Below, one piece after another: positions 1 through 64,000 of a stretch of DNA of 64,000 nt. Within the stretch, counting starts at the first letter, position 1. Each line of letters begins with the position of its first letter. The position numbers and the translations under genes were made by a program. The notes beneath the pieces were generated by a model. That model did not search any database. It was given only the letters and a program-made list of their open reading frames with translations, and had not been told where the DNA came from. The stretch spans positions 62,001 through 126,000 of the IMG/VR virus record IMGVR_UViG_3300042922_000542. One strand, written 5' to 3'.

Positions 1-3000
1 TCAATTAGTTGATCTCCGGCCGTTTGAACATCTGGCAATTTATCGATTGCTAAATTAATAGATTCAATAAGATTTGAAGTGATATTACTACTATATTTAG
101 CCAATATATAATTCCATCGTTCTTGGATATCATTAATCTTTGATATTACTTTAGATAATGCGAAGTTCTCAATTGGATTTGGGTTATTGGCTGATATTAC
201 TAAAGCATTTAATATTTCATATATAAATGAAACAGTTGGTATTATTATTCTATTTGCAACTATTGGTATATCAGTTACTGAATTTACGTTAACCGTTAAC
301 CCCATGCCAACATCCCCATTATCACGACTCATGTATGATTCTAATCTCGATGGATCATTAAATGATAATTGATAATAATTTATATGAGGTATAAGGCTTG
401 TAACAGTTCCGTTAGGTAGCGTTTCATTAACTTCAAATGTTCCTACATCTGGAATATTGATAATATCATTATTGTTATATGAAACTCCGCTCGACTGGAT
501 CGACAGATCATTTATACTATACATATTCATGTATGTCGGCCATTCGTTACAAGGTATATACGCTGTGTTTGCTAAATCGATATATGATATGCATGCATTT
601 ATTTTATCCTGTAATATTGTATCGGATGTTTCATAATTCTGAAGTATTATTTTTATTTTATTTAATAATACAACGGAATATATTTCTTGATCGTATTTAC
701 ATTGATCTAGTATATTAACGATATCGGTCGGTAAATTATTATCAAATGTATTTTTTAATGAATTTTCTAGTGTGAGAATATTAAATGTCAATGGAGGTCT
801 CTTAACAATTCGATTTGTCATGTCCGAATCATCCAATATTTTTGTCATATAGTCAAAATATGATGGTATCCATTGATTATATAGGTATATTTCGAAATTT
901 GATATTTTATCGTAACCATTCCATTTTAGTTTAATAATCTCTTTCATTTTATTCACTACATCATCAAATGGAAATCCAAAATCGTCACTTTTTAAATATG
1001 TCTCAAGACCCAATTTATAATATGGCTCCATTGTGTTAGTAAACAATTCATTGAATCTAACATATGATGGATTATCTGCAACGTATTCCATCATCTCCCA
1101 TTTACTACCAGTCAATAGCAATCCTTTATATATGGAATTCAATGCCATCCAATAGAAGCGTTCCATAAACACATTGTGATAAGCCCCTCTCATTTCTTCA
1201 TATCTATATAATACATCATCATATGAAGGGGTTAAGGGCATAATATCATTCGAGAGTTCTCTTGGATTAATCGTATCACTATAAAAAAAGAATGCCTTGT
1301 ATACACCATTTGGATTTATAGTTTCATTACTTAAGGGCTTGACAAAGTATACATCTGGAAAATGTTGGATAATTTCTCTTGCTTTTGGCCTCCATACCTG
1401 ATCTACGGTATCGTATTCGAAACACCAAAAGTTATTTACATCAACTGGGCGTTGAAAACGTACCTTTCCTTTATATTCATCAGGGTCACACCATAGGTAT
1501 TTCCTAGTAATAGATCTTATTATGTTGGCTATATAGAATTTTTCAGTTAAGCTAACACATTTTTGAATTATCGTATTGCATGTTGGATAAAAATCATATG
1601 GTATATATATTTCATTCCACCCAGCAGCTCGTATCATTTCTATTTCTTTAATAAATACATCCCATGCATCTTCCGTAACTTTATCACGTGGAGATAGACG
1701 TTTATCCAAAAATATACCTTGAGTATTATATAAATTTTCTCCATGATTTTTTAATAACTCAATCCATTGATTCCAATTTTCAGCATTCTTTAAATTGTCA
1801 TTTTTTATATAATGTTTGAAATTGCTTACTGTATTTGAAAATATCCCTATCGTAGATTTAAATGTATCTATTTCATCTCGAATAACATCATAGGGTTCAA
1901 TATGATTGGTATATGCATCAGATAATACTATAGGTCTTATTATATTCATCCATCCATCATAATTTTTTTGAGTACTAGGATTTTCATCGATGTATATCTG
2001 ACGAACATTTTCTTCCTTTATTGATGAAGCTTCATCGATTTCACCTTTAACACGTTTAGGTATACTTTGTTGTAAAATGTCAATAGGTCGCAATCTTGGT
2101 AAATATGGTCTAAATATAATATCAGTTACTAAAAACTTAGGGTATTCCTGCATAAATTTTGGTACAAATATACTCAACCATAAATATTGAGACTTCTCAG
2201 AATTAATGTATTCAACATTATTTTGACTAATCTTAGAGAAATCCAATGATGAACTATTTGGGTCTAATGATAAAAATTCAAGATTATCTCCAAGAACATC
2301 AACTCGAGTATTCCCATCAGTACGAATCGATGGATCCGATATTTTATTAATTGATAATATAACCCTCTGATTATTCTTAATTTTTAAATCCCCTATATGA
2401 GAATATGGAATTTGCCAAGACCATTGATTATATAATAATTCTTTACTGATCAATACACGTTTCTGAAAATTAGTATCAAATTTATAAATATATACAGGAT
2501 AATTATTATTTGACCATACGCTATTATAATCAAATCTAATAATAACCTCCTGTTCCTGAATATATATCTCATATTCAGAATAGACCTTTTGATTAATAAA
2601 TACAAGAATATGCCATTTAAAAATATTCCAATTATTGAGTATATCTTCAACTTTTATCCATTTATTATAAAATTGAGATAGTTTGAATTTATCTCTTTCG
2701 CCGGAATATATAAATAGGTCCCAAGGCAATCTAAATTCACATTTAGTTGAATTTGGTATTAATGTCATATGTGACATATATCCTTCCCATTTATAGAAGT
2801 GAACATTATCGTTATTATTAGCCATTAATTTATAATATGAATTGTTGTATATATCATCTAAGGTTTTTCTAATATTATTTTCATTAAATGAGTTATTAAT
2901 AACAGCGCTGTCATGTATTATTGATGATCTAGATTTATTATTTTTCGGGATTTGAAATCCTAGTCTTTTAATGTCATCTATGTTATCTAATTCTTCACCG

Positions 3001-3059
3001 ACGCTTATATAATTATCAAAAGCGTTATCATACCATTTCGGTTTATTTATATTATTCAT
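1..3059 (-). CDS. Large hypothetical protein, probably virion structural (partial, runs off the left edge)
   Basis: Translated by hand: ATG at 3059 (MNNINKPKWYDNAF...) after SD AGAAAGGGG. It stays open for 1019 codons with no stop to position 3. Absent from the ORF track because it has no stop codon in the window. Structural role inferred only from size and position next to the tail fibre. Confidence 0.85.
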   Translation of the reverse strand, partial: MNNINKPKWYDNAFDNYISVGEELDNIDDIKRLGFQIPKNNKSRSSIIHDSAVINNSFNENNIRKTLDDIYNNSYYKLMANNNDNVHFYKWEGYMSHMTLIPNSTKCEFRLPWDLFIYSGERDKFKLSQFYNKWIKVEDILNNWNIFKWHILVFINQKVYSEYEIYIQEQEVIIRFDYNSVWSNNNYPVYIYKFDTNFQKRVLISKELLYNQWSWQIPYSHIGDLKIKNNQRVILSINKISDPSIRTDGNTRVDVLGDNLEFLSLDPNSSSLDFSKISQNNVEYINSEKSQYLWLSIFVPKFMQEYPKFLVTDIIFRPYLPRLRPIDILQQSIPKRVKGEIDEASSIKEENVRQIYIDENPSTQKNYDGWMNIIRPIVLSDAYTNHIEPYDVIRDEIDTFKSTIGIFSNTVSNFKHYIKNDNLKNAENWNQWIELLKNHGENLYNTQGIFLDKRLSPRDKVTEDAWDVFIKEIEMIRAAGWNEIYIPYDFYPTCNTIIQKCVSLTEKFYIANIIRSITRKYLWCDPDEYKGKVRFQRPVDVNNFWCFEYDTVDQVWRPKAREIIQHFPDVYFVKPLSNETINPNGVYKAFFFYSDTINPRELSNDIMPLTPSYDDVLYRYEEMRGAYHNVFMERFYWMALNSIYKGLLLTGSKWEMMEYVADNPSYVRFNELFTNTMEPYYKLGLETYLKSDDFGFPFDDVVNKMKEIIKLKWNGYDKISNFEIYLYNQWIPSYFDYMTKILDDSDMTNRIVKRPPLTFNILTLENSLKNTFDNNLPTDIVNILDQCKYDQEIYSVVLLNKIKIILQNYETSDTILQDKINACISYIDLANTAYIPCNEWPTYMNMYSINDLSIQSSGVSYNNNDIINIPDVGTFEVNETLPNGTVTSLIPHINYYQLSFNDPSRLESYMSRDNGDVGMGLTVNVNSVTDIPIVANRIIIPTVSFIYEILNALVISANNPNPIENFALSKVISKINDIQERWNYILAKYSSNITSNLIESINLAIDKLPDVQTAGDQLI

Positions 3060-3192
3060 CGCTAAATAAATCCCCTTTCTGTATTTTGTAATTCAAATCA
3101 TTAATGTTGGGTTCCGATTAAAAACTTAACACCCTTTTAATACAAATGTATACAAATCCTATAAAAATATATCTAAGGAGGATGATTAAATC

Positions 3193-5748
3193 ATGGGGAG
3201 GCAGATAGATACAGTAGTTAAGCCAATTCGTTCTTATTATAATGAGAGCGATAGAGAAAATTCTGATTATGACCAAGTACTGCCAATAACATCATTTGAT
3301 GCAGTGCTAGAAACAGGTGATCCAGAGTCTATGAATTTAACAACATTAAAACAAAATATAGAACATAGACTAAGTTCTCTTGATACAGGTAAACAGAATA
3401 TTATTCAAGCTGGGAATAGTGGTAATATCGCAATATTCACTGGACAAGAAGGGGTATTAAGTGAATTGCTTAAAATAGATAATATTACGACAGAGCCTTT
3501 ATCCGCTTCATCTAACAAAATTATTACGGAGAAGGCAATTGTAAATTACTATCAAGACGTAATACAGCCCGAAATAGGAAACGCTGGGGGTTTGGGCGAA
3601 AAGGTCGAGAGTTTAGAAATAGATCGTACTATAATGCAAGGTGAGCTTGATAACATAGATACTCAGTTATCAACAGTCACTAGCGATTTATTATTGAAAG
3701 CAAGTATATCTGAACTAGATGATGTACGTGTATTAGCTCAAGGTAAAGCTGATGTAACTGAGATCAATGCTATTAAAGCTGATGTAAATCAAACAAAGAT
3801 TGACATACAGGACAGAATTATTAAAAATATACCAATTTTACCAGGTACATATACTAAAGTTATAGTTGATGAGAAGGGACTTATAACATCAGGGAGTAAT
3901 ATTACATTAAATGAATTACCGGATTTTCCTATCTCTAAAATAACGGATTTGGATAATGCTATTAGCGCTAAAGCTAATGTTGAAGATTTAAATTCGTTAC
4001 AAACTGCAGTTAATGGTAAACTTTCAGGTAATAATGCTATAGCCCCAGGTACTGCTACTAAAGTTACATATGATGCTAAAGGTTTAATAACTAATAGCGA
4101 TATATTGACTGAAATAGACTTACCTGCAATTAGTATTGATAAAATTACCGGGTTGAGGGATGCATTGGATGCAGCTGGATCTGAATCATCAATTGAAGAT
4201 ATCCGAACTCAATTAAATAATAAATTAGATAAAAATTTATCTATTGTTGCGGGTACTGCAACTAAGATTACTTATGATGTCAATGGTTTAATAACATCTG
4301 GATCCAACATAACCGCTGCGGACATACCTGTTATTCCTATTTCAAAGGTGGCCGGGTTGGATGATAATTTAATTAGTATAAACAATACCTCGGCCGATCT
4401 GCAAATTCAATTAAATAATAGAGTTATTAAAAATGAGGATATTGTTGCTGCTACCGCTACTAAAGTTACATATGATGCTAAAGGTTTAATTACAGGAAGT
4501 CAATCATTAATTGAATCGGATATACCTGAAATACCTACTTCAAAAGTAACTGGATTAGATGCAGCATTGGCTAATATTGGTGATATTCCGGCAGATATTG
4601 AAACTCAATTAAATAATAAATTAGATAAGAATATCGATGTAGTCGCTGGTACATTTACTAAAATTACCTTTGATATTAAAGGTCTAATAACATCCGGATC
4701 TAATTTAATAGAAGCAGATATACCTGAATTGGGGATTGATAAAATAACAAATCTTCAGGCAACGATTAATGATAAACTATCAAAAAATATCGACATTATT
4801 GCAGGTGTCGGTACAAAAATATCTTACGATACTAAAGGCCTTGTTATAGGTGCTGAAAATCTAACTGCAAATGATATACCTGAAATACCTACTTCAAAAG
4901 TAACTGGATTAGATGAAGCTTTAGCTAATATAGATATACCTGCTGATTTAGAAGCTACATTAAATGCTAAATTGGATAAGAATATTGATATTGTTGCCGG
5001 CACATATCCTAAAATTACTTACGATACTAAGGGATTGATAACAGGCGGCCAAATATTAGTTGAAGCTGATATTCCCACATTACCTACATCAAAAATAATC
5101 GGTCTGGACGATGCATTAGCTAATATAGATATACCTGCTGACTTACAAGCTACATTAAATGCTAAACTAGATAAGAATATTGATATTGTTGCGGGTACTG
5201 CTACTAAAATCACATATGACGTTAAAGGATTAATAATATCCGGTGAAACGTTAGTAGCATCAGATATACCTGAATTGGGGATTGATAAAATAACAAATCT
5301 TCAGGCAACAATTGACGGTAAACTATCAAAAAATATTGCAATAACAGCAGGTACAGCTACTAAAATTACCTATGATGTAAATGGTTTAATAACTGCAAGT
5401 GATATATTAACCGCTGCAGATATACCTGAAATACCTACTTCAAAAATAATCGGTCTGGACGATGCATTAGCTAATATAGATATACCTGCTGATTTACAAA
5501 ATCAATTAGATAGTAAAGTTACTAAGAATGCTGACATCGTAGGTGGGACATTTGCTAAAATCACATACGATGATAAAGGATTAGTTACCAGCGGTCAAGT
5601 TCTGACTGAATCAGATATACCTGAAATAGGAATTGCTAAGGTTACTAATCTTCAAACATCTCTTGATGGTAAAGCTACAGTAGTTGCATCAACCACAGCA
5701 CCAGTAGAAACACTAGCTTCAAATATATTATATTGTGTATATGAGTAG
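3193..5748 (+). CDS. Tail fibre protein built from 10 tandem 52-68 aa repeats
   Basis: Repeat consensus N-x-x-I-x-AGT-x-TKITYD-x-KGLIT...DIPE...KI-x-GL-x-x-AL occurs 10 times, typical of phage tail-fibre shaft repeats. SD AAGGAGGA. Followed by XkdW/XkdX-like small genes. Confidence 0.85.
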   Translation: MGRQIDTVVKPIRSYYNESDRENSDYDQVLPITSFDAVLETGDPESMNLTTLKQNIEHRLSSLDTGKQNIIQAGNSGNIAIFTGQEGVLSELLKIDNITTEPLSASSNKIITEKAIVNYYQDVIQPEIGNAGGLGEKVESLEIDRTIMQGELDNIDTQLSTVTSDLLLKASISELDDVRVLAQGKADVTEINAIKADVNQTKIDIQDRIIKNIPILPGTYTKVIVDEKGLITSGSNITLNELPDFPISKITDLDNAISAKANVEDLNSLQTAVNGKLSGNNAIAPGTATKVTYDAKGLITNSDILTEIDLPAISIDKITGLRDALDAAGSESSIEDIRTQLNNKLDKNLSIVAGTATKITYDVNGLITSGSNITAADIPVIPISKVAGLDDNLISINNTSADLQIQLNNRVIKNEDIVAATATKVTYDAKGLITGSQSLIESDIPEIPTSKVTGLDAALANIGDIPADIETQLNNKLDKNIDVVAGTFTKITFDIKGLITSGSNLIEADIPELGIDKITNLQATINDKLSKNIDIIAGVGTKISYDTKGLVIGAENLTANDIPEIPTSKVTGLDEALANIDIPADLEATLNAKLDKNIDIVAGTYPKITYDTKGLITGGQILVEADIPTLPTSKIIGLDDALANIDIPADLQATLNAKLDKNIDIVAGTATKITYDVKGLIISGETLVASDIPELGIDKITNLQATIDGKLSKNIAITAGTATKITYDVNGLITASDILTAADIPEIPTSKIIGLDDALANIDIPADLQNQLDSKVTKNADIVGGTFAKITYDDKGLVTSGQVLTESDIPEIGIAKVTNLQTSLDGKATVVASTTAPVETLASNILYCVYE

Positions 5749-5807
5749 TAGCGATTTATGCTATATTAAATATAACATAAATAATAAAAAATTATAAAAG
5801 GAGACAT

Positions 5808-6239
5808 TTGAATATGCAAAAAATAAAATTATCCAATGGCTTGTTTATTGAAAATATACAACAAATAAATGACTATGAGGAAAAAGATGTCACAAATCAA
5901 GATTCTAGAAAAGTGTTGAACATAGTAGTACTCAATACCAACTACGATACTGTATATAATACTTTCTCAAATCCAAATAATTTAGCTGAAATTGAAATTC
6001 ATGGTTTAAAGGATGTCGTAATAGGAACTGACCCTGTAACCGGCGACCCTATAACTGAACAGCAATATGTAAAAGAAGGTTTGCAGCTTGGATATACAAT
6101 ACTAAATAAAATTTCATCTAATTTGCAAACAAATACATTTACAGTACAATTGCATAGAAAATCACAAATTGAACAGCAGTTATTAGATACCCAATTGGCA
6201 TTGGCTGAACTTGGAACACTAATAGGAGGTATGGTTTAA
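5808..6239 (+). CDS. XkdW-like tail-fibre-associated protein
   Basis: C-terminus QQLLDTQLALAELGTLIGGMV and position between the fibre gene and a CD1375/XkdX-like peptide, as in Firmicutes phage tail modules. Confidence 0.55.
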   Translation: MNMQKIKLSNGLFIENIQQINDYEEKDVTNQDSRKVLNIVVLNTNYDTVYNTFSNPNNLAEIEIHGLKDVVIGTDPVTGDPITEQQYVKEGLQLGYTILNKISSNLQTNTFTVQLHRKSQIEQQLLDTQLALAELGTLIGGMV

Positions 6240-6346
6240 TGGCTAAGATATATGCGAATTTAATAAGACAAGATGTATGGACTATGGAGCAGGTACCTGA
6301 TAAATGGAAAGCTGCAACACAAGCTGAATTAGATAAAGACAATTAA
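6239..6346 (+). CDS. CD1375/XkdX-like small phage protein (35 aa)
   Basis: MAKIYANLIRQDVWTMEQVPDKWKAATQAELDKDN*. TAATG stop/start overlap with the upstream gene and SD AGGAGGT. Below the ORF track size cut-off. Confidence 0.75.
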   Translation: MAKIYANLIRQDVWTMEQVPDKWKAATQAELDKDN

Positions 6347-6350
6347 AAAA

Positions 6351-6376
6351 ATAAGCAGGGTTAATTCCCTGCTTAT
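6351..6376. terminator. Bidirectional intrinsic terminator
   Basis: ATAAGCAGGG-TTAATT-CCCTGCTTAT with an A-run before and a T-run after, between convergent genes. Confidence 0.85.
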
Positions 6377-6378
6377 TT

Positions 6379-7662
6379 TTATTTTACATATTTTTTCATG
6401 AAATCTTCAAATGATAATTTTAGGAATATTACATCAGTTTGTAATTCTCCAACCTTAATGATATCAGATTTTAATTCGATATCTTTAGGAATTAATTTAC
6501 CATAGAAGTCGTATGTGAATTTTCTAAATACTTCAGCGTTAACTGGTTTTATTTCTAACATTAAATCAACACGTCCTGGACGGAAGAATGTGGGTGAAAA
6601 TCGTTCTATATGATTGGTTGTCATAATTATTATTCTATCTTCTCCACTCATTAATCCATCTAATGCATTCAGCATATGGGCAAACGCTAAATTTTCTTCA
6701 CCTGTAATTTTCTTATCGGGAGCTGTTTCATCATCCTTTTCTTTTTCTGGAACAAATTCATTTATCAGAAATGGATATTTATCAATATCCGATATTAAGA
6801 ATAATGGGTTATTAACTGGATGTGCTGTAATTGCATCAGGTATAAATCTACCATTTTTCCCACCAGTTACATAGTATATGTTTCTGTACCATTCTGATGC
6901 AATAGCCCTTGCTATAGTATCTTTACCAGTAGATGGCATCCCATATAATAATATTTTTAAATTATGCGTAATTCCATGCTGTTTATAATATTCTTTATTA
7001 GCGAAAAACTGATTGACTGCGGTAACGATTGTTGTCTTAGTTTCCGTATCTAAATATACAGTATTCAATCGACGTTTTTGTATTGGTGCCAGCTTATCCC
7101 AATATGTGTAACCATCTGATTCATGAGCATCTTTGTATACATTAACAATCGTTGAATTAGATCGTATCTTTAATAATGAATCTCTATGACTGAGCATATC
7201 GCTTTCAAAATCAGTAACAAATGAATTACTCATTGAAAATGTTCCAACCGTATATTCGCGATTAATTAAACGCGACATACCACCATTTAGATTTGTAAAA
7301 TTATTAGTTTTTATAGTTAAGACGATCTCATAATTACGATAGTTCAAGATATGTGAACCATCGCCAAGTTGAAAATATTCACCAGCTTCAGAATCTCTAC
7401 GGGATGCTTTTAAATTGAGAGATGATTTCTTTTTGATGTCATTGTACTTATACAATATTCCGTATAGTGCTTGTTCCATCCATTCATCATAAAAACCATT
7501 TACTGTAAAAGAGATCATTCTGAAAAATCTATCTTGAATTTTTTTAACAACAAAATTTCCAACGGTAGTTGAAACCGCTAGTACATTTGATTCAACTAAT
7601 TCAACTGTTGGTTTGATAAATAACTTTTGCGCTTCTTCCTTTATAAGTCTTTGTAATGTCAT
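6379..7662 (-). CDS. BCS1-like AAA+ ATPase
   Basis: KRRLNTVYL...FFANKEYYKQHGI...ILLYGMPSTGK (Walker A), FLISDID (Walker B), LNALDGLMSGEDRIIIMTTNH and FRPGRVD (SRH/Arg finger). This matches the BCS1 clade motif order. Confidence 0.8.
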   Translation of the reverse strand: MTLQRLIKEEAQKLFIKPTVELVESNVLAVSTTVGNFVVKKIQDRFFRMISFTVNGFYDEWMEQALYGILYKYNDIKKKSSLNLKASRRDSEAGEYFQLGDGSHILNYRNYEIVLTIKTNNFTNLNGGMSRLINREYTVGTFSMSNSFVTDFESDMLSHRDSLLKIRSNSTIVNVYKDAHESDGYTYWDKLAPIQKRRLNTVYLDTETKTTIVTAVNQFFANKEYYKQHGITHNLKILLYGMPSTGKDTIARAIASEWYRNIYYVTGGKNGRFIPDAITAHPVNNPLFLISDIDKYPFLINEFVPEKEKDDETAPDKKITGEENLAFAHMLNALDGLMSGEDRIIIMTTNHIERFSPTFFRPGRVDLMLEIKPVNAEVFRKFTYDFYGKLIPKDIELKSDIIKVGELQTDVIFLKLSFEDFMKKYVK

Positions 7663-7689
7663 TTTTATAATCCACCTCTGTTTTTTAAT

Positions 7690-7725
7690 ATATGACGATG
7701 GGGATTTAGTTCCCCATCGTCATAT
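7690..7725. other. 15-bp perfect hairpin between the tubulin and AAA genes
   Basis: ATATGACGATGGGGA-TTTAGT-TCCCCATCGTCATAT. There is no U-tract in the minus (sense) direction, so it may stabilise or process the RNA rather than terminate it. Confidence 0.6.
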
Positions 7726-7734
7726 TGTATTTTT

Positions 7735-8889
7735 TTAGAATTTTGAAAATATGTCATTAATCTTAACTTCAGATTTCTGTTTCTTTTCGTCAATGCGTTC
7801 AACGCCAACCATTTTAGAAACTGCTAATGTCGCAGCATCTTCTAATTGTTTATTAGATGTTAATGCGATTCTTAATTTTTCTAAACGTTCATTCATTTTG
7901 GTTATTCTATCTATTATAGGTGATAACCCGCTTGCAATGAAATATAAATAATTCATGCTCTCATCATTTTTGTTTATAGCATTATGATTGAATCTTTCGG
8001 CTTGTGGCACACCTAAGAAGTCTTGAACTTTCTGCAAATCAGATTTATATAAATCTTGAACTTCTTCAGTGAAATAAGTTATTACACCGTAACGTACAAC
8101 ATTTTTATCACGGTTAGTTTCCGCATGCTTAGAAGTCTTTAATGCTTTAATTATAAGATCATCCGCAGTCGTATCTTCCATAGTCTTTTCAGTGAGACCT
8201 TTATTAATCCTAAGTACGATTAAACGTCCAGGGGTAGCAACTATACTCTCCATATCAGCAACGTCTATACTTTCATAAGGTGTAGGATGATTATCAATAC
8301 CTGATATTACACGAATATCTTCTACGATTGATTCATTCACTTCAGTTAACGATTTAGTTGAAGATAGATCAGATGTCGTTTCATTATCATATAGCATGTA
8401 CGTCGTATTACTTGCCAGATTCGTGTATACCTCTTTAAGAAACTCCAATGCATTTTCAGTCTCACCTCTAGATGATTGTAATTGAGGTAGTACTGCAACT
8501 AATATAAAATTTACATCTGGAAACATTTCTTTTAGTACATTTACAAATACAGGTGCCGCACCAGATCCAGTACCCCCAGCTGTAGATGCTGCTACGAATA
8601 CATATTTCTTTTCATTAACAATTGACTGAAATTCGGTATTTCTTAGAATATCGGCTATATCTTGTTTGAAGTATCTTTTCATTCTCTTACGATTTTTACC
8701 ACTACCTTCTAATTCATTCTCCCCTATTTTAAATTTCAATCTAGAATCTCCCACCATTGATAAATCGGCTTCAGATGTATTTATATAAATACAATCAAAC
8801 AATTCTGGATGTTTACGTTCTGCTAGGTATGCAATTTGTCCCCCGCAGTTCCCAATACCGATTATACCAATTTTGCTGTAAAGTTCCAT
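7735..8889 (-). CDS. Tubulin/FtsZ-family GTPase (PhuZ/TubZ-like)
   Basis: IGIIGIGNCGGQI (T1), INTSEAD, GSGKN, STAGGTGSGA (tubulin signature), YMLYDNE, IDVADM (T7 region). Confidence 0.9.
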   Translation of the reverse strand: MELYSKIGIIGIGNCGGQIAYLAERKHPELFDCIYINTSEADLSMVGDSRLKFKIGENELEGSGKNRKRMKRYFKQDIADILRNTEFQSIVNEKKYVFVAASTAGGTGSGAAPVFVNVLKEMFPDVNFILVAVLPQLQSSRGETENALEFLKEVYTNLASNTTYMLYDNETTSDLSSTKSLTEVNESIVEDIRVISGIDNHPTPYESIDVADMESIVATPGRLIVLRINKGLTEKTMEDTTADDLIIKALKTSKHAETNRDKNVVRYGVITYFTEEVQDLYKSDLQKVQDFLGVPQAERFNHNAINKNDESMNYLYFIASGLSPIIDRITKMNERLEKLRIALTSNKQLEDAATLAVSKMVGVERIDEKKQKSEVKINDIFSKF

Positions 8890-8990
8890 AAATACTTCCT
8901 CCTATTAAATTAATTAAATTATTTTAAAAATGATATCACTTTTTAAGATTTTTTAATAGAAATCTTCTTTTCTAATATCGTATTATATAA

Positions 8991-9001
8991 ATAATATATA
9001 A
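8991..9001 (-). promoter_or_regulatory. TTATATATTAT promoter-like motif upstream of tubulin
   Basis: Exact motif copy on the minus strand, about 100 nt before the 8889 start. Confidence 0.45.
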
Positions 9002-9032
9002 TTATAATGTAATAGTGATTTTGTATATTTAG

Positions 9033-9043
9033 TTATATATTAT
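9033..9043 (+). promoter_or_regulatory. TTATATATTAT promoter-like motif
   Basis: Exact copy 37 nt before the primase ATG (9080). Confidence 0.6.
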
Positions 9044-9079
9044 TAAGATATAATAAAAATTGAATTGGAGTGGTTTTGT

Positions 9080-10066
9080 ATGTCAGACATAATTCAAGTT
9101 AAATATAAAATAATGGATAAACTAAGTGAACTACCAGTTTTTCGTAAAATTTCGAATACACAATATCGTATTAGATGCCCAATATGTGGTGATAGTCAGA
9201 AAAATTTAAACGAAGCCCATATGTATTTAAAATGTATATTAGATGATGATTCACCTATACTCTATAATTGTTTTAAGGGTAATTGTAATGCTCATGGTAA
9301 GATTGATAGTAAATTCCTCAAATTATTAAACATATCTATACCAGAGATGAATATTATTGATAATCGTCTATTTAAAAGAATTCCATCAGTTAAAGATACT
9401 GATATCAATATTTTGAGCGGATCAATTGATATTAATTCAGATCAAGTTGGATATATTGAATATCGATTAGGGAAAGGATTGGCATATGACGATTATGATA
9501 AATTCAAAATTGTTTGGGATATGAATGAGTTGCGAAACTTCATCCCTAATAATAGAATTAAAAATATTCTACCAAACAATAGAGATTCGATATCATTTTT
9601 ATCAGATGATAAGTCTACGCTGTTAACAAGATTTTTTAATAATGATGATTCGCCTGATCGATGGAAAAAGATTAAATTATTTAACACTGATAATAAATCA
9701 TTCTATACAATAAAGAATGTATTAGATTTATTCACGCCCGATCGTATCGTTATTAATATAGCTGAAGGAGTATTTGATATACTTTCAGCATATAAGCATT
9801 TTAATACAGGAGATAATTCAGCGTATATATCTTGCTTGGGTGCTGATTATGAAAGTGCTCTATCGTATGCAATTACTAAAGGATTGATCGGTAGTAATGT
9901 AAGTGTAAATGTATATATTGATTCCGATATAGATGAAAAGCTATTACAACGTAATTTAAAAAAATATAAATGGTTATTTAATTCAATTTCAATATTGAGA
10001 AATGTGATTGAAAAAGATATCGGATTTAGTGAAGATAAAATTCAACTTAAAAAATATGAATTATAG
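9080..10066 (+). CDS. DNA primase (Zn finger + TOPRIM), T4 gp61/DnaG-like
   Basis: RCPICGDS...LYNCFKGNC zinc finger; IAEGVFD and YIDSD TOPRIM acidic motifs. The ATG at 9080 follows SD GGAGTGG (the track uses TTG 9065). Confidence 0.85.
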   Translation: MSDIIQVKYKIMDKLSELPVFRKISNTQYRIRCPICGDSQKNLNEAHMYLKCILDDDSPILYNCFKGNCNAHGKIDSKFLKLLNISIPEMNIIDNRLFKRIPSVKDTDINILSGSIDINSDQVGYIEYRLGKGLAYDDYDKFKIVWDMNELRNFIPNNRIKNILPNNRDSISFLSDDKSTLLTRFFNNDDSPDRWKKIKLFNTDNKSFYTIKNVLDLFTPDRIVINIAEGVFDILSAYKHFNTGDNSAYISCLGADYESALSYAITKGLIGSNVSVNVYIDSDIDEKLLQRNLKKYKWLFNSISILRNVIEKDIGFSEDKIQLKKYEL

Positions 10067-10083
10067 AATGGAGCGATATTTAT

Positions 10084-10296
10084 ATGATAAAAAATATAGT
10101 AGTTAAAGAGGATACACATCCTGAATTGTATGATAATAAATTGGGTTTGGGTCTTGATATTACAGGCGATATGGTCACGGTTGATACTGATAAAGGATTG
10201 ATATGCAGATATCCGATTACTATGAACTGTATTATTAGTTTATCAGATAATCCGAATTTGCAATATTTATTCGACGAAGTGGAGGCGCATGCTTAA
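10084..10296 (+). CDS. Hypothetical protein
   Basis: SD GGAGCG; operonic between the primase and the FEN-like gene. Confidence 0.7.
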   Translation: MIKNIVVKEDTHPELYDNKLGLGLDITGDMVTVDTDKGLICRYPITMNCIISLSDNPNLQYLFDEVEAHA

Positions 10297-11379
10297 ATGG
10301 AAAATTATATTCCAGGCGTCGGTATTTCTGCAGGATGCCTAATGTTAAAATGGGATCTATTAAATTCCCATATACATAGATATGATAAGATAGAACCTGG
10401 CGACAATGTAAATGTATTTATAAATTTCGAATCAATTTTAAGAAATCTTACAATGAAGAAGAATATTAATGAATCTATTATGTTTCATAAACAGAAAGTT
10501 GTATTGGAACTTGAATCTGCAATATTAAATCTTGTTGCAAATTACAAAATGTATTTTAATAAAGAGAGAACCAATTCGAAGATATATCTCTATTATACTG
10601 AACTTACTAATACTGATCATGAAATGACTACGTATAATAAATTTTATCGTTCATATTATTCTAATAAATATTTACAAAATCCTCAATTTAAATCAATAGG
10701 ACAATTGATGACCGATATAATTATACCTGAGATAGAATTAATATTGTCATATATACCCAATTGTTATTTTATTAAATCTAAGCGATTTGACGGTAGTTTA
10801 ATTCCCGCAATAATTAGTGAATTAGATCCCGAATCAAAAAATGTAATAATAACATCTGATGTATTTGATACACTATATCTATTCAAGGAAAAATTTACGA
10901 CTGTATACATTAAACGACGATATGCAAACTTCAAGGTAATATCTGATGTTGAGAGTTCAGTGCAGTCTATAGTTTCTGAAACAAATCCATTTGATTTAAC
11001 TATATTTAATTCAGAAATGTATTATAAGCTATTATTATCCATCAAAGGTAGTAGAATTAGAAATATAAAGTCTGCAAAAGGATTTGGCTATTGTAAATTC
11101 TTAAATTTATTAACTGATGGGATGGATCGAAATATAGTATTAAAGGATTATGGATCGATTAATTCAGTAATCGATTTATTTCCTGAAAAATATCGAATCG
11201 ATATCAAAACTGCATTCGATTGTACTAATCTTGATATACAACATACACTATTGACTGATTCGGATATTGAATCTATAAAATTACAGATAGTCGATAATAT
11301 CGACACCGGTTCAATAGAAGTACTGAATAATAAACGATTTTTAGATTTTCCTATCAATTTACAAGGACTAATAGGTTGA
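10297..11379 (+). CDS. Divergent PIN/FEN-like 5'-3' exonuclease (RNase H-like)
   Basis: VFINFESIL, VIITSDVFD and the H3TH-like GSRIRNIKSAKGFG follow the 5'-3' exonuclease motif order, but several acidic residues look substituted. Confidence 0.45.
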   Translation: MENYIPGVGISAGCLMLKWDLLNSHIHRYDKIEPGDNVNVFINFESILRNLTMKKNINESIMFHKQKVVLELESAILNLVANYKMYFNKERTNSKIYLYYTELTNTDHEMTTYNKFYRSYYSNKYLQNPQFKSIGQLMTDIIIPEIELILSYIPNCYFIKSKRFDGSLIPAIISELDPESKNVIITSDVFDTLYLFKEKFTTVYIKRRYANFKVISDVESSVQSIVSETNPFDLTIFNSEMYYKLLLSIKGSRIRNIKSAKGFGYCKFLNLLTDGMDRNIVLKDYGSINSVIDLFPEKYRIDIKTAFDCTNLDIQHTLLTDSDIESIKLQIVDNIDTGSIEVLNNKRFLDFPINLQGLIG

Positions 11380-11470
11380 TAAATTAAAAGGAGGGAAATA
11401 AATCCCCTCCCTTTATTTTTTTATAAGATTTTATTTTTTGACGATATAATAAGTAAAATATTCAGAGAGT

Positions 11471-14400
11471 GTGGTGAAAGTAATGTCTACTGCAAAAATT
11501 AGTGCAAAGAACGGATCAATTGCAGCGCCATATATTAAACGTGCATCCGGTTTATTAAAAGGCGCTACAGCGGAATATATTAGAGAATATATGCCAACAT
11601 CAGTATCTACAATTGAATCAATGAAAGATACGATCAAACCATTTTCAGCATCTATATCTAATGCTGGTAGTGTTATAGCTAAAACAAAAGAATTGACCGC
11701 TCAACAAAATTTGCGTAAAATAAATGATTGGTTTTTTGGAATGAATAGTTCATTCGATAATGGAAGTGCTGATTCGGATTTATCATTCGATATAGAAGTT
11801 GGTAATAGTAGTGAAATCATCATGGCGCAATTATCAGCTGAAGAAAGATCGGCTAATCAAATATCTAAAACTGTTGTTGAAACATCCCATAGGATGGTTG
11901 AGGCACAATTGTCTGCAACTGCAAATATACTAACATCTATGGACAAAGTCGGTGCAGCGGTTGTATCAGGATTCGATAATATCAATAATACTCTTAATAA
12001 ATTATTAGAAGTGACTACAAAAAATACAAGTGCATTGATTGCTACATCTGTAGCTGCATCAGTTGGATCGAATAGTAATAATCCAATGTTGAGCTCCGGT
12101 AAATTCAATCTTAATGCATACAAGAAATTGATATCTAGTAATGTCCAAGGTAGTGAATTTGGAATGCTTACTGCGATACTTCCAATATTGACTGGTAGTA
12201 TGGGAAGAGAAATGCTATCCTCTGATAATCTATCAAAGATGGGATTTGCTGCATTAATGAATAAAACAAATCCTAATTTAAAGAAAAACATGGAAGCCCT
12301 TGATAAATCTATAAATGGAATTTTAATGAATTCCCTTATAAGATTAGGTGATAAACGAGATCAGAATAATTTAATAGGAACACTTGGTAGAATTTTTGGA
12401 ATGGATACAAATCAAAAACGTCTATCAACAGGTCGAACAAATCTTGAATTTAAAGCTGTACCATTTGATACAGTTGCTAAAGAATCACTTGTTAGTACGA
12501 TACCTGGATATTTACGACAGATTTTAGTTCAATTAGGTGGACCGGATCAAATATATGATTATAGAAGTAGATCATTTAGAAGTAAGGGTGCAATAGCTCG
12601 TGATTTTAAAGATGCTGCGGCTACTAGTAATTCATTTAGATATGCAAGTGGAAGTGTACGTAATACCGTGGGTAGATATGGTAATAATGATGCTAATTAT
12701 AGTAATTTGCGTGATATGATCCATGATTTAATAATGGAGGATATGGGGGGTTCATCCCGTGATAGAAACCACGTATCGGCCCAACTGAGTAGTGAAGCAA
12801 CAGCCAAAAAATATATAAATTCATTATTGAAAAATAGCGGGATTAATAGAGGCAATGGTAGAGCCATAGGTCAATTGGCTAAGGGATACTCATCACTTGA
12901 TGCACAAGGATTATACGATCTTAGGCAACAATCAATAACATCTTCAATGAAACGTAATGCAAATTTACAGGAATATATTGATAATGCGAATATGTTCGGA
13001 GTAGATTTGTCATATATAAGTAATACGAGAGATGATAATAAAAATGAAATAATTAGACGATATACTGGTAAATCATCGAGTTCCATTATTAATTCCAAAT
13101 CAGGTATATCAACTGGCGGTACTGATTATACTAATTCTGCATTATATGAAATTTATAGACGTCTTAATACAGGCATAAACGTATTTCAAGTTGGGTCATC
13201 AAATGAAAAATCAAATAAATACAAATGGATCGGTAAATTACCGGCGCCATCGAGTCATTCTACCAATAGTGATTCTGAAACGGATAAAAGTTCTAAACCG
13301 TTAGTTTCATCGTTAACTGGCCATACGGATCATACAAATATGCTTCTAGAAGATGGTAAATCCGGTAAAGTTGGTAAATGGGCATCTGCATCTGGTAAAA
13401 ATCTCGTAAACGCATTATTCAATGGCAATGCTGAAGATGTGAGAATTGCATTCGGTCAGATGGTTGGGGACATATCTGAAGTTGCGTCCAAACCTATTAA
13501 AGATTTCTTAATTGGTAACGAATCTGCTAACAAGAAGGGTGTATTTGCGAAAATTAATGATTCATTTGGAAACGTTACAGGCTATTTTAAACATAAATTT
13601 ATGGGTACTGGATATGAATATACCGACGAATCTGGTAAAATGGTTAAAGTCGCTAACAATGAAAAAGGCGGTATAATTGGATATCTTAAAGATAACGTAA
13701 TGGATGTCTTTAAAGGTGGAAAAAATAAAGCAGGAAAATGGCTCAACGATGTTTATAAATATTTTGATTTTGGAAAATCAGAAGGCAACACATCATCGAA
13801 AAAGAGAGCAATAATATCGGCATCGGTTGGAGCTATGGCAGGTTTAGGATTTCTTGGAGGCCCGCTTGGATTGTTAACAGGTGCTATTGCTGGAACTGCA
13901 TTAGATAGTAGCAATTTTGGTAATATTTTAAAAGAAAAATTATTTGGTAAAGATGAATTCGACAAGGATGGTAAATCAAAACACAAAACTGGTATAATTG
14001 AAAAAGTAGTAAATAATATCACTGACCCATTGCGATACCAAATAGGAAAAACATTTGATACTGCTGGTAATGTTTTAAAGAAAAATATATTAGGACCACT
14101 ATCAGATATTGGATTCGCTATCAAGGAAAGGGCTTCAAATGCGGCAGGTAGTGCAGTCGGTAAATTCTTTAGTCAGATATTTAAAGGTGCTGGTTGGATT
14201 GCTAAACAAGCATTAAATATTCCATTGGCACTTGCTGGTATTCCAATAGCATACCAAGGTAATGCTGCAAGAGCTGGAATGCAAGTAGGTGGTGCGGTTG
14301 CTGGGACGGGAATGAATTTTATTGCCGATATGATTTCTGGTAAATCCGGTCGAGAGAAATTAAGAGATCGTCGCAAAGAAAGAGCTGATCAAATTAAAGC

Positions 14401-17400
14401 TGATAAAGATGCAAGTGGATACTATGAGGGCGGAGTATTTGGTAGTTATAAATCTTGGAAGAAGAAACAAGATGAAGCAAGATCAAATAAATCTAATTTA
14501 TCAGATTATATGGCATCCGACAAAACTGTTGTGGATGCTTCAATTAAAACTGAAGAGAATACATCCGCTATGGCAAAGGATATTGGTTCATTAACATATC
14601 ATGCAACACATCATGACCCAATTACGAATTCATCAATATATACTAGCGACAAAGGCGTATATGAAAAGATTACAGATATATTTGATTTACTTAAGAGACG
14701 ATTTGATGGTGGATCAGGATTATCTTCATTATCTGGTGCAGACGGAGTAAATTCAATATTAAGTGCGGCTTCTGGTATTGGAACACAAAGCGGGTTGTCA
14801 ATGGAAGATGTGGAAGATATTAGTTCAATCGCAGATGAATCTAATCGCGGTAAACCCAATAAAAGATCTATACTTTCTAGGTTTAAAAATTTACTTAAAC
14901 GTAATGCCTCAAGTAATAATACTGATGGGGTTAGTGAAAAATCCAAGGGTATGCTGAGTAATATTGCGGGATCAGTTGGTGATTTTATAAAGGACGTATT
15001 ACCAAGTTGGGCAGTCCCATTAGGTGGTTTGATGTTAAGTTTATTATCACCTGCAATCAAATCAATAGTATGGGGTGACGGTGAAAACGAAGGTATCGTG
15101 CCACAATTAGGTGCAGCAATATTAAGCTATATTACTGGTAACACATCTAATGAATCCGGCAGCACATCTTTACCTAAATCTATTGGAGGTATCAATAGTT
15201 CTTTAAATGAAATTGCTACAGGTCCATTACTATCAAATGCTAAAATTGGTGGTATCAATATTACGGGTAGTACAGATCCTATAGGATTATTTGGTACATT
15301 CAATAATAGTAAACGTGCTATATCAGGATTCAAAACATTAAAGAGTTCAGCATCGGCAGCATCTAAAGTTGTCAAAGAGTCAGTTCCATTAGCTCAACGA
15401 TTTGGTGCTAAATTTGCTGTGAAGGCTGCAATGACATCTGGTGCAAAAACTGTAACGCAAACTACATTAAAGGGAACAGCCGCCGGAATATTTAAAGGTG
15501 TTAAAGGATCAATTAAATTTTTATCAAGTTTACTGAGTTTCGCATTAGATAGTATAATAATGCTATTTCAAGGCAATGAAGTATTTGGTAAAGATAAATA
15601 TAGTGCATCATTAGTACAACAAGCATCTCTTATAATTGGAGGTGCATTAAATGGAACTGGTAGTGGATTTGCAGATGGTTTCCAATGGGCTGATATAATT
15701 GATATCGCCGGCAATGCATTAAAATGGACTGCGGTTGGTGCAGCGATGGGTTCTGTAGTTCCTATATTAGGTAACGGCATCGGTGCTGTATTAGGATTTA
15801 TATTAGGTCTTATACTTGGAATGTGGGGCGGTAAAACACTTGCGAAACAAATAGGGAATCTATTTGAAAATAGTGGAGCGTCTAGAGCTACGAATTATGT
15901 AGGTCGAGATTTATATGCAAAGGGTCATGGGTTTGGATCAGATGTATCTAGTTTTGTAAAGGGAATCGGTTCTAAGGCATTAAATTATATTAAGAGTGCC
16001 GCAGGTTCTATTGCAAACTATGTTAGTAGTATGACTGGTAAAGCCAAAGATATATTTAATTTGATGAAAAATTGTAATACAAATTCCGGAGTAAATGGAT
16101 ATTTAAAATTGATATCTGATATATCAAATATAGTATCTAATACTGGATCCGGTGGAGGAAGATCATTTGACTTGTTCTCTACAGCATATCGTGGTCATGG
16201 TTCAATGTATTATCAGGGTAATTACGGATCTGTTTTAGATATGAATCAATCTGGATGTGGACCAATTGCAGCTTCATATATAGCTAACTCATATGGAAGA
16301 AATATTACACCAATGCAGGCCGCTCAATTTTTAAATAATAGCGGCTTCAGAGATAGTTCAGGCGGAACATCTAGTTTAGGTATTGCTGCAATTAATAAAC
16401 AATTAGGAATTCCTATGGCATCTAGCGGTGTAAATATAAATGCGATTGGAAATAAATTATCCAGAGGAGAGCCTGTTGCGCTTCTAGGGAAATCGAATGA
16501 TCCTAATAGTCCATACACCAAATCAGGTCATTTTATTATAGCTGACGGTATGGATAGTTCGGGAAATATTACTGTAATGGATCCATTAAATCCTACGAAA
16601 AGAAAATATGATATCAATAGCATCATGAACGGTGCACAAGAAGCAACATATGCTGATGGTGGAGTTGGGTATGGGGATGAGTCTAAATTAAATAAAGGAA
16701 ATCCTCTCAATAAATCGTTCAGAATAACAAGTCCATTTGGTGATAACTCTCCATTTAGAGGTGGCATATCTCATCGTGGAGTTGATATGGTGCCACAGGA
16801 TGGATCAAAACAAGCACAAGTCGGTGCTGCATATAATGGAACAATAGTCGCAATTAAATCTAATATCCCAGATAGTTTTACTGGAATAAACGATAATACC
16901 AGGAGAAATTCAACTGGTAACTATGTGAGTTATAAAACACCACAAGGTATCACAGTAACTAATATGCATCTGAAAGCAAATAGTATACCATCGAATTTAC
17001 GCATTGGTAGTTCGATAAGACCTGGTGATAAAATTGGAGATATGGGATCGACTGGTATGTCTACAGGCCCTCACTTACATTATCAATTTAAAGATGATAA
17101 AGGAAACTATATTAATCCGACAGCATCAATAACAGGTGGTGCAACTATGAATAATTTCAATAGCTCTGCAAGCCCATACATTGCATCATCCAATGATGGT
17201 GGAATATTCTCGCAATTGAGTAGTATATTAGGTAATACTGCATCTAAGGTAATGAGTTTCTTTGGATTATCTGATTCATCTACAAGTTCATCTATTAATA
17301 CTACAGGTGATGCTAACTCATCAGACATAATATTCTCAAAGGCTAAGAATCTTGATACATCATATACGGACTATCCAGGTAGATCAATGGGAATCGAATC

Positions 17401-18400
17401 ATATCAATTAAATTTTATTCTTAAAGTAGCTCCGTCCGCACAGGCAACGATGGATTCAGGTGTGTTAGCTTCGGTACGTATAGCACAAGCTATTATAGAA
17501 TCAAATTGGGGGCGTTCAAGTCTTACAACAGAGGGTAATAATTTATTCGGTATGAAAGCATTCGCTGGTTGGTCTGGGCGTCGTATAAGTAAACCAACTA
17601 AAGAATGGAGTGCGTCTAGTGGAAATTATCAAACTAATGCTAGTTTTAGAGCATACGGTAGTTGGGATGAGAGTATTGCAGACCAAGCTAATAACTATAC
17701 CAAAGTTTCAGCTTATAAAAGTTCTGGCTTACTTGGAGAAAAAGATTATAGACAAGCCTGTATTAAGATACAAAAATCAGGTTATGCGACAGACCCGGCA
17801 TATGCTAATAAATTAATACAGATGGTTGATCGATATCAATTAACCTATTTCGATCATCCTGTAACTAAAGGTGCAACTGCTAGCAGTCGTTACTATTCCA
17901 ATAGAATGACGATGCAAGACATGGCTGCATTAAATATGTCATCGGATAATAATCCTATGGGTGGTGGTATTCCGTCATATGATAATTCTGGGAGTTCTAT
18001 ATTTACTTCACGTAAATCAAATGTACCGAATGCCGGTTATGGAAATAAATCTTCATCACGTAAAATTAATCGTGGTTATGGAGCTAAGTTCCCTAATGCT
18101 ATAGGTGGATCATTTAGCGATACATATGAATACGATCAAAATATTAAAAGTGCATCAGGTATGGGCATGGGTAATATCAATGAAAAACTAGAATTATTAT
18201 TATCTGCAGCTCTTAATGAATTAAAGGCAATCAATAATAATACGGGTGGTTCTACATCTGCATTGCAAGAATTAGTAAGTGCCAGTGGAAATAATGGTTC
18301 TGGTTCACAAACTAAAACTGCGACACGTAGATCGTCAGCACCCCCATTGAATAATAACTCTAACATATCATCAGTATTATCAATTGTAAAACCTTTATAA
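11471..18400 (+). CDS. Tape-measure-like tail protein with C39-like peptidase, M23 peptidase and GH73 glucosaminidase domains
   Basis: Long Gly/Ala/Ser-rich helical N-terminal region. C39-like: SGCGPIAA...GHFII...MDP. M23: HRGVD...MHL...STGPHLHY. GH73: AQAIIESNWG...NNLFGMK...GYATDPAYANKLI. Likely ATG at 11483. Confidence 0.85.
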   Translation: MVKVMSTAKISAKNGSIAAPYIKRASGLLKGATAEYIREYMPTSVSTIESMKDTIKPFSASISNAGSVIAKTKELTAQQNLRKINDWFFGMNSSFDNGSADSDLSFDIEVGNSSEIIMAQLSAEERSANQISKTVVETSHRMVEAQLSATANILTSMDKVGAAVVSGFDNINNTLNKLLEVTTKNTSALIATSVAASVGSNSNNPMLSSGKFNLNAYKKLISSNVQGSEFGMLTAILPILTGSMGREMLSSDNLSKMGFAALMNKTNPNLKKNMEALDKSINGILMNSLIRLGDKRDQNNLIGTLGRIFGMDTNQKRLSTGRTNLEFKAVPFDTVAKESLVSTIPGYLRQILVQLGGPDQIYDYRSRSFRSKGAIARDFKDAAATSNSFRYASGSVRNTVGRYGNNDANYSNLRDMIHDLIMEDMGGSSRDRNHVSAQLSSEATAKKYINSLLKNSGINRGNGRAIGQLAKGYSSLDAQGLYDLRQQSITSSMKRNANLQEYIDNANMFGVDLSYISNTRDDNKNEIIRRYTGKSSSSIINSKSGISTGGTDYTNSALYEIYRRLNTGINVFQVGSSNEKSNKYKWIGKLPAPSSHSTNSDSETDKSSKPLVSSLTGHTDHTNMLLEDGKSGKVGKWASASGKNLVNALFNGNAEDVRIAFGQMVGDISEVASKPIKDFLIGNESANKKGVFAKINDSFGNVTGYFKHKFMGTGYEYTDESGKMVKVANNEKGGIIGYLKDNVMDVFKGGKNKAGKWLNDVYKYFDFGKSEGNTSSKKRAIISASVGAMAGLGFLGGPLGLLTGAIAGTALDSSNFGNILKEKLFGKDEFDKDGKSKHKTGIIEKVVNNITDPLRYQIGKTFDTAGNVLKKNILGPLSDIGFAIKERASNAAGSAVGKFFSQIFKGAGWIAKQALNIPLALAGIPIAYQGNAARAGMQVGGAVAGTGMNFIADMISGKSGREKLRDRRKERADQIKADKDASGYYEGGVFGSYKSWKKKQDEARSNKSNLSDYMASDKTVVDASIKTEENTSAMAKDIGSLTYHATHHDPITNSSIYTSDKGVYEKITDIFDLLKRRFDGGSGLSSLSGADGVNSILSAASGIGTQSGLSMEDVEDISSIADESNRGKPNKRSILSRFKNLLKRNASSNNTDGVSEKSKGMLSNIAGSVGDFIKDVLPSWAVPLGGLMLSLLSPAIKSIVWGDGENEGIVPQLGAAILSYITGNTSNESGSTSLPKSIGGINSSLNEIATGPLLSNAKIGGINITGSTDPIGLFGTFNNSKRAISGFKTLKSSASAASKVVKESVPLAQRFGAKFAVKAAMTSGAKTVTQTTLKGTAAGIFKGVKGSIKFLSSLLSFALDSIIMLFQGNEVFGKDKYSASLVQQASLIIGGALNGTGSGFADGFQWADIIDIAGNALKWTAVGAAMGSVVPILGNGIGAVLGFILGLILGMWGGKTLAKQIGNLFENSGASRATNYVGRDLYAKGHGFGSDVSSFVKGIGSKALNYIKSAAGSIANYVSSMTGKAKDIFNLMKNCNTNSGVNGYLKLISDISNIVSNTGSGGGRSFDLFSTAYRGHGSMYYQGNYGSVLDMNQSGCGPIAASYIANSYGRNITPMQAAQFLNNSGFRDSSGGTSSLGIAAINKQLGIPMASSGVNINAIGNKLSRGEPVALLGKSNDPNSPYTKSGHFIIADGMDSSGNITVMDPLNPTKRKYDINSIMNGAQEATYADGGVGYGDESKLNKGNPLNKSFRITSPFGDNSPFRGGISHRGVDMVPQDGSKQAQVGAAYNGTIVAIKSNIPDSFTGINDNTRRNSTGNYVSYKTPQGITVTNMHLKANSIPSNLRIGSSIRPGDKIGDMGSTGMSTGPHLHYQFKDDKGNYINPTASITGGATMNNFNSSASPYIASSNDGGIFSQLSSILGNTASKVMSFFGLSDSSTSSSINTTGDANSSDIIFSKAKNLDTSYTDYPGRSMGIESYQLNFILKVAPSAQATMDSGVLASVRIAQAIIESNWGRSSLTTEGNNLFGMKAFAGWSGRRISKPTKEWSASSGNYQTNASFRAYGSWDESIADQANNYTKVSAYKSSGLLGEKDYRQACIKIQKSGYATDPAYANKLIQMVDRYQLTYFDHPVTKGATASSRYYSNRMTMQDMAALNMSSDNNPMGGGIPSYDNSGSSIFTSRKSNVPNAGYGNKSSSRKINRGYGAKFPNAIGGSFSDTYEYDQNIKSASGMGMGNINEKLELLLSAALNELKAINNNTGGSTSALQELVSASGNNGSGSQTKTATRRSSAPPLNNNSNISSVLSIVKPL

Positions 18401-18405
18401 AAAAT

Positions 18406-18438
18406 AATATAGATGGGGAAATAGACCCCATCTATATT
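18406..18438 (+). terminator. Intrinsic terminator-like hairpin
   Basis: AATATAGATGGGG-AAATAGA-CCCCATCTATATT immediately after the 18400 stop. Confidence 0.65.
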
Positions 18439-18497
18439 TAATTAAATTGGGAAACCGTTATATTAAATGTCTAACATACGTAAGGAGTGATTTATAT

Positions 18498-20240
18498 ATG
18501 GCACAGGTACAAGGAACGATAGTAGGGAACAAATCATCATCTAATTATACAATGATGGATGAAATGTTATTAAGGGAATTATCGGACATCGATGGTGTGC
18601 GCGGAATTAACCCAGAAACAGGTCGAGATATAAGCGATGGTGGATTATTATCAGGTATGTCTACTAGATTATTTGGTGCGCCATTTCAACTATTAGATTC
18701 AGTAGATCATCGATTCCCGAATATAAATAGATATGTGGGTAATGAATATTTACGAAATTTCTTATTAAATAGCCCTATATTATATATACATCCAGGATTG
18801 CCTAGATACACCGGTGGTAAAGTTAGTGAATTGGCAACTACCGTTATGGATTCATTCAATAGTAATCTAGGACCCGTTCGGTTGATGGTTGGTTTGGCAA
18901 AAGGATCTATATTTGGATCTGGTTCAAAGTTACAAAGAAGAATGTTTGGATTTAAACAAACATATTTAGAATATATGCAATATGTAAATTATATGTGTAG
19001 ATCATCTGCAAGTTATTTAGGATTAACTGATATCATTAATGATAGTAGTACACATAGCAAAAAAATTACTGGCATAGATGGTACATTTGTTTCGGATACT
19101 TCTAAGAGTGGATCAAATAGTTCCAATCCAAAATATGTGCAATTTAGTAAAATTAAATGGCAAAATTACAGATTTTTAGGTGGATACGTACAAACAACAA
19201 AAGAACGTATTGATGAATTAATTAATGCTGCTGGTGGTACCATTAGTGATGGGTTTAAGGGATTATTCGGATTAGATAGCGATGAGAATGGTAATCAATT
19301 TTTTGTTAAAAATATAGATAATATGGATGCATTTGAAAATCTAAATGAGGGCAATATGTCTATAAATGAAACGATGGATATGCAATTAACTTCAGTTGCA
19401 TTTATGGTTGAACCCGTTTCATTTACTGAGAGTTTGGATAATGAAACATCACAATCCATGTTAGAGAGTATAACTGAAAAGATTGATGGGATCGGAAGCG
19501 AAATGGCATTTATTACAGGGTCTAGAGTTGACGTTGGTACGATTGGATCGGTATTGGGATTCTTAGGAAATACTGTAGCTGATGGGGCATCTCAAATAGC
19601 CAGTTTAGTTTCTACAACAACTGGGGGATTTGTGACAAATTTATTTCAAGGTGCTATTGGTGCTCTTAAAGGACAAAAAATGATTTATCCTGAAATATAT
19701 AGATCGTCAAGATCTAGTATGGATTATGAATTTAATGTAACATTGACTTCACCATATGGTGATGCTTATAATTATTACATGCATATAGTGGTGCCATTGC
19801 TTCATTTAATTGGATTGGCTGCACCAAGAATGGTGTCGGCGAACTCAACAGCATCACCATTTTTAGTGCAAGCATATATACCGGGAATGTGTACATGTCA
19901 ACTTGGTATAATCTCGAAAATGACAATAACTAAAAATCCAGATAACGGTCATGTATCGGTTGACGGATTTCCATTAACGGTTAAAGTTAATTTTACGATT
20001 AAAGAGTTATATAATGCATTGGCAATCTCCCCGGCAAATGATCCAGTTTCATTCTTATATAATGAAACCTTAAATGATTACCTTGCAAATATATCAGGAT
20101 TAGTACCATCACTTGCAACATATGAAACTAAGCAAAAAGCATTATTTAAAAATTTAGAAGAATTCTTTACAGTGGATTCATTCGTAAACTCTGCATTATC
20201 AGGTGGATATGAATGGGTTGAAAGCAAGGTTGCACGATAA
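18498..20240 (+). CDS. Virion structural protein, possibly baseplate/tail-tube-initiator fold (gp48/gp54-like C-terminus)
   Basis: SD AAGGAGTG before ATG 18498 (the track uses TTG 18447). C-terminal YEFNVTLTSP...PFLV...GIISKMTITK...SVDGFPLTVKVNFTIKEL resembles tube-fold baseplate proteins. Adjacent to the tape measure. Confidence 0.45.
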   Translation: MAQVQGTIVGNKSSSNYTMMDEMLLRELSDIDGVRGINPETGRDISDGGLLSGMSTRLFGAPFQLLDSVDHRFPNINRYVGNEYLRNFLLNSPILYIHPGLPRYTGGKVSELATTVMDSFNSNLGPVRLMVGLAKGSIFGSGSKLQRRMFGFKQTYLEYMQYVNYMCRSSASYLGLTDIINDSSTHSKKITGIDGTFVSDTSKSGSNSSNPKYVQFSKIKWQNYRFLGGYVQTTKERIDELINAAGGTISDGFKGLFGLDSDENGNQFFVKNIDNMDAFENLNEGNMSINETMDMQLTSVAFMVEPVSFTESLDNETSQSMLESITEKIDGIGSEMAFITGSRVDVGTIGSVLGFLGNTVADGASQIASLVSTTTGGFVTNLFQGAIGALKGQKMIYPEIYRSSRSSMDYEFNVTLTSPYGDAYNYYMHIVVPLLHLIGLAAPRMVSANSTASPFLVQAYIPGMCTCQLGIISKMTITKNPDNGHVSVDGFPLTVKVNFTIKELYNALAISPANDPVSFLYNETLNDYLANISGLVPSLATYETKQKALFKNLEEFFTVDSFVNSALSGGYEWVESKVAR

Positions 20241-20262
20241 AATTACATGTCGGCATTTATAT

Positions 20263-20273
20263 TTATATATTAT
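20263..20273 (+). promoter_or_regulatory. TTATATATTAT promoter-like motif
   Basis: Exact copy 37 nt before ATG 20310. Confidence 0.6.
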
Positions 20274-20309
20274 TTATATAATATAATAAGAAAAGGAAGG
20301 ATTCTTTAA

Positions 20310-21008
20310 ATGATCGATTGGAATGATAGTAAATATAAGTATTGGATAAAGAATCCAATTGACATAGATCCCGATGAAGATATAAATAAAAACATATCAA
20401 ATAGTCCCGGATATATAATCCGGGACTATCGTTTCTATCCCAAACTGATATCGGTCGATCCAACGGAATATGAGCCTAGAAATGGAATAATTCGCAGACC
20501 CACAAAATTGCAATTATTTTATGCATGGGAATTGAATAATGAACAACAAGCATTAAAAGATCACAAGAAACACGTTAAATACAGGAAGAAGGGTGTTGAT
20601 AAGGATCAAGAGAAAAGATTTACTAAAATGTATATGGATAAAAATAAGGTATATTATATATACAATGATATTGTTCGGGCAGACTATATTAACTTGATCT
20701 CAAATATGATATATTCGAAAAAATATGATGATAATTTAAAATTAGATGCAATGAAACTACTTACTGTGATAGAACATACCCATTTGATAATTTATGATTA
20801 TGATGAATCTATATATAAAAAATTCATTGAGAGATTACTCAATTTAATATATTATATATTTGCGATAAAATTTAATAATTACGATCTAATTGAAATTATA
20901 CTATTACAAAAAAATATAAATTTAAATAAATATTTGATAAGTACTACCAAACCTGATTTGATACTCGATCAATTGATTAATATAAATAATGCTGTAAAAA
21001 TACTTTAA
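20310..21008 (+). CDS. Hypothetical protein
   Basis: SD AAGGAAGG, promoter motif upstream, 232 aa. Confidence 0.75.
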   Translation: MIDWNDSKYKYWIKNPIDIDPDEDINKNISNSPGYIIRDYRFYPKLISVDPTEYEPRNGIIRRPTKLQLFYAWELNNEQQALKDHKKHVKYRKKGVDKDQEKRFTKMYMDKNKVYYIYNDIVRADYINLISNMIYSKKYDDNLKLDAMKLLTVIEHTHLIIYDYDESIYKKFIERLLNLIYYIFAIKFNNYDLIEIILLQKNINLNKYLISTTKPDLILDQLININNAVKIL

Positions 21009-21042
21009 ACAATTATAATTCAATAATAAAGGAGGTAACATA

Positions 21043-21639
21043 ATGTGTTATTCACAAAGAAATTTATTCAAAATGCCTGAAAATAGAAAAATAATATCGG
21101 TCGCATCTAAGACTAAGGAGCCACCGATTGATATATTTAATGATACAATTGTTATTATAGGAGATAATAATAAACCTGCTACCGATCAGCAAATTGGTGA
21201 ATTCACTATAACTGCAGATTTTGGTGAGGAAGAAAGAATTAAAAAGGAAAAAGAGAAACGTAAAGCATTTAAAAAGAATAGACAACGTGCATATGAATTA
21301 TTGGCAAAGCGTGAGTTTATTTTAAATAAGCTTTCTAGTAGTGATTTAAATAAGAAGAAACATATCAACACTGTAGCTAAATTAAATTATGAATTAGAAA
21401 TGATAGATTGGGAATTAAATAAGATTAGAGAAATTAATGGATATGATTATATTGATATGCATAGAACTACTTATATGCAGAGATTTTTAAAGGCTATTAA
21501 AAAGAAATATAAGAAATTTGTAAAATTCTTATCAGCTAATGGTGATACTGTTAAAAATATAATTGCAGGTGTTGCAGGTGTGTTAGTACCAGTTATTATC
21601 GGTATAGTAATTGGTGATAAAAAAACGGCTAGCGCATAA
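21043..21639 (+). CDS. Hypothetical coiled-coil protein with C-terminal membrane anchor
   Basis: SD AAGGAGGT; charged helical core; hydrophobic IIAGVAGVLVPVIIGIVIG near the C-terminus. Confidence 0.75.
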   Translation: MCYSQRNLFKMPENRKIISVASKTKEPPIDIFNDTIVIIGDNNKPATDQQIGEFTITADFGEEERIKKEKEKRKAFKKNRQRAYELLAKREFILNKLSSSDLNKKKHINTVAKLNYELEMIDWELNKIREINGYDYIDMHRTTYMQRFLKAIKKKYKKFVKFLSANGDTVKNIIAGVAGVLVPVIIGIVIGDKKTASA

Positions 21640-21665
21640 TCGATTAAAAATGGAGGTTATGATAT

Positions 21666-21944
21666 ATGCATAATAAACCAGTAGTCCTATGCACATGTAG
21701 ACCAAAAGGTTTTATTAAGTACTATTCATTTATAAAGAAACGTAAACTCGGTCCAGTAATAAACATATTAATGCAATTTAGATTTTCTCGATTCATCTAT
21801 AAATTCTTATTCAAACGGAATCTTGGCATTATAAGCAAAAATCAACGAGTATACGATGAATCATTAATCGCTGATGCAATCAATAATGTGAAAATACCAA
21901 AAGATGTACATTTTGTTGGAGAGATTGATCATCCGTTTGAATAA
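21666..21944 (+). CDS. Hypothetical protein
   Basis: SD GGAGGT; ends at a terminator-like hairpin near 21970-21998. Confidence 0.65.
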   Translation: MHNKPVVLCTCRPKGFIKYYSFIKKRKLGPVINILMQFRFSRFIYKFLFKRNLGIISKNQRVYDESLIADAINNVKIPKDVHFVGEIDHPFE

Positions 21945-21996
21945 TTATTACCATAAATAATAAAAATATGATGGGGTCTATTGTAGACCCCATCTA

Positions 21997-23229
21997 TTAT
22001 TTTAGTGCTTGAATATCTTGGATCACACTACGTGACACATTTTCAATATTTTTGAATAATGCATATAGTACATCATCCGAAGTATTGAGGAATTGTGGGA
22101 TCGTATCATCAGTAATAGTAATTACTGCATTAGTTAGATATATTGGTGGTAATAGCGAGAATATGCCATTAGGAATTGAACCAAATAAATCCTTTGAACC
22201 AATATTTCTAGATTGAATTAATGTATCTAATGTTTTTAATAAATCATGATTTGCTTCTGATATTCTTACTTTGTAAGCATCGATTTCAGTTTCATTGGAT
22301 TCGTCTTCATTTATTTTAAAATTATGAAATACCATGCCGTTATTGATTATATTAGATATAGAAGATCTATAAGATATCTTTAAATCTTCTGGATAATATG
22401 ATGCTTCTAGTGTATTCATATAATAAATTGGTAATTGAATAGCAAATTCTAATTCCAACGGTGTTTTTAGTCTTGACATTTGATGCATTTTACTTTCAAT
22501 GTCAGACTTATCAGCATTAAACAAATTACATTTAATTTGACTTCTCGCAATATTATCAAATTTTGAGAAACCGATTAGACCACATTTAAATATCTGATTA
22601 TTCTCAGCTTTTAACGGGAAGTACTTTGTTGTATTTATTAATTTCTCATATTTGTCATTGTATTTAATATCAGCAGTATTCTTTTGGATTGTTATATATA
22701 TTGCGGATTTCAACATAATGAACTTATCTTCATCTGGTATATGATTTAGTGTTGCCGGATAATCTGGTGTAAATAATTCATTAACCTCGTTAGATGACAA
22801 CATATCTAGCACGTCTATAAATGATAACGGTATTTGAATATCATATGTGGATGTAATCATTGGTATAAATAATCTAGGACAACCTTCTTGAATGATATCA
22901 TTATCTGCAACCATTTGTGTAGTCAATGAGATAAATTGTTCGATCGTATCAGATACTTGTTTTACATTTTCAGGTAAAAACAGATCTGCTAATTCAGTTT
23001 CTGGTATTTCTCGTGTAGTATGTATAGGTCTAATACGTAGCTTATTCCTATATAGCTGTGTTAATCTATAAACATCATAAAAATTAACGTTGTCTATATT
23101 AACAAGGAAAAAGAGTTCATCGTTAATAAGACTGGCTAGAGGGGAATGATTTTTCAAGTCAACTTTATTATTTATTGCCCATTTTAACAAATTATTAGAT
23201 CCTGATTCACGTATAGATGATATATTCAT
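21997..23229 (-). CDS. Hypothetical protein, possible degenerate tandem ThyX (Thy1) fold
   Basis: 410 aa, SD GGAGGT. Two segments echo ThyX spacing (HSPL...FFLVNIDNV...RLFIPMITST and LEFAIQLPIY...SLLPPIYLTNAVITI). The RHR motif is absent. The CDS is solid; the fold call is weak. Confidence 0.7.
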   Translation of the reverse strand: MNISSIRESGSNNLLKWAINNKVDLKNHSPLASLINDELFFLVNIDNVNFYDVYRLTQLYRNKLRIRPIHTTREIPETELADLFLPENVKQVSDTIEQFISLTTQMVADNDIIQEGCPRLFIPMITSTYDIQIPLSFIDVLDMLSSNEVNELFTPDYPATLNHIPDEDKFIMLKSAIYITIQKNTADIKYNDKYEKLINTTKYFPLKAENNQIFKCGLIGFSKFDNIARSQIKCNLFNADKSDIESKMHQMSRLKTPLELEFAIQLPIYYMNTLEASYYPEDLKISYRSSISNIINNGMVFHNFKINEDESNETEIDAYKVRISEANHDLLKTLDTLIQSRNIGSKDLFGSIPNGIFSLLPPIYLTNAVITITDDTIPQFLNTSDDVLYALFKNIENVSRSVIQDIQALK

Positions 23230-23367
23230 TATTAAACCTCCATTGATAATTGTATATTATATTAAATATATATCAATCATAAATCATAATTTTATTAAGA
23301 AAGGAATGAAGAACTAATGATATATTATAATAAAAATAAAGAATTCTTCATTAGGTTGATTTAAGCT

Positions 23368-23601
23368 ATGAGTGGTAATGAACCAAAAATATCAAAAGAA
23401 GATATGTCTGCTCTAGCAAAACATATAGAAGATTACCTTGAGGTGTTTTTGGAGGTGTTTATAATACCTGAGAACATGCGCAATCAAGAGGATAAAATAT
23501 ATGATTCAATCAATGTAGTAAAAAAATTAATAAAGAAATTACGAAAGGGAGATAAATCGGTTTTTGAGGATGTTGATGATATTGAATTCATAGACGAATA
23601 A
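23368..23601 (+). CDS. Hypothetical protein
   Basis: 77 aa, preceded by a TGATATATTAT motif variant; operonic with the next two genes. Confidence 0.7.
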   Translation: MSGNEPKISKEDMSALAKHIEDYLEVFLEVFIIPENMRNQEDKIYDSINVVKKLIKKLRKGDKSVFEDVDDIEFIDE

Positions 23602-23633
23602 AATCGATATTATTTATAAGGAGGATTTAAAAT

Positions 23634-24653
23634 ATGTTAGAAAAGTTAAGAATAATCGTATTTCCGAATAGTGATGATGACGAGTGCAAAGATATTGTAA
23701 TGTCGACGGTGGATAAGGTTTACGTAAATAAAACAGGGGACCTATATCATATCGATTATAAGTTGAAAGATTATTTACAATTAAACTTGGATGCATTTGC
23801 AAAAACTGTATCCGAAATGTTTAAGAAAAATGTACCAGGTTCAGTATTTGAATTAGATGTTATAGGGAGAATAGATCCGGATGACATCCCATTAGGTATG
23901 AATTCAACTATAAATCCGACACAAATATTAAAAATTCATATATTACAAAATGCATTTAAACTTAATAGCACAAATATAATTATGAAAAGACATAAACCTA
24001 TTGCGTTGGGTGATACTAATATAACACCATTCACTTTCGAATCTGCTAACACCGAATCATACATTGAAGATGATGAGGATGATTATGAGGATGAAGATGA
24101 TGATTATGAAGATGATTTATCAAGAGACGATCAGTATTTCATGGAAGATGAATTATATGAAGATGCAGATGAAGATGAGACATTAGATACAATTAACAAG
24201 ATACTCGGAATGTCTGGAGATATTGGAAATACATACGATAGTTCCGGATTATTCAATAGTGATAAGATGATATATGAAAAGACTAAGAAGCGCAAATCAT
24301 ATCCATCCTCGAAAATATTGAAATCTGCGAAACATGCCAAAAAAGATATAAAGAACCATGGTATTATTATACAATCCGGAAAATCCCGTGATAAGGATGA
24401 AGAAATAATTAGATCATTCCTAAAGGATTTTATTCCAGGTAAATCCAACTGGATTAAATCATATAGAAAAATCATATTGAAAAGATGGATGAATCAATAT
24501 GCTATAACTAAAAAGGCTGCTAAAAAATATGAAAAGCAAAGTCAATTGGTTAAGAAAACAAATAGAAAGGGTACTGTATCCATTGATACCGCATCAAAGG
24601 TAACACGTAATATATTAAAACATTATAATCCCTTCTACGATACTTCTAAATAA
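23634..24653 (+). CDS. Hypothetical protein with acidic tract and basic C-terminus
   Basis: SD AAGGAGGA; EDDEDDYEDEDDDYEDD tract followed by a Lys-rich tail. Confidence 0.8.
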   Translation: MLEKLRIIVFPNSDDDECKDIVMSTVDKVYVNKTGDLYHIDYKLKDYLQLNLDAFAKTVSEMFKKNVPGSVFELDVIGRIDPDDIPLGMNSTINPTQILKIHILQNAFKLNSTNIIMKRHKPIALGDTNITPFTFESANTESYIEDDEDDYEDEDDDYEDDLSRDDQYFMEDELYEDADEDETLDTINKILGMSGDIGNTYDSSGLFNSDKMIYEKTKKRKSYPSSKILKSAKHAKKDIKNHGIIIQSGKSRDKDEEIIRSFLKDFIPGKSNWIKSYRKIILKRWMNQYAITKKAAKKYEKQSQLVKKTNRKGTVSIDTASKVTRNILKHYNPFYDTSK

Positions 24654-24674
24654 ATAATTGGAGGAAATAAAGGT

Positions 24675-24941
24675 ATGGACAATAAACCAAAAAACGCATT
24701 GGGTGGAAGACTTACCGATGTCGTATTATCAGCGTTAACAAGTGAAAACATTCAATCATATGTATTGGGTACTAAGAAAAATGGTAAACCTAGATCGATA
24801 TATGATATAATGAGTAAAAGCAGCTTAAAAAAGAAAAAGAAGAAAAAGAAAGCTGATGATGCATATTCTTTATATCGTCAAGTCAAAAAAGGTAAGAAAA
24901 AGAAGAAAAAGAAAAATACTAAACACTGGAAATTTGATTAA
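24675..24941 (+). CDS. Small Lys-rich basic protein (possible nucleic-acid binder)
   Basis: SD GGAGGA; two poly-Lys runs (KKKKKKKK and KKKKKKK). Confidence 0.75.
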   Translation: MDNKPKNALGGRLTDVVLSALTSENIQSYVLGTKKNGKPRSIYDIMSKSSLKKKKKKKKADDAYSLYRQVKKGKKKKKKKNTKHWKFD

Positions 24942-25055
24942 TAAAAATAATTATAATAGGTGATGTCAACACCCCCTTACATCACCTATTAATTTTATTG
25001 ATTATTTTTTGTTACCAAGTATTATATAATACTTGTGTTAGAAAATTAATTAAGG

Positions 25056-26945
25056 ATGGATTTTATTATGATATATGGGCATAATCCAATACTATTAAAT
25101 TGCACGTACATTAAACCTGATAAGAAAAAAGGTATTGAGGAACATTTTGAAGTTATTTATAAGAGTGAAGATGGTGTAGTTAGGAGATCAATTGAACCTC
25201 CTGATGTTGATATATATTTTGTAAAACCCGAATTTAGGAATTTTAATTATAACAAACCCGAAGAGAGAATCGAAAGATTGGAAAAACGCCGGGTTAAATT
25301 TAGTAATATTAAATATGAAATTGCTAATGAAATAGGTGAATCAGGTCGTAATTATGTAAAATATTGTTTTGAAAATAAAGATCCCAAAGCTTTAGATAAA
25401 TTATATGCATGGCCATACTCATTTAAAGCAGATTTTCAAGCTGAGTTTTACTATATGCAGGAATGGCAAGAAAAATATGGAACACCTGAGTCCATCAAGT
25501 TAACAAAGTCGTTTATGGATATCGAGACCGATGTTATAGATAATATGATTGATATGGATAATCTTCAATATAGTGCAAATTGTCCAGTTAATGCAGTTTC
25601 AGTTGTAATGGAAGAACAGAAGGAATGTTATTTATTCATTCTAAGACCGTATAAACCATCAAGGATGGGATATACTGAAGCTGAATATAGCGAAAGATAT
25701 AAACTATATGAAAAACAATTAGCAGATCATGAAAAATTAATGGCAGATCCCAAATCATTTATAGATGAACTTCATGAATCATTTGATGCAACATATGGTA
25801 AACTTGATTATCATTTACGCGAATATGAAAAAGAAATTGAATTGATTGCAGATATATTCAGATATATTAATGATAGAAAACCGAATTTCTGCGGTATATG
25901 GAATATGCGATTTGATATTCAGTATCTCATTTATAGAGTAATGAATCTTGGATATAATCCCGCCGATATAATGTGTCATTCCGATTTCAATAATAAAAGA
26001 TGTTATTTCAAAACAGATAAATCCACATTTAAAATAGAGAAACAGTTCGACTATTTCTATTGCAGTAATTATACACAGTTTATTTGTGAAATGAGACTCT
26101 ATGCATCTATACGTAAATCACAACATATGTTGAAATCAGTTAAATTAAATGACATTGCTGAACGTGAATTGAAAGATAGAAAAGTTGAGTATCAAGAAGA
26201 AAGTAATTTTAGAACATTCCCGTATAAAGATTGGCGTAAATTCCTAAAATACAATATAAAGGATACTCTATTATTGATGGGAATTGAGAGAAAGACAAAT
26301 GATATGTTAACATATTATCTTCGATCTTATTCCAACTTAACACCATATGCAAAAATATTTAGAGAAACGCATTTACTGCGTAACGTTCGTGAAATGTACT
26401 TTAATAGAGATGGCTGGGTACAGGGTAATAATATAAACATTATCGGACTGGATGATAATCAAATTGACTTATTTGAAGTAATAGACGATGATGAAGATGA
26501 GGATGAAGAAGAAAAGGTTGAGATAAAAGAATCATCCTTTAAGGGTGCTATTAATGCAAACCCAATATGGAATGATAGAGTTGGAGTCGAAATATTTAAT
26601 AGATTATCCAATATATTATTTGAAAATTGTATAGATTTTGATATGGGTGCGTTTTATCCATCTATTAAAATATTCTCTAATATGGACCCAATCACACTGC
26701 TATATAAAGCTTCATTTGTGAATGATGAATTTATCAATGGTGCCAAAATTAACCGTTCATTGAATACAACATATGTAGAGAAAGATAAAAATAATAATCT
26801 TCGAAATAATGATATCACGGGTGAGGCTATAAATACATATGTTAGTGGTAATATATTAACATTCGGATTCAATTGGTTGGGAATGTGTGATATCACTGAG
26901 TTATATGATAAATGTAAAAAAGCATGTAAATTAAATAAAGAATAA
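25056..26945 (+). CDS. Family B DNA polymerase, N-terminal half (3'-5' exonuclease + motif A) of a split enzyme
   Basis: ExoI SFMDIETD, ExoII GIWNMRFDIQYL, ExoIII KYNIKDT, motif A IDFDMGAFYPSI...NMDPIT. The ORF ends about 75 aa later without motif B (KxxxNSxYG) or motif C (YxDTDS). Confidence 0.85.
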   Translation: MDFIMIYGHNPILLNCTYIKPDKKKGIEEHFEVIYKSEDGVVRRSIEPPDVDIYFVKPEFRNFNYNKPEERIERLEKRRVKFSNIKYEIANEIGESGRNYVKYCFENKDPKALDKLYAWPYSFKADFQAEFYYMQEWQEKYGTPESIKLTKSFMDIETDVIDNMIDMDNLQYSANCPVNAVSVVMEEQKECYLFILRPYKPSRMGYTEAEYSERYKLYEKQLADHEKLMADPKSFIDELHESFDATYGKLDYHLREYEKEIELIADIFRYINDRKPNFCGIWNMRFDIQYLIYRVMNLGYNPADIMCHSDFNNKRCYFKTDKSTFKIEKQFDYFYCSNYTQFICEMRLYASIRKSQHMLKSVKLNDIAERELKDRKVEYQEESNFRTFPYKDWRKFLKYNIKDTLLLMGIERKTNDMLTYYLRSYSNLTPYAKIFRETHLLRNVREMYFNRDGWVQGNNINIIGLDDNQIDLFEVIDDDEDEDEEEKVEIKESSFKGAINANPIWNDRVGVEIFNRLSNILFENCIDFDMGAFYPSIKIFSNMDPITLLYKASFVNDEFINGAKINRSLNTTYVEKDKNNNLRNNDITGEAINTYVSGNILTFGFNWLGMCDITELYDKCKKACKLNKE

Positions 26946-26981
26946 AATGAGATGGGTTTGATACCCATCCCATTTATTTTT

Positions 26982-27443
26982 TTACATAAATTTAGCGCAT
27001 ACACCTATAGTTTGATATTGTTCAGTTTCACAATTTGCATTCGTAGCAACTGTATTTACAGTTTCTCCTACATCACCTGCGGCATCTATACTTAAATATG
27101 AAGTTACTTGATTATCATCATTGTCGGTAGTTAATTCATTAGCAACTTTATTAACTGGATTGAATTCATCGATATCGAATTTTTCGAATACAGCATTAGT
27201 TATATGCTCACGCAATCTACTTGTAATTGGATTTACTAATGATACAACAACATGCTCACCTCTAGTTTTATTTGGGTTTATCTTCTCTTCAGGAAACACG
27301 ATAAATCGTTTTGAATCTGTAACGATCACTTTAATTCCTGTTATGATGAGCTCCTTATCTAATATGACCTTTGCATATGCTTTTACCTTTTCACTTGATG
27401 GTCTGTTACGTAAATAATTAAATGACACGCTTGTTACTTCCAT
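26982..27443 (-). CDS. spoVG: SpoVG-family nucleic-acid-binding protein with C-terminal extension
   Basis: KVKAYAKVILDKELIITGIKVI...FIVFP...VNPITSRLREHITNAVFEKF aligns by eye with the SpoVG consensus. Confidence 0.75.
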   Translation of the reverse strand: MEVTSVSFNYLRNRPSSEKVKAYAKVILDKELIITGIKVIVTDSKRFIVFPEEKINPNKTRGEHVVVSLVNPITSRLREHITNAVFEKFDIDEFNPVNKVANELTTDNDDNQVTSYLSIDAAGDVGETVNTVATNANCETEQYQTIGVCAKFM

Positions 27444-27577
27444 GATTAAAATCTCCCTTTTCTATAATAGATTTTTTTAGACTTAACATAATAGTTAGTG
27501 CTATATTATTGAAATAAAACAAAATTATATATTCTAATAATATGGATTGATTATAATATAAGAAGGAGCAATATATT

Positions 27578-30058
27578 ATGGCAAAATTTGTAGACGATAA
27601 ATATCAACATTTAGAGTCAGATGTTGATAAACTTCGACAGAAATTCCGAATGTATATTTCATTTTCAAATGAATTAGCAGCCAAGAGTATAGTATTAGAG
27701 ATTTTATATAATGCTATAGATGAGTGTGAAAACCCTCTATCCCCTGCTGATACTATTCAGGTCGAATATGATGAAAGAAATGACACTATTAAAGTTACCG
27801 ATAATGGTAGAGGTATACCAACAGCACAATTAGAAAAAGTATTAACTACGCTTAATAGTGGATCAAATATTGATTCAGGTGCAAAAGCATCTTTAAAAGC
27901 AAGAACGCTTGGTCGTAATGGAACTGGTACGCTGGCATTTACAGCATTGTCTGAAAGGATGGAAATATTTTCATATAGGGGTGGTACCGAAAATTTATGT
28001 AAACATATGATATTCGAGGAAGGTCGAAAGGTATTCGAAGAAGTAACATCATGTGATTCATCAAAACATGGTTTAACTGTGTATTGCAAACCGTCTAAGA
28101 TATTAGGTAAATCGACTAGAATTGTATGGGATCAGATCTATAACGAGCTTGTCAATTTACAATTTCAAAATAATAAGAAGATAAAAATGTCTTCAATATA
28201 CATCGATAAAAAAGGTATTGTTGAAACAGAGAGATACGTATCACAGCCATTCGAATCAATATTAGTACATAAAAATGATAAATCATCTCTAATAAGTGAT
28301 AAAATAATGATAAATATATCCGGTGATGATATTCAAGAAGAAGTTGGTGGAAAGGTGTATAACAGATTCATTGATATGGATATTGCGTTTGTATACACAA
28401 ATAATATGACACCGTATATCGATAGTTTCTGTAATAGTAATAATACCATTGATAACGGATCACACCTTGATGGAGCATTAGAGGGAATTTGCCGTTATTT
28501 CCAAACAGTTACTAAAAATAGTTTATCCGATCGTGAACGCGATAAATTAGATGTTAAATGGGATGATGTTAAATCAGGATTATCTATCGCAATCAATTTA
28601 GGTACTAATATGGAGGAAATATTCACTTCACAGACAAAACATAAAATCCTTAATGAGGATTTTGAAAAGATGATTAAGGATAAAACTGTGGATTCACTAC
28701 AGAGTTATTTTACCAAGAACCCTAGTCAATTGAGGGAATTAATAAACATTGTCAAAATGAATGCTAAGGTTCGACGTGAAGGTGACAAAATTAGAAATGC
28801 TGTAATTAAAGAGAGTATAACAAACTGGTCATCATATAAAATGGATAACTACGATCCGTGTACTAATAGGGGTAAAGAATATAAAGAGTTATACATCATT
28901 GAAGGTAAATCAGCTAAAGGTTCTCTAAAACAAGCCAGGGATCCAAAATTTCAAGCACTGTTTGCAATACGTGGAGTTTCTGCAAATGTATTCAAAATGG
29001 ATCTAGATGCTATATTGAAAAATACTGAATTTAAAAATCTTATTACAGTTATGGGATGTAATGTTGGATCTAAATTTGATTTATCTAAATTGCAATTCGA
29101 TAAGATTGTTATAGCAACAGATGCCGATGTCGACGGTCTTTTCATACGTTCATTATTATGTAGCTTCTTTATTAAAGTATTTCCTGAGATCATTTTGGAT
29201 GGAAGACTATTTATTGCAGAACCACCTTTGTACCGTGTTGATGATAAGAAAAATCCATTTGTAATAAATAGGGAAGATTACATCAATCGTTACATCACAG
29301 CTGTAGTGAAAGAATATCAATTATCGTTCTATGATAAAAAATTAGCTAAGAAAGGTGAACCTCAAATAGTTTTAGGTAAATCTGAATTAAAACAATTCTT
29401 AGCCGATACTAGTTCATATGTAGAAGATGTATTGTTACTTGCTAGACATTATAAAGTTCATAAACGATTAATTGAAATAATATTTCATGAATTGGCTGGA
29501 CTTATTGATATTGAAAAGGAATATAATACTGATGCCGAAATAAATGATCTATTGAAACAAGTTGATATTCAACATCTGATGACAGTAATAGGTGAAGACT
29601 TTGATGAAATTGTCTATGATGATAATAAAGAAATTATTAAAGGAATTATAGATGGTAAATATCAATCGATGGAATTGTCACAGCGTTTAGTACGTAAGGG
29701 TATAAATATTATCAAAATGATAAGATCATATAGTATGAAGACAATATCCATTATGTTAAAACATACTAAGACTGGAGCTGAACATATTCTGCCATTAATG
29801 ACATCATTAGAAATGTTAAAGAAATTCCAACCAGATATACTTCATAGATTTAAAGGTCTTGGAGAAAATAATCCAGATGATATAAGATTTACATTAATGG
29901 ATGCTAATACTAGAATGTTGATAAAAGTAATGATAAGTGATATCGAAAATGACTTAAAAGTATTTAATGTATTAAGAGGATCATCCCCTCAGGACGCTGC
30001 TGCAAGAAAGGCAATGATGGCAGGTTACCAAATTCCGAGGGAGTTACTTGATACGTAA
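27578..30058 (+). CDS. gyrB: Type IIA topoisomerase B subunit (GyrB/ParE-like)
   Basis: GHKL motifs EILYNAIDE, DNGRGIP, GRNGTG; TOPRIM IEGKSA, ATDADVDG; RFKGLGE. Confidence 0.92.
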   Translation: MAKFVDDKYQHLESDVDKLRQKFRMYISFSNELAAKSIVLEILYNAIDECENPLSPADTIQVEYDERNDTIKVTDNGRGIPTAQLEKVLTTLNSGSNIDSGAKASLKARTLGRNGTGTLAFTALSERMEIFSYRGGTENLCKHMIFEEGRKVFEEVTSCDSSKHGLTVYCKPSKILGKSTRIVWDQIYNELVNLQFQNNKKIKMSSIYIDKKGIVETERYVSQPFESILVHKNDKSSLISDKIMINISGDDIQEEVGGKVYNRFIDMDIAFVYTNNMTPYIDSFCNSNNTIDNGSHLDGALEGICRYFQTVTKNSLSDRERDKLDVKWDDVKSGLSIAINLGTNMEEIFTSQTKHKILNEDFEKMIKDKTVDSLQSYFTKNPSQLRELINIVKMNAKVRREGDKIRNAVIKESITNWSSYKMDNYDPCTNRGKEYKELYIIEGKSAKGSLKQARDPKFQALFAIRGVSANVFKMDLDAILKNTEFKNLITVMGCNVGSKFDLSKLQFDKIVIATDADVDGLFIRSLLCSFFIKVFPEIILDGRLFIAEPPLYRVDDKKNPFVINREDYINRYITAVVKEYQLSFYDKKLAKKGEPQIVLGKSELKQFLADTSSYVEDVLLLARHYKVHKRLIEIIFHELAGLIDIEKEYNTDAEINDLLKQVDIQHLMTVIGEDFDEIVYDDNKEIIKGIIDGKYQSMELSQRLVRKGINIIKMIRSYSMKTISIMLKHTKTGAEHILPLMTSLEMLKKFQPDILHRFKGLGENNPDDIRFTLMDANTRMLIKVMISDIENDLKVFNVLRGSSPQDAAARKAMMAGYQIPRELLDT

Positions 30059-30144
30059 ATCTTAAAAAATATATACAGGGATACTTCCCTGTATATATTA
30101 CTACAAATATTCTTTAAATATAAAAATCTCATGGGGGTAAAATA

Positions 30145-30915
30145 ATGAAATCATTTATAAAAAATCAATATCAAACATCAAACGATGATGGTAAAAAACA
30201 TATAATATTATGGTCAGGGGGTTGTGATTCATCACTATTGTTGTATGAACTATTAGATGCGTATGGAAGCGAAAATGTTATAGCTATAAGTTATAAATAT
30301 TCATGGTTAAATTCAACAAAAGCTGAAATCGAACATAACTATAGAGAAGCATTTAAAAATAAGATGAAATTACTCGGATCCAATTTTGCAAATTTTACTC
30401 ATCATGTATTTGAAATAAATGATGTTTGTGACTCAACTGATGTTCAATTACGACCAATGCATGGTCTACCGCAAGCATTAGGATGGTTATTTATGATACC
30501 GATGTATGCTAATGAAAATGCATACATTTACTCTGGATATATTAAAGATGATGACCTTACTACTTCTGGATTTAAAGAATACTATAATGATATATTTGAA
30601 TCAGTTAATAAGTTAATCGGAAGAGATAATATTTCGTTACGACTTCCATATATAGGTAAATCCAAAATTGATATTATCGAGAAACTTATATATCATGGCT
30701 TATATGATGTAGCGTGGTATTGTGAAATACCTAGTGATGATCATAATATGTGCATGAAATGCCATCCATGCAAAACGCACATGGCAGCATTGGTATATTT
30801 ATCGATGTTCAGTGAAGATGAATTAGTTAAGTTAACAGCTATACGTAAACTTGAATATATGAAATCATTACAAAATGAAAATAATAAACATGATGACACA
30901 TTGGAATTTGCATAA
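30145..30915 (+). CDS. QueC-like PP-loop ATPase with Zn site
   Basis: ILWSGGCDS PP-loop; PYIGKSKIDII; C-x9-CxxCxxC (WYCEIPSDDHNMCMKCHPC). Confidence 0.7.
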   Translation: MKSFIKNQYQTSNDDGKKHIILWSGGCDSSLLLYELLDAYGSENVIAISYKYSWLNSTKAEIEHNYREAFKNKMKLLGSNFANFTHHVFEINDVCDSTDVQLRPMHGLPQALGWLFMIPMYANENAYIYSGYIKDDDLTTSGFKEYYNDIFESVNKLIGRDNISLRLPYIGKSKIDIIEKLIYHGLYDVAWYCEIPSDDHNMCMKCHPCKTHMAALVYLSMFSEDELVKLTAIRKLEYMKSLQNENNKHDDTLEFA

Positions 30916-30949
30916 TTTTGGTAAAATATAATATTTTGGAGGGTTTGAT

Positions 30950-31165
30950 ATGGGTGCAATAAATAATATCGGTTTTGGGATATATCCAAAACAGAGTGAT
31001 GATCTAGGGAAACGGGTTATCGTTATATACAATTACGATAAAACTAAAATGGATTTCGGAAGAATTATTAGAGATGATATAGAGGATCCATCTAAAACCA
31101 TTATCAAATTGGATGATGATAGAATATTATTATCAACCGAATGTCAGTATAGTTTAGTCGATTAA
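30950..31165 (+). CDS. Small hypothetical phage protein
   Basis: SD GGAGGG; 71 aa ending TECQYSLVD. Confidence 0.75.
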   Translation: MGAINNIGFGIYPKQSDDLGKRVIVIYNYDKTKMDFGRIIRDDIEDPSKTIIKLDDDRILLSTECQYSLVD

Positions 31166-31193
31166 ATCTAATTAGTTATATCAATTGAAACGA

Positions 31194-31204
31194 TTATATA
31201 TTAT
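31194..31204 (+). promoter_or_regulatory. TTATATATTAT promoter-like motif
   Basis: Exact copy 37 nt before ATG 31241. Confidence 0.6.
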
Positions 31205-31240
31205 TATAATGAATACTAAGTAAAAGGAGTTTGATTAATT

Positions 31241-32017
31241 ATGGCTAGAAAACCTAAAGAAGACGAAATAGAATTAAGCGTGCAGAATGTACCTAAGAAA
31301 CAAACATTTGTAACTAGGTGGTTCAATGACAATTGTTCCAATAATGGAGCTGAAATCAGAACTATTTGTGAGCTAACTGCGCGTTCTGCTCAAGAGCAAT
31401 TCGGCATGAGTGTTAAATCATCAAATGTCGAGGTGTATTCAGTAATATTCTTCGCAACATTTATGAGTATACTTGAATTTGTTGCAGAGAAACAAAAGAA
31501 ATATAATAATTATACAATAGAAATCGCGAATTCAATTAATGTCGGTTATACAAATAACGATTCTGAAGAAAATGAAAAATTGGGTAACTTTCAACCGATA
31601 TTAGAATATATCGGTTCAAACAGAAACATTGTTAATTCATCGCATATAGAAGTTGATACAACAACAAAGAACTTTATATTGTGGAAAGAATTAAATATTA
31701 AGAAAAACATAGAACATTATAAAGAGATTCAAGAGAATGCCTATAATAAGTTACTTCAGGATTTTAGAACTGACATAAGAACATCAGAGGGTATCATTCC
31801 ATTATTCTGTATATTCTTAGATAACATGATTGGATTATTAAAAATGAAATATCGTGAAGCTGAAGGTACTGGAGTTTCTGAAGTTTCATTCAATGTACTA
31901 GGTCTATTTGATGCTTATTATTCATTCAATGATGAAGATAATAAAGAAATAATTGAGTATGATCCAAATATTTCTACTAAATTAGCTCTCAAGAATGATA
32001 ATACGGCAGCAAGATAA
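31241..32017 (+). CDS. Hypothetical protein
   Basis: SD AAGGAG; 258 aa between the topoisomerase subunit genes. Confidence 0.8.
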   Translation: MARKPKEDEIELSVQNVPKKQTFVTRWFNDNCSNNGAEIRTICELTARSAQEQFGMSVKSSNVEVYSVIFFATFMSILEFVAEKQKKYNNYTIEIANSINVGYTNNDSEENEKLGNFQPILEYIGSNRNIVNSSHIEVDTTTKNFILWKELNIKKNIEHYKEIQENAYNKLLQDFRTDIRTSEGIIPLFCIFLDNMIGLLKMKYREAEGTGVSEVSFNVLGLFDAYYSFNDEDNKEIIEYDPNISTKLALKNDNTAAR

Positions 32018-32130
32018 ATGAATATAAAGGAGATTTAGTTATAAGCTTATCTCCTTTATTTTTTAAAGATGTTATTATGACACCCCTTGTATATTAATGA
32101 CATAAAATACTAATGGAGGGAACATTGTAA

Positions 32131-34476
32131 ATGAATTACAGTGAAAAATTTATTGAAAAAAATATAGCTGAGCTATCACGCGAATACGACAAAATATGCG
32201 GCGCAAATAAGAACTTGGCGCGTGTTGTCCCAACATATATAGATAGCTGTAAGCCTGTTGCAAGACGTCTTTTGTATATAATGTATCTGAAAGATCAAGG
32301 CAAAACCTTTAGAAAGGTTGCAACGATAACTGGTGATGTAATTGGACGTATACATCATCATGGGCCATCTTCAGTATATTCATGCTTAGTGAACTTGGCT
32401 CAATGGTGGAATAATAATATCCCACTAATAACCGGGGATGGTAACTTCGGAACCGTATCTGGTGATGAGGCTGGGGCTGATAGATACATATATGCAAAGC
32501 TGTCTAATTTTGCATTTGATTGTTTCTTTGCAGATTGGAGAGAATCCGCGGTAGATATGGTTTTGGGTGCTGATGAAGAAACTTATGAACCATTATATTT
32601 GCCAGCAAAATATCCGATTATTTTGTTAAATGGTACATTGGGAATAGGATATGGCCTTGGAGCTAATATACCACCATTCAACTTCAAAGATGTTGTAACT
32701 GCTACTATTAAGCTGATGAAAAATCCAGATGCTGACATATTATTGATCCCTGATTCACCAACTGGTTGTGATATTGTAGAAGGTAATTTTAAGAAAACAG
32801 TAGAAACTGGTAGTGGTGTATATACAATGCGATGTAAGTATGAAGTAGATGCAGCTAATAATATTATAACTATTCTTGCGTTACCTTATCAAACTACAGT
32901 TAATTCAGTTCGTGCTAGAATTGCGGATATCAAAGAAAATAATGGATTGCCAGAATTAATCAATATGCAAGACCACTCTGTATCATCTGTTGATTTAAGA
33001 TTGTATATTAGAGATGATGTCAATCCATATAAATTCATGCGAAAACTAATTTCAGAGGTTGCTGGATTGGAAAGAACGTATCCAGTCAATATCACCGTAA
33101 TCGATGACTTCAAATCATATGACTGGTCCATTAAGAAATTATTAATAGAATGGATTAAATATCGTCGTGAACAAAAGAGAATTATTATTAATCATAAACG
33201 TACTAATATATTGGCAGATCAACGAACAAATGACGTTAAAATATTCTTAATGAGTGAGCATAATTTAGATAGAACAATAGCACTATTTAGATCTAGCCGA
33301 AACAGAAAAGATATTGAACAGCGACTAATTGATGAATATAAGAATAGTGAGATCAGAATGGATAGTCTTCAAGCTAAGGCTTTATCTGACATGCGTCTGC
33401 ATGAATTAACAATTGAATCATACGAAAAGTGCGTTGAGTATCGAGGTGAATTGATAAAAGAGCTAGACTATGTTGAGAAAATATTAGATGAAGATGGTGG
33501 CATTGATAGATTGATAATAGATGAACTTAATGAAGGTGTAAAGAAATATGGTGTTGCGAGACGATCTAATGTTGTACCATATCAAATTACAGTTAATACC
33601 GACGTATCAGGTGAATGTATGTTGGAGTTATCATCCGACGGAATGATAATTAGGAGGACATCGACTAATGTTGATGAAGAGCCAGTACCTTCAGACATCA
33701 ATGGTTTTGCTGTGAAAGTTCATAATGATTCATCATTTATAGCAGTTGATACGAAAGGTGATTTCTCGTTTATATCTGTTAAAGAATTACCAGTAGATCA
33801 AGAGGTTCCCCTCCTAAGATATATTAAGAGACCATTAACAGACATCGTTGCATTATTACCATATGATATAGATTCTAATGCATGTTGTACATTAATATCC
33901 AAAAATGGTGTAATTAAGAAATTTAAAATATCAGAAATGAGACCATCCAAAAAGCCATGCATTGATATAACTAAAGATGATAAAATTGTGAGGGGTATAA
34001 TTACAAAGGATATCATAACACATAAAGATATATTGATATTTACTCAAAGGGGATATGGTCAGAGATTAGATCCTAATAATATTAAACTAACATCATTTGC
34101 AGCAAAGGGTATGAATGGATTTAATCTTGATAAAGATGATGAAATAGTTGGATGCTATGCAATAGACCCTAATAACAATTATCTATTATATGTAACTATG
34201 AAAGGTAAAGCCAGATTGAATCTTGCAGAATTCTTACCTGTTAGAGATAGTAAGAGAGATGCAATGGTTCGTTTAATAGCACTTAATGACAGGGACCATC
34301 TGCTATCTGTAATCGGATGTAATCGTAGCGATAAACTTCAGCTATTCTTCAATGATGGTACCGATGAGACTATCAATATTAAGAATATTAGTGAAGGTAC
34401 TATGTCATCACCACCTGAAAAAGTTGTATCTAAAAACATGGTATCAACTTCTGTGCTTAAAGTAAAATTATTATAA
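32131..34476 (+). CDS. gyrA: Type IIA topoisomerase A subunit (GyrA/ParC-like) with beta-pinwheel CTD
   Basis: DSCKPVARRLLY, HHHGPSSVY, GNFG, GADRY (catalytic Tyr), PAKYPIILLNG; repeated CTD blades (e.g. GYGQRL...KGMNGFNL). Confidence 0.92.
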   Translation: MNYSEKFIEKNIAELSREYDKICGANKNLARVVPTYIDSCKPVARRLLYIMYLKDQGKTFRKVATITGDVIGRIHHHGPSSVYSCLVNLAQWWNNNIPLITGDGNFGTVSGDEAGADRYIYAKLSNFAFDCFFADWRESAVDMVLGADEETYEPLYLPAKYPIILLNGTLGIGYGLGANIPPFNFKDVVTATIKLMKNPDADILLIPDSPTGCDIVEGNFKKTVETGSGVYTMRCKYEVDAANNIITILALPYQTTVNSVRARIADIKENNGLPELINMQDHSVSSVDLRLYIRDDVNPYKFMRKLISEVAGLERTYPVNITVIDDFKSYDWSIKKLLIEWIKYRREQKRIIINHKRTNILADQRTNDVKIFLMSEHNLDRTIALFRSSRNRKDIEQRLIDEYKNSEIRMDSLQAKALSDMRLHELTIESYEKCVEYRGELIKELDYVEKILDEDGGIDRLIIDELNEGVKKYGVARRSNVVPYQITVNTDVSGECMLELSSDGMIIRRTSTNVDEEPVPSDINGFAVKVHNDSSFIAVDTKGDFSFISVKELPVDQEVPLLRYIKRPLTDIVALLPYDIDSNACCTLISKNGVIKKFKISEMRPSKKPCIDITKDDKIVRGIITKDIITHKDILIFTQRGYGQRLDPNNIKLTSFAAKGMNGFNLDKDDEIVGCYAIDPNNNYLLYVTMKGKARLNLAEFLPVRDSKRDAMVRLIALNDRDHLLSVIGCNRSDKLQLFFNDGTDETINIKNISEGTMSSPPEKVVSKNMVSTSVLKVKLL

Positions 34477-34538
34477 ATTTAATATGGGGAGAAATATTTC
34501 TCCCCATATTTATATTGCATTTAAATTGAAATAAATAT

Positions 34539-34549
34539 TTATATATTAT
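34539..34549 (+). promoter_or_regulatory. TTATATATTAT promoter-like motif
   Basis: Exact copy 49 nt before the ligase ATG. Confidence 0.6.
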
Positions 34550-34597
34550 TAAAGAGATACAGTTAAATATAATTTAAGAAAGGAGGAATAATAATTC

Positions 34598-36739
34598 ATG
34601 GCTAGTATAGAAAAGATTTTAGACGATCTTCAATTTAATATAATTGATGCTAATACCGCAGCTAAATATCTATCTGATAGTAAAAATAAGAAAATTGTGA
34701 ATTATTTTATTAATAGAGATAAAATAACAACCGAGCCCATTAGTGAATCTGAATTACCGCAACTGAATGCAATAGTACAGATAGCTCAAATCATTGAAAC
34801 CTCAGGTGGTATATCTCCACTATCCGATGATGATTACGATACATTACAAGAAATGCTTATTAATGAAGGCATCCCAAGATTAACAGGATCGGTTGAGATA
34901 AATGATAATAAAAAAGAGAGTCATAGTTATCAACAATTACGTGGAACCCTTGATAAGGTATATTATCTTAGAGATAGTGAGAAACGTACAAATCGCAGTA
35001 GAAAATATTTATCCGAATGGATTAAACGAATATCATCTAAGTATGAAAAAGCAACGGGTAAAAAAATTAATCTGAATGAGTGTAAGGTTATAGTTACCCC
35101 AAAATTTGATGGGGCATCAGCAATTGTTGAAATATCTGAGGATAATAAATTCTTATGGTTATCTAGGGGGGATACAAAAAATAATAGGGCATCAAATGTA
35201 TCTCACATATTATCTAGATTTAATGATTTATATGTTGACACTCCAAATCATGGTATAAAATTTGAAGTAATGATCAGTGAAGAGAATAAAGATTATATTA
35301 ATCAAGTATACCGTGACAAATATTACAGAAATTCGCGTCAAATAGTTACGGCTATATTAAATTCTAATGATCCGGATTTTAAAGCTGAGTATCTATATCC
35401 AGTTCCATTAAGGATTATAAAACAAGGCGACAAAATTGAAACAATACATCCCGATCTAATTAAGAAGTTTCCATCATTAGCATGTTCGCTTTCTGATATT
35501 GATAGAATATATGAATTTGCAATGTCCCATAGATATATAGAATTAAATAAAATGCGATTTAGAACGGATGGTGCGGTTATAACATTAACAGATCCAATAC
35601 TTCAAGAGATATTGGGCAGAGATGATGATATCAATAATTTCGAAGTTGCATATAAATTTACAGAAGAGAGTGCGTATACAAAGGTAGTGGGAGTCGAGTT
35701 CTATACATCTGTATTCGGATTCATTACTCCAGTATTAGTTGTTGAAAGCGTAATCCTCAAAGGGAATACAATAGACCATATAAGTTTATCAAATAAAGAA
35801 CGATTTGATGAATTAGATCTTCATTACGGTGATATGGTTAAAGTATTATACGATATAATACCATATGTGACTATAGACGATCAGTGTATTAGAAGCAGAG
35901 GTAAACGTATTGAATTTATTGAGAATTGTCCTAGATGTGGGAGTGCTTTAGATTTAAATGTTGTACAGGTTCAATGTAGTAATAAGGAATGTCCATCAAA
36001 AGTTATAGGTCGTATTTTGAATTATTGTGACAATTTGAGAATTCGCAATATCGGTTCTCAAACAATTGAAGCGTTATACAATAATGGCTTTCTAGATAAT
36101 GGGATTCGTAGTTTATATAAACTTAAGAAACATAATTTAGATATAGAAGAGCTTGATGGATTCGGTAGATTAAAAACCCGTAAGATTATTGCTGAAATCG
36201 AATCTAAACGCAAATTACGCGATTATGAATTTTTCGGTGCAATCGGAATTGAATCATTATCAACTAAAACCTTTAAAAGTATATTCTCTAATATTAAATA
36301 TTCTAAATTTGATCAAATGATCTTTACTAAAGAATTTGATGAATTAGAGAATAGTTTAAAACGAATTACCGGCATTGGTGATGCAAAAGCTAAAGTATTG
36401 GTTGATTATTTAAAGGACCCTGTAACTCGTAAAGAATTACCTAAACTATTAAAGGAAATTATAATTCAAGAGACTTATGGTAATAATAATTCCAGTAAAG
36501 GTAAAATCGTATTTTCTGGAATTAGACCAGATGAAACCAATGAACTATTGATAACCAATAAAGGCTGGGAGGTATCAGATGCATGGAATAATAAAGCTAG
36601 TTATCTAGTGATCCCTCATGCAGGATATGAATCAACTAAAGTTGAAAAAGCTAAATCAGCAGGTGTTCCAATCATTCCAATTGGTGATGGTAACAGTCTC
36701 ATGAAGATATTGGAGAAAAATATACCTAATTTAAAATAA
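34598..36739 (+). CDS. ligA: NAD-dependent DNA ligase
   Basis: Domain Ia LSDDDYD, adenylation TPKFDG, LSRGD, RTDGAV, AYKF, Zn finger CPRC...C...C, HhH motifs, C-terminal BRCT (GKIVFSG). Confidence 0.92.
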   Translation: MASIEKILDDLQFNIIDANTAAKYLSDSKNKKIVNYFINRDKITTEPISESELPQLNAIVQIAQIIETSGGISPLSDDDYDTLQEMLINEGIPRLTGSVEINDNKKESHSYQQLRGTLDKVYYLRDSEKRTNRSRKYLSEWIKRISSKYEKATGKKINLNECKVIVTPKFDGASAIVEISEDNKFLWLSRGDTKNNRASNVSHILSRFNDLYVDTPNHGIKFEVMISEENKDYINQVYRDKYYRNSRQIVTAILNSNDPDFKAEYLYPVPLRIIKQGDKIETIHPDLIKKFPSLACSLSDIDRIYEFAMSHRYIELNKMRFRTDGAVITLTDPILQEILGRDDDINNFEVAYKFTEESAYTKVVGVEFYTSVFGFITPVLVVESVILKGNTIDHISLSNKERFDELDLHYGDMVKVLYDIIPYVTIDDQCIRSRGKRIEFIENCPRCGSALDLNVVQVQCSNKECPSKVIGRILNYCDNLRIRNIGSQTIEALYNNGFLDNGIRSLYKLKKHNLDIEELDGFGRLKTRKIIAEIESKRKLRDYEFFGAIGIESLSTKTFKSIFSNIKYSKFDQMIFTKEFDELENSLKRITGIGDAKAKVLVDYLKDPVTRKELPKLLKEIIIQETYGNNNSSKGKIVFSGIRPDETNELLITNKGWEVSDAWNNKASYLVIPHAGYESTKVEKAKSAGVPIIPIGDGNSLMKILEKNIPNLK

Positions 36740-36769
36740 AATAAAAAAATATTAGGAGGGTTATAAAAT

Positions 36770-37135
36770 ATGAAGCCGATACTACATTTTCAAATACCAG
36801 AATATATGATGGGATCATCACATGTTATGTCAATGAAAACATTTATGGCTGCGATAAAAAAGAGATTCTCAAATGATTATGAGCTCATAATTTCACCATG
36901 GATTCTTCAAGGTAATGGAGCCATAAATATTGTAATTACACCAGAGACCGACATAGATGAATTCATGAAGAAACTTGAATCTCTCTCGCAAATTAAAAAT
37001 ACTGAAAATTCAGATGCATTGTATCACGTGGGAATTGATTATGCATCAACCGAGCACCAACCATCCCAATCATATATAGTAAGTAAAGATGCCAGAAAAG
37101 CATATATTCTAGAAAAACAGGAGACTGCAAAATGA
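36770..37135 (+). CDS. Hypothetical protein
   Basis: SD AGGAGGG; ATGA overlap with the Hint-like gene. Confidence 0.75.
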   Translation: MKPILHFQIPEYMMGSSHVMSMKTFMAAIKKRFSNDYELIISPWILQGNGAINIVITPETDIDEFMKKLESLSQIKNTENSDALYHVGIDYASTEHQPSQSYIVSKDARKAYILEKQETAK

Positions 37136-37677
37136 TACATCAAGATTCAGTTGTACAGTGGATGGATTTAGATACAAAAGAAGTCCATGAGAAAAAAATA
37201 TTTGATATGTTCGGTCAATACATATCAAGATCAATACAACAAGATGATGGGATACTGGAGGTATCTTTTAACTCAAGTAATACTAAAATCGTTGATTGGA
37301 AAGGCTGGAGTGATGTAAAAACATTACAGAGACAAGCCAATATCACAGAATGGATTAAGTTAACAACCGTCCATGGTAAAAGTATAATGGCAACGCCTGA
37401 TACATTAATCATGATATATAACCCTGATAAAATCCGTAAGGGGTTTCATGGGGAAAGTAAATATGAATACAAGATTATACCATTTAAAGAAATTGAAACA
37501 GGTGATATCGTAAGAGTTCGCCATGTTCAAAATGATGATGGGTATGATGTAGATTTCAATGTAATCTCTGATATTGAATTACTAACAACCAGCCCATCAA
37601 TAGGATACCGAGTATTCACTAAATCCGGATTTTTCAATGGTGCCGATTTCTACCTATTCGGAAAAATGGAGTATTAA
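37132..37677 (+). CDS. Stand-alone Hint (intein-like) domain lacking splicing residues
   Basis: MIHQDSVV (block A-like), IKLTTVHGKSIMATPDT (block B, His replaced), KEIETGDIV, GYRVFTKSGFFNG (block F-like). No C-terminal HN. Confidence 0.6.
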   Translation: MIHQDSVVQWMDLDTKEVHEKKIFDMFGQYISRSIQQDDGILEVSFNSSNTKIVDWKGWSDVKTLQRQANITEWIKLTTVHGKSIMATPDTLIMIYNPDKIRKGFHGESKYEYKIIPFKEIETGDIVRVRHVQNDDGYDVDFNVISDIELLTTSPSIGYRVFTKSGFFNGADFYLFGKMEY

Positions 37678-37690
37678 TTAATATTCCATC

Positions 37691-37749
37691 GGATAATATA
37701 AATAGAATCTAACTTCCACACCCCCGACTAGTTTCTATTTATATTATCC
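37691..37749. repeat. 17-bp perfect inverted repeat with C-rich loop
   Basis: GGATAATATAAATAGAA...TTCTATTTATATTATCC around the loop TCTAACTTCCACACCCCCGACTAGT. Confidence 0.85.
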
Positions 37750-37869
37750 ATATAAATACATATTTTCAATTTTAATGATATATTATACACATATATGAAT
37801 TAATAATATATTTATGGATTACATGAATATTAACAAAAATCATACATAAACATTAGGAGGTTTCACATT

Positions 37870-38898
37870 ATGTCTAAATCGGAAAAAAAGAAAAAGAAGA
37901 AGATAAAAATTCCGAAGACCGTTCTTCAATTAGAATGGAGTCCTAAAAAGTTTGCGAAAAAACATAATATTAGAGTAAGCGAAAAAGGCATGAATAAGAA
38001 AGAAAAGAAACATGCTAAAAAACGTCTTAACCGCGAATATGGTGATTTCGCAATTGCAAATCTTAATAAGGCTGTAAAAATACTATCTGAAAATCAGATG
38101 GAAGATAATAAGAAAATTGATAAGGTGAAAAATGCAGTTGAATCCATAGTTTCTAATTCTGAAGTTATGAAAACTATTGCTAAACGTTATACAAAAGAAC
38201 GTGACCAATTCCCTAATCTGATCTATCTACCATATATGATAACAAATACAATTCTATACTATAGTCGTGAAGATTTGACTGTAGAAGAAAAAGCAATCGC
38301 AGATAGTTTAAACAAAGAAGAGTTAATCGAATTCTGCGAAACTATACTAAAGAAACAAATCAAAGTTTATCGCAATAATGATTTAAGTAATGAAATTGCA
38401 TTTCAGATTGCAACAGTGATACCTACTGCAAAAAGATTGAAAGGTAATAATCAATGGTATAAACGTTTAATACAAACGCTGTATACAATAGCTGAATATG
38501 ATGATGTTGACGTAGAGCAGGTGTTTAATGCAATTTTAAAGATCGACAAAAAGAAAGTAATTAATAAGAAAGAGTTCTATGAAAATTTCTTCAGTGAATT
38601 TATTATGACCAAGGCATCAAATAAAGTTCACAGCTTTAATGATAAACAAAAGGAATTGCATGAAACATTGTTAGAACAGACAGCTGTATACTTAAACAGC
38701 AGAAAACCTAAACAACTTAAAGAAATATTAAAGAGATATATTAAGCGTAGAAAGACTGCAGAGTCTTATAAAAATGATAACAAGCGCGTTATTAAATTTA
38801 TCGATTTTGCAAATTCCAACTCTGAATATACCAATTTAAAAGCTGTAATCCAAGAGCTGATCGAGGATAATTCTACTAATGAACTTTACTTAGGTTAA
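37870..38898 (+). CDS. Hypothetical helical protein with Lys-rich N-terminus
   Basis: SD AGGAGGT; 342 aa. Confidence 0.8.
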   Translation: MSKSEKKKKKKIKIPKTVLQLEWSPKKFAKKHNIRVSEKGMNKKEKKHAKKRLNREYGDFAIANLNKAVKILSENQMEDNKKIDKVKNAVESIVSNSEVMKTIAKRYTKERDQFPNLIYLPYMITNTILYYSREDLTVEEKAIADSLNKEELIEFCETILKKQIKVYRNNDLSNEIAFQIATVIPTAKRLKGNNQWYKRLIQTLYTIAEYDDVDVEQVFNAILKIDKKKVINKKEFYENFFSEFIMTKASNKVHSFNDKQKELHETLLEQTAVYLNSRKPKQLKEILKRYIKRRKTAESYKNDNKRVIKFIDFANSNSEYTNLKAVIQELIEDNSTNELYLG

Positions 38899-38927
38899 TA
38901 AAAAATTAATGGAGGCGCAGAATAATT

Positions 38928-39443
38928 ATGTCAAAGAAGAAGAGTAAAAGAATAGAAAAAGAAACGAGAAAAATTATTGAATCAATATCAGATCTCGTGA
39001 AATATAAAAATGACGGTTACAAGTTTAAAGCAGGTAAGAAGAAGCAGATTCGTGAAATTAAGAAAACATGTGCTCACTGGGTAATTAGAAAAGGTAAAGA
39101 GGTTCCAACTGTATCAGTTGATCCAGAAAATCCGAATAATTGGAAATGCCGTATTTGTGGAAAATCATTCCCAATCAAACCATTATCATATGAAGATTAT
39201 GAAGCAATCTGTAATCAATTTGAAGCAGCTGTTAATCAAGGATTCTTCTACAGTGTGAAGATGGGTGGAGCCGCTGAGGATACCAAAGTATTCTTATCAA
39301 TGAAGAAAATGGTACCAAGATTCAAGAAGATTATTAAGAATGAAATTAAGAATCTTAATAAGCGTCAGGAATATGAAGACCGTAAGGCGAACTCTGATAC
39401 AATGAGTCAGTTCGGCAATTACTCTTCATACTCATATAAATAA
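38928..39443 (+). CDS. Hypothetical protein, possible Zn finger
   Basis: SD GGAGGC; CAHW...KCRICG. Confidence 0.75.
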   Translation: MSKKKSKRIEKETRKIIESISDLVKYKNDGYKFKAGKKKQIREIKKTCAHWVIRKGKEVPTVSVDPENPNNWKCRICGKSFPIKPLSYEDYEAICNQFEAAVNQGFFYSVKMGGAAEDTKVFLSMKKMVPRFKKIIKNEIKNLNKRQEYEDRKANSDTMSQFGNYSSYSYK

Positions 39444-39508
39444 TAGCTGAAATAATAGGAAGGGTTCCCCCTTCCTATTAAATTTTTTATTATCAATAAT
39501 TTAGGAAG

Positions 39509-39745
39509 GTGTCATTATTTATGGATGAAGATAAAAGAGCATTATTAATTGCTGTGGTAAGTGGCAATTACCAGATATCAGAAGATGAATCAAAACTAGT
39601 ATCTGAATATTTATTTCAAACGCGAGGTATTATTCAAACTGATTTAAATTATGGAAATAATAGGGCTATTTATGAAAAAGGATTAGAATTAAAAGATAAA
39701 ATGGATTCCGAGTTCAACACTACTTGTAATCAATTAAATATATAA
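39509..39745 (+). CDS. Hypothetical protein
   Basis: 78 aa from GTG; an ATG at 39521 after AGGAAGGT is the more likely start. Confidence 0.6.
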   Translation: MSLFMDEDKRALLIAVVSGNYQISEDESKLVSEYLFQTRGIIQTDLNYGNNRAIYEKGLELKDKMDSEFNTTCNQLNI

Positions 39746-39757
39746 AGGAGTCCTATT

Positions 39758-40255
39758 ATGATAGAAATACAAAAATCATTAACAGCTGATAGTAGAACAG
39801 CTGGTCATATTGTAAGTAAGCAAGAACTTAAATTGGGAACAGAGCAACATATATCGGATGTTCAAAAAGCACTATCTTGGTTTTCACATCAATTGGAGGA
39901 AGCTGGCGAAAAGCATGATTGGAGTAAAATCGAATACATTGATGAGTTTCATCATGATTTTGCAGAAAGTCAAAAAAATAAGGATTATAAATTCAAAGAT
40001 GGAACATGGTTTCAAAAACATATTCAGGAGCGCCATCATTTAAATGATAGATGCCCCGATGATGTTAATCTCATTGATGTACTTGAACGTATATCTGACA
40101 TTTGTATGGCTGGAATGGGTCGTAGCGGTGTTGTTTATGACGATACATTAAGTAGTGAGATATTACAGAAGGCATTCAAAAATACTGTTGAAATGCTTAA
40201 GAAGGAAATTGTTGTCATTGATGAAGATAAAGATATTCTAGATGAGGAGATATAA
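39758..40255 (+). CDS. HD-domain-like protein (DUF5662-like phosphohydrolase)
   Basis: KHDWSK...RHH...ERISD metal-binding pattern; SD AAGGAG. Confidence 0.55.
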   Translation: MIEIQKSLTADSRTAGHIVSKQELKLGTEQHISDVQKALSWFSHQLEEAGEKHDWSKIEYIDEFHHDFAESQKNKDYKFKDGTWFQKHIQERHHLNDRCPDDVNLIDVLERISDICMAGMGRSGVVYDDTLSSEILQKAFKNTVEMLKKEIVVIDEDKDILDEEI

Positions 40256-40259
40256 AATT

Positions 40260-40517
40260 ATGCCAGAAATGACATTAAGTGGATTATTAAGAATGGGAAA
40301 TTCCGAATTTGCAATAAACGATGCAAATTGGATGATCATAGTGATTGACGGTGTAGGTGTTGCTCCTGAAATTATTATAAACCGTAAAGAAAATTTTAAT
40401 ACTAAATTGGATTATTATTCAAAGGCGTATAATGAAGATTTAACATTAAAAGCAAATCCGAACATTAAAATTATCGATTATGACTTTTTAGAACGGGTTG
40501 AAACATATTTCATGTAA
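40260..40517 (+). CDS. Hypothetical phage protein
   Basis: SD GAGGAG before ATG 40260 (the track starts at 40242). Confidence 0.7.
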   Translation: MPEMTLSGLLRMGNSEFAINDANWMIIVIDGVGVAPEIIINRKENFNTKLDYYSKAYNEDLTLKANPNIKIIDYDFLERVETYFM

Positions 40518-40536
40518 TTATCACAAGGAGGATCAC

Positions 40537-40725
40537 ATGTCATTATCGATAATAGTGATAACCACAATTCCAATAATTATAATTGCTAGTGCTATCATGG
40601 CATGGATTCAACCAAAATTTGAGGAATTGAATATGAAAGGAATTATTTTGAGTTCGATTTTTAGTATATTAATAAATACATGGATTCTACTTTTAAGATG
40701 TTATATCGGACCAATGGCATTTTAA
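40537..40725 (+). CDS. Small two-helix membrane protein
   Basis: SD AAGGAGG before ATG 40537; two hydrophobic stretches. Confidence 0.6.
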   Translation: MSLSIIVITTIPIIIIASAIMAWIQPKFEELNMKGIILSSIFSILINTWILLLRCYIGPMAF

Positions 40726-40884
40726 AAAATGAAGGAGGTGAATTAGATATATCTAAACAATTTGGTGTGAAATTTGTAATATTTGGCATTTTGTGGATTC
40801 TAATAAATATGATTCCTATTTTGGGTAGATTGCTATAAACTCCGCAATAATATAAATAAATTAAAGAATAAGGAAGGTATTAAC

Positions 40885-41586
40885 ATGCCATATATGAAAG
40901 ATAGAAATGATGATGAAATTTATATTCCAAGTGCATATGCCAAAGAGGAATTACCAACATGGAATGAGTTTTACAATGAGTTTTATAAACCGCAAGTATT
41001 GACATTTAATCCAACTGATGATAAACAATGTGAATCTGATTTGTATTGGAAATTACCACATCGTAAATTACTACTAGGCTGGGTATGTAATCAATTGAAT
41101 AAAATGTTATTTGAAGATAATATGAAAGAAAATGTATTAGCATTCATTAATAATAAATATTATGAAATATTTGGTGATATTATTAATGATATTCATTTTA
41201 TATTAAAAGATGCAACCGATGATTCATCAACATTGGAAGATATGTTATCATATAACAAATTACCCATAATATATACATGTGAACTTCCAACTACTGGAAA
41301 AAGAAGTATATTTGCATCAGAGATGTCATCTAAAAATATTAAAAATATGCATGGTGTTATCTCATTACAAATGGTGCTCAAATCAGGAAATAACACATTC
41401 ACTATACTCCCATCAATTAATAATAAGGATGTATTTTGGGATATTGTTCGTGATTTAATTATAAGTGTAATAGCATATTTTAGTGATCTAGTTGGGTGGA
41501 AAGATGCTCATGGAAATTTGATTGACAGTGAATATGATATTAGGCCTGGATGTGGATATCAAGCAGGATTCGATGCAGCTATATAA
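40885..41586 (+). CDS. Hypothetical protein
   Basis: SD AAGGAAGG; 233 aa. Confidence 0.75.
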   Translation: MPYMKDRNDDEIYIPSAYAKEELPTWNEFYNEFYKPQVLTFNPTDDKQCESDLYWKLPHRKLLLGWVCNQLNKMLFEDNMKENVLAFINNKYYEIFGDIINDIHFILKDATDDSSTLEDMLSYNKLPIIYTCELPTTGKRSIFASEMSSKNIKNMHGVISLQMVLKSGNNTFTILPSINNKDVFWDIVRDLIISVIAYFSDLVGWKDAHGNLIDSEYDIRPGCGYQAGFDAAI

Positions 41587-41632
41587 TAAAAAATATTAAT
41601 CATAAAATTTCAATAATGAAGGGAATTCAATC

Positions 41633-42142
41633 ATGGATATTATAATCAAAATAGAGGATAATCAAATCGCAGAATTAGTTAATAAAACATCAGAGGAAAT
41701 CGGGACTGAATACTTTGCTGAAGCAATGAAACAGGGATTCGCAAAGTATATTGACAAAGAATTAGAAGCTGCATTTGGGTGTATACATAAAACATATGTA
41801 TCCGATCGGGACCGAAACGCTGATAAAGATAATCAAATTGCTGAGTCATTTATAAGGAATTTATTTGTAAAGGCCAATAAAAATACATACAATCATACTA
41901 CTACATATGAACCGACTGAATATATGAATACGGTAATACGTAACATACCAATGCAAGAAACTCTAGATAAATATAGGGATGATCTCATAGCATCATTACA
42001 TGAGAATATTGATAAATATATAGCTATATTTATTCGTGATATGTTCATAGGTAATATCTTTGATAATCGAACATTCCGTACAGCATTAGCTACCGAAATG
42101 GATATGGCTATTATAAGGCATACTGATTACTCAAAAAAATAA
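41633..42142 (+). CDS. Hypothetical protein
   Basis: 169 aa; followed by the hairpin ATTATAGATGGCC...GGCCATCTATAAT. Confidence 0.7.
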   Translation: MDIIIKIEDNQIAELVNKTSEEIGTEYFAEAMKQGFAKYIDKELEAAFGCIHKTYVSDRDRNADKDNQIAESFIRNLFVKANKNTYNHTTTYEPTEYMNTVIRNIPMQETLDKYRDDLIASLHENIDKYIAIFIRDMFIGNIFDNRTFRTALATEMDMAIIRHTDYSKK

Positions 42143-42204
42143 TTAATGAAATAATTATAAATTATAGATGGCCGATTATGGCCATCTATAATTTTTTATA
42201 ATTA

Positions 42205-42489
42205 TTATTCCGCTGTGATAACATCACCATTTATTTTAACATCTGTACTTTTATTTGCATCACATATTTTTTTAATTGCAGAATCATCAGCTGTTATTTT
42301 AGCTGAATATGTATTTGGATTGTCGCAAACTGATGGGACAGTTTTTATATCTGATATTTTATCCGATTCACATTTGCATACATCGAACACCTTAGAGAAT
42401 CCTTCATATTTATTATGCATGAAGTCTGTCATTTCCGATTTGTCGTCCGGTAATACCTTACCAAGATATTCCGGTTTATATTTATTCAT
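42205..42489 (-). CDS. Hypothetical protein
   Basis: ATG at 42489 after GGTGAG (the track starts at 42507). Confidence 0.65.
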   Translation of the reverse strand: MNKYKPEYLGKVLPDDKSEMTDFMHNKYEGFSKVFDVCKCESDKISDIKTVPSVCDNPNTYSAKITADDSAIKKICDANKSTDVKINGDVITAE

Positions 42490-42525
42490 GATTATCTCAC
42501 CACACAATTCAATCGTTTTTTTATT

Positions 42526-42558
42526 AAAAAAGAAAGGGAATATTATTTACTCCCTTTC
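42526..42558 (-). terminator. Intrinsic terminator directly after the -1 frame stop
   Basis: Minus strand GAAAGGGAG-TAAATAATA-TTCCCTTTC-TTTTTT, 8 nt after TAA 42566. Confidence 0.8.
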
Positions 42559-42565
42559 CATCAGT

Positions 42566-42751
42566 TTATAATAATGAAGGATGTTCTGCGTTCCGTTTCC
42601 TTCTTAACTCAACTATCTTTAAAAAATGGGATTTAGGTAAATCATAGATATATTCGAATGTAGGATCTCCCTTAAAGATATTGCCCAATTCTTCTATGAA
42701 TGCTAGGATCTGATCAGTTTGACCTCGCTGCTGTTGAGAGATTGGGCTATT
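42566..42751 (-). CDS. -1 frameshift extension (61 aa) of the 609-aa protein; gp51/GT-like
   Basis: NSPISQQQRGQTDQILAFIEELGNIFKGDPTFEYIYDLPKSHFLKIVELRRKRNAEHPSLL*. It has no start of its own (in-frame TGA just upstream) and is entered via T TTT TTA at 42757..42751. Confidence 0.7.
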   Translation of the reverse strand, partial: NSPISQQQRGQTDQILAFIEELGNIFKGDPTFEYIYDLPKSHFLKIVELRRKRNAEHPSLL

Positions 42752-44532
42752 AAAAAAAGCAATGTCGACATGTCATCGATATTTATTTCACTCTTAGTAT
42801 GACATTTTGGACAAGATAAATCTTTTAATGTGAATTTAAATTTATAAGGATCAGTCATTAAATCCATTAATTCACTTATAGCTTTGCAATCTAATTCATC
42901 GAGCGTATGTATTACTTTCATAATGTCAGACCCATTGGCTATTTTTCTATACTTGTCACTAGTAATATCAGGTAATAGAATATATTTAATTACAGTTAAA
43001 CAAGATATTTCAAATAGACTTGATATAAATGCAGTTTCACTTTCTTTTACTGACACGATATCAGTTAATCTTGAATTTAAATAATCATAAGCCGAAATAT
43101 GCCCAAAGCAAAGAATAAAACCTGAAGATGGTAATTGCACACTATTTGCCAATTTAAGCATGGAGCCATCATAGTGTTCCATTATAGCATCATGATCCAT
43201 CAATTCGCCAGTAATTTTCATATCTTCCAATGTAACAACTGGAACGCTGCTCATTTGTATTAATGTTTTTGGATCATAAATCCAATCATAAACATTATTA
43301 CAATTCTTACCATGGCAGTCAATAGATACTATTTCTTTATCAAGACATGTTGCACAAAGTATAGCCCATAGCGCATATTCTAAATCGATAAATGATGTCT
43401 TCTTTAAGAAATCTTCAAATGCTGAAACCTTAATAACATTGCCAGTTGCATCTGCATATTCATATTCCTTAAAATCACCAATTGATGGATTCTTTATATG
43501 ATTGAATACTATAGACCACTTCTTTAATTCGCCATCTAAATTATTTAATTCTTGTGAATAAGACAAGTCCAATATTTCAGGATATGATAAACCTGTAAAT
43601 GTCGCACGATATTTTGATGCCGGCATAGACACTCTCATGTCATTCATTTTTCTTGTATATTGTTTTAATATAGCATCAATATTCAATGGACTATCAGCAC
43701 TATTATCTTCTTCTATAATGCTATATTCCATATTTTTTGTTTCAATGATATTTAATGTAACAGATCTAGATTTCTTAATCTTTTCAACTTCTTCTTTAGT
43801 GAAAGATATCTCTGGTACATTAGTTTTATCAATAATAATTTTAGACTCTGCGATTGTGCCATCCACTATTGGTTCGGTCACAACGGCCGCTTTAACTACA
43901 TCATCTGCAACGGCTGGTTCATCTCGATGTATAGCGCTAATCATAGTTGGTTGTATTTCGTTTACATCGGGAGTTACATTAACTTCCTTCTCTTCAATAT
44001 GAATTCTCTCTACAATCGCATCTGGAAATTGCTTAGTAATTGTTGAGATCAAGTCATCTAATCTCTGACCAGCCTTTACGGGATCTATATCTGAAGCAGC
44101 ATCCATTATACGACTATTAAATATAGTAGGTATATTTAAGTGTTTTATACCAAGACGTGTTTTGCTACATTCTATATTATAAACGGCTCTATCCATTTCA
44201 TCCATTTGATCAGCTACATGTTCAGATACTTTATCATCAAGAATATTTTTCAATTCATTTGGTTTTGATTTTTCTTCTAGTTCTTCCTTACTAAGAACAA
44301 CGCCTGTTGAACGTTTCATTTCGGTTAAACCTTCAAGTACACTATCATCCGGAACCCACTCTCCAGTGGATTCATCATTTGTCTTTTTAGGCATTTCCTT
44401 TCTGATAGGGGTCATGACTTCTTTATTTTCCGCATCACTTTTAAATATATCATTATTGGATATATTATGCTGCTCTGCATAATTATTGATCATATCAAAA
44501 ACACCAGAGGATTTATTAATTTGATTATCCAT
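42703..44532 (-). CDS. Tail/baseplate-hub assembly chaperone-like protein (T4 gp26-like C-terminus with two Cys pairs)
   Basis: SD AAGGAG; acidic disordered N-terminal half; CHGKNC and CPKC Cys pairs; ends ...DDMSTLLFL at the slippery site. Confidence 0.55.
   Translation of the reverse strand: MDNQINKSSGVFDMINNYAEQHNISNNDIFKSDAENKEVMTPIRKEMPKKTNDESTGEWVPDDSVLEGLTEMKRSTGVVLSKEELEEKSKPNELKNILDDKVSEHVADQMDEMDRAVYNIECSKTRLGIKHLNIPTIFNSRIMDAASDIDPVKAGQRLDDLISTITKQFPDAIVERIHIEEKEVNVTPDVNEIQPTMISAIHRDEPAVADDVVKAAVVTEPIVDGTIAESKIIIDKTNVPEISFTKEEVEKIKKSRSVTLNIIETKNMEYSIIEEDNSADSPLNIDAILKQYTRKMNDMRVSMPASKYRATFTGLSYPEILDLSYSQELNNLDGELKKWSIVFNHIKNPSIGDFKEYEYADATGNVIKVSAFEDFLKKTSFIDLEYALWAILCATCLDKEIVSIDCHGKNCNNVYDWIYDPKTLIQMSSVPVVTLEDMKITGELMDHDAIMEHYDGSMLKLANSVQLPSSGFILCFGHISAYDYLNSRLTDIVSVKESETAFISSLFEISCLTVIKYILLPDITSDKYRKIANGSDIMKVIHTLDELDCKAISELMDLMTDPYKFKFTLKDLSCPKCHTKSEINIDDMSTLLFLIAQSLNSSEVKLIRS
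42751..42757 (-). promoter_or_regulatory. Slippery heptamer U_UUU_UUA (-1 programmed frameshift)
   Basis: 0-frame codons CTT TTT TTA place TTTTTTA in exact X_XXY_YYZ phase. Confidence 0.7.
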
Positions 44533-44600
44533 GATTTATAATCTCCTTCATAAAATTATATTTTTTATTATTAATACTAAAGTAATATACGTTGATTTAT

Positions 44601-45872
44601 TTAATTATAATATTTCATCATAAATATAAAATAATTAAATATCCCTCTTCTATAATAAATGATAGTAGCTTCTCTATTATAATCTTGACGAATATCTATA
44701 ATATCATCCATCCAATAATCTAGGGTTTCCTTTATCAACTTATGCTGTTCTATCTTAGATGTGCCGAGTGATCTATATAATGCTAATCCGAAGTTTATAA
44801 ATTCAGCAGAATCTACATCATTACTTGAAAATTTTTCATCTGATTTAAATAAATAAACTACATTTTCAATGAATATATTTAATTTATTTTTTTTATTCGC
44901 GTATATCTTGTTTAAATATCCGACTAAATTATCTTTATTAATGTTTACTGCATCTGCAACTGCTCCTGCAATTGATAAGTTCACTGAGTTTATTAAAAAT
45001 TTATTATATAAATTTTCACTAGTTGCAGCAATATCGGTCATAGTTCCTTCATTATCAACAAATTTACCGTCATCCATTTGATCTACTTGTGAATGCATTG
45101 TTGCATCCTTTTTATAATTATCATAATATTTATTTGCAATATTTTTGAATGCTGAATTTAATTGATTTCTGATACGTACTGTAAAATCTATTAATTCATG
45201 ATCGACTCCGGTTTTAAGTTTTTCTGTATGGAAATCTAATGCCGAATGAGCAATATACTTTAACAAACCAAGTAGATTTTTTTGTTTCTTTATACTAAAT
45301 CTATTTGGTAGATGCTCAATTGTATATTCCATTACATCCGCTTTAACCTCTGCACCGATTTTCCAATATTTTCTAAATACTAATGGGTACTCAGCAAATA
45401 CCGATAAATACTCGCAACACTCTATGATATCAGTATAATTTTTATTAAGACTTTCACTTATCATAGCTGCAATAAATAACTTGTGTATTGCAGATCTTAG
45501 TGTTTGAAATTTACTTTCACCCTGATATGCTACCTTTATCATTTCATCAAACATTTCTATCAGTTCTTTATGGGTAACACCAAACAGATCATACAAAAAT
45601 GCTGTTTCCTTTTCATTAAATGAAAATATATACACCGGTCCGGATGTCAATAATTTAGACGAATTATCATCTATAAATTTACCAATGAAATCTATTATCT
45701 TATCTCGATTTGAAGCTACAGCTAGTGTTGGTGCTATTTTTTTGTCGATAAGATTTTCCTTTAAATAATAACTTTTATTTTTTACCAATGCCTCTAAAAA
45801 TACATTAGATGAATTATTTTCTTCTATAGCATTTTCCATATACGTTTGATATAGCGCCGGGTTCTTATACAT
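44601..45872 (-). CDS. Hypothetical helical protein
   Basis: SD AGAAGGAG; 423 aa; no motif recognised. Confidence 0.8.
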   Translation of the reverse strand: MYKNPALYQTYMENAIEENNSSNVFLEALVKNKSYYLKENLIDKKIAPTLAVASNRDKIIDFIGKFIDDNSSKLLTSGPVYIFSFNEKETAFLYDLFGVTHKELIEMFDEMIKVAYQGESKFQTLRSAIHKLFIAAMISESLNKNYTDIIECCEYLSVFAEYPLVFRKYWKIGAEVKADVMEYTIEHLPNRFSIKKQKNLLGLLKYIAHSALDFHTEKLKTGVDHELIDFTVRIRNQLNSAFKNIANKYYDNYKKDATMHSQVDQMDDGKFVDNEGTMTDIAATSENLYNKFLINSVNLSIAGAVADAVNINKDNLVGYLNKIYANKKNKLNIFIENVVYLFKSDEKFSSNDVDSAEFINFGLALYRSLGTSKIEQHKLIKETLDYWMDDIIDIRQDYNREATIIYYRRGIFNYFIFMMKYYN

Positions 45873-45926
45873 ATTATTTCTCCTTCTATTTTTTATTTTA
45901 TATTATTGAACAGCTAAAACATCTGT

Positions 45927-45937
45927 TTATATATTAT
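45927..45937 (+). promoter_or_regulatory. TTATATATTAT promoter-like motif
   Basis: Exact copy 48 nt before the SMC ATG. Confidence 0.6.
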
Positions 45938-45984
45938 GATAATATATACGTGATAAACTTAGATATACTAGAGGGGACGGACTT

Positions 45985-48558
45985 ATGAAAATTAATCATA
46001 TTAAATTAGAAAATGCTGCCGGCATTTTAGTCGGCCAAAATAAAAGAGTTCTAGATATTGATCTTACAAAATCTCAAAATGCATTAATATCAATTCAAGG
46101 TGATAATGGATCTGGTAAATCTGTATTATTATCATCACTCTCACCATTTGCATCTACCACATCATTAGATGAGCGAAGTTCTATTCCATACATAATCGCT
46201 GGTAAATTGGGTTATAAGGAAATACATTACAATGATATGGGTAAAGATATAATTATAAAGCACTATTTTAAACCTAATACTACTGGCAGTCATTCTGTAA
46301 AAAGTTATTTTCAACTTAATGGCGATGAGCTAAACGAAAATGGTAATGTTACTTCATTCTTATCATTAGTTGAAATTCATATGGGTATTACCCCCGAGAT
46401 GATGAGATTAATACGTTTAGGGACTAATGTCAATTCATTTACATCATTAAAGCCAGCAGATAGAAAGAGTTATGTTGGTAAATTAATTGAAGAGATCGAT
46501 CTATACATGAAAGTATATAAAAAGATAAATGAAGATTTGAGAATCCTGAAAGTACTAATGTCAACTAATGCGAATAATCTCCACAATTGTCATATTACAG
46601 ACATTATTGTAGAAAAAAATAAATTGAAAGATTTAGAAGATGAGATAAATATATATGAAAGTAAAAAATACCAACTTCAATTAAAGATTGATAAAATATC
46701 TGCACTCGAAACTGAAAATAATTTATCCGATCTTATAAATAAACGAAAAGAAATAGAAGTTTCATTATATGATTTTAATAAGACTGAATGTGAGATTAAA
46801 GAAAAATCACTTACCGATACTAGTGTTGATGATTTAATTAAACACAGGTCTAAAATTATTGATAATAAAATAGATTTACAAGCCAATATCAATGCCATGC
46901 GTTTAAGTATTGATGATTCATTAAGCCGCATTGATAATATATCAGCGATTGTGAAAAAGACTATTTCTAATAATGATATTGAATCATTGATCTCATTAAT
47001 TCAGGACTTAAAAGATCGAATTAAAAATACTAATGATATTGTAAAAGGATTTTATCCAACTGGTTGCACATCCGATGATATAACCCGACTTATTAATAGT
47101 CTATCATCATTTAATCAAATAGGATCGATGATGTATACATTTGGCAATAAACCAATATCAATATATTTGAAATTACGTCGAGAGAACATACAAATTGATT
47201 CATTCATAAAGGATCATATCAATCGAAATTTAGCTACAGTCGGTGATAATGAAATAAAGAGATTATTATCTCAGGTATTTCAAAATGATATTATAATTAC
47301 ACCTAATTGTGATACTGAATTTGAGGAATGCCCATATTATAGATTCTCTGAAATGATAAATGATTTTAGAAATAAAGTTGACGATAATGTTTATGATGAA
47401 GAAACTTTACGCTATCTGCGAGTGGTAGCTAACAACGTAGATACTATTTTGAATGAAATCGATTCTTTGATGCGAACAGTTCGTATACCTGACGGGTTAA
47501 AGGACGGTTTATATGAACGAGATATACTAAATCGTCTAGATAGTAAATTGCCCTTATTTGAATTATCATCTATACAAGAATATTTATCATTATTGAAATC
47601 ATATGAATTATATAAAATCGATCTTGAAAGATTAGAGCAATGTGAAGCTCAACTATCAATATATAAATCATCAGGTATCGATAGTCAATTGGCTGAAATT
47701 AAAGTATTGGAAGATAATATATCTAAACATAAATCTAGTATTATGACAAAAGAAAAGGATCTATTGAAATTAGAAGAAGCACTTGATAATATTGAATTTA
47801 ATATAGGACTAATGACTAAATTCAATGATAGTAAAAAATACAAAACTATGATGCAAAACAGTCTAAATGATATAAATAAAATACTAGTCCCATTAGAAGA
47901 ATCTTCTGGACAAAAAATGGAATTGAACTATAAGCTTCGGGAATATAATCATACTATTGATTTATTGAAGTCTGAATCAAAGTATCTTGAAAATCGAATA
48001 AATGAATATCGTAAATTAATAATCGAAAGTGAAAAATTAAAAGATAAATACAATAAGTTGAACATAATCGCAGAATCGGTATCAACTAGAAAAGGTATAC
48101 CGCTAATATATATGAATACATATTTAAGACGAATAGAAAAATTAACTAATGAATTACTGTCAATCATATATGGCGGGGATCTATATATTGATAAATTTAA
48201 TATCACTGCTGATACATTTGAGATTCCGTACGTTAAAAATGGGACGGTGATTCCTGATATTAGATATGCAAGTCAATCGGAATCGGCATTAATGACAATG
48301 GCATTATCATTTGCTCTTGCATATAATGCTACTGGGAAATATAATATATTGCTCCTTGATGAAATTGATTCCGGTTTAGATGAAAGAAATCGTTCTGCAT
48401 TCTTACAAATGCTACGTAGAATAATGCAGAAGATTCAGTCTGAGCAAGTATTTATTATATCTCAAAATGCATCACAAATAGTAAATTTACCAATGGACGT
48501 AATTAAAACAACTGACGTACAGATATCAGGTAAAATGCAGCATGTAATATATGAATAA
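45985..48558 (+). CDS. SMC/Rad50/SbcC-like ATPase
   Basis: Walker A GDNGSGKS, long coiled coils, degenerate signature ASQSE, Walker B/D-loop LLLDEIDSGLD. Confidence 0.85.
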   Translation: MKINHIKLENAAGILVGQNKRVLDIDLTKSQNALISIQGDNGSGKSVLLSSLSPFASTTSLDERSSIPYIIAGKLGYKEIHYNDMGKDIIIKHYFKPNTTGSHSVKSYFQLNGDELNENGNVTSFLSLVEIHMGITPEMMRLIRLGTNVNSFTSLKPADRKSYVGKLIEEIDLYMKVYKKINEDLRILKVLMSTNANNLHNCHITDIIVEKNKLKDLEDEINIYESKKYQLQLKIDKISALETENNLSDLINKRKEIEVSLYDFNKTECEIKEKSLTDTSVDDLIKHRSKIIDNKIDLQANINAMRLSIDDSLSRIDNISAIVKKTISNNDIESLISLIQDLKDRIKNTNDIVKGFYPTGCTSDDITRLINSLSSFNQIGSMMYTFGNKPISIYLKLRRENIQIDSFIKDHINRNLATVGDNEIKRLLSQVFQNDIIITPNCDTEFEECPYYRFSEMINDFRNKVDDNVYDEETLRYLRVVANNVDTILNEIDSLMRTVRIPDGLKDGLYERDILNRLDSKLPLFELSSIQEYLSLLKSYELYKIDLERLEQCEAQLSIYKSSGIDSQLAEIKVLEDNISKHKSSIMTKEKDLLKLEEALDNIEFNIGLMTKFNDSKKYKTMMQNSLNDINKILVPLEESSGQKMELNYKLREYNHTIDLLKSESKYLENRINEYRKLIIESEKLKDKYNKLNIIAESVSTRKGIPLIYMNTYLRRIEKLTNELLSIIYGGDLYIDKFNITADTFEIPYVKNGTVIPDIRYASQSESALMTMALSFALAYNATGKYNILLLDEIDSGLDERNRSAFLQMLRRIMQKIQSEQVFIISQNASQIVNLPMDVIKTTDVQISGKMQHVIYE

Positions 48559-48625
48559 TTTTATAATAAAGGGTGGAACTATCCACCCTTTATTTTTTAG
48601 TTAATCGCATATAACTAGTGTTTTA

Positions 48626-48636
48626 TTATATATTAT
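48626..48636 (+). promoter_or_regulatory. TTATATATTAT promoter-like motif
   Basis: Exact copy 40 nt before ATG 48676. Confidence 0.6.
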
Positions 48637-48675
48637 ATTAATATGAATGATAAGAATAATTTGGAGGTTTTTAAA

Positions 48676-49179
48676 ATGGAAAAGGAAATAAAAACTGTTG
48701 ATATTAAATGCACCGCACATTTTGAAATCGTTGGTGTGGATAAAAATGCTCTTAATCTTAGAATGTATGTCGATGAACTAATTAAAAATGATATGTTTAC
48801 ACTCCAACATCATGGAGGACGATATGCAAAAAATGATGCGAAATTATGTTGTACTAGTAATAGAATTAATATTTTATCTAATCGACGTAATGGCGGTAGA
48901 GTTCATCCGTGTTGCGGGTTTAATTGTGAAGTTGATTTTTCTAAGGAGGAAGCAAGTATTCTCATATCAGCTCATGTTGATAATTATACAACAGGTGAAG
49001 AAATAGATGTTAACTTTAGATTTGTTACATGCATTAGAGGTATGAAAGAAGTAGACAAATATAAGCGAATGCTGGACGAGTTCAATGAAAAAAGAATTAT
49101 TGAGGAGGCCGAAGCTACAAAAAGAGAAATTATTGAAAAAGAAAATGCCGAGAGAATTATGGATTTTCTGAGATCATAA
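48676..49179 (+). CDS. Hypothetical protein, paralogue family A
   Basis: SD GGAGGT before ATG 48676. The pattern IxCxAxFxI...LxMxVxxLIxN is shared with 52870 and 53371. Confidence 0.7.
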   Translation: MEKEIKTVDIKCTAHFEIVGVDKNALNLRMYVDELIKNDMFTLQHHGGRYAKNDAKLCCTSNRINILSNRRNGGRVHPCCGFNCEVDFSKEEASILISAHVDNYTTGEEIDVNFRFVTCIRGMKEVDKYKRMLDEFNEKRIIEEAEATKREIIEKENAERIMDFLRS

Positions 49180-49193
49180 AATAGGAGGAATAA

Positions 49194-49568
49194 ATGTGTA
49201 TAAAAATAATAGATACAACTGAATATCGAACTATATGTTTACACACTAAAAACAATGATTGTTTATTTAAGGCCAAGGTCTTTACATTTAATAATCGTAT
49301 TATATTGCGATGCAGTATAAATAAATTCTATTATAGTACGCATTTACTTGAAAATTCTGGCAATATCGAATATATCGAAAAATTTATCCAGGAATATGAT
49401 CGATTTCAAAAAATAAATTGGAATAGTGAATTAGAAAAATGGTATAATGGAATGCCTAAATTTGGAATGAAACTATGTCAAGAATATGATTTTATATTAA
49501 ATAAAATACGTTCTATATTTAATAATATATCAAATGAAATTGATCTTGTTATGGTTGAATATTTATAA
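49194..49568 (+). CDS. Hypothetical protein
   Basis: SD AGGAGG; 124 aa. Confidence 0.7.
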   Translation: MCIKIIDTTEYRTICLHTKNNDCLFKAKVFTFNNRIILRCSINKFYYSTHLLENSGNIEYIEKFIQEYDRFQKINWNSELEKWYNGMPKFGMKLCQEYDFILNKIRSIFNNISNEIDLVMVEYL

Positions 49569-49629
49569 AAAACTATGCAGAAATACAATATGATTTATAT
49601 TAAAAAAATAAAATTATAAGGAGATAATT

Positions 49630-50097
49630 ATGAAAAATATTACAAAGGTATTTATTATTACAATCGTGGCGTTAATGATATCATCACTGTCAATTACTAT
49701 GGCAGCTTCTTCTCCATCATTAGAAAAACCTAAATATACTATAGGTACTGGAGGACCTGTTACACCTGCTAAAGAATATGTTATTGGTACTGGAGGACCT
49801 GTTACACCTGCTAAAGAATATGTTATTGGTACTGGAGGACCTGTTACACCTGCTAAAGAATATGTTATTGGTACTGGAGGACCTGTTACACCAACTAAGG
49901 AATATGTTATTGAGATGGGTCTAATCAATATTAACTATAATGCAGAAGATGATCAAGTATTATTCACATTTGTTGTGGATATCCCTAATATTGGTATGTT
50001 TGAATGTAAAGCAGTTGCAAATGAATTTAAACATAACTCCGAACAAGATACTGTTAATTCAGAAAAATTTATGAAGTATATTAAAAGTCAAAAATAA
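49630..50097 (+). CDS. Exported protein with Sec signal peptide and 4x 14-aa repeat
   Basis: MKNITKVFIITIVALMISSLSITMA-A signal peptide; (GTGGPVTPAKEYVI)x4. Confidence 0.8.
   Translation: MKNITKVFIITIVALMISSLSITMAASSPSLEKPKYTIGTGGPVTPAKEYVIGTGGPVTPAKEYVIGTGGPVTPAKEYVIGTGGPVTPTKEYVIEMGLININYNAEDDQVLFTFVVDIPNIGMFECKAVANEFKHNSEQDTVNSEKFMKYIKSQK
49744..49911 (+). repeat. 42-bp coding tandem repeat x4
   Basis: Unit GGTACTGGAGGACCTGTTACACCTGCTAAAGAATATGTTATT: three identical copies plus one variant, in frame, no spacers. Confidence 0.95.
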
Positions 50098-50240
50098 AAT
50101 AAGTTAGGGACATTATCCCTAACTTATTTTTTATATATTGAGGATGATCGTTTATATCCGCAGTATATAATAATTCAAATTCAAGTGTAAAAATTATATT
50201 ACATAATATATTTTAAAAATAAAATTATAAGGAGATAATT

Positions 50241-51218
50241 ATGAAAAATATCACAAAAATATTTATTATCATAATGATCATAATGATGATATCATCACTG
50301 TCAATAGCAATGGCTGCTTCTTTCCCATCATTAGAAAAACCTAAATCTACTATTGATATTGAAATACCAGTTACAACGAGTCAAGCAATATATAATGTTG
50401 GTACTATAGTTACTGGTATTGATGCGGCTAAACAATTAACGATAGATTCAAATAATAATATATACTATATCGATTTCTATAATAATGAGCGTAATAAACT
50501 CATGTGTATCACCGATGGTATTATTGATGTAGTTGCAGATGGTGGAACAGAAAAAGCTCGGGTACTGGATTTAATTAATATTGTATATGACCCAAAAGAA
50601 GATCGCGTATTATTACTATGCAATGTCAATTCAGGATATTATGCTTATAATTCCGAATTCATTGGAACATCTGCGATATATGATGTTGCTGATTTATCTG
50701 CACCGATAGCTACTTTCCAAGAAGGGTATTTTACATCTTTCTCTAATCCTATTATGTTGAATAATGTAATTATTAATAATGGATTAAGATTTGATATTAA
50801 TGCATCCACTACAACAATATTTACTGGTGGATATTATTCAATATATAATAGAATAATTGATAAACAATATATCACATTTGATGGTATATTTCGTAAATTT
50901 AATCTATCATTGAATAAAGAAATTGAAATCTCTGTAGATTTTGACAACATAAAAACTGTAGATTCAATATCATCCTATAATGATAAATTTTATTTATACT
51001 CGAAAGATGATTGTAGTTTCTATGAAATTGATACTAGAAATGATAATCCTAAAGCTGAATTATTTATAGCGGGGGATGAATTGATTATAAATGATTTTCT
51101 ACCATTTAGTAGTGTTGAGGAATTTACATTTATCAATGATGGTGAAATAATATTCTATGATAATATTAATAAAGCTATCAGAACTATATCTGTTCAAGAA
51201 ACAAATGGAGGAATATAA
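50241..51218 (+). CDS. Exported protein, possible beta-propeller (NHL-like)
   Basis: Signal peptide nearly identical to that of 49630; blade-like QLTIDSNNNIYYID and FINDGEIIFYDNINKAIRTI. Confidence 0.7.
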   Translation: MKNITKIFIIIMIIMMISSLSIAMAASFPSLEKPKSTIDIEIPVTTSQAIYNVGTIVTGIDAAKQLTIDSNNNIYYIDFYNNERNKLMCITDGIIDVVADGGTEKARVLDLINIVYDPKEDRVLLLCNVNSGYYAYNSEFIGTSAIYDVADLSAPIATFQEGYFTSFSNPIMLNNVIINNGLRFDINASTTTIFTGGYYSIYNRIIDKQYITFDGIFRKFNLSLNKEIEISVDFDNIKTVDSISSYNDKFYLYSKDDCSFYEIDTRNDNPKAELFIAGDELIINDFLPFSSVEEFTFINDGEIIFYDNINKAIRTISVQETNGGI

Positions 51219-51266
51219 GATAACTTGCAATAATTAATATTATATATAAAAATTGAAAGGACGACA

Positions 51267-51863
51267 ATGATTATGAAAGCAAAAGAGTATTTTAAGCAAT
51301 TATGTGATGACAGCTCTCCATTACTTTTTGCGGCTAGGATTAATAATATTCATTCGAGCATGGTCAATGAAATAAAAAATTTAATAGCAGTACGCCATAT
51401 TCAAAGAGATGAAAGTCGATTGAGTGTATTAAAAGAAATGGATAATAAATGGAAGGCTATTGTACGACTTGTACATAAATCATCATACGATATTGATATA
51501 GACGATGATGAATTCATATTATACATGTATGACAATGTACCAGAGTTTAAAAAATTCATCCATGTAGAAAAATGTATTGATGAAAATACCGACGATGGAA
51601 AAGAAAATATTCCTTATGTTCATAAACTTGTACCTCTCAATGAAATAACTGATGATAACATTAAATATGAAATATTAGAATGTATGTATGCAATTGGTAA
51701 GTACAGTGATATGGATATACCATTAAATTCATTAACACCATTAATCCATAGAGTAACGTTATTGCGATACTGGAAGAAAAATGGAATAAACTATGAACAA
51801 ATTGATGAATTTGAAAAAGATCGAGATGAATTTGTGAATAATGTTATTAGACCGATGATGTAA
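51267..51863 (+). CDS. Hypothetical protein
   Basis: SD AAGGA; 198 aa. Confidence 0.75.
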   Translation: MIMKAKEYFKQLCDDSSPLLFAARINNIHSSMVNEIKNLIAVRHIQRDESRLSVLKEMDNKWKAIVRLVHKSSYDIDIDDDEFILYMYDNVPEFKKFIHVEKCIDENTDDGKENIPYVHKLVPLNEITDDNIKYEILECMYAIGKYSDMDIPLNSLTPLIHRVTLLRYWKKNGINYEQIDEFEKDRDEFVNNVIRPMM

Positions 51864-51902
51864 ATTAAATAAAATTAAATAAATAAAATTTCATAAAATA
51901 AT

Positions 51903-52760
51903 ATGGGTGGGGGATATAAATTTAATATGAAAAATAATTTAAGATTGATTATAATATCGGCGATAATGTTAGTTATAATCATGATTGTACCAGTTTTTGC
52001 TACAACCACTGATTATATTAATCAGTCATTCATAGCTGAATTTCCAGTATTGGAAGACGGATATACTATATTTATCGATGATGATGTTGTGGTCACTGAA
52101 GATTTTATCGGCAATACAATTCAACCATTCTATGTAGAGGGAGTAATGTATTTACCAGTAGATACTGTTGTGCATGCAATGGGTAAAAATATTATTGAAT
52201 GGAATGATTCATATTTAATGACTGAAACATATCGATATGATGACGGTTCCGCTAATGTTAATAATGAATTTATTGATCAATCAAATCAAAATAATATTAT
52301 CAATACTTATGATTCAACTGAAGACCCATACAACTATATACTGGAGAACCTTAATATATTAAATTGGATAGGTGCACCTGAATTACTAGTACTAATTGAA
52401 AATGGGTCTAATGTAAGTGATTTAGTTAATCAAGAATATGTGGATGCATGTATGGGCATCGTAGTACATTGGTATGGGGAAATATTACGGCCGCATCAAA
52501 CAATAATTAGTGTAATGATAGCACTATTAATCATATTTGGAATCGGGAAATTTGTGATTGATACTATAGCGCAGACACGTAATGACAAAAAAGATGCGGA
52601 ATTAAAAGAATCTACAAATGAGTACATATTAAATTTAGAGAAACAAATAAAAGAATTAAAAGTATTTGCAGAACTTGATCAATCGGCTATTAATAAATAT
52701 AAAACCGAAATTGAATCATTAAATAATCAACTGAATATGTATAAATTTAAGATGAAGTAA
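51903..52760 (+). CDS. Exported/membrane protein with copper-amine-oxidase-N-like domain, TM helix and coiled coil
   Basis: Signal MKNNLRLIIISAIMLVIIMIVPVFA (probable start 51927); PFYVEGVMYLPV...AMGK..IEW motif; TM TIISVMIALLIIFGIG; C-terminal coiled coil. Confidence 0.65.
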   Translation: MGGGYKFNMKNNLRLIIISAIMLVIIMIVPVFATTTDYINQSFIAEFPVLEDGYTIFIDDDVVVTEDFIGNTIQPFYVEGVMYLPVDTVVHAMGKNIIEWNDSYLMTETYRYDDGSANVNNEFIDQSNQNNIINTYDSTEDPYNYILENLNILNWIGAPELLVLIENGSNVSDLVNQEYVDACMGIVVHWYGEILRPHQTIISVMIALLIIFGIGKFVIDTIAQTRNDKKDAELKESTNEYILNLEKQIKELKVFAELDQSAINKYKTEIESLNNQLNMYKFKMK

Positions 52761-52818
52761 ACTAAAATTAATTATAAGATAGGGATGTTTCCCTATCTTA
52801 TTTTTTATTAATAATAAT

Positions 52819-52829
52819 TTATATATTAT
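52819..52829 (+). promoter_or_regulatory. TTATATATTAT promoter-like motif
   Basis: Exact copy 41 nt before ATG 52870. Confidence 0.6.
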
Positions 52830-52869
52830 CAATTTATATAAAATTCAAATAAAACTGGAGGCTGCAAAA

Positions 52870-53352
52870 ATGTCTAAACAAATTACGAAATATCAACAAG
52901 CAGAACCGATCACATTTATGATTAATTGTGAGGCTGATTTCAGAATTGCTAAATTCAATACAATATCACCTAAATTAAAGATGATAATTACTGAGTTAAT
53001 AAATAATAAAAATTTTGAATTAGCATATGGAAATGATGCAATGACTGAAATGTATGGACCACATATAAAATCAAAACTGCAATTTATAAAACTCATTGCT
53101 GGAAATTTATACCCAGGTAATCCATATGGTTATGACGTTACGATTGAAGGTTCATCCGCGTACTTTATTATACCAGTCACTATAGAAGATACATCAAGTC
53201 AAATTGAATCTGAATATTATGATGCCGTATTAAAATTCATTGGAACGATTCCTAATAGAGTTATGCTTAATTACCAAAACGAAATTAATAGATGTAACGG
53301 CACTACTCAACAAATTAATCTTGCAATTGATTATTCAAATTCAATTAAATGA
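52870..53352 (+). CDS. Hypothetical protein, paralogue family A
   Basis: SD GGAGG; INCEADFRI...LKMIITELINN...GYDVTIEGSSAYF. Confidence 0.75.
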   Translation: MSKQITKYQQAEPITFMINCEADFRIAKFNTISPKLKMIITELINNKNFELAYGNDAMTEMYGPHIKSKLQFIKLIAGNLYPGNPYGYDVTIEGSSAYFIIPVTIEDTSSQIESEYYDAVLKFIGTIPNRVMLNYQNEINRCNGTTQQINLAIDYSNSIK

Positions 53353-53370
53353 TACAGGAGATTTTAAATT

Positions 53371-53889
53371 ATGCATAATTACAACTTTTATGAAAGCGAT
53401 ATAATATTTTTAAAAAGACCACATTGCATTGAAATTAAATGTGAGGGTCAATTCAAAATAATAGATAACATGGAAAATAATGCACCACCTACTATAAGAA
53501 TGCGTGTAACAAAATTAATTGATAACGAATTCTTTATGTTAGATTATACAGATTACAATGAGAGCAAGTATGATGTCGGACCTAAACTTGTTCCAGTACC
53601 TGTATTTGTTAAAAATATTGGTAGACCGATATATCCATCTATTCAAGAAGGATATGAAATTGAAATTAAGGGCAGTGATGCTCATTTTACAATAGATTCG
53701 ATTAATTTTGAAATTACATCAGATATTTATAAAAAGGATGTAATCGGTGTCATATTAGACTTTAGCGCAATAATTCCAAATGATATTCTAATCAATTTTA
53801 ATATAGCTACAGATGAATTTAATGCATACGCACTTAAACAAATTGAAGAAGCTAAAAAATTAATGAAATATATTGGAATGGATAACTGA
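53371..53889 (+). CDS. Hypothetical protein, paralogue family A
   Basis: SD AGGAG; IKCEGQFKI...IRMRVTKLIDN...GYEIEIKGSDAHF. Confidence 0.75.
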   Translation: MHNYNFYESDIIFLKRPHCIEIKCEGQFKIIDNMENNAPPTIRMRVTKLIDNEFFMLDYTDYNESKYDVGPKLVPVPVFVKNIGRPIYPSIQEGYEIEIKGSDAHFTIDSINFEITSDIYKKDVIGVILDFSAIIPNDILINFNIATDEFNAYALKQIEEAKKLMKYIGMDN

Positions 53890-54010
53890 TATAAATCGAA
53901 CTAATAATATTGTATAATTAAATAAATGATTGAGATGGATTCGATCCATCTCAATCTATTTTTTTATATATGTGATTGTATTAATAATATCGCATGTCTT
54001 ATGATGTATT

Positions 54011-54021
54011 TTATATATTAT
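54011..54021 (+). promoter_or_regulatory. TTATATATTAT promoter-like motif
   Basis: Exact copy 32 nt before ATG 54053. Confidence 0.6.
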
Positions 54022-54052
54022 AAAGATAATAAATAATTAGGAGGATTAAAAG

Positions 54053-54802
54053 ATGAAAAAAATAAATAAATTTGGTTATATTTTAATAGGTATAATATTT
54101 GCAATGTTTATAGGAACAACGCCGATTTCTGCATCAACAAACTATGTTGCAAAACAGTTAACCGCGTATTTTCTACCGGAGGAAAAAATTATTTCGATAT
54201 TTGCAGATGGTAAACAATTTACACAAGATGCGAATGGTAATAAATATAAACCATTCATTATTGATGGTACTATGTATTTACCAGTTAAAGATGTTGCAAA
54301 TCTGTTGGGAAAAGAAGTACAGTGGTTCGAAGATCAATCATCGCTATCATTTAAAGATACATACTTGGCATCCCCAGATAATTCCGATAATGTAAATGCA
54401 ACACTTACCACAATTATTGACAATAATGGTGATCGTCAAGATAAATTGACTTATAAATTTACATTGGATGAAGAAGCTGTAGGGCAATGGAAAATGTTCC
54501 ATTATTATAATAGCTTAAATGATTTTACACCTGCATTGACACCCATACAAAATTTTGATTGGACTGGTAATACATTACAACCTGATGGAACATTGATAAT
54601 GCATAATAGTCATCCTGAAAGTGGGGACTTTGTCTCGAAATGGACTAATGGCTATTTTGTAAGTGCTCGTGGGATGAGTGGTGTTCCAGCATATAAAATA
54701 ACTACTATCGGTGATAGAATGTTTATGGTATTAGAATGGAAGAGTGGAGATTATGCTAGAAATGGTAGTATAAGTTATTATGTATTTGAAAAAATAAAAT
54801 AG
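54053..54802 (+). CDS. Exported protein with copper-amine-oxidase-N-like (stalk) domain
   Basis: Signal peptide ending PISA; IFADGK...DANGNKYKPFIIDGTMYLPVKDVANLLGKEVQW, typical of clostridial surface proteins; C-terminal ...EWKSGDY...YYVFEK domain. Confidence 0.75.
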   Translation: MKKINKFGYILIGIIFAMFIGTTPISASTNYVAKQLTAYFLPEEKIISIFADGKQFTQDANGNKYKPFIIDGTMYLPVKDVANLLGKEVQWFEDQSSLSFKDTYLASPDNSDNVNATLTTIIDNNGDRQDKLTYKFTLDEEAVGQWKMFHYYNSLNDFTPALTPIQNFDWTGNTLQPDGTLIMHNSHPESGDFVSKWTNGYFVSARGMSGVPAYKITTIGDRMFMVLEWKSGDYARNGSISYYVFEKIK

Positions 54803-54839
54803 GTTAGGGCTAATACCCTAACCTATTTTTTTATATAAT

Positions 54840-56657
54840 TTATATTTCAGCCGTATCGTCTTGTGCACCTTCAGCACTATAATCAATGAATATACATTGA
54901 TTTCCAGATATTAATAGTTTAACTAACTCGCTAGCAGCCATTAATACATTAACATCTGTCTCTACTGAAGTTATTACTTTATCACTATATTTAAGGCTTT
55001 CTAAATCGAATACTTTATTAGATTTAATTGATTCACTTATTATTTCAACGCATTTATGATTGATAATATCCACGAGCTGATTTGCATCAGTAAGCTCACT
55101 AACATTAGGAATCATCTTAATTATTCCATTATTTTCAGGACCATGCAATACTTTAGCATATAAATTTGTTGATGCATTTTTTATTAATTGAATTATTTCA
55201 ATTCTTAAAATATCATCCGGTGTTTTAACATCCACTGCATTAGATAATAACTCTTCACATGCTCTAACAATCGAAATTTGACATCCCGGTACAATACCAT
55301 ATTTAGATGCAGATGCAACAGCCTTGATAACATCATCGACCGTATCATATAAAATATTCGCTTGTAATGTTGAATCAGCTCCTACATAATAAATGAAATT
55401 CTCCATCTTCAATTGAGATATTCTTGCATTAATTTTAGCGATATCTGCAGCATATGCTTTTCTATCATTATCGATCTTAGATAATATGCTTTCTAATTCA
55501 ATTTCAGCATTATGTAATTGCTGTTGATATTTTTGATTCTCTGTCAAATCATCGACTGTGAATACAGATCCGTCATAAATTGATAATGAAGCACTTTTAA
55601 TATTACCAAGTATATCAAATTTATTCTCAGTAATTATGTCATATTTATCAATAGTACTAGCTGCCATTAATTCATCATTAATTGTTTTAAATAAATCCAT
55701 TGTAATAGGCTGGCATCCTATTATAACTGATAAATCTTCCATCTGGGATGGAGCCAAGCTACCATATTTATATTGTGTTAATATTAAATTTAAGCCGTTA
55801 TTATTTCTATATTCAGCATTTATGTAATTTTTCAATACAGTTTTAGCTAATAGCTCATCATATGCTGGTGCAAGAATTAATATCTTTTCATTGTTAGGAC
55901 GATAAATCTCATTTACGGTTTTAATAAAATTTGTGAATGTGTCATTATCTATTTTATAATCGAATAATAACACTTTAACATTTTCCTCTGTTGTGCTTAA
56001 ATCTTCATTTTTACAATAAGCTTCATCAATTAGATTAGCCGGAAATTCAAAACCCTTAACTGTTCTAATATAGCTCTTATTAGTAGGGGAATTTTTAAGT
56101 TTAATAACAGGTGATTTAGCAGCATTATAAATCTCCGATATATTTTTACTGATTTCAATATTACCATTGGATGCTATATAAGCTACGTCATAAATCATCT
56201 GATTGTCCTCAATTAAAGTGCCATACGATTTTACTAGCTCGGTGATTTCTTCAATGCTTCTATCCCAAGTGTGTGTGAATGTTCTTGGCAGACGATATAA
56301 TCTATCGAGTGTTTCTTTTCGTTGCATATATTTATTGAATAAAATGTTTGTCATCACTATTGCAGTTGTTGTTGCATCCCCAACTGTGTTATTTAATTTA
56401 ACGCATGGTGCCTTAATTAAATTATAAATCATAGTTTTATATTTATTACGGAATCTCATATTTTTAAATATTGTAAATCCGTCTTTTGTTGCTGATGTAT
56501 AAGCACCATCGATAATTAATGAATGCGATCCCAATGGTCCTAATGATTTACCTAGTGTTTCAGCAATTGTTGAGAAAACTTCTAAAGCTAATGTATTAAA
56601 CTCTTCAGCTTTCATAATATTGGCATTTGTTTTATTACTGTAATCTAAAAAATTCAT
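54840..56657 (-). CDS. groEL: Phage-encoded GroEL/Cpn60-like chaperonin
   Basis: LGKSLGPLG, TKDGFTI, VGDATTTA, YGIVPG; 605 aa. Confidence 0.85.
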   Translation of the reverse strand: MNFLDYSNKTNANIMKAEEFNTLALEVFSTIAETLGKSLGPLGSHSLIIDGAYTSATKDGFTIFKNMRFRNKYKTMIYNLIKAPCVKLNNTVGDATTTAIVMTNILFNKYMQRKETLDRLYRLPRTFTHTWDRSIEEITELVKSYGTLIEDNQMIYDVAYIASNGNIEISKNISEIYNAAKSPVIKLKNSPTNKSYIRTVKGFEFPANLIDEAYCKNEDLSTTEENVKVLLFDYKIDNDTFTNFIKTVNEIYRPNNEKILILAPAYDELLAKTVLKNYINAEYRNNNGLNLILTQYKYGSLAPSQMEDLSVIIGCQPITMDLFKTINDELMAASTIDKYDIITENKFDILGNIKSASLSIYDGSVFTVDDLTENQKYQQQLHNAEIELESILSKIDNDRKAYAADIAKINARISQLKMENFIYYVGADSTLQANILYDTVDDVIKAVASASKYGIVPGCQISIVRACEELLSNAVDVKTPDDILRIEIIQLIKNASTNLYAKVLHGPENNGIIKMIPNVSELTDANQLVDIINHKCVEIISESIKSNKVFDLESLKYSDKVITSVETDVNVLMAASELVKLLISGNQCIFIDYSAEGAQDDTAEI

Positions 56658-56717
56658 GTGTCGTACCTTCCTTTTATTTTTTATATTTATATTAAATATA
56701 TATAATTGATATATTTT

Positions 56718-57170
56718 CTATGATCCTAATTGGTATAATTCACATATTAACCGTTCATTGTATTCAGGATTAATTGGATCTGAAACGTTAAACCTATTAA
56801 TTAAATCATCCATTACTTTGTAAATAGACCAATTATATATAAACCCAATAGTCATTTGTATGGTTTGACCCAATTTATTAAATCTTTCATATATTTTAAT
56901 ACGCCATCTATTCATATATGTGACTTCGTATGCATGATATATTATGTCATCTGGTGTTGGTACAAGACTATATAAATGTTTATAGTCAGTACAATACTGT
57001 TTAAAATATTTAAAATGTCGCTTCTTTATATCATCACCCTGCCAGTATGGAAATTGATATTGATTAGTTGTCTCTATAAATATATATGGTAAATATTTGA
57101 ATGTTTGTAATAATTTTTTACCATAAATATATTTACTTTTATTGGGATTTAGGTTTATAAATTTATACAT
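56718..57170 (-). CDS. Hypothetical aromatic-rich protein
   Basis: SD AAGGA; 150 aa. Confidence 0.65.
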   Translation of the reverse strand: MYKFINLNPNKSKYIYGKKLLQTFKYLPYIFIETTNQYQFPYWQGDDIKKRHFKYFKQYCTDYKHLYSLVPTPDDIIYHAYEVTYMNRWRIKIYERFNKLGQTIQMTIGFIYNWSIYKVMDDLINRFNVSDPINPEYNERLICELYQLGS

Positions 57171-57272
57171 ATTACCGATCCTTTCTTATAAGATTTAATT
57201 TCACTAATATCTATTATTTAAGATAGTTAACATTATTATTATATATAATAAAAACAAGGAGTTGGTTATATT

Positions 57273-57857
57273 ATGCGAAAAGAAGATATATTGTATGAAG
57301 CCGAATTTGGAGATATACCTAACGACCAATTAGGTCGTATAAAATACATATTAGGGAAAAGAGCTGATAATGAGAAGTTTAATCAAATGATAGTAAAAGA
57401 AGCTAGACGTTTACAAAAAGTGAAATATAATAAATTATCTTTTGCAATGTGGAAAATCGTTAGACCATCGGCTCGTCCTAGAGTAACACGTCAACAAGGT
57501 TATATGAGAATGTATGTACCTCGGGCTGCTGAAAATGGTAATTGGTTTGAAGAATATGCAAAAGCAAATAATTTACCTCATATTAGTACACCATGTATAT
57601 TAGATATGAAAATATATGAGAAAACACCTAGTTCATTTAGTATAAAAAATAAGATACTGGCTGAAATGGGATTAATAAGACCATGGAGACGTACTGGTGA
57701 CGTTGATAATTATGCTAAAGGTGTTTTAGACATGATCCAACATGGTATGCTTGAAGATGACTGCTTGGTAATATCAAGTAGACAAGATCTGTACTATTCG
57801 ATAAAACCACATGCCGAAATATCAATAGAATATATGAAAGAATTTCCAACTTATTAA
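57273..57857 (+). CDS. rusA: RusA-like Holliday junction resolvase
   Basis: ARPRVT and TGDVDNYAKGVLD...EDD catalytic pattern. Confidence 0.8.
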   Translation: MRKEDILYEAEFGDIPNDQLGRIKYILGKRADNEKFNQMIVKEARRLQKVKYNKLSFAMWKIVRPSARPRVTRQQGYMRMYVPRAAENGNWFEEYAKANNLPHISTPCILDMKIYEKTPSSFSIKNKILAEMGLIRPWRRTGDVDNYAKGVLDMIQHGMLEDDCLVISSRQDLYYSIKPHAEISIEYMKEFPTY

Positions 57858-57992
57858 AAAAATAAAGGGGTGTCACACAGACACCTTTATTCATAATGAT
57901 TTTATAATTACGTATATTGGTTTTTGCTGGGATATATCAACCAGCAATGAATACCTGTCCGTTCGGGCTAACGCAAATGTTATTAAGCGTTA

Positions 57993-58484
57993 TTACACAA
58001 TTAATCGATCATTCTTACACTTTAAAACTGCTGTGTTAAACTTCTTAAACATTTCCGATGTCTCTAAATTATCAAATTCATATTCATCATCCAATTCTTG
58101 TTGACAGGTTATGTTTAATAATACATTGATTTTGTATGGTAGTGTTATTATGTATGTAAATTTATCTCCGTCTTTGCAATCTTTTATTAGTTGATATGGT
58201 ATGTAATTACATTTATCTCCGACTAAAAAACGTTCCCCCAAATCTTTAATATCTACTGAAATTCCTTCGACTCCTATATTATTACAGTGATCTGTTGACA
58301 TTCGTACTTTAATCAATCTCTGATCATCTAATAATAAGTCGTTTAAATTATAAATATTAAAGAAATCATGACGGTCGTCATATGAATTAATACGACTAAT
58401 ATAACAACCTGTGTACGGTAATACTGAAATACTCACATCCAATTCAACATCAATTGCCAACCCCTTCGCGGTGTCCATTATCAA
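57993..58484 (-). CDS. Hypothetical protein
   Basis: SD AAGGGAG; 163 aa. Confidence 0.7.
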   Translation of the reverse strand: MIMDTAKGLAIDVELDVSISVLPYTGCYISRINSYDDRHDFFNIYNLNDLLLDDQRLIKVRMSTDHCNNIGVEGISVDIKDLGERFLVGDKCNYIPYQLIKDCKDGDKFTYIITLPYKINVLLNITCQQELDDEYEFDNLETSEMFKKFNTAVLKCKNDRLIV

Positions 58485-58629
58485 AATCTCCCTTCCCTAA
58501 TATAATTTTTCTCATTTGTTTTATTAATATTTCCCCACTTTTTTAAATTGATTTCCCACCGATGCTATATGTATAATATATATCTTCGGGTTTGATATAT
58601 ACGATTATTAAATAAAGGAGCTGAATACT

Positions 58630-59076
58630 ATGTATGGAAACGATATAGAACGAATATTAGTATTGGTATGTGGCATAAATAAAACTGCGATTACAAGATC
58701 TGAAGCTTTAGATAATATCGAAAATTTACCAGTATCAACAAATCCTCATACAAATTCAATTGTATCATATGCTAATATATTACAGGTTGAAGTTAATAAA
58801 ATAAATAAGATTGTAGAAAAAGCCCATACTGCTATAACTAGAATAAATAACAGCTATGGATCACCTTATACCGAAATATACAATCTGCAGAATAAACTTA
58901 ATGCATGTATGAATTTTGCATACAGTCATCCGACTATAGAATATAGTTATGAGAAAAATGAGTTAGTTAATTTAATGCGATCAATATCATTACTTGCAAT
59001 TGATACTAAATACGCTATAATAACATACCAAGATTATCTTCAAAAAGGATATGATTCTATTATAAATAAAAAATAA
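58630..59076 (+). CDS. Hypothetical helical protein
   Basis: SD AAGGAG; 148 aa. Confidence 0.7.
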   Translation: MYGNDIERILVLVCGINKTAITRSEALDNIENLPVSTNPHTNSIVSYANILQVEVNKINKIVEKAHTAITRINNSYGSPYTEIYNLQNKLNACMNFAYSHPTIEYSYEKNELVNLMRSISLLAIDTKYAIITYQDYLQKGYDSIINKK

Positions 59077-59103
59077 ACAAATATTGTGTAATTACATGAT
59101 AAA

Positions 59104-59114
59104 TTATATATTAT
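59104..59114 (+). promoter_or_regulatory. TTATATATTAT promoter-like motif
   Basis: Exact copy 57 nt before ATG 59171. Confidence 0.55.
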
Positions 59115-59170
59115 AATTATATGATGCATGATAAAATATAATTGATATTTGTGGGGAGGGTCGTGATTTT

Positions 59171-59374
59171 ATGCTAATTAAGAAAGGGACATTTGTATTT
59201 AACTGCACACCTAAAGGCGGTATACCAATGATCGTCGAGAAATGTCGCAAGTGTAAATTATCAACGGAATGCACAATTCATAATAGTATGGAGCAAATGG
59301 AACGCGAATTAGAACATGAGATGCGTTATGAAACTAGTGAATACATATTTAGAAAATCTATTATAGGGGGATAA
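59171..59374 (+). CDS. Small hypothetical protein (CxxC, C, H)
   Basis: SD GGGAGGG; CRKCKLSTECTIH; TAATG-type coupling to the next gene. Confidence 0.6.
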   Translation: MLIKKGTFVFNCTPKGGIPMIVEKCRKCKLSTECTIHNSMEQMERELEHEMRYETSEYIFRKSIIGG

Positions 59375-59619
59375 TGATTATGCAAATATTACAAATGGTT
59401 TTGGTATATATTATTTTGGGGGTATATGTCTGTATAGGTTTATCTATCGGGATAATAATATCCTGTAATAAAAAAGTAAGAGATGGCATCGATGAATTTA
59501 CTGATACTATGATTAATGCGCATCGCATGAATGCAACTGCAGTTAAAACAGTTGCATATGCTACAATGATAATATTGTGTGTTATTGCTTGGGCACCAAT
59601 TAGCATGATTAAAAAATAA
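59374..59619 (+). CDS. Small two-TM membrane protein, paralogue family B
   Basis: YxxIGxxxG...W-x-P...KK pattern shared with 59636. Confidence 0.7.
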   Translation: MIMQILQMVLVYIILGVYVCIGLSIGIIISCNKKVRDGIDEFTDTMINAHRMNATAVKTVAYATMIILCVIAWAPISMIKK

Positions 59620-59635
59620 TAAAGGAGTAATATAA

Positions 59636-59869
59636 ATGGTAATATTATCAATGATGATATTTATATACCTTGCAATCGGAATAGTTTTTGGTGTTACTAT
59701 ACTATTTGTAAGTATATACAAGGATATGCTTAATGATACATTAATTGAATTAAAATGTAAACGTAAATATTGGCGTACCTTCGTATCAGGATCAATACAA
59801 ATTTTAACAGTTATAATGGCTGCAATCATATGGCTTCCAGTTATGATTAAAAAGGCCATTGATATATAA
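59636..59869 (+). CDS. Small two-TM membrane protein, paralogue family B
   Basis: SD AAGGAG; YLAIGIVFG...IIWLPVMIKK. Confidence 0.75.
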   Translation: MVILSMMIFIYLAIGIVFGVTILFVSIYKDMLNDTLIELKCKRKYWRTFVSGSIQILTVIMAAIIWLPVMIKKAIDI

Positions 59870-59894
59870 AATACATATATGAAGGAGTATTAAA

Positions 59895-60101
59895 ATGAAT
59901 ATAATGGAGATTCTTTCAAACGGTGGTTGGATGCTTATATTAACAATCACTATGCTAACAATTAAACATTATCGTATACCAGGTCTTATATTAGTAACCA
60001 GTAAAATTGTAGGAATACCTATATCAGATCGTACACTAATATTGCTAGTTGTAATAGCAATCGTAATTGAATTAGACTATCGATATAAATGCAAAAAATA
60101 A
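59895..60101 (+). CDS. Small membrane protein
   Basis: SD AAGGAG; hydrophobic, 68 aa. Confidence 0.7.
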   Translation: MNIMEILSNGGWMLILTITMLTIKHYRIPGLILVTSKIVGIPISDRTLILLVVIAIVIELDYRYKCKK

Positions 60102-60143
60102 ATGGGCGAATTAACGCCCATTTATTTTTTATCGTATATTATT

Positions 60144-60302
60144 TTAATTATTATTAGCGGCTGACGGAGCGTCCCATCTTTGTTCGCGGAGCTTCTTTTC
60201 AATTTCAGCTTGTAACGCTGCTTGTCTCAATGCTTCATCAATCTTAGATTGTTCTTCTGCGCTCCATTTCGCCTTTTTGTCGCTGCCCTTTTGGTTGTCC
60301 AT
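60144..60302 (-). CDS. Small charged helical protein (52 aa), not in the ORF track
   Basis: SD GAGTGGGGTG; MDNQKGSDKKAKWSAEEQSKIDEALRQAALQAEIEKKLREQRWDAPSAANNN*; visibly more GC-rich than its neighbours. Confidence 0.7.
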   Translation of the reverse strand: MDNQKGSDKKAKWSAEEQSKIDEALRQAALQAEIEKKLREQRWDAPSAANNN

Positions 60303-60483
60303 ATGTGGATCACCCCACTCTCTATATCATTATTTTTTAATAAAATTAACGAAAATGCACACAATTATATTTGTATATTAGTAAAATATATAATTATTAT
60401 TTAACAATAATTATCATATCGTATATCATGATTTATCATCTATATATTATTATATTATCAATAATGTAAAGGAGATTAATTTA

Positions 60484-60714
60484 ATGAAAAACGAAAAATC
60501 TGTTGAATTAACTACGATGGCAATAATAATGATAAAAGCAATCATTTGTGAATCAGATGGAAAAAGAAGAAAGGATGCTATAATTAGAACTATTATTCGT
60601 AAATCTGATAGTTTATCTAATATAGCTGAAGTTAAATATTGTAATCATAAATTTAAATTCCTAGTGCGTGATTATAATACTCATCGATTAATTGACTTCG
60701 ATCCACGAATATAA
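60484..60714 (+). CDS. Hypothetical protein
   Basis: SD AAGGAG; CTATATATTAT variant at 60440. Confidence 0.65.
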   Translation: MKNEKSVELTTMAIIMIKAIICESDGKRRKDAIIRTIIRKSDSLSNIAEVKYCNHKFKFLVRDYNTHRLIDFDPRI

Positions 60715-60813
60715 TATATCATTATATAATAGAATATTATAATAATATTCTATTTTTTTATTTTTTTAAATATTAATTAAATATACATATATAGATAATA
60801 AAAGAAATTAATT

Positions 60814-61370
60814 AAGATGGATTGCGCGATGAAACTTTCTTTTATTATATTCTAAGGACATAGAATTGAAATCTATTGCGATTATAAATGAAATGGTAAA
60901 CCTGCGTACCTCCTCAGATGTATATGCGCTATAAGATTGATTTCATGGGATCATTTAAATGAATGTCCAGACATGCTGCTACTGTAATGAACCGATTGAT
61001 TCACAATATGTTCACCTCCCAGTGTTTAATCATATTAATTAGTGAGCAGCTTATAAGCAATCCGTTAACGTATATGGAATTATTTCTGTATATAAGGATG
61101 ACTAGTAGATACATTCAGATTTATCTACTTCCTGACTATATTGCCGATATGTCAAGGATCAATATAATGAGATCGAGCATAGATATAATGATAAATCCAT
61201 TTGTTGCTACCTGTAGGCACAGGAGAGTGCGAAGAACATAATGGTCAAATAATGATTATAGAGATTCAGGGTAACTGGGTGAAGGGTAGGTAATAGTTGA
61301 CCAACTAACAATGTCATGACTATTGTGTAGATCTCCATAATCATAAGAGTTGTTTCCTTTTATTAAGTGT
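60814..61370 (+). ncRNA. Putative large structured non-coding RNA (about 550 nt)
   Basis: No credible CDS or SD. Nested helices: 60816-25/61057-66, 60856-61/60963-68, 60867-73/60939-45, 60975-80/61045-50, 61104-11/61122-29, 61252-65/61331-44. G-U pairs favour the + strand. Ends at a strong terminator. Confidence 0.55.
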
Positions 61371-61379
61371 TTTATACAA

Positions 61380-61418
61380 AAAAATAGATAGGGGGTGATG
61401 AACCCCCTATCTATTTTT
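61380..61418. terminator. Bidirectional intrinsic terminator
   Basis: AAAAATAGATAGGGGG-TGATGAA-CCCCCTATCTATTTTT. Confidence 0.85.
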
Positions 61419-61437
61419 ATTTGTATTTTACTATGTA

Positions 61438-62052
61438 TTATAATAATTTATTTAAACCCCATTGGTGAAAATTATAATTATTAAATGTTCCAGCGAAAAC
61501 GAAAGGTGTACCATCGTTAAAATAACGCAATGTTGCACGTGACACATCAAGATCCGGATATTCTCTTATGAATATTTCAGCCTCGACATCATTTAATCTT
61601 AATGGCTTGTATTTAGCACGTGGAATACGCCTTCTTAATTGACGTGCATTCATTGTTTCATACCCATTAATCTTAAATCGTTTAGCTACAATACGTAAAT
61701 GATCTAGCGTCATATCGTTTAAATGTAGTCTACATAACTGAGCATACAATATTTCTTCAGTAGTTGATGCAATTTCAGACTTAATATTAGAATTATTATT
61801 CATTGTAGTTCCTTCTATGATATCAACTATTGATTCGAGTGTGCGTACAGTATTTTTTATATCTTTAATTAATCGTCGCTCATTATTATGTTCAACTATT
61901 TTATTTAATTCCTTCGTGGTATTATTTAACTCATCACATATATCACGAATTTGCATGATGTTACATTGATAACTATCAGGTTCAAATTGACGTATTTTAT
62001 CCTCATTAGAACCGAATTGACCATATTTGCTGCTCAACACAATTTTTTCCAT
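61438..62052 (-). CDS. Coiled-coil protein with a Rho-N-like helix-extended-helix module
   Basis: MTLDHLRIVAKRFKINGYETMNARQLRRRI matches the Rho termination factor N-terminal domain pattern; SD GGAGGA. Confidence 0.6.
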   Translation of the reverse strand: MEKIVLSSKYGQFGSNEDKIRQFEPDSYQCNIMQIRDICDELNNTTKELNKIVEHNNERRLIKDIKNTVRTLESIVDIIEGTTMNNNSNIKSEIASTTEEILYAQLCRLHLNDMTLDHLRIVAKRFKINGYETMNARQLRRRIPRAKYKPLRLNDVEAEIFIREYPDLDVSRATLRYFNDGTPFVFAGTFNNYNFHQWGLNKLL

Positions 62053-62091
62053 TATTATATATCCTCCATTAATATTTTATCATATAATAAT

Positions 62092-62102
62092 ATAATATAT
62101 AA
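62092..62102 (-). promoter_or_regulatory. TTATATATTAT promoter-like motif
   Basis: Exact minus-strand copy 40 nt before ATG 62052. Confidence 0.6.
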
Positions 62103-62220
62103 CTATATTCGATTTAGGCATGTATTTAAATCAATATAAATATAATAAAATTAATTTGTAATTTTATATTAAAAAAATAATAAATAGGAGTGGGGATCAC
62201 CCCACCCCTATTTATTATAT

Positions 62221-62379
62221 TTACATATCACTTAATAATGCAATTGAGATATTCTCAAGTGCAGATACATCTATTTTGATCTCATTGTTTACTCTGTTGA
62301 TGATCATATTTTTAGGATTAAATCCTTCAAACATAAATTCTAATTCGTCTAACTCTCCAGCTAGTGAATTCAGTTCATC
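62221..62379 (-). CDS. RNA polymerase beta-prime-like subunit, 3' exon (52 aa)
   Basis: Begins GAT GAA CTG AAT (DELN...). Joined to exon 1 it restores NADFDG-DELN, the catalytic DxDGD motif. Confidence 0.85.
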   Translation of the reverse strand, partial: DELNSLAGELDELEFMFEGFNPKNMIINRVNNEIKIDVSALENISIALLSDM

Positions 62380-63225
62380 CGTTCTATTCACATAAGTTCG
62401 CAACACCTATGCAGTTCTCTTATGAACTTCCCTAACTTTCATTAGGATACTAGACTATATCTTTACTCTACTGAATTAGAGTACATCTCGTTTCCCATTA
62501 CTCTACTATCTTGAAAATAGCAGCCTGTCATTGGCTTACAGGGGTACTCCCATTACTGGGATAGTCGTTGAGGCTGATTCATAATATTAATTGAATTTAT
62601 AATAACTCTGGTAAATTATTATATCTTCGTAATTATTCTGGTAAATTACTATCTGCTTCCCCTAGCGATGTCCCATTCTAAATTGTTTACGTTGTTATTG
62701 GTCTTGTTCCCGTCTATATGACGAACACAAATCCATCCTTCTGGATTAGGGATAAATGTTCTGGCTACTAATTGATGAACTCTGATCTTATGTATAACTC
62801 CTTTGTGTTCAAGTATTACATACAAGGAACCATTTCGGTTGCTACATTGGTCTAATGACTTTCCTGTTATCTTGTCCTTTACATCACCATTTGTACTGAC
62901 TCTATATTGGGATCTCTTACCCTGTAGGTATATATCCCTCCATGATGTTTTATTTTTACCCATTAAGCAATTTATCATTTCTATACCCTCATTTATATTT
63001 TTTACCAGATAATATTTAATATTAATATTATGAAGCTTGCCTGCGGATTTGCAATATATCCTTAACATTTTTACTATACCTTAGGAATTACCCCTTGCCA
63101 TTATAACATCACTGTTATTATTTAGTAGTTAAGGCTTTATGCATCCAATTATCAATTTATAATAATCAGATAGAGTTCAAGTAACTCTGGTCCCCGCATA
63201 TATGAGATGATCGGCGACTCATTCC
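62380..63225 (-). mobile_element. Group I intron (subgroup IA, 846 nt) with homing endonuclease ORF
   Basis: 5' exon ends in U and the intron ends in G. P3 63204-09/62484-89; P4 UGCGG/CCGCA 63194-98/63042-46; P7 GACUAU/AUAGUC 62561-66/62453-58; P8; P9 with GAAA loop; an extra segment between P7 and P3 (IA feature). Confidence 0.9.
62649..62978 (-). CDS. Intron-encoded HNH endonuclease (NUMOD4 + HNH, I-HmuI-like), short
   Basis: YRVSTNGDV...RVHQLVARTFIPNP...VRHIDGNKTNNNVNNLEW. ATG 62978 after GAGGG is more likely than the track start 63068, which lies in the intron core. Confidence 0.8.
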   Translation of the reverse strand: MINCLMGKNKTSWRDIYLQGKRSQYRVSTNGDVKDKITGKSLDQCSNRNGSLYVILEHKGVIHKIRVHQLVARTFIPNPEGWICVRHIDGNKTNNNVNNLEWDIARGSR

Positions 63226-64000
63226 ACCGTCAAAATCGGCATTCAGTCCAGGAAGTATACCAGATGGAATTGATAATGTCATATCATCGCTATCAATTTT
63301 GACATTACGAATTTTCATCTTTAATATACTACCAAACGTTATTGTCGGATTTCTATTAATTATTTTCCAAGGCTTATATTTTTTAAGTACTAATTGTATT
63401 ATCGAATATATGTATTCATCATATTGAAATTTAGATTTTAAATAATTATGGGCCTTTGTAATAGTCCATCCCCTATCATTCATTATCTCCCTGATGATTT
63501 TTCCTGAATATAAAACAATAAATGTTTTATATGACACATCAATTTCATCCAATTTGAGTGTCGGGTCTAGTACGATTACATTTCTGCCCGTATAGTTAAA
63601 CTGTCCACCTAATACGTTTGCTCTAGCCCATCCATGTTTACCATCGATGAGTGAGAAATTTAAATTCCATAATTCATTGACTCTTTGCTGAGCAGAGTAT
63701 AAGTATAATGGAACTTCTATAGGTGAAGCTGTTTTAAGATTTAATGTAATTGCTGTTAATGGATGCACGTGCTTGTCAATAGGACTGAAATAATATGATT
63801 CTGTAGTAATTCCCTGTGGACGTAATACTGTGCTATACACAGGTATTTTAGATGTCCATAGAGAATCTTTCTCCGCAATTAATGAATCAATTAAATCAGC
63901 CTTCATTTTTCTCTTCTGTCGATAATATAACATAATTTCTTCAAAGTTTTGATAGAACTCATTCAATCCAATATTATGATATTTTAACATTGATTTTTTA
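63226..64000 (-). CDS. Phage multisubunit RNA polymerase beta-prime-like subunit, 5' exon (partial, open at the right edge)
   Basis: GGQFNYTGRNVIV, IINRNPTI, GLNADFDG. The frame is open upstream of 63990 to the window end. Confidence 0.9.

What the first reader, a model, noticed from the sequence alone, without database searches (positions are those of the whole stretch)
62221..64000. Group I intron splits the RNA polymerase catalytic motif NADFDG|D
Exon 1 ends ...GCC GAT TTT GAC GGT (63226) and exon 2 begins GAT GAA CTG AAT (62379). Removing 62380..63225 restores NADFDGDELN; unspliced mRNA gives NADFDGG, which lacks the third Mg-binding Asp. All core pairings are visible, including P1 (UGACGGU with GCCG-A-UCA). 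Enzyme activity therefore depends on self-splicing, a possible control point. The spliced subunit ends 52 aa after the motif, consistent with the split beta-prime of phiKZ/AR9-like RNAPs, where RNAP introns are known.
Basis: partly seen in the sequence, partly recalled or inferred. Interest (0 to 1): 0.7.

Follow-up and report, generated by a model that had tools for sequence, protein, structure and literature searches.

The report
Group I intron in phage RNAP active site
A self-splicing-type (group I) intron carrying a truncated homing-endonuclease gene interrupts the catalytic NADFDGD motif of a jumbo phage's own RNA polymerase; the call is correct, but the same arrangement is already annotated in phages AR9 and phiKZ, so it is a new example of a known thing.

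Summary
On the minus strand, exon 1 ends GAC GGT at 63226, an 846-nt insert (63225..62380) follows, and exon 2 starts GAT GAA at 62379. Removing the insert gives NADFDGDELN and a 460-aa protein. This protein aligns without a gap across the junction with an uninterrupted homologue (L005, about 74% identical).

The insert has a complete group I core: P1 with U·G, P3, P4, P6/P6a, P7, P7.1/7.2, P8, P9-9.2 and a terminal G. Rfam RF00028 scores 42.7 bits (E 3e-9), below the gathering score of 50. The cause is a 109-aa HNH/NUMOD4 ORF in the P6a loop. ORF-less relatives, including one at the identical site, pass the threshold.

The gene is the N-terminal half of the non-virion RNAP beta' subunit (phiKZ gp55 / AR9 gp270 type) of a 246-kb soil-metagenome jumbo phage.

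AR9 g270 is annotated with an intron plus HNH gene at exactly this site (DYDG|D). phiKZ gp55 has one 15 nt upstream (N|ADFDGD).

The HNH ORF here is truncated, so the intron is probably immobile. A "control point" role has no support. The location fits homing into conserved sequence. Splicing itself could not be tested because no RNA data were listed.

Across relatives, seven insertion positions fall within 27 nt of this motif, some leaving 12-15-nt micro-exons.

The parts
63226..64000 (-). Exon 1 of the non-virion RNAP beta' N-terminal subunit gene. This is the window part; the gene starts at window-equivalent 64449, and exon 1 is 408 aa. It ends ...NADFDG.
   Evidence: Pfam RNA_pol_Rpb1_2 scores 28.1 bits against a cut-off of 25.3. 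phrog_2987 gives 1e-52 and covers profile positions 44-421 of 478. tblastn hits AR9 g270, phiR1-37 g274 and phiKZ-like gp55 homologues.
62380..63225 (-). Group I intron, 846 nt. Its last base is G (omega-G) at 62380.
   Evidence: RF00028 scores 42.7 bits with E=3e-9. It is 76-88% identical over the core to the ORF-less intron L012:3083-3446. nhmmer finds both halves.
63208..63232 (-). P1. The exon strand UGACGGU (63232..63226) pairs with the internal guide GCCG-A-UCA (63215..63208), with a U63226·G63215 wobble at the 5' splice site. A weak 3-bp P10 is possible between 63218..63216 and exon 2 GAU.
   Evidence: read directly from the sequence.
63204..63209 (-). P3 5' strand CAUCUC. It pairs with GAGAUG at 62489..62484. 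There is no P2.
   Evidence: One search gives 6 of 6 pairs. The family shows different but complementary P3 strands in several members (a noisy test).
63042..63198 (-). P4 (63198..63193 with 63047..63042) enclosing a large branched P5 extension. The extension helices are 63188-63172, 63169-63145 and 63134-63060, the last with two inner hairpins.
   Evidence: The MFE fold recovers P4 and the P5 helices. There are compensatory differences versus AR9 (P4) and L012 (inner hairpin).
62572..63041 (-). P6 (63041..63039 with 62574..62572) and the 14-bp P6a stem (63034..63021 with 62591..62578). The loop of P6a holds the endonuclease ORF.
   Evidence: One search gives 14 of 14 pairs. AR9 has the same placement of the ORF in a P6a-type stem.
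62649..62978 (-). Intron ORF of 109 aa, with a NUMOD4 + HNH_3 (I-HmuI-like) homing endonuclease fold. A GAGGG Shine-Dalgarno sequence lies 7 nt upstream of the ATG. The ORF is truncated 7 residues after the NLEW motif. The mechanical ORF from an upstream ATG is 63068..62649.
   Evidence: Pfam HNH_3 scores 26.2 and NUMOD4 25.1 bits. PDB 1U3E matches residues 2-91 only. It is 35% identical to AR9 g271. The alignment shows the missing T..EN..H segment and C-terminal domain. phrog_959 is covered at 4-96 of 138.
62453..62571 (-). J6/7-P7 (GACUA 62566..62562 with UAGUC 62457..62453), P7.1 (62561..62548), P7.2 (62542..62503), the P3 3' strand (62489..62484) and P8 (62483..62464).
   Evidence: The P7 flanks UCAACGACUA and AAGAUAUAGUC match the RF00028 consensus and are invariant in 31 family members.
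62380..62446 (-). P9 (62446..62431), P9.1 (62427..62414), P9.2 (62413..62389) and the 3' tail AAUAGAACG.
   Evidence: RNAalifold on 31 family members shows compensatory changes in P9 and P9.2.
62221..62379 (-). Exon 2, 52 codons (DELNSLAG...LLSDM) plus a TAA stop.
   Evidence: It is colinear with the C-terminal 51-54 residues of the intronless homologues L005, phiR1-37 g274 and LPJP1 rpoC_2.
62177..62218 (-). Intrinsic terminator after the gene: a 19-bp stem followed by a T-run.

Best explanation
This is a group I (IA-like: no P2, with P7.1/P7.2) intron inserted between the Gly and last Asp codons of the NADFDGD Mg-binding motif. The interrupted gene encodes the N-terminal half of the non-virion RNA polymerase beta' subunit of a 246-kb jumbo phage. 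The pre-mRNA is expected to fold so that the exon end UGACGGU pairs with the guide GCCGAUCA (U·G at the cut). Guanosine would attack at 63226|63225, and the freed exon would attack after the terminal G at 62380. That joins GACGGU to GAUGAA and restores NADFDGDELN and a 460-aa subunit. The intron is there because it is, or was, a mobile selfish element. It carries an I-HmuI-type HNH/NUMOD4 homing-endonuclease gene in the P6a loop. Such elements home into the most conserved, least deletable DNA of essential genes. Here the endonuclease gene has lost the end of its catalytic motif and its whole C-terminal DNA-binding part, so this copy is probably no longer mobile and persists only because it splices. 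What is shown: the sequence anatomy, the homology, and junction colinearity with intronless alleles. What is inferred: actual splicing, loss of endonuclease activity, and the evolutionary reason for the site.
For: The spliced product aligns without a gap to the intronless L005 (about 74% identity) and to phiR1-37 g274 and LPJP1 rpoC_2. Exon 1 alone stops at position 421 of 478 in phrog_2987, whereas intronless L005 reaches 453. RF00028 gives E=3e-9 and is the only hit in the genome. All core helices are perfectly paired. The family alignment shows covariation in P9 and P9.2. The closest RNA relative is an ORF-less intron. An ORF-less intron at the identical site in another jumbo-phage contig scores 65.6 bits, above the gathering score. 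AR9 g270 is annotated as a join with the HNH gene g271 at the same nucleotide position. phiKZ gp55/gp56 sits 15 nt upstream and scores 75.6 bits. The HNH truncation is shown. Literature: jumbo-phage RNAP genes are often intron-disrupted, and AR9 nvRNAP beta'-N is disrupted while the MarsHill gene is intact (10.1101/2020.12.14.422802). Introns favour conserved active-site codons (PMC12908238).
Against: There is no RNA evidence: no RNA run was listed, and the phage is known only from a soil metagenome. The Rfam score of 42.7 bits is below the gathering threshold of 50. P1 and P3 compete for two nucleotides (63209-63208), and P10 is only 3 bp. The P5 pairing itself is short and uncertain. Fold z-scores of the halves are modest (-1.45 and -2.30). 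Loss of endonuclease activity is inferred from the alignment only; the role of the missing Asn as a metal ligand in I-HmuI is recalled from memory, not tested.
Confidence: 0.88

Rival explanations
1. Regulatory checkpoint. Splicing efficiency is used by the phage to time or dose production of active non-virion RNAP, for example by coupling it to translation or the GTP level. The position in the catalytic motif would guarantee that unspliced message gives a dead subunit.
For: Unspliced message does lack the third Asp and stops 19 codons into the intron, after the ribosome would have run through the guide, P3 and P4 strands. Translation-splicing coupling is known for the T4 td intron (general knowledge).
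Against: Close relatives have zero (L005), one, or up to five or more introns in this gene, at different sites. The window genome has only this one intron of the family. MarsHill, PhiPA3, 201phi2-1, phiR1-37 and LPJP1 have uninterrupted genes. A conserved regulator would not be this patchy. No regulatory element was found.
Confidence: 0.08
2. Competition or immunity element. The intron protects the site from endonucleases of co-infecting relatives because the target is disrupted, and/or its HNH protein nicks the intronless allele of competitors, as PhiPA3 gp210 does to phiKZ gp178.
For: PhiPA3 gp210 gives an experimental precedent in a jumbo-phage RNAP gene (PMC11620839). Seven insertion positions within 27 nt among relatives suggest strong endonuclease pressure on this stretch. 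The intronless relative L005 keeps an almost identical target with GGT at the junction.
Against: The HNH ORF here lacks the end of the catalytic motif and the DNA-binding C-terminus, so the weapon role is unlikely for this copy. The protective role follows passively from any insertion and is not tested.
Confidence: 0.15
3. Not a functional intron. The gene is broken, either as a decayed ribozyme (a pseudogene) or as two separate polypeptides with a free-standing HNH gene between them.
For: The Rfam score is below the gathering threshold. There is no RNA evidence.
Against: Every core helix is intact and the conserved P7 flanks are identical to the family consensus. The junction is exact and in frame. 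The genome is a complete phage with terminal repeats, and this is its homologue of an essential subunit. Splitting NADFDG|D between two chains has no precedent.
Confidence: 0.04

Closest known systems
Bacillus phage AR9 / PBS1 g270 intron with HNH gene g271 (non-virion RNAP beta' N-terminal subunit; GenBank KU878088, CDS annotated as a join)
   Same: It is in the orthologous gene. The insertion position is identical: after GGT of ...D-[FY]-D-G and before the last Asp codon. It is a group I intron with no P2, with the ORF in a P6a-type stem, and with a NUMOD4+HNH_3 endonuclease. The P7 flanks and the P9/P9.2 layout are the same.
   Different: The host proteins are only about 29% identical. The AR9 intron is 897 nt with a short P5, whereas this one is 846 nt with a roughly 145-nt branched P5 extension. 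AR9 g271 is full length (184 aa), whereas this ORF is 109 aa and truncated. The endonucleases are 35% identical. By blastn the RNA here is no closer to the g270 intron than to other phage introns.
Pseudomonas phage phiKZ gp55 intron with gp56 HNH endonuclease
   Same: It is in the orthologous nvRNAP beta'-N gene. A group I intron (RF00028, 75.6 bits) with an HNH gene lies inside the same catalytic motif. It is cited as known in PMC11512511.
   Different: It is inserted 15 nt upstream (N|ADFDGD). gp56 is 334 aa and lies at the 5' side of the intron. Its relatives PhiPA3 and 201phi2-1 lack the intron.
PhiPA3 gp210 intron endonuclease in the virion RNAP gene (Birkholz et al. 2024, PMC11620839)
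   Same: It is an HNH nicking endonuclease inside a group I intron of a jumbo-phage multisubunit RNAP gene.
   Different: It lies in a different RNAP (virion), a different subunit and a different site. Its activity and competitive benefit are shown experimentally, and nothing of that kind is shown here. The ORF here is truncated.
I-HmuI / SPO1 DNA polymerase intron and the T4 td, nrdB and sunY introns (classical phage group I introns)
   Same: They have the same kind of ribozyme with a homing-endonuclease ORF in a peripheral loop, inserted at conserved codons of an essential enzyme. The ORF matches I-HmuI (PDB 1U3E) with E=6.8e-8.
   Different: They lie in different host genes. I-HmuI is 174 aa with a C-terminal DNA-binding region that is absent here.

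Membership tests
Group I intron (Rfam RF00028) | Score at or above the curated gathering threshold (50 bits) | tested here: inconclusive
   The score is 42.7 bits with E=3e-9. It is the only hit in the 246-kb genome. The model is forced onto the 3' part because a 430-nt ORF-bearing loop splits the core. ORF-less relatives pass the threshold: the same-site intron in G006 scores 65.6, L014 60.3, L012 55.2 and phiKZ 75.6 bits.
Group I intron (Rfam RF00028) | P1 formed by the 5' exon end and an internal guide, with U·G at the splice site | tested here: met
   UGACGGU pairs with GCCG-A-UCA, with U63226·G63215.
Group I intron (Rfam RF00028) | Terminal G (omega-G) before the 3' exon | tested here: met
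   G lies at 62380, in the family-typical tail GUGAAUAGAACG.
Group I intron (Rfam RF00028) | Conserved core P3-P4-P6 / P7-P3'-P8 with the P7 guanosine site flanks | tested here: met
   All helices are fully paired. UCAACGACUA and AAGAUAUAGUC match the RF00028 consensus and are invariant in 31 relatives. P9 and P9.2 covary.
Group I intron (Rfam RF00028) | Removal restores an uninterrupted, homologous reading frame | tested here: met
   Residues 408|409 are contiguous against intronless L005. The product also aligns with phiR1-37 and LPJP1.
Group I intron (Rfam RF00028) | GTP-dependent self-splicing | not testable with these tools
   No RNA run was listed. The DNA contig shows only the intron-plus form.
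I-HmuI-like HNH homing endonuclease (Pfam HNH_3 + NUMOD4) | Both domains above the Pfam cut-offs | tested here: met
   HNH_3 scores 26.2 against 24.8, and NUMOD4 scores 25.1 against 23.4. phrog_959 gives 1.6e-27.
I-HmuI-like HNH homing endonuclease (Pfam HNH_3 + NUMOD4) | Complete beta-beta-alpha-metal motif, including the distal (T)..EN..H segment | tested here: not met
   The ORF stops 7 residues after NLEW. AR9 g271, phiKZ gp56 and the L011 intron ORF all continue with T..EN..H. The HNH_3 profile is covered only at 2-38 of 46.
I-HmuI-like HNH homing endonuclease (Pfam HNH_3 + NUMOD4) | C-terminal DNA-binding region | tested here: not met
   The ORF aligns to 1U3E residues 2-91 of 174 only. 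Relatives have 70-230 more residues. Only 57 nt remain before the P6a 3' strand.
Jumbo-phage non-virion RNAP beta' N-terminal subunit (phiKZ gp55 / AR9 gp270) | Homology to the family, and the catalytic NADFDGD motif | tested here: met
   phrog_2987 gives 1e-52. tblastn matches AR9 g270 (annotated as a non-virion RNAP subunit), phiR1-37 g274 and Noxifer nvRNAP beta'. The motif is complete only after splicing.
Jumbo-phage non-virion RNAP beta' N-terminal subunit (phiKZ gp55 / AR9 gp270) | The protein ends about 50-70 aa after the motif (split beta') | tested here: met
   There are 52 aa after DFDG, against 51-54 in L005, LPJP1 and phiR1-37.
Jumbo-phage non-virion RNAP beta' N-terminal subunit (phiKZ gp55 / AR9 gp270) | Non-virion rather than virion enzyme | tested here: inconclusive
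   The assignment rests only on the annotation of the best hits. No proteome is available.

The most novel reading that the evidence does not exclude
The 27 nt coding PG-L-N-A-D-F-D-G|D of this gene is a contested landing strip for related group I introns. Across relatives plus phiKZ I count seven different insertion positions: PG|L, PGL|N, N|A, NA|D, NAD-T|TY, NADF|D and DFDG|D. Tandem introns are separated by micro-exons of only 12-15 nt. The window's intron is closest in RNA sequence to an intron sitting 21 nt upstream, which has a different guide sequence. That would mean one RNA lineage has re-targeted between neighbouring sites. It would also mean that occupancy of a site (here by an intron with a dead endonuclease) acts as immunity against the endonucleases of competing phages.
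Probability: 0.3. Interest if true: 0.55.

Novelty: new member of a known kind. Interest (0 to 1): 0.32.

Why it matters
For annotation, the two ORFs and the HNH gene should be joined into one 460-aa RNAP subunit. Automatic gene calling would otherwise report a truncated, catalytically dead beta' fragment. Biologically the element adds a metagenomic example to the known habit of jumbo-phage RNAP genes collecting group I introns at active-site codons. The relatives fetched here make this catalytic loop a good natural test bed for three questions. How do homing elements compete for one short conserved target? How small can an exon between two group I introns be? Does an intron with a decayed endonuclease still pay its way by blocking the site? 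None of this changes the understanding of RNAP or of group I introns.

Tried and rejected
1. Rfam with gathering thresholds on the whole window found nothing. Only the E-value mode found the intron.

2. No phage record shares more than short intron-core stretches of DNA with this region. The phage itself has no close sequenced relative in that collection, and its best protein hits are under 30% identical.

3. RNA evidence was sought twice and no RNA run was listed. Laying the one DNA run showed a single contig identical to the window, with no intronless variant.

4. An automated test of P3 covariation across 32 family members was noisy, because the P4 anchor motif was often mis-located. Mean best helix was 5.0 against 4.1 in mismatched controls. 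I cite only individual clear cases from it.

5. RNAalifold on the 3' domain did not recover P7, which is long-range and invariant, and it mis-drew a small hairpin.

6. An intein, a group II intron and a plain split into two genes were considered and rejected. The frame has stops 19 codons into the insert, there are no intein or group II signatures, and a full group I core is present.

7. The AR9 genome paper (Lavysh 2016) could not be read. The claim that AR9 splicing was determined experimentally therefore rests on a secondary statement in 10.1101/2020.12.14.422802 and on the GenBank join.

8. The exact 3' end of the intron in the Phe codon could not be settled in three relatives (see the noticed items).
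Full report
**What is in the sequence**

Read on the minus strand, an open frame ends ...L-N-A-D-F-D-G with GGT at 63228-63226. It then runs 19 more codons into unrelated sequence to a TGA at 63168-63166 (ORF 63166..63990). After 846 nt, just past a G at 62380, GAT GAA CTG AAT opens a 52-codon frame that ends at 62221. A 19-bp intrinsic terminator follows at 62218..62177.

The frame continues upstream beyond the window. In the whole 246,147-bp record (a complete virus genome with terminal repeats from a soil metagenome) the gene starts at genome 126449, behind an AGGAGA ribosome-binding site. Exon 1 is 408 aa and the joined product 460 aa.

**What the gene is**

- Exon 1 matches Pfam RNA_pol_Rpb1_2 above its cut-off and phrog_2987, 'RNA polymerase beta subunit', at 1e-52.
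- tblastn finds only distant (under 30% identity) relatives in sequenced phages. These include phiR1-37 g274, AR9/PBS1 g270 (annotated as non-virion RNAP beta' N-terminus), LPJP1 rpoC_2 and the phiKZ gp55 group.
- The gene is therefore the N-terminal half of the split beta' subunit of the non-virion RNAP of a new AR9/phiKZ-style jumbo phage.

**Is the junction right?**

- IMG/VR holds closer relatives. One of them, L005, is uninterrupted. Its 459-aa protein is about 74% identical to the spliced product, and the alignment passes from residue 408 to 409 across the proposed junction with no gap.
- phiR1-37 and LPJP1 are also uninterrupted. They align colinearly with exon 2 and end within two residues of it.
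- Exon 1 alone stops at position 421 of the 478-position phrog profile, whereas intronless L005 runs to 453.
- The junction NADFDG|DELN is thus fixed by homology, not only by the motif.

**Is the insert a group I intron?**

- RF00028 matches 62430-62624 at 42.7 bits, E=3e-9. It is the only match in the genome. The score is below the gathering value of 50, so the default scan was blank.
- The reason is visible: a 430-nt loop carrying an ORF splits the core.
- By direct reading, checked by script, every expected helix is fully paired:
  - P1: UGACGGU with GCCG-A-UCA, U·G at the cut.
  - P3: 63209-63204 with 62489-62484.
  - P4: 63198-63193 with 63047-63042.
  - P5: a branched extension.
  - P6 plus a 14-bp P6a, closing on the ORF.
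  - P7: 62566-62562 with 62457-62453, with the consensus flanks UCAACGACUA and AAGAUAUAGUC.
  - P7.1, P7.2, P8, P9, P9.1 and P9.2, and a terminal G.
- There is no P2.
- The 21-nt P7/P9 motif occurs in 44 other IMG/VR stretches, mostly contigs of jumbo-phage size. An alignment of 31 of them shows compensatory changes in P9 and P9.2.
- The nearest RNA relative is an ORF-less 364-nt intron, L012:3083-3446, which is 76-88% identical over the core. It has compensatory differences in P8 and in a P5 hairpin.
- A sequence profile of four ORF-less relatives finds only this locus in the genome, as two ordered halves either side of the ORF (E=2.5e-15 and 0.0019).
- Minimum-energy folds of the halves recover most helices. 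Their z-scores are only -1.45 and -2.30, so thermodynamics alone would not have made the case.

**The intron ORF**

- Behind a GAGGG Shine-Dalgarno sequence, an ATG at 62978 opens 109 codons with NUMOD4 and HNH_3 domains.
- These match I-HmuI (PDB 1U3E) over its residues 2-91 and are 35% identical to AR9 g271.
- When aligned with AR9 g271, phiKZ gp56 and the HNH ORF of a related intron, the ORF stops seven residues after the NLEW motif. The others continue with T..EN..H and then 70-230 further residues. phrog_959 is covered only to position 96 of 138.
- Only 57 nt remain before the P6a 3' strand, so the missing part has been deleted rather than frameshifted.
- I infer that the endonuclease is inactive and the intron immobile. 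This rests on the alignment and on my recollection that the missing Asn is a metal ligand in I-HmuI. It was not tested.

**Comparison with what is known**

- AR9 g270 is annotated as a two-piece join around the HNH gene g271.
- Reading the AR9 sequence, exon 1 ends ...GAC TAT GAC GGT and exon 2 begins GAC GTA TTG AAT. This is the identical nucleotide position, with the ORF again inside a P6a-type stem.
- phiKZ gp55, the Pseudomonas orthologue, is annotated as a short ORF followed by the gp56 HNH endonuclease. By comparison with intronless PhiPA3 gp054, its exon 1 ends ...CCT AAT and exon 2 begins GCT GAT TTT GAC GGC, i.e. N|ADFDGD. The intervening RNA scores 75.6 bits on RF00028.
- An ORF-less intron at the same DFDG|D site in another 282-kb contig (G006) scores 65.6 bits.
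- The literature states that:
  - jumbo-phage RNAP genes are often intron-disrupted, and AR9's nvRNAP beta'-N is disrupted while MarsHill's is intact;
  - phiKZ gp55 and gp180 carry introns;
  - introns favour conserved active-site codons;
  - one such intron endonuclease, PhiPA3 gp210, nicks the RNAP gene of a co-infecting phage and gives a competitive advantage.
- The finding is therefore a new member of a known kind.

**Why this site, and is it a control point?**

- In the close relatives the same gene carries from zero to at least five introns. They sit after residues 161/162, 222, 288 (the conserved ...SG|RS... motif) and 368 (NRNP|T), and around the catalytic loop.
- The window genome has just this one.
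- Such patchiness, always at the most conserved motifs, is the signature of homing elements. Their targets are conserved DNA, and imprecise loss is lethal.
- A conserved regulatory device would not be missing from sister phages.
- The three alleles that carry an intron at this site all end exon 1 in GGT, supplying the U for the U·G pair. Intronless alleles use GGT, GGA, GGC or GGG.
- I give the 'control point' idea about 8%.

**Seen on the way**

- Counting phiKZ, seven insertion positions fall within 27 nt of this motif: PG|L, PGL|N, N|A, NA|D, NAD-T|TY, NADF|D and DFDG|D.
- Several contigs carry two introns in tandem, separated by micro-exons of 12 nt (GACTTTGATGGT in G006), 13 nt (CTTAATGCTGACT in L012 and others) or 15 nt (G009).
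- The window's intron is most similar to the one at PG|L, not to the AR9 intron at its own site. Its guide sequence differs from that relative at the aligned position.
- This suggests re-targeting between neighbouring sites, but it is not demonstrated.

**Limits**

- Splicing was not observed. No RNA run was listed, and the only DNA run is probably the source of the assembly.
- P1 and P3 overlap by two nucleotides, P10 is weak, and P5 proper is short.
- The subgroup label (IA-like) comes from inspection only.

Noticed in passing
L012:3083-4825; L013:3546-6249; L011:2574-3890; L014 (reverse strand) 6834-7152; L059 (reverse strand) 2090-2856; L061:4341-5104; L066:1381-2740: The 27 nt coding PG-L-NADFDG|D is a hot spot. 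There are seven different group I insertion positions among relatives and phiKZ. Tandem introns are separated by micro-exons of 12, 13 or 15 nt, for example L012:3447-3459 CTTAATGCTGACT, and GACTTTGATGGT at 2477-2488 on the reverse strand of L059.
   Followed up: partly
L011:3880-3895, L013:6240-6255, L060 (reverse strand) ~4455-4470, versus L012:4816-4830: To restore the Phe codon, the intron that splits it (NAD-T|TY) must end in A in three contigs (...TTTAACA|TC, ...CCCCTA|TT, ...AAAAAA|TT). In L012 it ends in the usual G (...CCCATG|TT). I found no alternative junction that keeps the frame. This is unexplained.
   Followed up: partly
L012:3822-4736 (minus strand of the locus) and L011:2933-3793 (minus strand): The Phe-codon intron carries a roughly 290-300-aa GIY-YIG-like ORF (GYIY...YIGS) on the strand opposite to the host gene. 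It lies between the P7 3' strand and the 3' splice site. An antisense endonuclease gene inside a phage group I intron is unusual.
   Followed up: no
whole genome G000 (246,147 bp): This is the only group I intron detectable in the window's genome, by RF00028, by the family motifs and by a family profile. Related contigs carry two to five or more introns in this one gene, and one contig (IMGVR_UViG_3300025010_000028) gave five separate stretches carrying this family's motif.
   Followed up: partly
window 62648-62599 (minus strand): Just after the HNH stop codon lie two hairpins (62648-62630 and 62622-62599). They share the repeated loop-side string AAUUUACCAGA. Their function is unknown; they may be remnants left by the deletion that truncated the ORF.
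   Followed up: no
window 62099-62092 (minus strand), upstream of the next gene (62052..61438): The string TATATTAT matches the AR9-type early promoter consensus quoted in 10.1101/2020.12.14.422802. A one-mismatch copy (AATATTAT) lies in the P6a loop upstream of the HNH ORF (about 63013-63006). This hints that the phage uses AR9-like early promoters and that the intron ORF might have its own.
   Followed up: no
L011:977-2221, L012:1029-2347 and 2588-2982, L013, L014: The other introns of the same gene in relatives sit after residue 288 (in the conserved ...NFSG|RSVIV... motif) and after residue 368 (LNRNP|TITFGS). These are again the most conserved beta' motifs.
   Followed up: partly
window 64000 and beyond (genome 126001-126449): The gene runs off the window. 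About 150 N-terminal codons, including a Cys-rich zinc-finger-like stretch (CKCG...CPEC), lie outside it.
   Followed up: yes
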